Source of the DNA: an uncultured Dehalococcoidales bacterium | Lineage (GTDB): Bacteria; Chloroflexota; Dehalococcoidia; Lucifugimonadales; Lucifugimonadaceae | NCBI GenBank assembly: GCA_964644645.1 | Contig: CAZXXH010000002.1 | Location: forward strand, 1 to 30,551 | Reading direction: 5' to 3' | DNA: 30,551 nt | In this document: piece by piece, positions 1 to 30,551 of the stretch | Layout of the letters: the number at the start of each line of letters is the position of its first letter | Position numbering within the stretch: position 1 is the first letter of the stretch | Made by a program: the position numbers and the translations under genes | The notes under the pieces: model-generated | Database searches by the model: none | What the model was told of the DNA's origin: nothing | Seen by the model: the letters and a program-made list of their open reading frames with translations, nothing else

Positions 1-1
1 G

Positions 2-451
2 CAATCAGTTCCCAGGATGATTGGATTTCAAGCTAAGGGAGCATCTCCATTAGTTCAGAATAGACCCATTGAAAATCCCGAGACTATTGCTTCGGCTATA
101 CGTATCGGTAATCCAGCCTCTTGGAAACGCGCCGAGCGTGCCAGAGACGAATCAGGTGGGATGATCGAGGCGGTTACTGATGAGGAAATCGTTGCAGCCT
201 ATTTATCTATTGCCCGGACAGAGGGAGTGTTCTGTGAGCCAGCGTCAGCCGCCTCTGTGGCTGGGCTTCTTCGGCTTCCTGAACTTGGTGTCGATCTTAC
301 AGGTAAGACCGTGGTATGTATCATTACAGGCAACGGTTTAAAGGATCCAGGTACAGCCGAGCAGCGAGCTTCCATTAAACTCGAGTACGTTGATTCGGAT
401 ATCGATCAATTCGAAACACTTCTAGAAAACGGTAACCAATCCAAAATCTAG
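2..451 (+). CDS. thrC: Threonine synthase, C-terminal part (gene begins upstream of the window)
   Basis: Frame is open from base 2 ([11 protein letters not shown]). Motifs [30 protein letters not shown] and [12 protein letters not shown] are typical of fold-type II PLP threonine synthases. Confidence 0.88.
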
Positions 452-535
452 ATGTTTACAGGCGTGTAGTAGGACATTGTTTAGGATGTGTAATGTGATG
501 TCGAACGACCATGTTATACAGCTGATTCCGTTTCT

Positions 536-1519
536 ATGATCGTATGTCATAGTTCTTTTGGTGCGATTGCCGGTTCGTGGGATTCTGTGTTTGCAGAAAC
601 CGCTGACGCTTCTGTCTTTGACTCCCATTTGTGGCAGCAGATTTGGTGGCGTCATTTCGGACGCGGCGCGAGTTTAAGCATTCTGGAGTTCAACAACGGA
701 GAATTTCGAGGCATTGCTCCTTTGATGCAACTTGGTGAAACGGTTTCTTTCTTGGGTGGTAACGATCTGGTTGATTACCATGATTTTCTTTTAAGTCATA
801 ATAATCGGCGTGCTTTCTATAAGGCCGTTGTAGAGTATCTCGGTTCAGAAATTGGTATCTCCAGAATCGAACTGCTATCTATTCCCTCCACTTCACCTAC
901 CATTGAACTTCTGCCGGAGATTGCACGCAGCCAGTCTTGGACAGTTGATGTGACCGTGGAAGATGTAGCACCACGTTTGACCTTGCCCGACTCGTGGGAC
1001 GCATACCTCACACTTTTGAACAAGAAACATCGTCATGAATTGCGACGCAAGTTGAGACGCCTGGAGAATGCTGGGGAAGCGATTCACGGCGAGTTAAGCG
1101 AGACCACCGATATAGTCGCATGTCTAGACACATTTTTTTCGTTGATGCGACGTAGTTCGCCAGAGAAGGCAGTGTTCTTGACTCCGGAACGGGAAGCATT
1201 TTTCCAGTCTCTAATAATCGAGTTGTCTCAAGAAGGCTTGGTAAAGCTTGGTTACCTGGATATCGATGGCCAGCGTGTTGCAGCATCGATATATTTCGTA
1301 AACCGGGATGTAAAATTCTTGTACAACAGTGGCTACGACCCTGATTTTGCCAATTTGTCCGTGGGATTGCTCAACCACGCATACAATATCCGCCGATCAA
1401 TCGAGCAAGGCTTCAGTAGTTTTGATTTCATGCGCGGGGCAGAATCGTATAAATACCATCTGGGCGCTGCTGACGTTACCCTTCACAAAATCATAATGAT
1501 CCGTAATTCTGTTGAATAG
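536..1519 (+). CDS. GNAT-fold protein of the CelD/BcsL (BioF2-like, Acetyltransf_6) family
   Basis: 327 aa. Shows FLGGNDLVDYHDFL, the basic helix KKHRHELRRKLRRL, YNSGYDP...SVG and the C-terminal FDFMRGAESYKYHLGA, which I recognise as hallmarks of this family. Confidence 0.8.
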   Translation: MIVCHSSFGAIAGSWDSVFAETADASVFDSHLWQQIWWRHFGRGASLSILEFNNGEFRGIAPLMQLGETVSFLGGNDLVDYHDFLLSHNNRRAFYKAVVEYLGSEIGISRIELLSIPSTSPTIELLPEIARSQSWTVDVTVEDVAPRLTLPDSWDAYLTLLNKKHRHELRRKLRRLENAGEAIHGELSETTDIVACLDTFFSLMRRSSPEKAVFLTPEREAFFQSLIIELSQEGLVKLGYLDIDGQRVAASIYFVNRDVKFLYNSGYDPDFANLSVGLLNHAYNIRRSIEQGFSSFDFMRGAESYKYHLGAADVTLHKIIMIRNSVE

Positions 1520-1602
1520 GTGTCTGTTATCTCACCATTTTTTGGGATCATCAGCCTTATTTTTATTGTGAGATCATTGAGGAATACTGCGGAGCCAAGA
1601 GT

Positions 1603-2714
1603 TTGCGAATAGCGGTTCTGAGTGTTCACGGTTGTCCGCTTTCCAGAGGTGGCAGGAAAGACGCGGGCGGTATGAACGTTTATGTTTTAGAGACATCCCA
1701 GCGGTTCGCGGAGCGCGGTATGAAGGTGGATGTTTTTGTGCGCCATCATGACGTTTCAGACCCACTGATAGTAACCATTGGACAGCAAGCTCGTGTAGTT
1801 CATTTGCCTGTAGGGTCCCCATCTGATGATAAGCAGGATCTCTTTGTCCATATTCCGGACTTTGTGAACGCTGTCGAAGAATTTAGGCGATCTGAAGAAG
1901 TCACGTATGACCTAGTGGTAAGTCATTATTGGCTTTCTGGACTCGCTGGTCTGGATTTGTCAGCAGAATGGGATGTACCTCACGTTACCAGTTTCCACAC
2001 CCTTGCCGAAGTGAAGCTTAGGGCGAGGCCAGGGGAGCGCGAGGCTCCAGAGCGGTTGATCAGTGAAAGACAGATTGCACGTGGAGTCGACCGCATTGTG
2101 GTCTGGTCCCAGAATGAGCAGCGTTCCCTGACCAATTTGTACGGAGCTTACGCTTCAAAAGTGGCGATTATTCCTCCTGGTGTAGATACCAGTAGATTTA
2201 TTCCGATGGACTCTCTTGAAAGTCGTCAGAAACTGGGATTGGGGTTGGGTAGGAACATCCTGTATGTAGGGCGACTAGATAAGCTCAAGGGACTTGACAT
2301 CTTATTGCGAGCGGTCGCCCGCTTGGAAGATATGCCAGATGTTAGGTTGTTGATTGTGGGAGGTACTGTAGGAGATCTTCTGATGTATGTGTACTCCCGT
2401 CACATTATGAGAGCTTTGGATTTGCCGCACTTGAGGCCGCTGCCTGCGAAAAGCCGGTTGTAGCATCCAACGTTGGTGGGCTCCCTTCTGTCGTATTGAG
2501 TGGTGAGACAGGATACTTAATTTCCTGGCGATGCCCTGGCCCGTTCGCGACCTGTCTCGAGTTGTTGCTAGAGAACGATTATTTGCGGCGAAGCTTGGGC
2601 AGGGCAGCGAGGGAACACGCGACAACGCTCACCTGGGATGTTTCAGTCGATGCTCTGATGGTCCTGTATGAATCTCTTGTTTCTGATAGGTTGTCCTCGT
2701 TAACGGTTGCCTGA
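1603..2714 (+). pseudogene. mshA: MshA-like GT-B glycosyltransferase (D-inositol-3-phosphate glycosyltransferase type), interrupted by an internal deletion and frameshift near 2376-2381
   Basis: TTG start with GGAG at 1591-1594. Motifs HGCPL...DAGGMNVY, SHYWLSG, FHTLAEVK, IPPGVD and YVGRLDKLKG run to LIVGGTVGD at 2376. The protein then continues in another frame from 2379: SDVCVLPSHYESFGFAALEAAACEKPVVASNVGGL...GETGYLI, ending at the stop at 2714. Confidence 0.8.
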
Positions 2715-2721
2715 GCTACAT

Positions 2722-3645
2722 TTATATTCGCAACTCGTACCAGATGATTTTAGACACGCGTTGAAAGCCGAATTTGCTGTATAGACTGAGGGCCGGTTCG
2801 TTCTCAGAGTCAACTTCAAGCTCAATGTTATGAGCACCACGCTGAGCCAGATTCCGAATAGCGGCGGATACTACTTGTCGCCCCTGTCCTTGTACCCGAT
2901 GGTCTGGTCTGACTCCGGTCTTTGAGATCTCCCCGTCGCATACTTGTTCGCTAGGCGGCATAGCGGTCCAAGCATAAGCGACAAACTCATCTTCTACCGC
3001 TAAAAAAACAACTCCTTCTGGTCCATAGACCGGCAAGTCAAATTTCTTTCTTACTTCCTCCACGTTATTTGGAGAGAATCCCCAACTGTCTGAGAAGGCC
3101 AGGTTTTGGAGATCGGTCAGTAACTCCATGTCAGTATCTGGATAGAATGGCTGAACTTTTACCCGGGGTTGAAACTGGTGGTAAGCCATAAAAAGAGTAT
3201 TAGCATTTGTTACAGTCGTTCGCATACGCCAGTAGTTTCGGACTGGCCGCATACCTGATGCTGAAAGAAATGCAGCAGTGGCTGGATCACGCACATGTTC
3301 GGGGACATGTAACTTTTTTACTCCAATGGTCTTGGAGTAGTCTGAGACCATATTGAATAACGCTGACGCTACCCCAGTTCGCCGGTTTGATGGCTCGACG
3401 TAGATCCACAGTACGGCCCTATGGATATTTATCTCAAGGTCAATTTTCGCATAGGCGATGAGTTGCCCGTTTTTTTCGGCCAGCAGAACGTTCTTGGCGG
3501 GATCAGAGCGCGGCTGATGCAACTCTGCCGTCAGGCGTGATCTCATTCGATCTGTCTGTCGTGGGGTTGTTTTGTCGTCCGGGTAAGCTAGCTTGAGGAG
3601 TGCTTGTAAATCGTGCCAGACGAAGGGCCGTATAGAGATGTTCAC
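2722..3645 (-). CDS. mshD: Tandem-GNAT acetyltransferase, mycothiol synthase (MshD)-like
   Basis: 307 aa with two GNAT domains (VEPSNRRTGVASAL; GVRPDHRVQGQG...ELEVDSENEPALSLYSKFGF) and LQNLAFSDSWGF at the position of the MshD NxAF motif. Convergent with mshA, 7 bp between the stops. Confidence 0.6.
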   Translation of the reverse strand: MNISIRPFVWHDLQALLKLAYPDDKTTPRQTDRMRSRLTAELHQPRSDPAKNVLLAEKNGQLIAYAKIDLEINIHRAVLWIYVEPSNRRTGVASALFNMVSDYSKTIGVKKLHVPEHVRDPATAAFLSASGMRPVRNYWRMRTTVTNANTLFMAYHQFQPRVKVQPFYPDTDMELLTDLQNLAFSDSWGFSPNNVEEVRKKFDLPVYGPEGVVFLAVEDEFVAYAWTAMPPSEQVCDGEISKTGVRPDHRVQGQGRQVVSAAIRNLAQRGAHNIELEVDSENEPALSLYSKFGFQRVSKIIWYELRI

Positions 3646-3777
3646 ATGGGTGGTGGTTTAGAGCAGGTACGATTGGGTCGATCGGAAGGGGTTCTCTAAG
3701 GTTGGGTCTGTGTTACAGTCGGCAGCGAGTCTAGCATAACCACCTCATATTTTAGCTCGATCGTTATCTCAGTACCG

Positions 3778-3807
3778 TTGCCCATATTCTGAAGTTCGTG
3801 CTAACCT
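3778..3807 (+). promoter_or_regulatory. Putative sigma70-type promoter of the ilv-leu operon
   Basis: TTGCCC (3778-3783), 18-bp spacer, extended -10 TGcTAACCT (3799-3807), about 18 nt upstream of T-box stem I. Confidence 0.5.
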
Positions 3808-3824
3808 CGGTGATGTCTGTGAAA

Positions 3825-4107
3825 ACGCTACGACGGGGAGTAGTACTGGACGGATTCGGCATTAGAGAATCGGCGATGGTGGGAAGCCGAAGCCTGAATC
3901 CCATGGGAACTCGCCCCTGAGCGGTCTGCCCGATCAGTGGCTTGCGCGCGATGGAATGTGAAGTAATCTGGCGCGCGACAGCTCTACTAAGGCTAGAACG
4001 TTTTGCCTCGTTACGGCACTGAGTGGCTTGGCCGTTTCGACGGTCGGCAATGAAGGTGGTACCGCGGGACTAAGCGAGTCTCGTCCTTTGGGGGCGGGAC
4101 TTTTTTT
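3825..4107 (+). ncRNA. T-box riboswitch leader, leucine-specific (specifier CUC)
   Basis: Stem I with K-turn-type base (CGCTACGACGGGG / CCCCTGAGCG), loop-E AGTA (3839-3845) and GAA (3907-3909), AG bulge AGAGA (3864-3868), terminal loop GGTGGGA (3878-3884) and specifier CTC (3910-3912). Stem II has an S-turn and stem III a TTCG loop (4030-4045). T-box sequence AAGGTGGTACCGCGGGAC (4053-4070) forms the antiterminator with GTCTCGTCCTT. Confidence 0.95.
4077..4107 (+). terminator. Intrinsic terminator of the T-box leader
   Basis: AGTCTCGTCC-TTTG-GGGCGGGACT 10-bp stem followed by a T run. Its left arm is shared with the antiterminator. Confidence 0.92.
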
Positions 4108-4172
4108 GTTTATTGAGATGCCGCAGCTCTGTGGTAGTGGGTTGGGTTGGATCTCACTAGGACGGTGATGAT

Positions 4173-5867
4173 ATGGCAAAGGTTGAAAAGACAGGCGGTC
4201 AGATACTGTGCGAAGCTCTTGTGCGTGAAGGCGTAGAGGTTGTTTTTGGCGTGCCCGGTGGAGCCATACTACCTCTTTACGGCACACTCTCCCAATATCC
4301 ACAACTGCGACACGTGTTAGTTCGTCATGAGCAGGGTGCATCGCATGCCGCTGACGGTTACGCGAGAGCATCGGGACGGGTAGGCGTTGCGTTGGCAACA
4401 TCAGGTCCGGGAGCCACTAATCTGATCACAGGCCTAGCGACTGCCATGATGGATTCATCACCGGTTGTGGCGATTACTGGACAGGTGGCACGCTCCACGA
4501 TTGGTCGCGATGCGTTCCAGGAGACGGATATTACAGGCGCAACGTTACCAGTGACTAAGCACAATTACCTAGTAATGAACGCGGCCGATGTGGCCCGCAC
4601 GGTGCGTGAGGCTTTTCATATCGCCAGAACAGGACGGCCTGGTCCGGTATTGGTGGATGTGCCACGCGATGTGTTCCAAGAAACTACGATATTTGATGAA
4701 GACAGTTGGGAAGAACCACTGAGCCTCCCGGGTTACCATCCTCCGTCCACTGCAGTTCTGGCGGATGTGGAGCGAGCCGCCTCACTTATTAATTCGGCAA
4801 AACGACCGGTCATTCTAGCCGGCCATGGAGTTATCATTTCCAGGGCCTACGATGAGTTGAAAGAGCTAGCTGAAAAAGCACAGATCCCGGTAGTTGCAAC
4901 ATTACTTGGTATAAGTTCATTTCCAGAGGATCATGTGCTAAGCCAGAAATTCCCGGGTATGCATGGTGTGGCTTGGGCGAGCATTGCCTTGGATGAAGCC
5001 GACCTTATCATTGCGATAGGTAGTCGCTTTGATGATCGTATCACTGGGGATACCAAGCGATTTGCAACGAGATCTAAGAAGGTACATATTGAGATAGACC
5101 CTGCAGAAATCAACAAAAATATTTGGGTAGATGCTCCTGTGGTCGGCAATGTTAAGGATGTACTAGGCCAGCTGAACCCACTGATTAAGCGCACGACGCA
5201 CACTGCATGGGTACGTCGGATGGAGCAACTCAAATCCGAGCATCCATCCCTGAACATCCGGAAAACTAATGCTCTGCTGGGTCAACATGTTATCAAGGCG
5301 CTGTGCGAGGTTACTGATGGGCGAGCCACAATTGTCACTGGTGTGGGTCAACATCAGATGTGGGCTGCCCAACACTACCGGTTCGCTAGTCCAAATACAC
5401 TCATCACTTCGGGTGGGCTTGGCACCATGGGTTTTGAAGTGCCCGCTGCCATGGGAGTTAAAATCGCGCGCCCAGATGGAATAGTGTGGTCAGTAGCTGG
5501 CGATGGTGGTTTCCAGATGACGATGTCTGAGTTGGCCACGATAGTAGAGAACGACGTGCAGGTAAAGTTCGCCATAATGAACAACAATCACTTGGGGATG
5601 ATTACGCAGTGGCAGGAGTTGTTTTATAGGAGCGATTACCAAGCAAATGCATACACTCGTAACCCAGACTTCGTTAAACTGGCGGAGGCGTTCGGCTTGA
5701 GAGGCATTAGAGTTGATCGTCAAGATCAAGTGCACGCTGCTATTCACGAGGCTAATTCTTTCCCTGGTCCAGTATTGGTCGATTTCCTAATCGAAACTGC
5801 AGAGAATGTCTATCCAATGATTCCTTCCGGTCAAAGTGTTGCGGAACTGATTGAGGAACCACTGTGA
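4173..5867 (+). CDS. ilvB: Acetolactate synthase large subunit (biosynthetic)
   Basis: VFGVPGGAIL, RHEQGASHAADGYARASG, TSGPGATN, TGVGQHQMWAAQ, SGGLGTMGF and the TPP motif GDGGFQM...NN. First gene after the T-box. Confidence 0.96.
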   Translation: MAKVEKTGGQILCEALVREGVEVVFGVPGGAILPLYGTLSQYPQLRHVLVRHEQGASHAADGYARASGRVGVALATSGPGATNLITGLATAMMDSSPVVAITGQVARSTIGRDAFQETDITGATLPVTKHNYLVMNAADVARTVREAFHIARTGRPGPVLVDVPRDVFQETTIFDEDSWEEPLSLPGYHPPSTAVLADVERAASLINSAKRPVILAGHGVIISRAYDELKELAEKAQIPVVATLLGISSFPEDHVLSQKFPGMHGVAWASIALDEADLIIAIGSRFDDRITGDTKRFATRSKKVHIEIDPAEINKNIWVDAPVVGNVKDVLGQLNPLIKRTTHTAWVRRMEQLKSEHPSLNIRKTNALLGQHVIKALCEVTDGRATIVTGVGQHQMWAAQHYRFASPNTLITSGGLGTMGFEVPAAMGVKIARPDGIVWSVAGDGGFQMTMSELATIVENDVQVKFAIMNNNHLGMITQWQELFYRSDYQANAYTRNPDFVKLAEAFGLRGIRVDRQDQVHAAIHEANSFPGPVLVDFLIETAENVYPMIPSGQSVAELIEEPL

Positions 5868-5895
5868 GGACTTCTGATACACGTGCAAGAAACTT

Positions 5896-6459
5896 GTGAA
5901 CTTAGGCATGACTAACAATTCCAAATTACAAAAGATTGCTAGGCGTACGGTGGTTGCGCAGGTTCAGGATAAGCCTGGTGTACTGTCACGTATCGCTGGG
6001 CTGTTTAGGCGCCGCGGGTTCAATATCGCCAGTCTGTCCGTGGGGCAATCGGAGTTATTCGGGCTATCCCGTATGACATTCGTTGTCGAAGGTGATCCAG
6101 ATATTGTGGGTCATGTAGCAGCGCAGCTTGACCGATTGGTTGATGTTGTTTCGGTTGAAGACATTACTGACCAGAACATCGTGTGGCGTGAGATGGCGCT
6201 AATTAAGGTTCGCGCTACGCCCGAAATCCGCATCGAAATCTTGCAACTAGCAAACATTTTTCGAGTTAACGTGGTTGATGTAGGCATTGAAAGTCTCACC
6301 ATGGAAATCACAGGTGACACAGAGAAAATCGATTCTCTAATCGAGCTTTTGAGACAGTATGAAGTCAAGGAAGTGATGCGTACGGGGCGCGTGGCGATAC
6401 TGCGAGGCACCCTTGTGCCTGGTGGGGCTGACGGTGCTTTTCACACCGCTTCGGATTGA
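5896..6459 (+). CDS. ilvN: Acetolactate synthase small regulatory subunit (start may be the ATG at 5908)
   Basis: ACT motif QDKPGVLSRIAGLFRRRGFNIASLSVG, ANIFRVNVVDVG and the C-terminal MRTGRVAI. Confidence 0.95.
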   Translation: MNLGMTNNSKLQKIARRTVVAQVQDKPGVLSRIAGLFRRRGFNIASLSVGQSELFGLSRMTFVVEGDPDIVGHVAAQLDRLVDVVSVEDITDQNIVWREMALIKVRATPEIRIEILQLANIFRVNVVDVGIESLTMEITGDTEKIDSLIELLRQYEVKEVMRTGRVAILRGTLVPGGADGAFHTASD

Positions 6460-6512
6460 GTCAGATACGACAACGGGCCCATTAAAGCTGTGACAATCGA
6501 ACGGAGTTTAAT

Positions 6513-7511
6513 TTGGCAGTTCTTCACTATGACAAAGACATAGATTCTTCACCTCTTGATGACAAATGTGTGGCAGTTATCGGTTACGGTAGCCAAGGGC
6601 ATGCCCATTCACTTAACCTCAAGGATTCTGGGTGTGAGGTTGTTGTTGGGCTTTATCCTGCCAGTAAGAGTCGTGAAAAAGCAGAGGCTGATGGCCTTGA
6701 GGTGTTGGACACAGCCGATGCAGTCGAACGATCAGATGTAATTATGTTGGCGTTGCCCGACACAGTGCAGTCGTCCGTGTACACGGAGGATATAGCTCCG
6801 CGATTAGTGGCTGGCAAGACCCTAATGTTCGCTCACGGTTTCACGATTCACTATGGTCAAATTGCTGCCCCACCAAGCATAGACGTGTCCATGATAGCGC
6901 CTAAAGCGCCTGGACATCGCGTTCGAGCAGTATTCCAGAATGGTCTGGGGGTACCATGCTTGGTGGCAGTACACCAAGATGCTAGTGGCAGCGCTAAGGA
7001 GTTGGCGCTTGCTTATGGAAAAGCTATAGGTGGTGGTAGGGCCGGAATTCTTGAGACTACGTTTAAAGAGGAGACGGAGACGGATCTTTTCGGTGAACAG
7101 GCAGTGTTATGTGGTGGTGTAACGGCTCTTATAAAAGCTGGGTACGAAGTTTTGATAGAAGCTGGTTACCAACCGGAATCCGCATATTTTGAGGTTCTTC
7201 ACGAACTAAAATTGATCGTTGATCTGATATATCAGGGTGGGCTCGGTCACATGCGCTACTCTGTTTCGGACACTGCTGAATATGGAGACTACTCGCGTGG
7301 GCCGCAGATCATAGACGGACATGTCAAAGACAACATGCGAAAAATTCTCAGGGATATCCAGTCAGGTGAATTCGCTAGGGAGTGGATTGCGGAAAACGAC
7401 GAAGGTCTGCACCGGTTCCGACAGTTGTCCAAGCAGGACGCAGAACACCCGGTAGAAGAGATTGGCAAAGAATTGAGGGCGATGATGCCGTGGCTGGAGG
7501 CCAGCACATAA
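6513..7511 (+). CDS. ilvC: Ketol-acid reductoisomerase (short, class I)
   Basis: [66 protein letters not shown] start with GGAG at 6503-6506. Confidence 0.97.
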
Positions 7512-7572
7512 ACCACCGATGTGTTTAAGTTGTTCCGACAACATGACGGTTAGTTGGAGTACTAAGTAGATA

Positions 7573-9177
7573 ATGGCTCATGGAGCAACTGATATGGCCA
7601 ATAAACCAGTGCACAGAGTAGACCGGGTTCGCATATTCGATACAACATTGCGTGACGGGGAGCAATCAGCTGGAGCAGGTCTTACGGTTGATGAAAAAAT
7701 TCGTATTGCTCGCCAACTCTCCAACTTGGGCGTCGACGTCATAGAGGCTGGGTTTGCTGCCAGTTCTCCGGGTGATTTCGAATCGGTCCGGAGAATAGCC
7801 AAAGAGATAGAGAGAACGAGTGTGGCCTCGCTGGCTCGAGTAGTGCTAGATGACGTGGACGCAGCAGGGCGCGCCTTAGATGGCTCAAGTAACCCTCGAA
7901 TCCACACATTTGTGTCCAGTTCTATGATTCATATGGAACACCAAATGCGTAAGGATCCAGAAGAGATATTGGATATGGCAGTGGAGGCGGTTCGACGAGC
8001 TAAACATTATGTCGACGATGTTGAGTTCTCGCCAATGGATGCTACACGCACCGATCAAGAATTTCTTTACCCATTGCTTGAGGCAGTTATAGCAGAAGGT
8101 GCGACTACCGTTAACATTCCTGACACGGTTGGCTATAGTACTCCGGCCGAATTTGGAAAATTGATCCGTGAGACGATTAAGCGAGTCCCGAACATCGGGG
8201 AAGCTGTTATCAGCGTACATTGTCATAATGATCTTGGATTGGCTGTGGCTAACAGTCTGGCGGCTGTGGAAAACGGCGCTCGTCAGGTAGAGGGTTGTAT
8301 CAACGGACTTGGTGAACGAGCGGGCAATGCCGCACTGGAAGAAGTTATTATGGGTCTACAGACTCGGAATGATCACTTCGGCGTCACTACAGTCATTGAT
8401 ACCAGGGAGATAGGTCTTACGAGCAGACTGATAATCAACATTTTTGGATTCCCCATCCAATCCTATAAGGCGATTGTTGGCCAAAATGCCTTCAGGCACT
8501 CATCAGGAATCCATCAAGATGCATATTTAAAGGAGCGCTCCACCTTTGAAATCATGGAGCCTGAGTCGGTCGGTTGGCGCGGTGAAGCCTTGGTGCTCGG
8601 TAAGCTTTCTGGTCGTGCGGGCCTCAGAGCCAGGTTGAGTGATTTGGGGTATCACTTGACGGGAGATGAATTGGTGACGCTTTTCCCACGTTACAAATTG
8701 CTGGCGGATGAAAAACGTGAGGTTACGGATCTGGACTTGGAAGCTCTGATGTCTGAACAGAATCGTGTTACTGATGTGCAGAGCTTATACAAGCTCGAAA
8801 GCATCAAGGTAGTATGCGGGAATCTTGATACCCCAACAGCGACGATAATTATTGTGTCTCCAGATGGCTCAAAACAGGAAGCAACTGAAACCGGAACCGG
8901 TCCAGTGGACGCCGTGTGTAAGGCTGCAGACAGTATATTCGAGCGTTCTGTGAACTTGACCGAATTTGCGATCAGCGCCGTTTCTGAAGGGATCGTCGCG
9001 ATTGGGGAAGTTACGATACGTGTACAGGCTGCGGATGGCGAAATCTACGCCGGACGTGGCGCTGATACAGACATAATTGTGGCGTCGGCTAAGGCGTATA
9101 TAAACGCAGTTAATCTAATGTTTACCATGGACGAGCAAGGTTCACAACCGCTCGGGTCAATGGTGAGGGAACAGTAA
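7573..9177 (+). CDS. leuA: 2-isopropylmalate synthase with C-terminal regulatory domain
   Basis: IFDTTLRDGEQ, INIPDTVGY, HCHNDLGLAVANSLAA, GERAGNAALEE, HSSGIHQD, GTGPVDA and DIIVASAKAYINA. Confidence 0.94.
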   Translation: MAHGATDMANKPVHRVDRVRIFDTTLRDGEQSAGAGLTVDEKIRIARQLSNLGVDVIEAGFAASSPGDFESVRRIAKEIERTSVASLARVVLDDVDAAGRALDGSSNPRIHTFVSSSMIHMEHQMRKDPEEILDMAVEAVRRAKHYVDDVEFSPMDATRTDQEFLYPLLEAVIAEGATTVNIPDTVGYSTPAEFGKLIRETIKRVPNIGEAVISVHCHNDLGLAVANSLAAVENGARQVEGCINGLGERAGNAALEEVIMGLQTRNDHFGVTTVIDTREIGLTSRLIINIFGFPIQSYKAIVGQNAFRHSSGIHQDAYLKERSTFEIMEPESVGWRGEALVLGKLSGRAGLRARLSDLGYHLTGDELVTLFPRYKLLADEKREVTDLDLEALMSEQNRVTDVQSLYKLESIKVVCGNLDTPTATIIIVSPDGSKQEATETGTGPVDAVCKAADSIFERSVNLTEFAISAVSEGIVAIGEVTIRVQAADGEIYAGRGADTDIIVASAKAYINAVNLMFTMDEQGSQPLGSMVREQ

Positions 9178-9333
9178 TACAGCGTGGGCTGTTGGTGATA
9201 GCTACTATATGCCACGCGCCAACCTGCGATGCGGTAACTAGACCGCATTCTGGTAACCGCTCAAATCTTGTCTGCGCCAAGTAACATAATCTAGAGATCC
9301 CTCCATCCTGACTTAGATAGTAAGCGATACACA

Positions 9334-10743
9334 ATGCCAAAAACTCTTTTCGAAAAAATATGGGATTCACATGTCGTCAGTGAAACTGAAGACCAACCGA
9401 CGTGTCTTTATATAGATCTACACTTGGTTCACGAAGTGACGTCACCACAGGCTTTCGATGGGTTGCGCATAGCCGGAAGACCCCTGCGACGACCCAATCT
9501 CACTATCGCAACGGCTGATCACAACGTCCAGACGACTGACCGATCAAAACCGATCGAGGACGAGATATCTAGGCGCCAGGTCGAGCTGCTTACGGAAAAC
9601 TGTAAAGACTTCGGAGTAAAACTTTTTGGTATGAATAGTCCCGGGCAGGGCATCGTGCATGTTATAGGCCCGCAAATGGGTTACACGCAGCCTGGCATGA
9701 CTATCGTTTGCGGTGATAGCCACACTAGTACCCACGGCGCGTTTGGTGCACTTGCTATGGGAATTGGCACGTCTGAAGTAGAACATGTCATGGCAACACA
9801 AACGTTGTTGCAACGCAAGCCCAAAACCATGGAAATAAAAGCTGACGGTGAACTGCCCTTCGGGGTGCGTGCAAAAGACCTGATCCTTGCCATAATTGGC
9901 GCGATTGGAGTCGATGGGGCTAGTGGACACGCTGTGGAATATAGAGGCGCTGCTATAAGTGGCCTTTCGATGGAGGGCCGCATGACAGTTTGCAACATGA
10001 CAATCGAAGGTGGTGGTCGTGCGGGAATGATTGCTCCTGATGACACCACGATCGAGTACTTGGAAGGTCGAACACATGTGCCTTCAGGGAGTGCTTTTCA
10101 GCAAGCCGCAGACGCATGGTTAGAACTTGGCACCGACAAAACAGCAAATTACGACAAGACCGTAGAGATTGACGCATCCACGCTTGAACCCCACGTCACT
10201 TGGGGCACAAATCCAGGTCAAGTGATGGGGATTAGTGGGTCCGTGCCGGATCCACTAAGCTACGGTGATCCAGGAGATCAAGACAACGCGGCTAGAGCAC
10301 TTGAGTACATGGCTCTAGAGGCAGGTACTCCTATGACCGAAATCATGCTCGACAGGGTGTTCATTGGATCTTGTACTAACGCACGTATTGAAGATCTACG
10401 TGCAGCTTCTAAGGTTGTCTTAGGCCGTAGAGTTGCACCGTCTGTTAGTGCCATGGTGGTGCCAGGGTCTACTGCAGTTAAGTTGCAGGCTGAGAAAGAA
10501 GGTCTCGACACTACGTTCCGACAAGCAGGATTTGAGTGGAGAGAAGCAGGATGCTCGATGTGCTTAGGTATGAATCCGGATATCCTCATGCCTGGCGAGC
10601 GTTGTGCTTCCACATCCAATCGTAACTTCGAGGGTCGTCAGGGTAAGGGAGGTCGGACCCATTTGGTTGGTCCAGAGATGGCTGCAGCATCCGCAATCGC
10701 AGGGCGTTTCGTCGATATTCGTAAATGGGACATAGATCTTTGA
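9334..10743 (+). CDS. leuC: 3-isopropylmalate dehydratase large subunit
   Basis: [25 protein letters not shown], Fe-S cysteines in GSCTN and [21 protein letters not shown]. Confidence 0.97.
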
Positions 10744-10775
10744 ATGCGACGGGCCCCTCGGGCTCATCACTCCGC

Positions 10776-11804
10776 ATGAATAAAGATAATCGACGCCTTT
10801 CCCGACTGCAAAACAAGCCTCCTAGGCGCGCTACGGCGGGCCTGTGGGGTCGCTTTAGTGGGCGCGAGGAACTTGAGCGTGCAAAGGCGCAGCGATATGA
10901 ACCGTACGGTTACGAATCAAATAGTGTGCACCTGAAAATTCTTGTGGTCTTAATGGCACTTTGGGTTTTAATGTGTTTAGCACTCGTTATCAGCACACAG
11001 TCGACAAGTTCACTGCTAGAACGCTGGCAAACTCAAGGATTTACTCAGGCCCCACCTGGAACCATGGAACTCGAAAACATGGTCGAGTTTGCACTGATGC
11101 ACTCAGTAGACTGCGGTTCCGTCGATGCAGTGTTAAGCCGTACGTCCGGTTGTGCTCAGGTAGAGCGATTTAGCATGGAATATGAAGACGCTGTGACAAA
11201 AGATAGCCTACTTTTTGTCGGACTGATGGCGATTATGGTTGTTATTGCTTTTCCTTTCACCTGGTTTACCCACCGCGCTTCTAGAAACCTGCTGACATTA
11301 AAGTCCGAGGGCCAAAGGTTCTCGCCCGAATGGGCTGTAGGTTGGCTATTTATACCGGTTATGAACCTATTGCGCCCCGCACAAGTGTTTTTTGAGTTAT
11401 TCAAAGCTAGCGAACTAACGCAACTTACTCAAGGGATACCGAGAGACTGGCCTAACAACCCGCGCCCTGTGCTTGTGTCAGTCTGGTGGCTCAGCGTTCT
11501 GGTCGCACTGTTTTTCAGTCCATTTATTTGGGGTCGAACACTGCCCAAATCTAATATCATGGATCTTATTCAATCCACGAGCATGATGGGCTGGATGTAC
11601 CTCGTGCTGGCCATACCGGCAATAACAGCGACGGCAATGCTCTATGCTTTGCATCAAAAGCAGCAAGCGAAATTTGCGGAGGTTGGTCCCAACACCGTTA
11701 CGCCCCCTAGACCTAAGCTGGACCCGCTAGAAGAGGCACTCAGTAAACTGCGCCATGAAAAGTCCGAAAGCGAACCTCAAACAGAGGTTGATCGAGGATC
11801 ATAG
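10776..11804 (+). CDS. Polytopic membrane protein with a DUF4328-like domain (ORF track starts at 10725, overlapping leuC; ATG 10776 preferred)
   Basis: About five hydrophobic segments. WFTHRASRNL...FSPEWAVGWLFIPVMNLLRPAQVFFELFKAS matches the DUF4328 pattern as I recall it. Charged N- and C-terminal tails. Confidence 0.7.
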   Translation: MNKDNRRLSRLQNKPPRRATAGLWGRFSGREELERAKAQRYEPYGYESNSVHLKILVVLMALWVLMCLALVISTQSTSSLLERWQTQGFTQAPPGTMELENMVEFALMHSVDCGSVDAVLSRTSGCAQVERFSMEYEDAVTKDSLLFVGLMAIMVVIAFPFTWFTHRASRNLLTLKSEGQRFSPEWAVGWLFIPVMNLLRPAQVFFELFKASELTQLTQGIPRDWPNNPRPVLVSVWWLSVLVALFFSPFIWGRTLPKSNIMDLIQSTSMMGWMYLVLAIPAITATAMLYALHQKQQAKFAEVGPNTVTPPRPKLDPLEEALSKLRHEKSESEPQTEVDRGS

Positions 11805-11806
11805 AT

Positions 11807-12403
11807 ATGGAACCGTTCGTCAAACTTACAGGGCTTGTAGCTCCCCTAGATCGATCCAATGTCGATACCGACCAGATCATACCCAAGCAGTTTCTCAAAC
11901 GTATTGAGCGTACGGGTTTCGGCCAATTTGCTTTCTTCGATTGGCGGTATCTTTCAGATGGTGCCCCGAATCCTGAATTTGTTCTAAATGCAATTTGTTA
12001 TAAGAAAGCTTCCGTACTTGTCACCGGTCGTAATTTTGGATCAGGGTCGTCTCGTGAGCACGCGCCGTGGGCACTGTTAGAGTACGGTTTCCGAGCGATC
12101 ATTGCCCCGAGTTTCGCCGATATATTTCGGAACAACTGTTACCAAAATGGTATCTTGCCAGCCATTCTAGATAAGGAAGATGTGGACGATATCATGGACC
12201 GGGCTCTGAGTGGAAATGGATATTCAGCCACCGTAGATTTAGAGTCACAGACAGTGAAGGACGAGTTCGGCCTACAGGCTCATTTCGATATTGATCCGTT
12301 CCGCAAGAATTCGTTAATGAAGGGTCTAGACGACATAGGCAGGACTATGGAATTGGAGCACAAAATCACCGATTACGAGCGCAGCCATCCCGCTCGATTT
12401 TGA
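11807..12403 (+). CDS. leuD: 3-isopropylmalate dehydratase small subunit
   Basis: NVDTDQIIPKQFLK, NFGSGSSREHAPWAL, APSFADIFRNN, KGLDDIG. GAGGA at 11794-11798. Confidence 0.97.
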   Translation: MEPFVKLTGLVAPLDRSNVDTDQIIPKQFLKRIERTGFGQFAFFDWRYLSDGAPNPEFVLNAICYKKASVLVTGRNFGSGSSREHAPWALLEYGFRAIIAPSFADIFRNNCYQNGILPAILDKEDVDDIMDRALSGNGYSATVDLESQTVKDEFGLQAHFDIDPFRKNSLMKGLDDIGRTMELEHKITDYERSHPARF

Positions 12404-12430
12404 TAGATTGCTGTAGTTAGGAGAATCATA

Positions 12431-13543
12431 TTGCGTGCAACCATAGCCGTTATTGGTGGAGATGGGATAGGCCCCGAGGTAACAGCCGAATCTGTCAAGG
12501 TCTTGGAGGCCGTAGCAGAGCGCTATAGCCACACGTTCGCTTGGCGCACCGGGACGATGGGTGGCAATGCGATAGACCGATTTGGGATTGCTCTGCCAGA
12601 TGATACGCGTGAGATAGTAGCCAGTTCAGAAGCAGTTCTGTTTGGAGCGGTAGGGGGTCCGAAATGGGACGATCCGGAAGCTCCAGTCCGTCCGGAAGAT
12701 GGAATTCTGGAGCTGAGGAAACGATTGGGTCTCTTTGCTAACTTGAGGCCCGTAACCGTGTACCCCGAACTGATTTCGTCCAGTCCATTGCGTCCCCATC
12801 TCTTAGAAGGGGTAGATATGATGATTGTCAGAGAACTGACAGGAGGGTTGTATTTCGGTAAGCCGAAGAAGCGTTGGGCTAACTCACGAGGTAGGAAAGC
12901 TGTAGACACCTTGTCGTACTCTGAGCGTGAGATCGAACGAGTTATCCGAGTAGGCTTTGAGTTAGCACGCTCTCGAAGGAAACGCCTCCATTCCATCGAC
13001 AAGAGAAACGTGCTTGAGACCTCTCGACTATGGTATGAGATAGCCTGTGCTGTCAGGACAGATTATCCGGATGTGGAGTTGCGGCATCTTTTGGTGGACA
13101 ACGCAGCGATGCAGCTTGTACGTGCCCCGCAAGAGTTTGATGTGGTAGTAGCCGAGAACATGTTCGGAGATATTCTCTCAGACGAAGCCGCTGTGATAGG
13201 TGGATCGATGGGCATGCTGCCATCCGCCAGTTTGTCTAGTCTGCCACCTTCCTCAGAAGGCAGAATCAGTCGCAGGCGTAGTAAGCCAGCCCTGTATGAG
13301 CCAATCCACGGCACAGCGCCAGATATTGCAGGCCAAGGTGTTGCCAATCCAATAGCGTCCATACTGAGCTCTGCCATGATGTTGCGGTGGTCATTTGGTC
13401 TTCACATGGAAGCGGGAGCTATAGAAGGGGCTGTGAATAGCGTGTTATCAGACGGCTATCGTACCGCCGATATAGCGCGAGATGGTGAACCAACGTGCTC
13501 TACAGGGCAAATGGGAGATTTGATTGCTGGACGAGTTGCTTAA
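12431..13543 (+). CDS. leuB: 3-isopropylmalate dehydrogenase
   Basis: GDGIGPEV, LFGAVGGPKWD, LRKRLGLFANLRP, RELTGGLYFG, NMFGDILSDEA, YEPIHGTAPDIAG. TTG start with AGGAG at 12419-12423. Confidence 0.96.
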   Translation: MRATIAVIGGDGIGPEVTAESVKVLEAVAERYSHTFAWRTGTMGGNAIDRFGIALPDDTREIVASSEAVLFGAVGGPKWDDPEAPVRPEDGILELRKRLGLFANLRPVTVYPELISSSPLRPHLLEGVDMMIVRELTGGLYFGKPKKRWANSRGRKAVDTLSYSEREIERVIRVGFELARSRRKRLHSIDKRNVLETSRLWYEIACAVRTDYPDVELRHLLVDNAAMQLVRAPQEFDVVVAENMFGDILSDEAAVIGGSMGMLPSASLSSLPPSSEGRISRRRSKPALYEPIHGTAPDIAGQGVANPIASILSSAMMLRWSFGLHMEAGAIEGAVNSVLSDGYRTADIARDGEPTCSTGQMGDLIAGRVA

Positions 13544-13612
13544 GGATTTCAGCGTTATTTGTTGTTATGCAACTGCTGATCTGATAATGGGCAGTTAACC
13601 AAACAGGGCTGA

Positions 13613-13640
13613 TTGGACAGTTGTACAGCGGCGATATATT
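13613..13640 (+). promoter_or_regulatory. Candidate promoter for the acylase-MaoC-CoA-transferase genes
   Basis: TTGGAC (13613-13618), 16 bp, TATATT (13635-13640), in the 188-bp gap after leuB. Confidence 0.35.
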
Positions 13641-13668
13641 GTTTCGTTTCTAACGAAAGACATTCAAA

Positions 13669-13689
13669 CAGGTTGTCTTCAGGTTGTCT
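13669..13689. repeat. Perfect 10-bp direct repeat CAGGTTGTCT x2, period 11 bp
   Basis: Copies at 13669-13678 and 13680-13689, read directly from the sequence. Confidence 0.75.
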
Positions 13690-13731
13690 GAAGCCGCTTG
13701 GGTTGCCCAGTGTTTCTAGGGTTACGTTTAG

Positions 13732-16146
13732 GTGCTGAACCCCAAATCTTACGATCTACAATCCGCTCTTCCGGATCTGACTTCACCTTTTCATTTGTCC
13801 CAGTTGAAGGGTCGTGTGGAGGTTTTCAGGGATAATTGGGGCATACCTCACGTTCGAGTTGGCTCAGAGCGGGATGCTTTTGTAGCACAAGGGTTTGTTA
13901 CTGCTCAGGACAGGCTATGGCACATGGACCTAGACCGACATAGGGCCTTGGGACGTAGAGCTGAATTTCTGGGACAAACGCGATTGCCGCGCGATCGGGT
14001 TTTGAGGCGTATGAGGATCGAACGGGCAGCGCGCGCTGATTATGAAACGTCGAGTCCTGCCGCACGAGCGATGCTCGACTCCTTCGCGGATGGGGTGAAC
14101 GCATTTATAGATTCCACTAAAACGTTGCCAATCGAGTACTCGATTCTCGGTACTTGTCCTGAATTTTGGGAACCTTGGCACGGTTTGGCGACTTACAAGA
14201 TTCGCAACATGTTGATGGGCACATACGAGGGAAAACTTTGGCGCGTTCGTGCCGCTCGGGCGCTCGGTCCAAAGAAGGCTGCCGCACTGTTCCGCGGATA
14301 CCAAACAGGTCATTTGATCACTATTCCTTCTGGCAAGGTTTTTGATGGACCGGACGAGAACTGTGTCGAAGAGTTAGTAAGAGGCGTTTCTTTGTTGGAG
14401 GAGATAGGTGCAGGTATCGAGGGTGGAGCGGACGCACTTTTTGACAGTCTTGGTCTGTCGGCGGAACTGTTTGGCACATTGTCACAGGCAGATGCAGGTA
14501 GTAATTCATGGGTGATTGCCGGAAACCGCACACATTCGGGTTTGCCGCTGGTAGCTGGGGACTCACACCGTGGGTTAGACGTACCAAACGTTTACTATCA
14601 AATTCATTTGACCTGTCCTGATTGGGCGGTAAGTGGATATTCCGTGCCCGGACTACCTGGAGCACCACACTTTAGCCACACGGAATTTGTGGGATATGGC
14701 ATGACCCATGGACAAGCCGATTATCAGGATCTGTTTGTGGAGAAATTTCGGGAACGAGAAGGGCGTCTCGAATACTTTTTCAAAGGCCGTTGGCTGGTTG
14801 CAGATGTGTCTGTGGAGGAAATTAGCAGTTTAGATGGCGGGAAAGAAAAGGTAGAGAATTTTCCTACACATCATGGAGGAGTGATAGTTGGTGAACCTCG
14901 TAAGGGGTGGGGGATTGCGTTAAGTACAACCGGTACGAACCAGGGGACACCATGGGCTGATTCCGTTTACCTGGCTCTGAGGGCTAGGTCGGCAGATGAC
15001 CTGGAACACGCGATGCGCGAGTGGACGGAGCCAGTTAACAATTTCACTTATTGTGATGTTACCGGCAATTTTGGTTATCGGTTACGGGGTAGGATACCTG
15101 TAAGGCATACCTCGAATCGTTGGTGCCCAGTTCCAGGTTGGGACGGTAAACACGAGTGGTTGGGGATGATTCCGTTTGACGATATGCCCGCTGTTCGTAA
15201 CCCGGATTCCGGTTACGTTGTGACTTGCAACCAGCGCGTTAGTGCAAGTAGTTATCCACACTATTTAGGTATTGATTTTGCTCCCGAATATCGGGCGAAA
15301 CGTATTACTGATCGTCTATATGAGCTTCCCGTAGGTGAAGCTAATGTTGCAGATATGTCAGGTATACATGGAGATCGAATATCCATTCCGGCTCGTGCGT
15401 TCGTTGACATTGTAAGATCTCTAAGCCCAGAGACCGGCTCACTAAGCGATGCACGGCAGCGCCTATGCGACTGGGAGTTTTCTATGGACCGCGGCGCTGC
15501 TGCCGCTGCGATCTACAGTGCAGCGATGACTCATTGGTTAATTGCGGTTGTTAATGGACAACTTGGAGCGTTAGCGGATGAGGCGTTATCGGCTAATGGA
15601 CGAGGAGCCGCCGTCACTGTTTCACAGATTTATACCAGGGCTGTGACAGCAATGACGAAAAGTGATAACGGACCCTTGGAGGCCGGAGGAAGCTGGGCTG
15701 ACCTAGTTGAGGAGTCTCTAATTGCGGCTGTTCGTGATCTCGAAGTTCGTTTGGTCAAAGACATGCGTAGTTGGTGTTGGGGAGATATTCACCATACACG
15801 ACCTGTCCACCCGCTCGGTCAACTGTATCCAGAATTATCCGAACTATTGAACCCCAAGCAGGTTCCAGTTGGGGGCGACCAAGATACCCCTCAGCAGGGA
15901 GGATATTCCCGTAATGATCGTTTTGTGGCTACAGGAATGTCTGTCAACCGCTATGTACACGATCCCGCAGACTGGAGTCACTCAAGATGGATTGTGCCCT
16001 TAGGTTCATCTGGTCACCCCGGTAGTCCACACTACGCTGACCAGGCGCATATGTGGGCCGCGGTTGAAACGATTCCCCAATTGTGGGACTGGGATGAAAT
16101 CGAGAGAGTTTCTGAGTCTCGACAACTTCTTGAGCCACAATCGTAA
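13732..16146 (+). CDS. Penicillin acylase family Ntn-hydrolase (peptidase S45), apparently cytoplasmic
   Basis: 804 aa. RDNWGIPHV, AQGFVTAQDRLWHMD, and beta-subunit N-terminal nucleophile SNSWVIAG (Ser codon 14500-14502). Also NFTYCDVTGNFGY, NPDSGYVVTCNQ and GSSGHPGSPHYADQ. No signal peptide evident. Confidence 0.92.
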   Translation: MLNPKSYDLQSALPDLTSPFHLSQLKGRVEVFRDNWGIPHVRVGSERDAFVAQGFVTAQDRLWHMDLDRHRALGRRAEFLGQTRLPRDRVLRRMRIERAARADYETSSPAARAMLDSFADGVNAFIDSTKTLPIEYSILGTCPEFWEPWHGLATYKIRNMLMGTYEGKLWRVRAARALGPKKAAALFRGYQTGHLITIPSGKVFDGPDENCVEELVRGVSLLEEIGAGIEGGADALFDSLGLSAELFGTLSQADAGSNSWVIAGNRTHSGLPLVAGDSHRGLDVPNVYYQIHLTCPDWAVSGYSVPGLPGAPHFSHTEFVGYGMTHGQADYQDLFVEKFREREGRLEYFFKGRWLVADVSVEEISSLDGGKEKVENFPTHHGGVIVGEPRKGWGIALSTTGTNQGTPWADSVYLALRARSADDLEHAMREWTEPVNNFTYCDVTGNFGYRLRGRIPVRHTSNRWCPVPGWDGKHEWLGMIPFDDMPAVRNPDSGYVVTCNQRVSASSYPHYLGIDFAPEYRAKRITDRLYELPVGEANVADMSGIHGDRISIPARAFVDIVRSLSPETGSLSDARQRLCDWEFSMDRGAAAAAIYSAAMTHWLIAVVNGQLGALADEALSANGRGAAVTVSQIYTRAVTAMTKSDNGPLEAGGSWADLVEESLIAAVRDLEVRLVKDMRSWCWGDIHHTRPVHPLGQLYPELSELLNPKQVPVGGDQDTPQQGGYSRNDRFVATGMSVNRYVHDPADWSHSRWIVPLGSSGHPGSPHYADQAHMWAAVETIPQLWDWDEIERVSESRQLLEPQS

Positions 16147-16213
16147 GACGCCTCCCGATAATCAATCGGATGTGTTCAAGATGGCCTGGGGATATTAACT
16201 GAAAGGAAGCAGT

Positions 16214-16696
16214 GTGAGGTTCGGCAGGTTCTTTGAAGATTTTATTGTTGGAGAGATCATCAAGCATTGGCCTGGTCGTACCATCACGGAGGCTGATAAT
16301 ACTTGGTTCTCCCTACTGACACAGAATCAGCATCCTCTTCACATAGACGACCATTATGCACAGTCTTCCACTCATTATGGACGTCGTGTAGTCAACGGAA
16401 CACTGGTGTTTGCAATCGCGGTTGGTCAGACCGTGGCTGATATTTCAGGACGTGCGATTGCCAATCTTGATTATGAGTCAATAATGCACCACGCACCTAC
16501 ATTTCACGGGGACACAATTTACACCGAGAGTACGACATTGGACGTGAGTCGCAGTTCAAAAATGGATCGTGGTGTTATACGAGTGGAAACTCGTGTAACA
16601 AACCAGCAGGGCACATTGGTTATGACCTTCAGAAGGCATGTGCTGGTGGCCATGCGATCACACGCAACACTCGGTGCGGAAACGCTTCGAGACTGA
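16214..16696 (+). CDS. MaoC-family (hot-dog fold) acyl-CoA hydratase/dehydratase
   Basis: GRFFEDF...GRTITEADNTWFSLLTQNQHPLHID carries the hydratase-2 D-x4...N-x2-P-x-H motif, plus PTFHGDTIY. GTG start with GAAAGGA upstream. Confidence 0.9.
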   Translation: MRFGRFFEDFIVGEIIKHWPGRTITEADNTWFSLLTQNQHPLHIDDHYAQSSTHYGRRVVNGTLVFAIAVGQTVADISGRAIANLDYESIMHHAPTFHGDTIYTESTTLDVSRSSKMDRGVIRVETRVTNQQGTLVMTFRRHVLVAMRSHATLGAETLRD

Positions 16697-16767
16697 ATTA
16701 CATTTCACGAGCTTTCGAATCAATAAATCCGAGTCAACCCATAAGACGTTCGTTTGAGTATTTTGAC

Positions 16768-17970
16768 ATGACTACAAACCGACCGCCTCTACACGGGGTA
16801 CGAATACTTGCAGTCTCTCAGTTTGGAGCAGGGCCGTTTGGCACTATGGCGCTTTCTGATTTGGGCGCGGAGGTGATCAAGATAGAAAATCCCGCAACCG
16901 GAGGAGATGTGGCTAGGTATGTACCGCCAAGTGCCGGAGAAGGAGATTCACTGTATTTCCAAGCTTACAATCGGGGCAAATAATCTTTGACTTTGGACTT
17001 AGACTGTGAGTCGGGGCGTTCGGTACTATTTGATCTAGCCCGAAAATCGGATGTTTTGTTTAACAATCTGCGTGGTGATCTTCCTGCCAGACTTGGCCTC
17101 CAATACGAGGTATTAAAGGGAGTCAATCCTGCGATAGTGTGTTGTTCGCTATCTGGATTCGGTCTCAACGGTCCACGGATCGCAGAATTTGGGTATGACC
17201 CATTAATGCAAGCATATGCGGGGCACATGTCGATGACCGGAGAACCTGATGGAGTCCCCACGCGTTCAGCGATTTCTTATATCGACTTCACTGCGGGTTA
17301 TGTTGCTGCGCTGGCCATAATGGTGGGTCTGTTCGACGCGCGCCGCACGGGTGTGGGACGCGATTTAGATGTGTCACTCTTCGATACAGCACTAGCAATG
17401 TTGACTCATCAAGCAGTGTGGGCCATGAATAGTGACTGGGAGCCGCGTCGTGTCGAACGATCTGCTCATCCGTCGTTAGTGCCCTCTCAAATATTCCAAA
17501 CCAGCGATGGTTGGATTGCAATTTTCTGTGGGAAGGAAAAATTCTTCAGAGCACTGGTGGATAGACTTGATTTGGGCGGTTTAGCTGACGAACCTCTTTT
17601 TTCATCATTCGATGCACGCTTCGAAAACAGACAAACATTAATCGAACAGTTGCAAGTCAAATTCATAACGGAATCGACGAGTGAGTGGATAGAGCGTTTG
17701 GGGGAAGTTGTTCCATGCGCCCCTGTGAACGATATTTATGATGCTCTATACGATAAACAGGCGCGTGCGCGTGGGTCTATATCATCTATAGATCACCCGA
17801 AATTTGGATCGATTAAACAAGTATCAGGAGTAGTACGTACGACGGGTATCCCCAACAAAATGACGCCCGGACCGGTATTGGGAGAACATACAGATGAGTT
17901 GCTTACCGGTCTACTCGGCTACCAGGAAAGTCAAGTCAAAATACTCAGGGACTCAGGCGTAATCCTCTGA
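16768..17970 (+). pseudogene. Family III (CaiB/BaiF) CoA-transferase with one in-frame TAA at 16981-16983
   Basis: ORFs 16768-16983 and 16987-17970 are in the same frame. The join reads YNRGK*SLTLDL, matching the family NRxKxS motif. PLHGVRIL...AGPF...DLGAEVIKIE, NNLR and the catalytic Asp region (SYIDFTAG) are present. Read through, the protein is 400 codons. Confidence 0.88.
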
Positions 17971-18260
17971 TTTACGTACATTCTCACTGGAGCCAATCCT
18001 CTAGGCCGGTTAGCTGGTTATTGGAAATCAACCTCGGGCAGCGTGAAGTAAGAAACGGTTTGTCCTAGGAGTACTACCTCCCTGTCCGTGTTGTGTCAGC
18101 CTGCTACATAGCGCTTATAGTATTTTGCATGTCTGGTCCTGATATTCACTACGAACTAATTGACAGTGGGATTTAAACTTGATGCGTCGACGGGTAGTAT
18201 CTAATAGAAGCGTCGGCACCGACTGATGGACTATTCTGCCCAACATAAACTGGTGCATTA

Positions 18261-18737
18261 ATGGAGTCTCAATTGCAGTTGACAATACCTAAGCGGCAAC
18301 TGGCTGAGATCATATCTCACGCTTACGAGACTGATCCAGAAGAATGTTGTGGAGTTCTGTTTGGCAGGGATGGAACAATTTTACTTAGCCGTCCGATTCC
18401 CAATGTTCACCGTAACAGGATAAGCCGCTACATGATGGATCCTCTTGTGCTTTTGCAGGCGGAACGGGAAGCTGACACACGCGGTGAGCAGTTAACTGCG
18501 ATTTACCATTGCCATACATACTCACAAGCGTACCCATCAGAAATAGATACCAAAAATGCTGTCGAATCTGGTTGGACGGACCCCTTCTACGTGCTTATTT
18601 CACTTGTTGAGAAGACGCGTCCTGTCGTAAGGGCTTTCAAAATTACGGATGACGGGCAGGTATGTGAAGTGACAATTAAAACCGATGGGGAGCAGTATAT
18701 TGGTGGTCATCTATCGGACGACACGCAGTCAAACTAA
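18261..18737 (+). CDS. JAMM/MPN+ (M67, Mec-like) metallopeptidase
   Basis: PEECCGVL with the catalytic Glu, and the JAMM motif H-x-H-x7-S-x2-D as YHCHTYSQAYPSEID (18504-18548). Confidence 0.9.
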   Translation: MESQLQLTIPKRQLAEIISHAYETDPEECCGVLFGRDGTILLSRPIPNVHRNRISRYMMDPLVLLQAEREADTRGEQLTAIYHCHTYSQAYPSEIDTKNAVESGWTDPFYVLISLVEKTRPVVRAFKITDDGQVCEVTIKTDGEQYIGGHLSDDTQSN

Positions 18738-18831
18738 ATCTGGGCACACCGATACGCATCAATTTCTGGCGTGCTATCGCTGTAGTGATTCCATCCTGTC
18801 AATGTGTGCACCAATGATCAGAGTTATTTAG

Positions 18832-18855
18832 TCGAGCTAGGTGTGTCTAGCTCGA
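18832..18855. terminator. Perfect 9-bp hairpin overlapping the cimA stop codon, between convergent genes; possible terminator or stability element
   Basis: TCGAGCTAG-GTGTGT-CTAGCTCGA. No clean U tract on either strand. Confidence 0.35.
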
Positions 18856-20439
18856 TGTCTTAAGTTGTCTTGTAAGCCACCATTCCATGGAGTCTGCCAG
18901 TGCCAGCCAACTGGCTTCGACTATGTTTGATGAGGCGCCAACTGTATGCCAGATTTCTTTGTCATCGGCTGATTCTATGGTTACGCGTACTCCTGCTCCG
19001 GTAGTTCTTCCCTCGCTAACCACCCTTACTTTGTAATCGGTCAATCGTACGGCCGATAGTTTGGGATAGAACTGCAAAAGAGCTTTGCGAAGGGCATTGT
19101 CAAGCGCATTTACCGGACCGTTGCCTTCGGCGGCAGTGTGGAGTTTGTTTTCGCCTACGCGTACCTTAATCGTCGCCTCAGAATAATATGGTCCAACGTC
19201 GTCGCCGGAGATGTTCTGGCGATTTTGTATCACGACCATAAAATCAATTAATTCGAAGGGTGGATCATAGTTCTGCAGGCTACGCCGAACAAGAAGTTCG
19301 AAAGAAGCATGTGCTCCTTCGTAGGCGAAACCCTTGTTCTCACGCTCTTTGACCAATTTGACTAGGCGCGATGCGTCGTCTTTAGTCACATCGTCACTCA
19401 TGCCTAGTTCACTTACTCGTTTCAACACGTTACTTTTCCCCGACAGCTCTGAAATGACTACTGCGTTATGGTTGCCTACCATTTCAGGATTAATGTGCTG
19501 ATATGAATCTGCAACTTTCTGGACGCCTTGAGCGTGCAAACCTCCTTTATGGGAAAACGCGTTTGCGCCTACGTAAGGTGCAAATGGGAAAGGCCTACGG
19601 TTAACGATTTCGGCAACGAATAGGGAAGTTTCGGTAAGATCGGCAAGTTGTTCATCGGAGATAGCTTGTATTCCTAACTTAAGCTGTAAATTGCTGATGA
19701 TGCTCACTAAATTGGCATTTCCACAACGTTCGCCATAGCCGTTTAGGGTTCCTTGGATCTGTTCCGCACCCTCCTGAAAAGCGGCCAATGCTCCCGCCAC
19801 CGCGGTGTCGGTATCATTATGTGTGTGAATGCCGAGACGAACAGTCACAGAGGATCGAACTAGCCTTGTAATACGAGCGATCTCGTTGGGCAATAAACCT
19901 CCATTCGTATCACAGAGGGCCACACATTCAGCTCCAGCCTGTGCAGCCACATGGATAGCTTGCATAGCATATTCACTGTTACTGAGATAGCCATCGAAGA
20001 AATGTTCTGCGTCAAAAAAAACGCGGCGACCTCGTTCAATTAGATGTGTAACGGACTCTTCAATCATCGAAAGATTTTCTTCGAGTGACGTTTCAAGAAT
20101 TTCAAGTACTTGCATATCAGAGGCCTTGCCAACCAGCGTTATGACTGGAGCCTCTGTTCTCAACAATGCATTTATTGTTGCGTCACCAGACACATTGCTT
20201 CCAGGGCGCCGAGTATTGCCGAACGCGGTCACTACAGAGTGGCTGAGCCTCAGTCGACGCGACTTGGAGAAAAACTCATCCTCTTTCGGGTTGGCTCCAG
20301 CGTAGCCTCCTTCGATATAGTCGATTCCAATGGAGTCTAGACGCTCTGTAATTGCCACTTTATCGTCGACCGATAGTGCAATACCTTGCTGCTGAGCTCC
20401 ATCCCGCAGTGTCGTATCGTAGAGTTCTACAGTTGACAT
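18847..20439 (-). CDS. cimA: Citramalate synthase (bacterial, Geobacter-type)
   Basis: YDTTLRDGAQ, IEGGYAGANPK, FFDAEHFFDGY, GIHTHND, GYGERCGNANL, PYVGANAFSHKGGLH, DYKVRV. AGGAGG SD on the minus strand (20447-20452). Confidence 0.9.
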   Translation of the reverse strand: MSTVELYDTTLRDGAQQQGIALSVDDKVAITERLDSIGIDYIEGGYAGANPKEDEFFSKSRRLRLSHSVVTAFGNTRRPGSNVSGDATINALLRTEAPVITLVGKASDMQVLEILETSLEENLSMIEESVTHLIERGRRVFFDAEHFFDGYLSNSEYAMQAIHVAAQAGAECVALCDTNGGLLPNEIARITRLVRSSVTVRLGIHTHNDTDTAVAGALAAFQEGAEQIQGTLNGYGERCGNANLVSIISNLQLKLGIQAISDEQLADLTETSLFVAEIVNRRPFPFAPYVGANAFSHKGGLHAQGVQKVADSYQHINPEMVGNHNAVVISELSGKSNVLKRVSELGMSDDVTKDDASRLVKLVKERENKGFAYEGAHASFELLVRRSLQNYDPPFELIDFMVVIQNRQNISGDDVGPYYSEATIKVRVGENKLHTAAEGNGPVNALDNALRKALLQFYPKLSAVRLTDYKVRVVSEGRTTGAGVRVTIESADDKEIWHTVGASSNIVEASWLALADSMEWWLTRQLKTSS

Positions 20440-20826
20440 CGACTAGCCTCCTGGCTGCACCGTAATTATCTTGATCAATTTGCTTTTGGTAATCACACTG
20501 CCCGCGAAGAGGCTAAATTATGTGGGCACCTTAGCAGTTATCTGATCTCGTCAATCGCTGGAAAGAGGGTTGGCACTTATACGCAGATAGTAGCTCAGAA
20601 TACTCGTGTCCGATTGGCTGACCTTTGAAATCGGTACGATCATTAAAGTTGATACGCATATTCATTCTGGACGCTGCTCGACCAGTTACCACTGTTTCAT
20701 ATTATCGTTTAGACATCCGGCCATAAGTAAATAGCTCATTGATTGCCACTATCCCATAGAAGTCACTCCTAAGGGTAGATACATATCATGTTGCTTAATT
20801 GCCAGAGTGGCACCTGTACACCATAG

Positions 20827-21903
20827 TTGAAAAAACATACAAGTGTTCAAGAAGCAACACAGCATCGGATCCTTAATTTTATGTCCGCATTGATTTCACC
20901 ACTTAAGTTTGGCGCTTTGCTCGTTGATAGTAGGTTACTTATTCAACATGCTCGGCTCGCTGAGAAACACGGATTCGACTTTGTGGCCGTGGGCGAGCAT
21001 TTGATGCGTCATACTCCGAGTGGACCAACTCTCTCCGCTTTGCCAGCTCTCGCAGCGGCTGCTGGTGCGACTACCCGACTAGGTCTTCTTTCTTCAGTCG
21101 TAATTGCTCCTCTTCACAATCCCGTTCGATTAGCCAAAGATGCTGCTGTCGTGGATGTCATTTCAGGCGGCCGATTGACTTTAGGCTTAGGAATCGGGGG
21201 GGAGTTTCCACGAGAGTTTGAGTTAGCCGGCATTCCGGTGATTGAACGTGCTAGTCGTACAGATGAATCCATCCCACTCCTAAGGCGATTATGGATGGAG
21301 CGTGAAGTGAATCATATTGGACATCATTTCAAAGTTAATACCGTAACGCTCGATCCCTCACCGGTACAACGAGGCGGACCTGCGATCTGGGTTGGTGGTA
21401 GAACAGATGCTGCCATTAGAAGATCTGGCCGCTTCGGCGATGGTTGGATACCTTACCTATACACTCCTGAACAATATGAGGTATCTGTTCGTAAAGTAAG
21501 CAAGGCGTTCGCAAGTAGTCATAGGAAGAGAGGACTCGGTCATCAAAACCATGCAGAACGGATCTCAATTGATCCTTCAAAACCGGTATTGGAGGGTATG
21601 AGACCGTTCGCTTGGGGTTTGCATCTGATGACCACGATTCGAACGACATATGAAGAAGCATTAGTGGATACAGTATCGTCGCTTTCATCAGCTTACCGAT
21701 ATGGTGGCGATTATGCCCATCTTGCTGCTCGGTACACATTGCTCGGGAATCCAGACGATTGCTTGGAGATGCTGAGAATGTTTGTTAAGGCAGGTGCTCG
21801 ACACATTCTGCTTGCTTGGCAGGGTGATCCGGACAGTGTATCTGACCAAATCGCCCAAGCCGGCGAAGAGTTGCTGCCTGTAGCTCGTTGTATCACAGTC
21901 TAG
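20827..21903 (+). CDS. Luciferase-like (LLM class) flavin- or F420-dependent oxidoreductase (start may be the ATG at 20881)
   Basis: GFDFVAVGEH, AAATTRLGLLSSV, NPVRLAKDAAVVDVISGGRLTLGLGIG, PAIWVGG...GDGWIP. Confidence 0.9.
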   Translation: MKKHTSVQEATQHRILNFMSALISPLKFGALLVDSRLLIQHARLAEKHGFDFVAVGEHLMRHTPSGPTLSALPALAAAAGATTRLGLLSSVVIAPLHNPVRLAKDAAVVDVISGGRLTLGLGIGGEFPREFELAGIPVIERASRTDESIPLLRRLWMEREVNHIGHHFKVNTVTLDPSPVQRGGPAIWVGGRTDAAIRRSGRFGDGWIPYLYTPEQYEVSVRKVSKAFASSHRKRGLGHQNHAERISIDPSKPVLEGMRPFAWGLHLMTTIRTTYEEALVDTVSSLSSAYRYGGDYAHLAARYTLLGNPDDCLEMLRMFVKAGARHILLAWQGDPDSVSDQIAQAGEELLPVARCITV

Positions 21904-22053
21904 CGATCGTAAATCTCACCGTTGAGAGTGAATTACTGGATGGATGTACACCTTGATCAACAGGGTCATGGTTCTTGGGTAGGATATGTGCATCCAGTTA
22001 AGATGGATGAGTCTCAGTAACCGATCGGATCAAAATAATTAACGGAGAGTATT

Positions 22054-22593
22054 TTGAGCGCAGATGAATTGCTCGACCTAGGCTTAGCGGAGTCAATTGT
22101 GCCTGAAGCGATCGGACGGCCAGGTGAACGTAAATTCAAGATCACGGTCATTAGCCACAGAGGATCAGCAATTATATGGATGGAAAAGGAGCAATTATTT
22201 CAAGTGGCGGCTGCCCTCAAGCAATTTCTCTCTTCACGATCCGCTATCTCGAACGCTACGCATTATGTCTCACGCAATGAGGGTCCGTCGTCGGCTATCT
22301 CCGCGGAATTCAGGGTTGGTGAGATGTCGTTAAGTCATGATGCGAGGTCGGATGTCTTTACTGTGGCGGTGACTGACATAGAGTCCGAGCATGAGGGGGA
22401 CGACGAGGAAGATGCAGTAGCCGTGCAATTTAGCTTTACACGCGTCTCAGCAGATAAGATAGCGGATGTGGCGCTTGAAGTGGTGGCAGCTGGACGCAAA
22501 CCCTGCCCTTTGTGTAGTGCGCCTCAGGATCCCGAAGGCCACTTCTGCGTGCGGACGAATGGACATCGTAACTCACATATTGATGAAGTTTAA
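22054..22593 (+). CDS. DUF3090 family protein with a C-terminal CxxC...HxC metal-binding motif
   Basis: EAIGRPGERKF near the N-terminus and AGRKPCPLCSAPQDPEGHFCVRTNGH at the C-terminus. Lies directly upstream of an SCO1664-type gene, the usual pairing. Confidence 0.85.
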   Translation: MSADELLDLGLAESIVPEAIGRPGERKFKITVISHRGSAIIWMEKEQLFQVAAALKQFLSSRSAISNATHYVSRNEGPSSAISAEFRVGEMSLSHDARSDVFTVAVTDIESEHEGDDEEDAVAVQFSFTRVSADKIADVALEVVAAGRKPCPLCSAPQDPEGHFCVRTNGHRNSHIDEV

Positions 22594-22608
22594 TCACCCG
22601 TTTCAATT

Positions 22609-23361
22609 TTGAAGAGAGTTTTTGGGCCAATAGTCGATCAAAAGGAAACTCTCGAATGGCTAAAGCATTGGCCGATTGCCGCGTCAGCGCTTCATCCGGG
22701 TGGTTCTAACTACGTCTTTATTGTTGAACTCCAACCGGCAAGTGGAGCACTGAAACACAACTCCATTTACGCGGTATATAAGCCTAGGACCGGGGAGAGC
22801 CCGCTCCAAGACTTTCCGCCTAGTGGGTTGTACAGGCGTGAACGTGCGGCATATCTACTCAGTACGATATTAGGTTGGCCACGCATTCCGCCAACGGTAA
22901 TTAGAACAGGCCCCCATGGTCTTGGCAGCGTCCAGCTCTACATAGAAGCGGTATCAGGTGAAAACTATTTCACGATGCGTGAACGGAACATGGAGATTTT
23001 CGAATCGATCGCAGTATTTGACACTCTTGTGCACAATGCTGATCGTAAGGGTGGTTCGTGTTTAATGGACGGAAGTGGTGCAGTATGGGCAATAGACCAT
23101 GGGTTAACCTTCAATCCATTAGCACGTGTCCGCACCGTGATGCTCGAATTTTCGGGGCGGTCTTTTTCAAAGCCATTGGTGCAATCTTTGATCGATCTAA
23201 ACAAAAAATTCCACTCTGAGGCCGGAATCGTAAATGATTTTGCCTTGTTACTTGGAGCAGACGAACTTGACGCCCTACGGAGCCGTTTGAACCGTCTTAT
23301 TGATGAACCAATCTTGCCGAGTCTAGATCCTAACGAAAATGTGCCTTGGCCGCTCCTGTGA
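22609..23361 (+). CDS. SCO1664-family protein (PI3/PI4-kinase-like fold)
   Basis: GSNYVF, AVYKPRTGESPLQDFP, RERAAYLLS, GPHGLGSVQLYI, FDTLVHNADRKGG, WAIDHGLTF, RTV and terminal PWP. Confidence 0.85.
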   Translation: MKRVFGPIVDQKETLEWLKHWPIAASALHPGGSNYVFIVELQPASGALKHNSIYAVYKPRTGESPLQDFPPSGLYRRERAAYLLSTILGWPRIPPTVIRTGPHGLGSVQLYIEAVSGENYFTMRERNMEIFESIAVFDTLVHNADRKGGSCLMDGSGAVWAIDHGLTFNPLARVRTVMLEFSGRSFSKPLVQSLIDLNKKFHSEAGIVNDFALLLGADELDALRSRLNRLIDEPILPSLDPNENVPWPLL

Positions 23362-23420
23362 AGCGATAGGGTTGTCTCCACGTTTATTATGGACGGAGTG
23401 TGATTGGCCCGGCGGCATAT

Positions 23421-24350
23421 TTACAGGCCTAGCGATTGCCTCACAATTCTAGATAGTGACCGGTTCTTAGGTCTTAGGTTTTTACTAATGAAGTTGGTAG
23501 TAAATTCAGGCCCTGAAATGACGGGCCTCAACCATGTCCTGATGTTCTTTGTGGTTTCGAAGTCGTGAACATATGGTTGTGCGAAAGTTTCGAGCTTGTG
23601 CCAACTTCCACGTGAGTCAAGAGCCAGACTAAGGCCACCTGCTTCTGACACAATTAGCGAACCAGCAGCGAAATCCCATGAATTAGCTGGTCCAGAGATC
23701 GCGTACTGCAACACCCCAGATGCAACCATGCAAAGTTCCAACGCCACGCTACCTAACGTGCGGCGGGCGCCCATGTATTGGCGTAATTCTGATCCAATTC
23801 GATACCTTTCGTGCAGGGCTGATGGTAATGCCACAATGCTGCTTGGTGATGGAGAACCGCCGTTTGTAACATTCATTACTTCTAGCTTGTTTTCCCCGTT
23901 CCAAGCTCCAGCTCCGCGTCGAGCGTGGAACACATTTCCGCCTGCGCTACCAGACAACCCTGTCCACACCGCACCGGCCATAGGCACCCCTCTGTATAGT
24001 GCTCCAACGGATATTGCGTAAATGGGTAAACCGTTGGCGAAGTTGACAGTGCCGTCGATGGGATCGATGACCCATATCCAATCAGTTGCTATGCGCTCAT
24101 CACCCTCAGGGTCTTCCTCTCCGATCACAAGATGTTCTGGAAACGAGTGATTCAAATATTCGCTGATCAATTGTTGGCTTTTTCGATCGACGTCTGTAAC
24201 TAAATCGCGCCCTGCCTGGTCTTTGGCGTTGACATTTAGATTGCCTCCAAATCGTGACGAAACGAGGTCCCCTGCTTTCCTAACTGCTTCGTGGGCAACT
24301 TGCTCGACCTGAGCAAGGTAATCTACGTTTGCTTCTATCTTTGTATCCAC
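23421..24350 (-). CDS. Inositol monophosphatase family protein (SuhB-like)
   Basis: DLVTDVDRKSQ, IGEE, WVIDPIDGTVNFANG, RTLGSVALELCMVASG and WDFAAGSLIVSEAGG are the FIG-superfamily metal and phosphate motifs. Confidence 0.9.
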   Translation of the reverse strand: MDTKIEANVDYLAQVEQVAHEAVRKAGDLVSSRFGGNLNVNAKDQAGRDLVTDVDRKSQQLISEYLNHSFPEHLVIGEEDPEGDERIATDWIWVIDPIDGTVNFANGLPIYAISVGALYRGVPMAGAVWTGLSGSAGGNVFHARRGAGAWNGENKLEVMNVTNGGSPSPSSIVALPSALHERYRIGSELRQYMGARRTLGSVALELCMVASGVLQYAISGPANSWDFAAGSLIVSEAGGLSLALDSRGSWHKLETFAQPYVHDFETTKNIRTWLRPVISGPEFTTNFISKNLRPKNRSLSRIVRQSLGL

Positions 24351-24899
24351 GGGTAGTTCAGGTCACGTTATCAATGTGCACTAGGGTTTAGTTTGACCAT
24401 CGGATAATTGGCAATTCGTTGCAAGATCTTTCATCAGTCTTTTTTCAATGTCAACGCGGAACTTGTCCTCATTTGACTCGAAATCGCTTGTCCTTTGAGC
24501 GCCCGTTCGGCAGCATCGCTGTTGTGTTGATTCATGAGGTGAAGATCGGTCTACAATCTGCGATGTTCATCCGGTGGACATATATTCTCATATTAGTACA
24601 TACCAGTTGTCCTTGATCCAATGTTCAAGAGTGCTGAGGAATGGCATCAAGTTCATCGCGCATGTTTTTGTTGGTCATACTGCAGCAAATTTGGGTTAGA
24701 AAAAAATCGTTTTTTACGGGGGATTATGTACACAAGAATTTTGTTAGATGCGCATTGTTTTGATGAATATTTTGGATGGCAAGCTACATTTCCACTAAAA
24801 TCAAGGACGGGCTCTATTGAGCACCGGTATTGTTCATAGATTGATCAGGTCGTTACGCGGGTTGAAATGGCTACCAACCTTCTTTGAAAGGAGTTACAC

Positions 24900-25817
24900 G
24901 TGGAAACTATACCGACTCAGCGTCTTCGTCGGGACCCAGGTCTGGTGACCCGAATGTATTTCACCATGTTTCTGCTAGGTGTTCTTTACGCCATTTTTGC
25001 ACTTATCCTATATCGACTAAACTTTGGCATGGTGCCTCTAGTGGTAATCGTGGGAGTGATGGCGTCCGCACAGTATTTCCTGTCTGACCGGATGATCTTA
25101 TGGTCAACAGGTGCCAAGCAGGTGTCAGAGGATGAAGAGCCTGAGTTACACGCGATGGTGAATCGACTAGCGATACGCGCGGGCATACCGAAACCCAAGA
25201 TAGCAGTAATGACGAATTCTATACCGAACGCGTTCGCTACTGGGCGTAACCCAAGCAATGCTCTCGTAGCGATCACCACTGGTATTCGAGATCGCCTAAC
25301 TGAGCGGGAGTTGGAAGCAGTGATAGGACATGAACTCGCCCATGTGACCAATCGTGATATGAGGGTTTTGGCAATCGCCAACTTTCTTGTGATGCTTACC
25401 AGTTTTCTGATGACGATGTTATTTTGGAACATGATGTTCGGAGGCATGATGGGGCGAAGGGGTAACCAGGCCGGGCCGATTATGATCGTTTACCTAGTGA
25501 CAATTGTCGTCTATTTTGTAGGCCAGTTGCTGGTACTTGCCTTGACTAGGTATCGCGAGTACGGAGCCGATCATGGTGGGGCTGTAATAAGTGGGGATCC
25601 GAGTTCATTAGCATCGGCTTTGGAGAAAATTAGCGGCTCACTTGCGCGTATCCCAGAAAAGGATTTGCGTAAGGTTCAGACTGCGAACGCTTTCATGATC
25701 ATTCCAGCATTGAGCGGTCATGGGACGGCTAACCTGTTCTCGACTCATCCCCCGGTCGAAGATAGGGTGCGCCGGCTTAGGGATATGGAGCAACAGATGC
25801 GGTACGGGGATATGTAA
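24900..25817 (+). CDS. htpX: HtpX membrane zinc metalloprotease (M48)
   Basis: PNAFATGRNP, HEXXH as HELAH, TRYREYGAD, FSTHPP, with transmembrane segments. GTG start with GAAAGGAG. Confidence 0.93.
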   Translation: METIPTQRLRRDPGLVTRMYFTMFLLGVLYAIFALILYRLNFGMVPLVVIVGVMASAQYFLSDRMILWSTGAKQVSEDEEPELHAMVNRLAIRAGIPKPKIAVMTNSIPNAFATGRNPSNALVAITTGIRDRLTERELEAVIGHELAHVTNRDMRVLAIANFLVMLTSFLMTMLFWNMMFGGMMGRRGNQAGPIMIVYLVTIVVYFVGQLLVLALTRYREYGADHGGAVISGDPSSLASALEKISGSLARIPEKDLRKVQTANAFMIIPALSGHGTANLFSTHPPVEDRVRRLRDMEQQMRYGDM

Positions 25818-25820
25818 TTC

Positions 25821-26420
25821 ATGTGCCGTATCTTTGGTGTAGGGGTGGACAAACAACCCAAGTCAGATTGGGAAGTGATGTCCACGTTATCGAGCGCTGA
25901 CGTCAGGCTCAACAAAGATCGGGTTGCTGCGAAGCCACATCGGCGGGCCGGGCTGGTGTACAAACCCAACGGGTCGCCGTATCTGGACAATATAGAGCGG
26001 GAACTACGCTCGGTACTATATGAGGGGATCGGTGCAACCAAGACCTCGTTCAATATAAAGGACGATCAATACGGTACGCGATGGGTCGTACTTGAGGACG
26101 GAAACTTTGATGATTTGGTTTCGTCCGTGTTTACTGTCGGTAATGCAATTGTGTCCAATGGTGGAAGCAAGGACCTATTGGCGGCCGTATTTCTATACCA
26201 TTACAAGGTGAATACGAGGGAGAAATTGGGTGCTGCTGACTCCAATGTTTATTGGATTTATACCTACCGGCGCAAGGCTTTCTATCCGTTTGTACCTTCA
26301 GGAGCACAGGAACGGGACCGACCTGCCGAGCTACATCTAGCTAAGGTGATGAAGAAAATAGGCCTACACGTCGACGAGTCTTTGGAGGACTGGTACGGTC
26401 TATGGGGCATCCCATTTTGA
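25821..26420 (+). CDS. PspA-associated protein PspAB-like
   Basis: DQYGTRWVVLEDGNFDDLV, LLAAVF, YWIYTYRRKAFYPFVP...RDRPAEL...WYGLWGIP match the PspAB pattern as I recall it. Starts 3 bp after the htpX stop. Confidence 0.7.
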   Translation: MCRIFGVGVDKQPKSDWEVMSTLSSADVRLNKDRVAAKPHRRAGLVYKPNGSPYLDNIERELRSVLYEGIGATKTSFNIKDDQYGTRWVVLEDGNFDDLVSSVFTVGNAIVSNGGSKDLLAAVFLYHYKVNTREKLGAADSNVYWIYTYRRKAFYPFVPSGAQERDRPAELHLAKVMKKIGLHVDESLEDWYGLWGIPF

Positions 26421-26495
26421 GAAATTGTATTACTCGATATATGTCAAGATACTTTTCGACGTCCGGTCCGCGGTCATGATAGGTCATCATCTCTA

Positions 26496-27152
26496 TTGAG
26501 CACGACAAGCCCTAATATTGGCATGTTTAGTCGTTATGGCATCGACTGTACTCCTTATCGAGATGCAATTACGCGTTTTGGTGCTAATGTCTTTACCATC
26601 GGGCCTGATGACGCTTTTCCTGCTCAGGTAACTGGACTCATGTTGTGCGGTAGCTGGACAGAAGAACCACTGAAACGAGTAGAGCTTGATTTACTCAAGG
26701 CAATCATTGCCAAAGCAGTTGAATGCGGATTCCCAGTGCTTGGAATAGAGTCGGGATTGCACTTAGTTAATACAGTTTTTGGCGGTTGTGTGGGCGATCT
26801 TTTGTCAGCTCATGGTGACGATCCTTCAGTTGCCGACAGTGAATCAGAGCACAAAATCTTCATCTCCCCAGGTAGCAAATTGGCGCATATTTTAGGTGGC
26901 TCAGGGCATGTAGGTATGATTGGGACCCACAGAATTTCTCTCCAAGAGAGACATAAAGCACCCTCTGTGCTCGCTTCAGCGTACTGTATCGACGATGGAA
27001 GTATCGAGGCGATCGAAATGCCGGGGCGCTCCTGGGTTTTGGGGGTTGGCTGGCCGGTCCATCAGAGAGATCGTTTGTCTTCCCGTTTTGAGAATCTTCT
27101 TTTGGGTTTTTTGGAACGTGCAAGCGAAACTGTGCCGAGCCGACTCGCGTAG
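26496..27152 (+). CDS. Class I glutamine amidotransferase-like (peptidase C26 / PuuD-like) protein with degenerate catalytic motifs
   Basis: Scaffold motifs GLMLCG, PVLGI...GLHLVNTVFGG, ISPGSKLAHILG and DDGSIEAIE are present. GICRG reads GIESG and GVQWHPE reads GVGWPVH. Confidence 0.75.
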   Translation: MSTTSPNIGMFSRYGIDCTPYRDAITRFGANVFTIGPDDAFPAQVTGLMLCGSWTEEPLKRVELDLLKAIIAKAVECGFPVLGIESGLHLVNTVFGGCVGDLLSAHGDDPSVADSESEHKIFISPGSKLAHILGGSGHVGMIGTHRISLQERHKAPSVLASAYCIDDGSIEAIEMPGRSWVLGVGWPVHQRDRLSSRFENLLLGFLERASETVPSRLA

Positions 27153-27253
27153 TTTTTTTGCAAGATGGCAAGGTCGCAGACTGTTTAACGGCGCAGTACA
27201 GGTTACTGTAAGGACGCGATATGGAGCCTCACATTCTGAGACATGGCAGATAC

Positions 27254-28447
27254 CTACGAGCCCTGAGAGCGACTTCGCCCTAAGACGTCTAGGTACTTGA
27301 GGGCCGAGCCTGTGTTAAGTATTAGTACACGCTCACCATGATCTATCTCGCCAGACTGGATCAGTTTTCTTAGACCAGCTACTGTTGCCCCACCTTCAGG
27401 GGCAGCGAAAATACCCGCCAGTCTGGCTAGGTCAGATACGCCGATTAGCATCTCGTTATCACTCACCCTTATTGCTGTCCCGTTGCTGTTTCTTACAGTG
27501 CGAAGGATAAGATAGTCACCGATCGCTGCAGGCACTCGCATTCCAGACGCTATTGTGTGTGGATCCATGACTGGATTTGCAAACTCATCTCCGTTTTCAA
27601 ATGCGTTGACTATGGGGGAACAGCCTTCAGGTTGTACAACCACCATGCGGGGTCTTTTTGTGCCAATCCATCCCATTTGCTCCATTTCATCGAAGGCTTT
27701 CCACATTCCAACGATGCCAGTGCCACCACCTGTTGGGTAGATGATCACATCCGGAAGAGTCCAACCCAGCGACTCAGCGATTTCAAAACCCATAGTTTTC
27801 TTACCTTCTAGGCGGTATGGCTCCCGTAGTGTACTAACGTCGAAGAGGTCTAGACTTTGCGCCGCTGCAGCGGAAGTTTTTCCCGCGTCGGTGATGAATC
27901 CGTCTACAAGTGATAGGTGGGCCCCATATGCGAGGGACTCCTGTTTGTTAGCAGATGGTGCATCTTGTGGCATAAAAACATGGGCTTCCAACCCGCCTGC
28001 AGCGGCGTAAGCCGCAAGCGAACCAGCGGCGTTGCCGGCTGATGGTATGGTCACCCTAGAGATGCCCAGTTCCTTTGCCTTGGATACCGCAGCACAAAGT
28101 CCCCGTGCCTTGAAGGACCCGGTGGGATTCAATCCTTCATCTTTAACTAACAACTCGTGAAGACCAATGTTGGAGGCAAGCCTCGGCGTTTCAATCATTG
28201 GGGTGAAACCTTCGCCTAGCGAAATAATGTTTTGAACATCCAAGATTGGCAGAATTTCGGCATAGCGCCACATGTCAGTTCTTCTGGTACCAAGATCGAC
28301 TTTACGAAGCACTTGGGATGCGGCTTTTAGGTCATATCGGGCGAAAAGTACCTTGCCACAGTCGACACAAGTGCGCTGTGGCAACTCCGCTCCCGTGGTA
28401 ATGCCGCAATAACTACATTCGAGGTGTGTTAGGAAACTGAAACGCAT
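27254..28447 (-). CDS. Threonine-synthase-like PLP enzyme with an N-terminal Zn ribbon (second paralog)
   Basis: CSYC...CVDC, SLGEGFTP, KDEGLNPTGSFKARG (PLP lysine), PSAGNAA, YRLEGKKT, YPTGGG, APEGGA, NTGSALKY. Confidence 0.85.
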   Translation of the reverse strand: MRFSFLTHLECSYCGITTGAELPQRTCVDCGKVLFARYDLKAASQVLRKVDLGTRRTDMWRYAEILPILDVQNIISLGEGFTPMIETPRLASNIGLHELLVKDEGLNPTGSFKARGLCAAVSKAKELGISRVTIPSAGNAAGSLAAYAAAGGLEAHVFMPQDAPSANKQESLAYGAHLSLVDGFITDAGKTSAAAAQSLDLFDVSTLREPYRLEGKKTMGFEIAESLGWTLPDVIIYPTGGGTGIVGMWKAFDEMEQMGWIGTKRPRMVVVQPEGCSPIVNAFENGDEFANPVMDPHTIASGMRVPAAIGDYLILRTVRNSNGTAIRVSDNEMLIGVSDLARLAGIFAAPEGGATVAGLRKLIQSGEIDHGERVLILNTGSALKYLDVLGRSRSQGS

Positions 28448-28703
28448 GGTAGGAATATCCGTTGTCGTGCTTCCGCTCGCTATAGGAATGCCAGTGTCGA
28501 CAGATCATCAATACTGCAACATCCCGTTACATTTGAGGGGCTTTTGATTCAGGAATAATAAGGCCGGTAGTTTTGATCTGGCAATGATTGTCTTGATGAA
28601 CATGCACTTTTTTATCCAAACCACCTGATTGGGACACAATTGTGAGTTGGGAAGCAGTTATACTTAAGCAAGCTCAATCTAAAGGTTTTTCGGAGCATTC
28701 ACT

Positions 28704-30551
28704 ATGGTCAGCTCTGATCTAGGTACTGTACGCCCGATAGGGATCGAAGACGAGATGCGTAGTTCTTATTTGGACTACGCAATGAGTGTAATTGTGTCGC
28801 GTGCTCTCCCTGACGTGAGAGATGGTCTTAAGCCGGTACAGCGCAGGATACTTTACGGAATGCTCGATCAGGGCATGAGGGCGGGGACTCCTTACAAGAA
28901 AAGTGCCCGACTCGTTGGTGATGTTCTGGGCAAGTACCATCCACATGGGGACTCACCGGTTTACGATGCAATGGTTCGTATGGCTCAGCCTTTTTCATTC
29001 CGATACCGACTAGTGGACGGGCAGGGAAATTTCGGTAGCGTTGATGGTGATCCGCCGGCAGCGATGCGCTATACCGAGGCAAGGCTTGCGCAGATTTCCG
29101 ACATGATGTTGGCCGATATCGACCGTGAGACCGTAGACTGGGCCGATAATTTTGATGCCTCACTGCAGGAACCAACAGTACTTCCTTCCCGTCTTCCAAA
29201 CCTCTTGGCTAATGGCGCTAACGGTATAGCTGTTGGTATGGCGACCAGCATACCCCCGCATAATCTTGAGGAGTTGTGTGACGGAATTGTCTTGTTGATC
29301 GACAATCCCGAAGCCACGCTAGATGATTTAATGCAGTACATCAAAGCACCGGATTTCCCAACTGGGGCTCACATTTGGGGTAGCGAGGGCATACGGTCTG
29401 CGTATGCATCTGGGCGCGGCCGTGTTCTAGTTCAGGCCCATCATGAGATTGAGGACATCAAGAAGCAAGACCGAGAGCGAGTCGTGTTCACCGAAATTCC
29501 ATTTCAAGTGAATAAGGCATCGTTGGTCGCGAAGATAGCAGACCTCGCTAAATCCAAGAAGGTTGAAGGCATATCGGAAGTTCGGGATGAGTCGGACCGC
29601 AAGGGTATGCGTATAGTCGTAGAGTTACGGCGAGGCACTTCGGCTGATGTTGTATTGAACAATCTTTATAAACACACAGCACTTCGATCCGCGTTTTCTG
29701 TGAATATGCTGGCACTTGTCGATGGTATTCCTCGCGTTCTCAGTCTGAAGCAGGCTCTGCGCCACTTCATCGATTTTCGACAAAAGGTGGTTGTGCGGCG
29801 TGCTGAATTTGACCTGCGACGGGCGCGTGCACGAATCCACTTGCTTGAAGGGCTCAGGGTTGCGCTTGAGAACCTAGATCGAGTTGTGCAACTCATCAGG
29901 TCTTCGGAGACAGTCGACAGTGCGCGTAACAGTCTGATGGCAGAATTTGATCTGTCTGAGATTCAGGCGCAGGCGATACTCGACATGCAGCTTCGCAGGT
30001 TGGCAGCACTGGAGCGTGAGAAAATTGAGAAGGAGTACCAGGAGCTTCTCAATTTAATACAGGATCTTGAATCACTTCTTGCTGACCCTGCGAAGATTTT
30101 AGGGGTGGTGAGAAAAGAGACTCTCGATCTAAAAACGCGCCATGGGAATGAACGTATGACCAGGGTGCATGAAGAGGAGATTGGCGAGTGGCGTCGTGAG
30201 GACACAGAGCCCCACGAGGAAGTCGTAATAACTCTGAGCAAAAATGGGTACGTTAAGCGTGTCCGGTCGACAACGTTCAAGAGTCAACACCGTGGTGGCA
30301 AGGGCGTGAAAGGTCAGCGAATGACCAAAGAGGATGATCTTACGCCTTACCTGCAAGTAGCGGATACACACGATACTCTGCTTTTTTTTACCAGCCGCGG
30401 CAGAGTCTTTGCAAATCGGGTGTTTGAGGTGCCTGCCAGCTATTCAAGGAATACTAGGGGCACACCTGTACAGAACATCATTAGACTTGAACCTAGGGAA
30501 CGGGTACAGGCGATTCAATCTGTGTCAAGCCTAATGGAGGACAACTATATT
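28704..30551 (+). CDS. gyrA: DNA gyrase subunit A, 5' part (runs off the window; absent from the ORF track because it has no stop)
   Basis: I translated 616 open codons from ATG 28704 (GGAG at 28692-28695): [34 protein letters not shown], catalytic AAMRYTE (Tyr codon 29070-29072) and the GyrA-box QHRGGKG (30285-30305). Confidence 0.97.

Follow-up and report, generated by a model that had tools for sequence, protein, structure and literature searches.

The first genes of this window, a stretch of 30,551 nucleotides from a marine Dehalococcoidia, raise the question of whether a bacterium outside the Actinobacteria makes mycothiol or a related conjugate, and by which enzymes. Mycothiol-type thiols are regarded as an actinobacterial hallmark, and the actinobacterial pathway comprises MshA, MshA2, MshB, MshC, and MshD. 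The original prediction, made from the sequence alone, paired an mshA gene with a convergent mshD gene in positions 536–3645, in a non-actinobacterial host that would make mycothiol or a related inositol-glucosamine conjugate. The host does lie outside the Actinobacteria, and a glycosyltransferase (GT) gene and a GNAT gene are both present (Table 1), but the text of the prediction left out a third gene in the same interval, a Fem-like transferase here called Act6. The DUF3090/SCO1664 pair and the IMPase-family gene that it also placed in the window were all found by profile matches and provide no more than circumstantial context for the pathway. The gene order thrC-Act6-GT recurs at relatives' loci; no further conserved operon neighbors were found, and the flanks vary by lineage (tuf-nusG-rplKA in f19 genomes; thrC and ilv/leu in the lineage of the window).

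Table 1. Features of the window and the profile matches or other observations attached to them
Feature	Positions	Strand	Remarks
thrC, 3' end of threonine-synthase-like PLP enzyme	2–451	+	PF00291; conserved upstream neighbor, context only
Act6, Fem-like double-GNAT transferase, 327 aa	536–1519	+	PF13480 (Acetyltransf_6), FemAB-like
MshA-type GT4, N-terminal 258 codons (acceptor domain and start of donor domain)	1603–2376	+	TIGR03449 profile positions 1–265
GT break point	2377–2378	+	106 nt of relatives missing, frame shifted
MshA-type GT, C-terminal 111 codons plus stop, frame 0	2379–2714	+	TIGR03449 positions 302–404
Tandem GNAT, 307 aa, MshD fold, convergent with GT	2722–3645	−	Two Acetyltransf_1 stretches
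DUF3090 gene	22054–22593	+	TIGR03847 95.6 bits, below 117
SCO1664-family gene	22609–23361	+	TIGR03843 192 bits, above 172
IMPase-family gene, convergent	23421–24350	−	PF00459 180.9 bits

The window contains two adjacent genes of a conserved Chloroflexota module—Act6, an MshA-type GT4, and an LmbE (PIG-L) deacetylase—joined in this order by a convergent GNAT of the MshD fold. Act6 is present in 40 of 41 relatives, with the GT adjacent in nearly all; the two genes adjoin at all 19 of the first loci inspected and in at least 36 of 39 relatives. The tight, co-directional operon Act6-GT-LmbE was read directly at nine loci and recovered by coordinates in at least 20 genomes, and it occurs in many Chloroflexota, including complete genomes of 1.4–1.9 Mb. 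In the genome from which the window derives, the LmbE gene (PF02585, 98.7 bits) lies on contig C42, unlinked to the window genes; its product is 40%–41% identical, over its full length, to operon-encoded LmbE (E 1e-53 to 1e-57). The best NCBIfam match of this protein is BshB1 (106.6 bits), below the equivalog cut-offs for both BshB1 and MshB. Within the class, a family has either both Act6 and LmbE of this type or neither; the LmbE type itself is widespread (245 of 301 genomes) and multi-copy.

In a phylum sample of 301 Chloroflexota genomes, the three-gene module was found in more than a third, and the distributions of Act6 and MshC-like genes are nearly complementary: families split between those with MshA-like and MshC-like genes and those with MshA-like genes and Act6. 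An MshC-like paralog occurs in 91 genomes, 11 of which also have an Act6 match (overlap counted by hand). As the match is strong in seven of these, strict replacement of MshC by Act6 was rejected as an absolute rule. Canonical-looking MshA-like/MshB/MshC-like/MshD sets are present in a separate set of Chloroflexota families.

By sequence, Act6 belongs to PF13480 (99.9 bits, 1.9e-28); the match to PF04339 (FemAB_like, 19.7 bits) is weak and below the cut-off, and neither PF02388 (FemAB) nor PF09924 (MprF C-terminal domain) was matched. Searches of PDB sequences with the Act6 sequence and an Act6 profile likewise matched no Fem protein. However, the AF2 model (pLDDT 94.6) predicts a double GNAT, with FemX, FemA, and MprF as the nearest folds. 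The top 23 PDB matches of this model (Z 17.5–22.4, rmsd 3.2–3.9) are FemX, FemA, MprF, and Sbb17/Sba18, all aminoacyl-tRNA-dependent transferases, with the exception of 2hqy, a structure of unknown function; Sbb17/Sba18 are bound to the amino sugar streptothrisamine. Foldseek gave a probability of 1.0 against the Fem/MprF-type structures, while acetyl-CoA-dependent tandem GNATs, including MshD, reached Z values of at most 16.6 with rmsd 4.5–6.6. Lys306 of Act6 (motif ExYKYHLG) is invariant in 24 sequences and may correspond to the catalytic Lys305 of FemX (FemX_Wv), as a positional match only, in that the distance from the aligned C-terminus agrees. A search for an extra tRNA gene that might serve as a dedicated donor returned none, bar two copies of tRNA-Thr(GGT). 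A shared fold is no proof of tRNA use, and Act6 is possibly a tRNA-dependent enzyme; it is a candidate for (amino)acylation of the free amine of GlcN-inositol.

Alternatively, within the same three-enzyme scheme, Act6 could be an N-acyltransferase that depends on acyl-CoA. The module would then yield neither a thiol nor an amino-acid conjugate but an N-acyl-GlcN-inositol(-phosphate), such as a compatible solute or the precursor of a GPI-like membrane anchor. The annotation of PF13480 is that of a GNAT acetyltransferase domain, the proteins are named "CelD/BcsL family acetyltransferase," and acetyl-CoA tandem GNATs still align to Act6 at Z 15–16.6. No thiol-recycling genes were found, and the PIG-A/PIG-L chemistry, in which GlcNAc-PI is converted to GlcN-PI before acylation, is a known parallel (PMC12182360). 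Against this, the closest Act6 structures (bar 2hqy) are tRNA-dependent, with a clear rmsd margin; after plain N-acylation, the adjacent MshD-fold N-acetyltransferase would have no amine to act on; and a role in adding an amino acid fits the near-complementary distribution of Act6 and MshC-like genes. We consider acyl-CoA dependence unlikely.

Whether the module functions in this particular strain depends on how a break in the GT is read. The gene is not one open frame, running in frame 1 to position 2376 and in frame 0 from 2379; relative to an 89%-identical homolog (L041), 106 nt (~35 codons; TIGR03449 positions 266–301) are missing after 2377. Read literally, the window sequence carries a deletion and a frameshift, the missing segment was not found elsewhere in the MAG, and the gene would be a real pseudogene in this strain, with the pathway inactive here whatever its role elsewhere. 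That account is difficult to square with the contig of an independent assembly (L040), which ends exactly at 2377, or with the Logan contigs from four seawater runs, none of which bridges the joint at 2377/2378. In run X3, a contig with 99.3% identity has an additional 116 letters ahead of 2377, and these end in sequence that is in frame and homologous to the segment missing from the window. Neither Act6 nor the GNAT is disrupted, and the GT, matched in 38 of the 41 genomes searched, is intact in relatives. These data suggest that the break is most likely an assembly mis-join and not a dead gene; a genuine pseudogene seems improbable.

The prediction described a GT4 enzyme with MshA-type motifs, and the gene, on the plus strand with its start at 1603, does encode DAGGMNVY, SHYWLSG, and HTLAEVK within Glyco_transf_4 and Glycos_transf_1 domains. 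The predicted spacing of 7 bp to the convergent GNAT was also recovered (stop codon 2712–2714, gap 2715–2721, end of the GNAT ORF at 2722), and this adjacency is kept in ~26 of the 30 relatives that have the GNAT. The label mshA held in part: MshA is the best family and the site residues are kept, but the frame is broken and the score lies under the cut-off. Against TIGR03449 (MshA), the window gene, broken or mended, scores 313 bits and five intact orthologs score 360–393 bits, with the next-best family at or below 156 bits; all six fall below the curated whole-protein cut-off of 462.5 bits, which none of the 301 Chloroflexota genomes reached. BshA scores of the same proteins are 71–124 bits, as compared with 313–393 bits for MshA.

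In CgMshA, the UDP-GlcNAc site comprises R231, K236, E316, F318, L320, and E324, and the Ins-P site G23 and H133 (PMC12182360); all are retained in one ortholog (L014), and the window GT differs only in having F in place of L320. Its C-terminal part retains the E, F, and E of the donor-site motif ESFGxxxxE, and the inositol-phosphate site likewise keeps its GGMN, K, Y, HT, and R. The phosphate ligands of MshA, which we take to be K78, Y110, T134, and R154, are all kept. In a tree of 60 GTs, which included neither actinobacterial MshA nor cyanobacterial SPS sequences, Act6-linked GTs interleave with those of genomes carrying canonical MshB/C/D sets. A split into Act6-type and MshC-type clades was rejected on this ground, and because of the interleaving we treat the two as one orthologous group.

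The same comparisons bear on whether the GT is specific for inositol phosphate at all; it might use another phosphorylated acceptor, as sucrose-phosphate synthase does, in which case the module would make a different amino-sugar conjugate. Every Chloroflexota GT falls below the MshA cut-off, and the best solved relative, CgMshA (277 bits), is followed by sucrose-phosphate synthase (237 bits). Yet the N-terminal acceptor domain alone scores 155 bits to CgMshA (3c4q) versus 116 to TeSPS, MshA-type residues occupy the positions that discriminate MshA from sucrose-phosphate synthase (GGMN rather than GGQN, K rather than R, and HT rather than HS), and the TIGR02472 model for SPS gave just 78–107 bits for the GT and its orthologs. 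An LmbE partner implies that the sugar donor is N-acetylated, as it is for MshA and BshA, and the GTs are orthologous to those of genomes with true MshB and MshD. Ino1 was found in the own genome and in 39 of the 41 genomes searched, using PF01658 (PF07994 gave no match, but also missed a C. glutamicum control); because Ino1 is near-universal in the class, with or without the module, its presence is uninformative on the acceptor, and its universality has been counted on the side of a different acceptor. Overall, a non-inositol acceptor appears quite unlikely.

The GNAT is less well described by its predicted label. The ORF does contain tandem Acetyltransf_1 stretches, and its resemblance to MshD stands at the level of the fold, but the protein is not an MshD ortholog and falls outside the MshD clade: it scores 89.5 bits against TIGR03448, under the cut-off of 163.1 and well under the 219–264 bits of true Chloroflexota MshD, and its orthologs score 75–85 bits or are without a match. 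Structural matches (VIA; AF2 model pLDDT 89.8) are led by MAB_4324 (Z 30.7), followed by MshD 2c27 (Z 26.6, rmsd 2.8) and 3tt2 (Z 26.0). The best matches are thus acetyl-CoA enzymes, including MshD, a pattern opposite to that of Act6. The gene occurs in 31 of the 41 genomes searched (own included), mostly less than 4 kb from the GT, and is absent from the other 10; it was found in none of the nine f19 genomes. It is a candidate acetyl-CoA-dependent N-acetyltransferase for the last step, as a lineage-specific accessory.

Searches for the remaining genes of the known pathway argue against the stronger form of the prediction, that the lineage makes mycothiol by that route. No MshC-like gene was found in 41 relatives or, within the phylum sample, anywhere in this class, and no second CysRS-like gene in 24 genomes of the family. 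MshB-type scores of the LmbE proteins are 53–65 bits, as compared with 190–228 bits in Chloroflexota families with canonical sets. Neither Mtr nor Mca was detected, and the search of the own genome for BshC and GCS2 was also negative. Among thiol-recycling or thiol-handling enzymes none was found, the only class-I disulfide reductase being LpdA; this gene, beside the LmbE on contig C34, was considered as Mtr and rejected (TIGR01350, 530 bits). A search of the own genome for MDMPI/DinB gave one weak DinB match only. Canonical mycothiol synthesis, with the GT as MshA, the GNAT as MshD, and MshB and MshC present but missed, could draw on MshA and MshD being the best NCBIfam matches of the two proteins, on a genome only 89.7% complete, and on the canonical-looking sets of other families, but it is largely refuted, and highly improbable, given the failure to find MshC in many relatives with near-complete genomes, the lack of a second CysRS-like gene or Mtr, and the low GNAT and LmbE scores relative to true MshD and MshB. 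The softer form of the prediction, a related inositol-glucosamine conjugate, still gives the best account, though with Act6 as the third enzyme.

The probable product of the module is a mycothiol-like conjugate of glucosamine and inositol, reached by a new route that is possibly tRNA-dependent and not by the actinobacterial pathway. Judging from orthology and active-site residues, the MshA-like GT would transfer GlcNAc from UDP-GlcNAc onto the inositol phosphate made by Ino1, giving GlcNAc-Ins-P. Speculatively, a phosphatase would then remove the phosphate; this may be the IMPase-family protein, which could act on GlcNAc-Ins-P or Ins-P. The operon structure seen elsewhere suggests that LmbE, here encoded on C42, would free the glucosamine amine. 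Act6 would aminoacylate this amine, with an aminoacyl-tRNA as the most likely donor, or, less probably, attach an acyl group from acyl-CoA; its fold, operon position, and near-complementarity with MshC-like genes point to its filling the place of MshC or BshC. The tandem GNAT may finally acetylate the new alpha-amine. The predicted product is N-(acetyl)aminoacyl-GlcN-inositol, which only with cysteine as its amino acid would equal mycothiol. Taken as a whole, an Act6/GT/LmbE pathway to this product, with the GT break as a mis-join, is the best explanation of the locus, and we give it about an even chance of being correct.

This scheme shares with actinobacterial mycothiol synthesis an MshA-type first enzyme, an LmbE partner, Ino1, an MshD-fold GNAT beside the GT, and an overall logic in which a sugar is attached and deacetylated, a group is added to the amine, and the product is acetylated. 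It differs in that no MshC-type CysRS paralog was found, its operon place being taken by a Fem-like double GNAT; in that none of the GT, the deacetylase, and the GNAT reaches its equivalog cut-off; and in that neither Mtr nor Mca was found. The three-step design on a GT4 and an LmbE deacetylase also recalls bacillithiol (BshA, BshB, BshC), as does the BshB1 match of the C42 protein; however, the GT resembles MshA far more than BshA, its acceptor site is of the inositol-phosphate and not the malate type, and no BshC was found. Orf11/Sba18/Sbb17 of the streptothricin family aminoacylate the amino sugar of streptothrisamine. These and other Fem/MprF-type transferases share the double-GNAT fold with Act6 and are its closest solved structures (Z 20–22), and the acceptor in the proposed model would also be a free amino-sugar amine; yet Act6 belongs to PF13480 without a detectable sequence match to them, and it sits in a housekeeping-like operon of small genomes, not in an antibiotic cluster. 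GPI-anchor initiation likewise combines an MshA-related GT4 (PIG-A) with a PIG-L-family deacetylase and a later acyl transfer (PMC12182360), but there the acceptor is membrane phosphatidylinositol and acylation occurs on inositol, while no membrane-associated features were seen in the proteins here.

Literature on mycothiol in Chloroflexi, Dehalococcoidia, or SAR202 yielded only incidental annotations. To our knowledge, the thiols of Chloroflexota are uncharacterized, including those of the bioremediation workhorses Dehalococcoides and Dehalogenimonas and of the abundant marine Dehalococcoidia, and the mechanism of BshC is likewise unresolved. A gene labeled "MshA" or "MshD" by automatic annotation in these genomes need not belong to a mycothiol pathway; Act6, the MshA-type GT, and LmbE instead offer a concrete and testable three-gene proposal. 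If Act6 is tRNA-dependent, it would be an example from primary metabolism of an aminoacyl-tRNA used to decorate an amino sugar, and an independent solution to the step carried out by MshC and BshC. A more specific version, which we put forward tentatively and regard as doubtful, is that mycothiol, or else a new cysteinyl-GlcN-inositol thiol, is made by many Chloroflexota, among them Dehalococcoides-like organisms with 1.4-Mb genomes and the marine lineage of the window, with a Fem-like transferase that uses Cys-tRNA replacing the CysRS-derived ligase MshC. Were this route to prove true, an enzyme of a low-molecular-weight thiol pathway would have undergone non-orthologous displacement, and the range of mycothiol-type thiols would reach beyond the Actinobacteria.

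The window is the whole of the 30.5-kb contig C2 of its MAG (G000; 1.89 Mb, 147 contigs, completeness 89.7%), and many seawater metagenomes hold DNA near-identical to it. The original prediction placed two genes, mshA and mshD, in the interval 536-3645. The glycosyltransferase motifs that it quoted and its 7-bp convergent gap (2715-2721) are present; the gene count is three, with the additional gene encoding an Acetyltransf_6 protein (Act6).

Features of the window and of two further loci, L042 and L043 (strand where recorded)
Feature	Position	Strand	Description
Act6	536-1519	+	327 aa, Acetyltransf_6, weak FemAB_like match
GT4 glycosyltransferase (GT)	1603-2714	+	frame broken at 2377/2378
Tandem GNAT	2722-3645	-	307 aa
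leuC	9334-10743		flanks DUF4328 protein
DUF4328 membrane protein	10725-11804		359 aa
leuD	11807-12403		flanks DUF4328 protein
Penicillin-amidase-family protein, MaoC hydratase, family III CoA-transferase	13732-17970 and 25821-27152		consecutive; amidase-family protein 804 aa; the two ranges cover this row and the next jointly
PspAB-family and Peptidase_C26-like proteins	13732-17970 and 25821-27152		near htpX
DUF3090 gene	22054-22593	+	TIGR03847, 95.6 bits, under cut-off
SCO1664-family gene	22609-23361	+	TIGR03843, 192 bits, over cut-off
IMPase-family gene	23421-24350	-	convergent; top match HisN, 114 bits, under cut-off
Second LmbE-family protein (G000, contig C34)	L043:2132-3058		308 aa; top match MshB, 65 bits
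Dihydrolipoyl dehydrogenase (G000)	L043:3345-4748		
CysRS-GT2 fusion (G028, contig C1)	L042:707-2896	-	TIGR00435, 423 bits, over cut-off

The trio of DUF3090, SCO1664-family, and IMPase-family genes resembles the actinobacterial mshC neighborhood.

TIGR03449 (MshA) is by far the best family for the GT, with 313 bits for the mended gene and, over the full length of five intact orthologs, 360-393 bits, all below the cut-off of 462.5; other families reach at most 156 bits (BshA 71-124, the sucrose-phosphate synthase [SPS] model 78-107). The closest solved structure is C. glutamicum MshA (277 bits), and the next solved relative is Thermosynechococcus SPS (6kih, 237 bits); the acceptor domain alone gives 155 bits to the former versus 116 to the latter. 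Positions separating MshA from SPS are of the MshA type (GGMN vs. GGQN, K vs. R105, HT vs. HS), and K78, Y110, T134, and R154, presumably the MshA phosphate ligands, are conserved. Residues described for the UDP (R231, K236, E316, F318, L320, E324) and Ins-P (G23, H133) sites of MshA (PMC12182360) are all kept in the window GT, with the sole exception of L320F. Judged by its sequence, the enzyme is soundly labeled as mshA-like, though below the equivalog cut-off.

The window GT reads open in frame 1 up to 2376, with the remainder in frame 0, and the MshA profile covers it at profile positions 1-265 and 302-404. At locus L041 (89% nucleotide identity to the window), an intact 412-aa GT lies between Act6 (90% identical) and a convergent 307-aa GNAT; compared with this locus, 106 nt are absent from the window after 2377. 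A contig from an independent assembly, the same as the window save for four differences near its start, stops exactly at 2377, and in four seawater runs none of the Logan contigs crosses the 2377|2378 joint. A 1370-nt contig from run X3 matches at 99.3% identity across 2377-3630 and carries 116 extra letters before 2377, of which the last 30 show homology to the final part of the missing segment and put the reading back in frame. Together these observations argue for a mis-join. The missing segment was not found elsewhere in the MAG. We consider it likely that the break is an assembly artifact or a variant that is not fixed.

The adjacent tandem GNAT scores 89.5 bits against the MshD family, short of the cut-off of 163, and its resemblance to MshD is one of fold (modeled structure, Z 26.6 to 2c27; top match the uncharacterized MAB_4324, Z 30.7). 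This gene is accessory: 10 of the 41 genomes searched lack it, and no copy turned up in any of nine f19 genomes (9/9).

Act6 occurs in 40/41 genomes searched; in nearly every one, including a genus whose GT is very divergent, it sits immediately 5' of the GT. Outside the window's order, Act6, GT, and a PIG-L-family deacetylase (LmbE) are encoded co-directionally, separated or overlapping by a few bases; this arrangement was read directly at nine loci from several families, some of them in complete genomes of 1.4-1.9 Mb, and is present by coordinates in at least 20 genomes. The LmbE of the window's own genome is on contig C42, with a second copy on contig C3; it shares 40-41% full-length identity with the operon-encoded LmbE, a divergence similar to that of the GT. 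Families of the class carry either both Act6 and this LmbE type (f1, f19, f20, f21, f23, f24, f26, f28, and f34) or neither (f18, f22, f25, f27, and f29-f33). Operon flanks vary by lineage, so Act6-GT-LmbE appears to be a self-contained unit. In two complete f19 genomes (G136, G109; loci L085, L086) the operon is followed directly by tuf (EF-Tu)-nusG-rplK-rplA, and thus sits in a housekeeping neighborhood of very small genomes. A literature search found no description of this operon, or of mycothiol in Chloroflexota.

The AlphaFold model of Act6 (pLDDT 94.6) has FemX, FemA, FemX_Wv, MprF, and Sbb17/Sba18 as its top solved matches (Z 17.5-22.4, rmsd 3.2-3.9), as compared with Z of at most 16.6 and rmsd 4.5-6.6 for acetyl-CoA-dependent tandem GNATs, including MshD and a glucosamine N-acetyltransferase. 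For the tandem GNAT next door the ranking is reversed, acetyl-CoA enzymes coming first, which argues that the likeness of Act6 to tRNA-dependent enzymes is not a generic GNAT effect. The newly released Sbb17/Sba18 structures, with streptothrisamine bound, are titled "aminoacyl-tRNA-dependent peptide synthase"; the homologous Orf11 is Gly-tRNA-dependent and aminoacylates this amino-sugar intermediate (review PMC12945691). Act6 is best read as a Fem-like, probably tRNA-dependent transferase and the third enzyme of the pathway. The make-up of the operon (GT, deacetylase, then transferase) places it at the step that MshC or BshC performs. The adjacent N-acetyltransferase is easiest to explain if the group brought by Act6 carries a new amine, as an amino acid would.

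Searches for MshC returned only the ordinary CysRS in the window's genome, one CysRS-like gene in each of 24 family members (a second match in G024 being the same gene split across two contigs), and no MshC-like match in sampled genomes of the class. Those for MshB/Mca found only generic LmbE proteins (53-65 bits vs. a cut-off of 224), those for BshC and GCS2-type ligases found neither, and that for DinB gave a single weak match. Of class-I flavoprotein disulfide reductases, the window's genome yielded LpdA only, and the second LmbE-family protein on C34 is encoded directly upstream of this dihydrolipoyl dehydrogenase. A redox-buffer role has no support from thiol-handling genes in this genome. 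Ino1 (PF01658) lies at a contig edge there and was found in 39/41 of the genomes searched; nearly all members of the class have it (120/126; 91/91 good genomes), module-less lineages included, so its presence is permissive and not diagnostic for the pathway. That those lineages have it too suggests a further core role for inositol. The original prediction is confirmed in part: the mshA-like gene stands, and there is no support for mshD or for mycothiol made by the established pathway, given the class-wide lack of MshC-like genes in the sample, the low MshB-type scores, and a GNAT below the MshD cut-off.

Among the 36 tRNA genes found in G000 are one tRNA-SeC, two tRNA-Thr(GGT), and only one tRNA-Cys. 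In several further families of the order to which the window belongs, a normal CysRS is accompanied by a second CysRS of ~730-800 aa with a C-terminal GT2 glycosyltransferase domain, an unusual aaRS-glycosyltransferase fusion; ORFs similar to that of G028 occur in G027, G031, G034, G035, and G037-G040.

Calibration within the phylum used a fixed set of 301 Chloroflexota genomes. MshA-like GTs (~300-420 bits) are present in 201/301, at a threshold that among control genomes matched only C. glutamicum, and a short (~400 aa) MshC-like CysRS paralog (370-410 bits) occurs beside full CysRS in 91/301. True MshD over the NCBIfam cut-off (219-264 bits) was found in nine genomes from families f46 (G066, G053, G078, G090), f73 (G282, G215, G306), and f42 (G155, G110); most of these also hold MshA-like and MshC-like genes, and MshB reaches 190-228 bits in the five tested (f46, f73). 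Some Chloroflexota therefore seem to possess a canonical-looking set of mycothiol genes, a set that the window's lineage, beyond the GT, does not resemble. Loci L060-L063 (G096, G274, G047, G338) carry a second MshA-like paralog (308-330 bits), which is monophyletic and not linked to Act6.

By hand count, the 91 genomes with the MshC-like gene include 81 with the GT and only 11 with an Act6 match, strong in seven; related genomes among them are not independent samples. In four of the seven the GT is present twice, the Act6-linked copy being the more MshA-like. By family, MshA-like and MshC-like genes occur without Act6 in f37, f38, f39, f44, and f46, and MshA-like genes and Act6 without MshC-like in f1, f19, f21, f36, and f40. 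In a 60-GT tree, Act6-linked and MshC-associated enzymes do not fall apart into separate groups; from these sequences, it looks as if one type of GT feeds two alternative downstream enzymes. The sequence comparisons and structural models are best read as a novel version of the MSH/BSH-type pathway, in which a Fem-like and probably tRNA-dependent transferase would act third.
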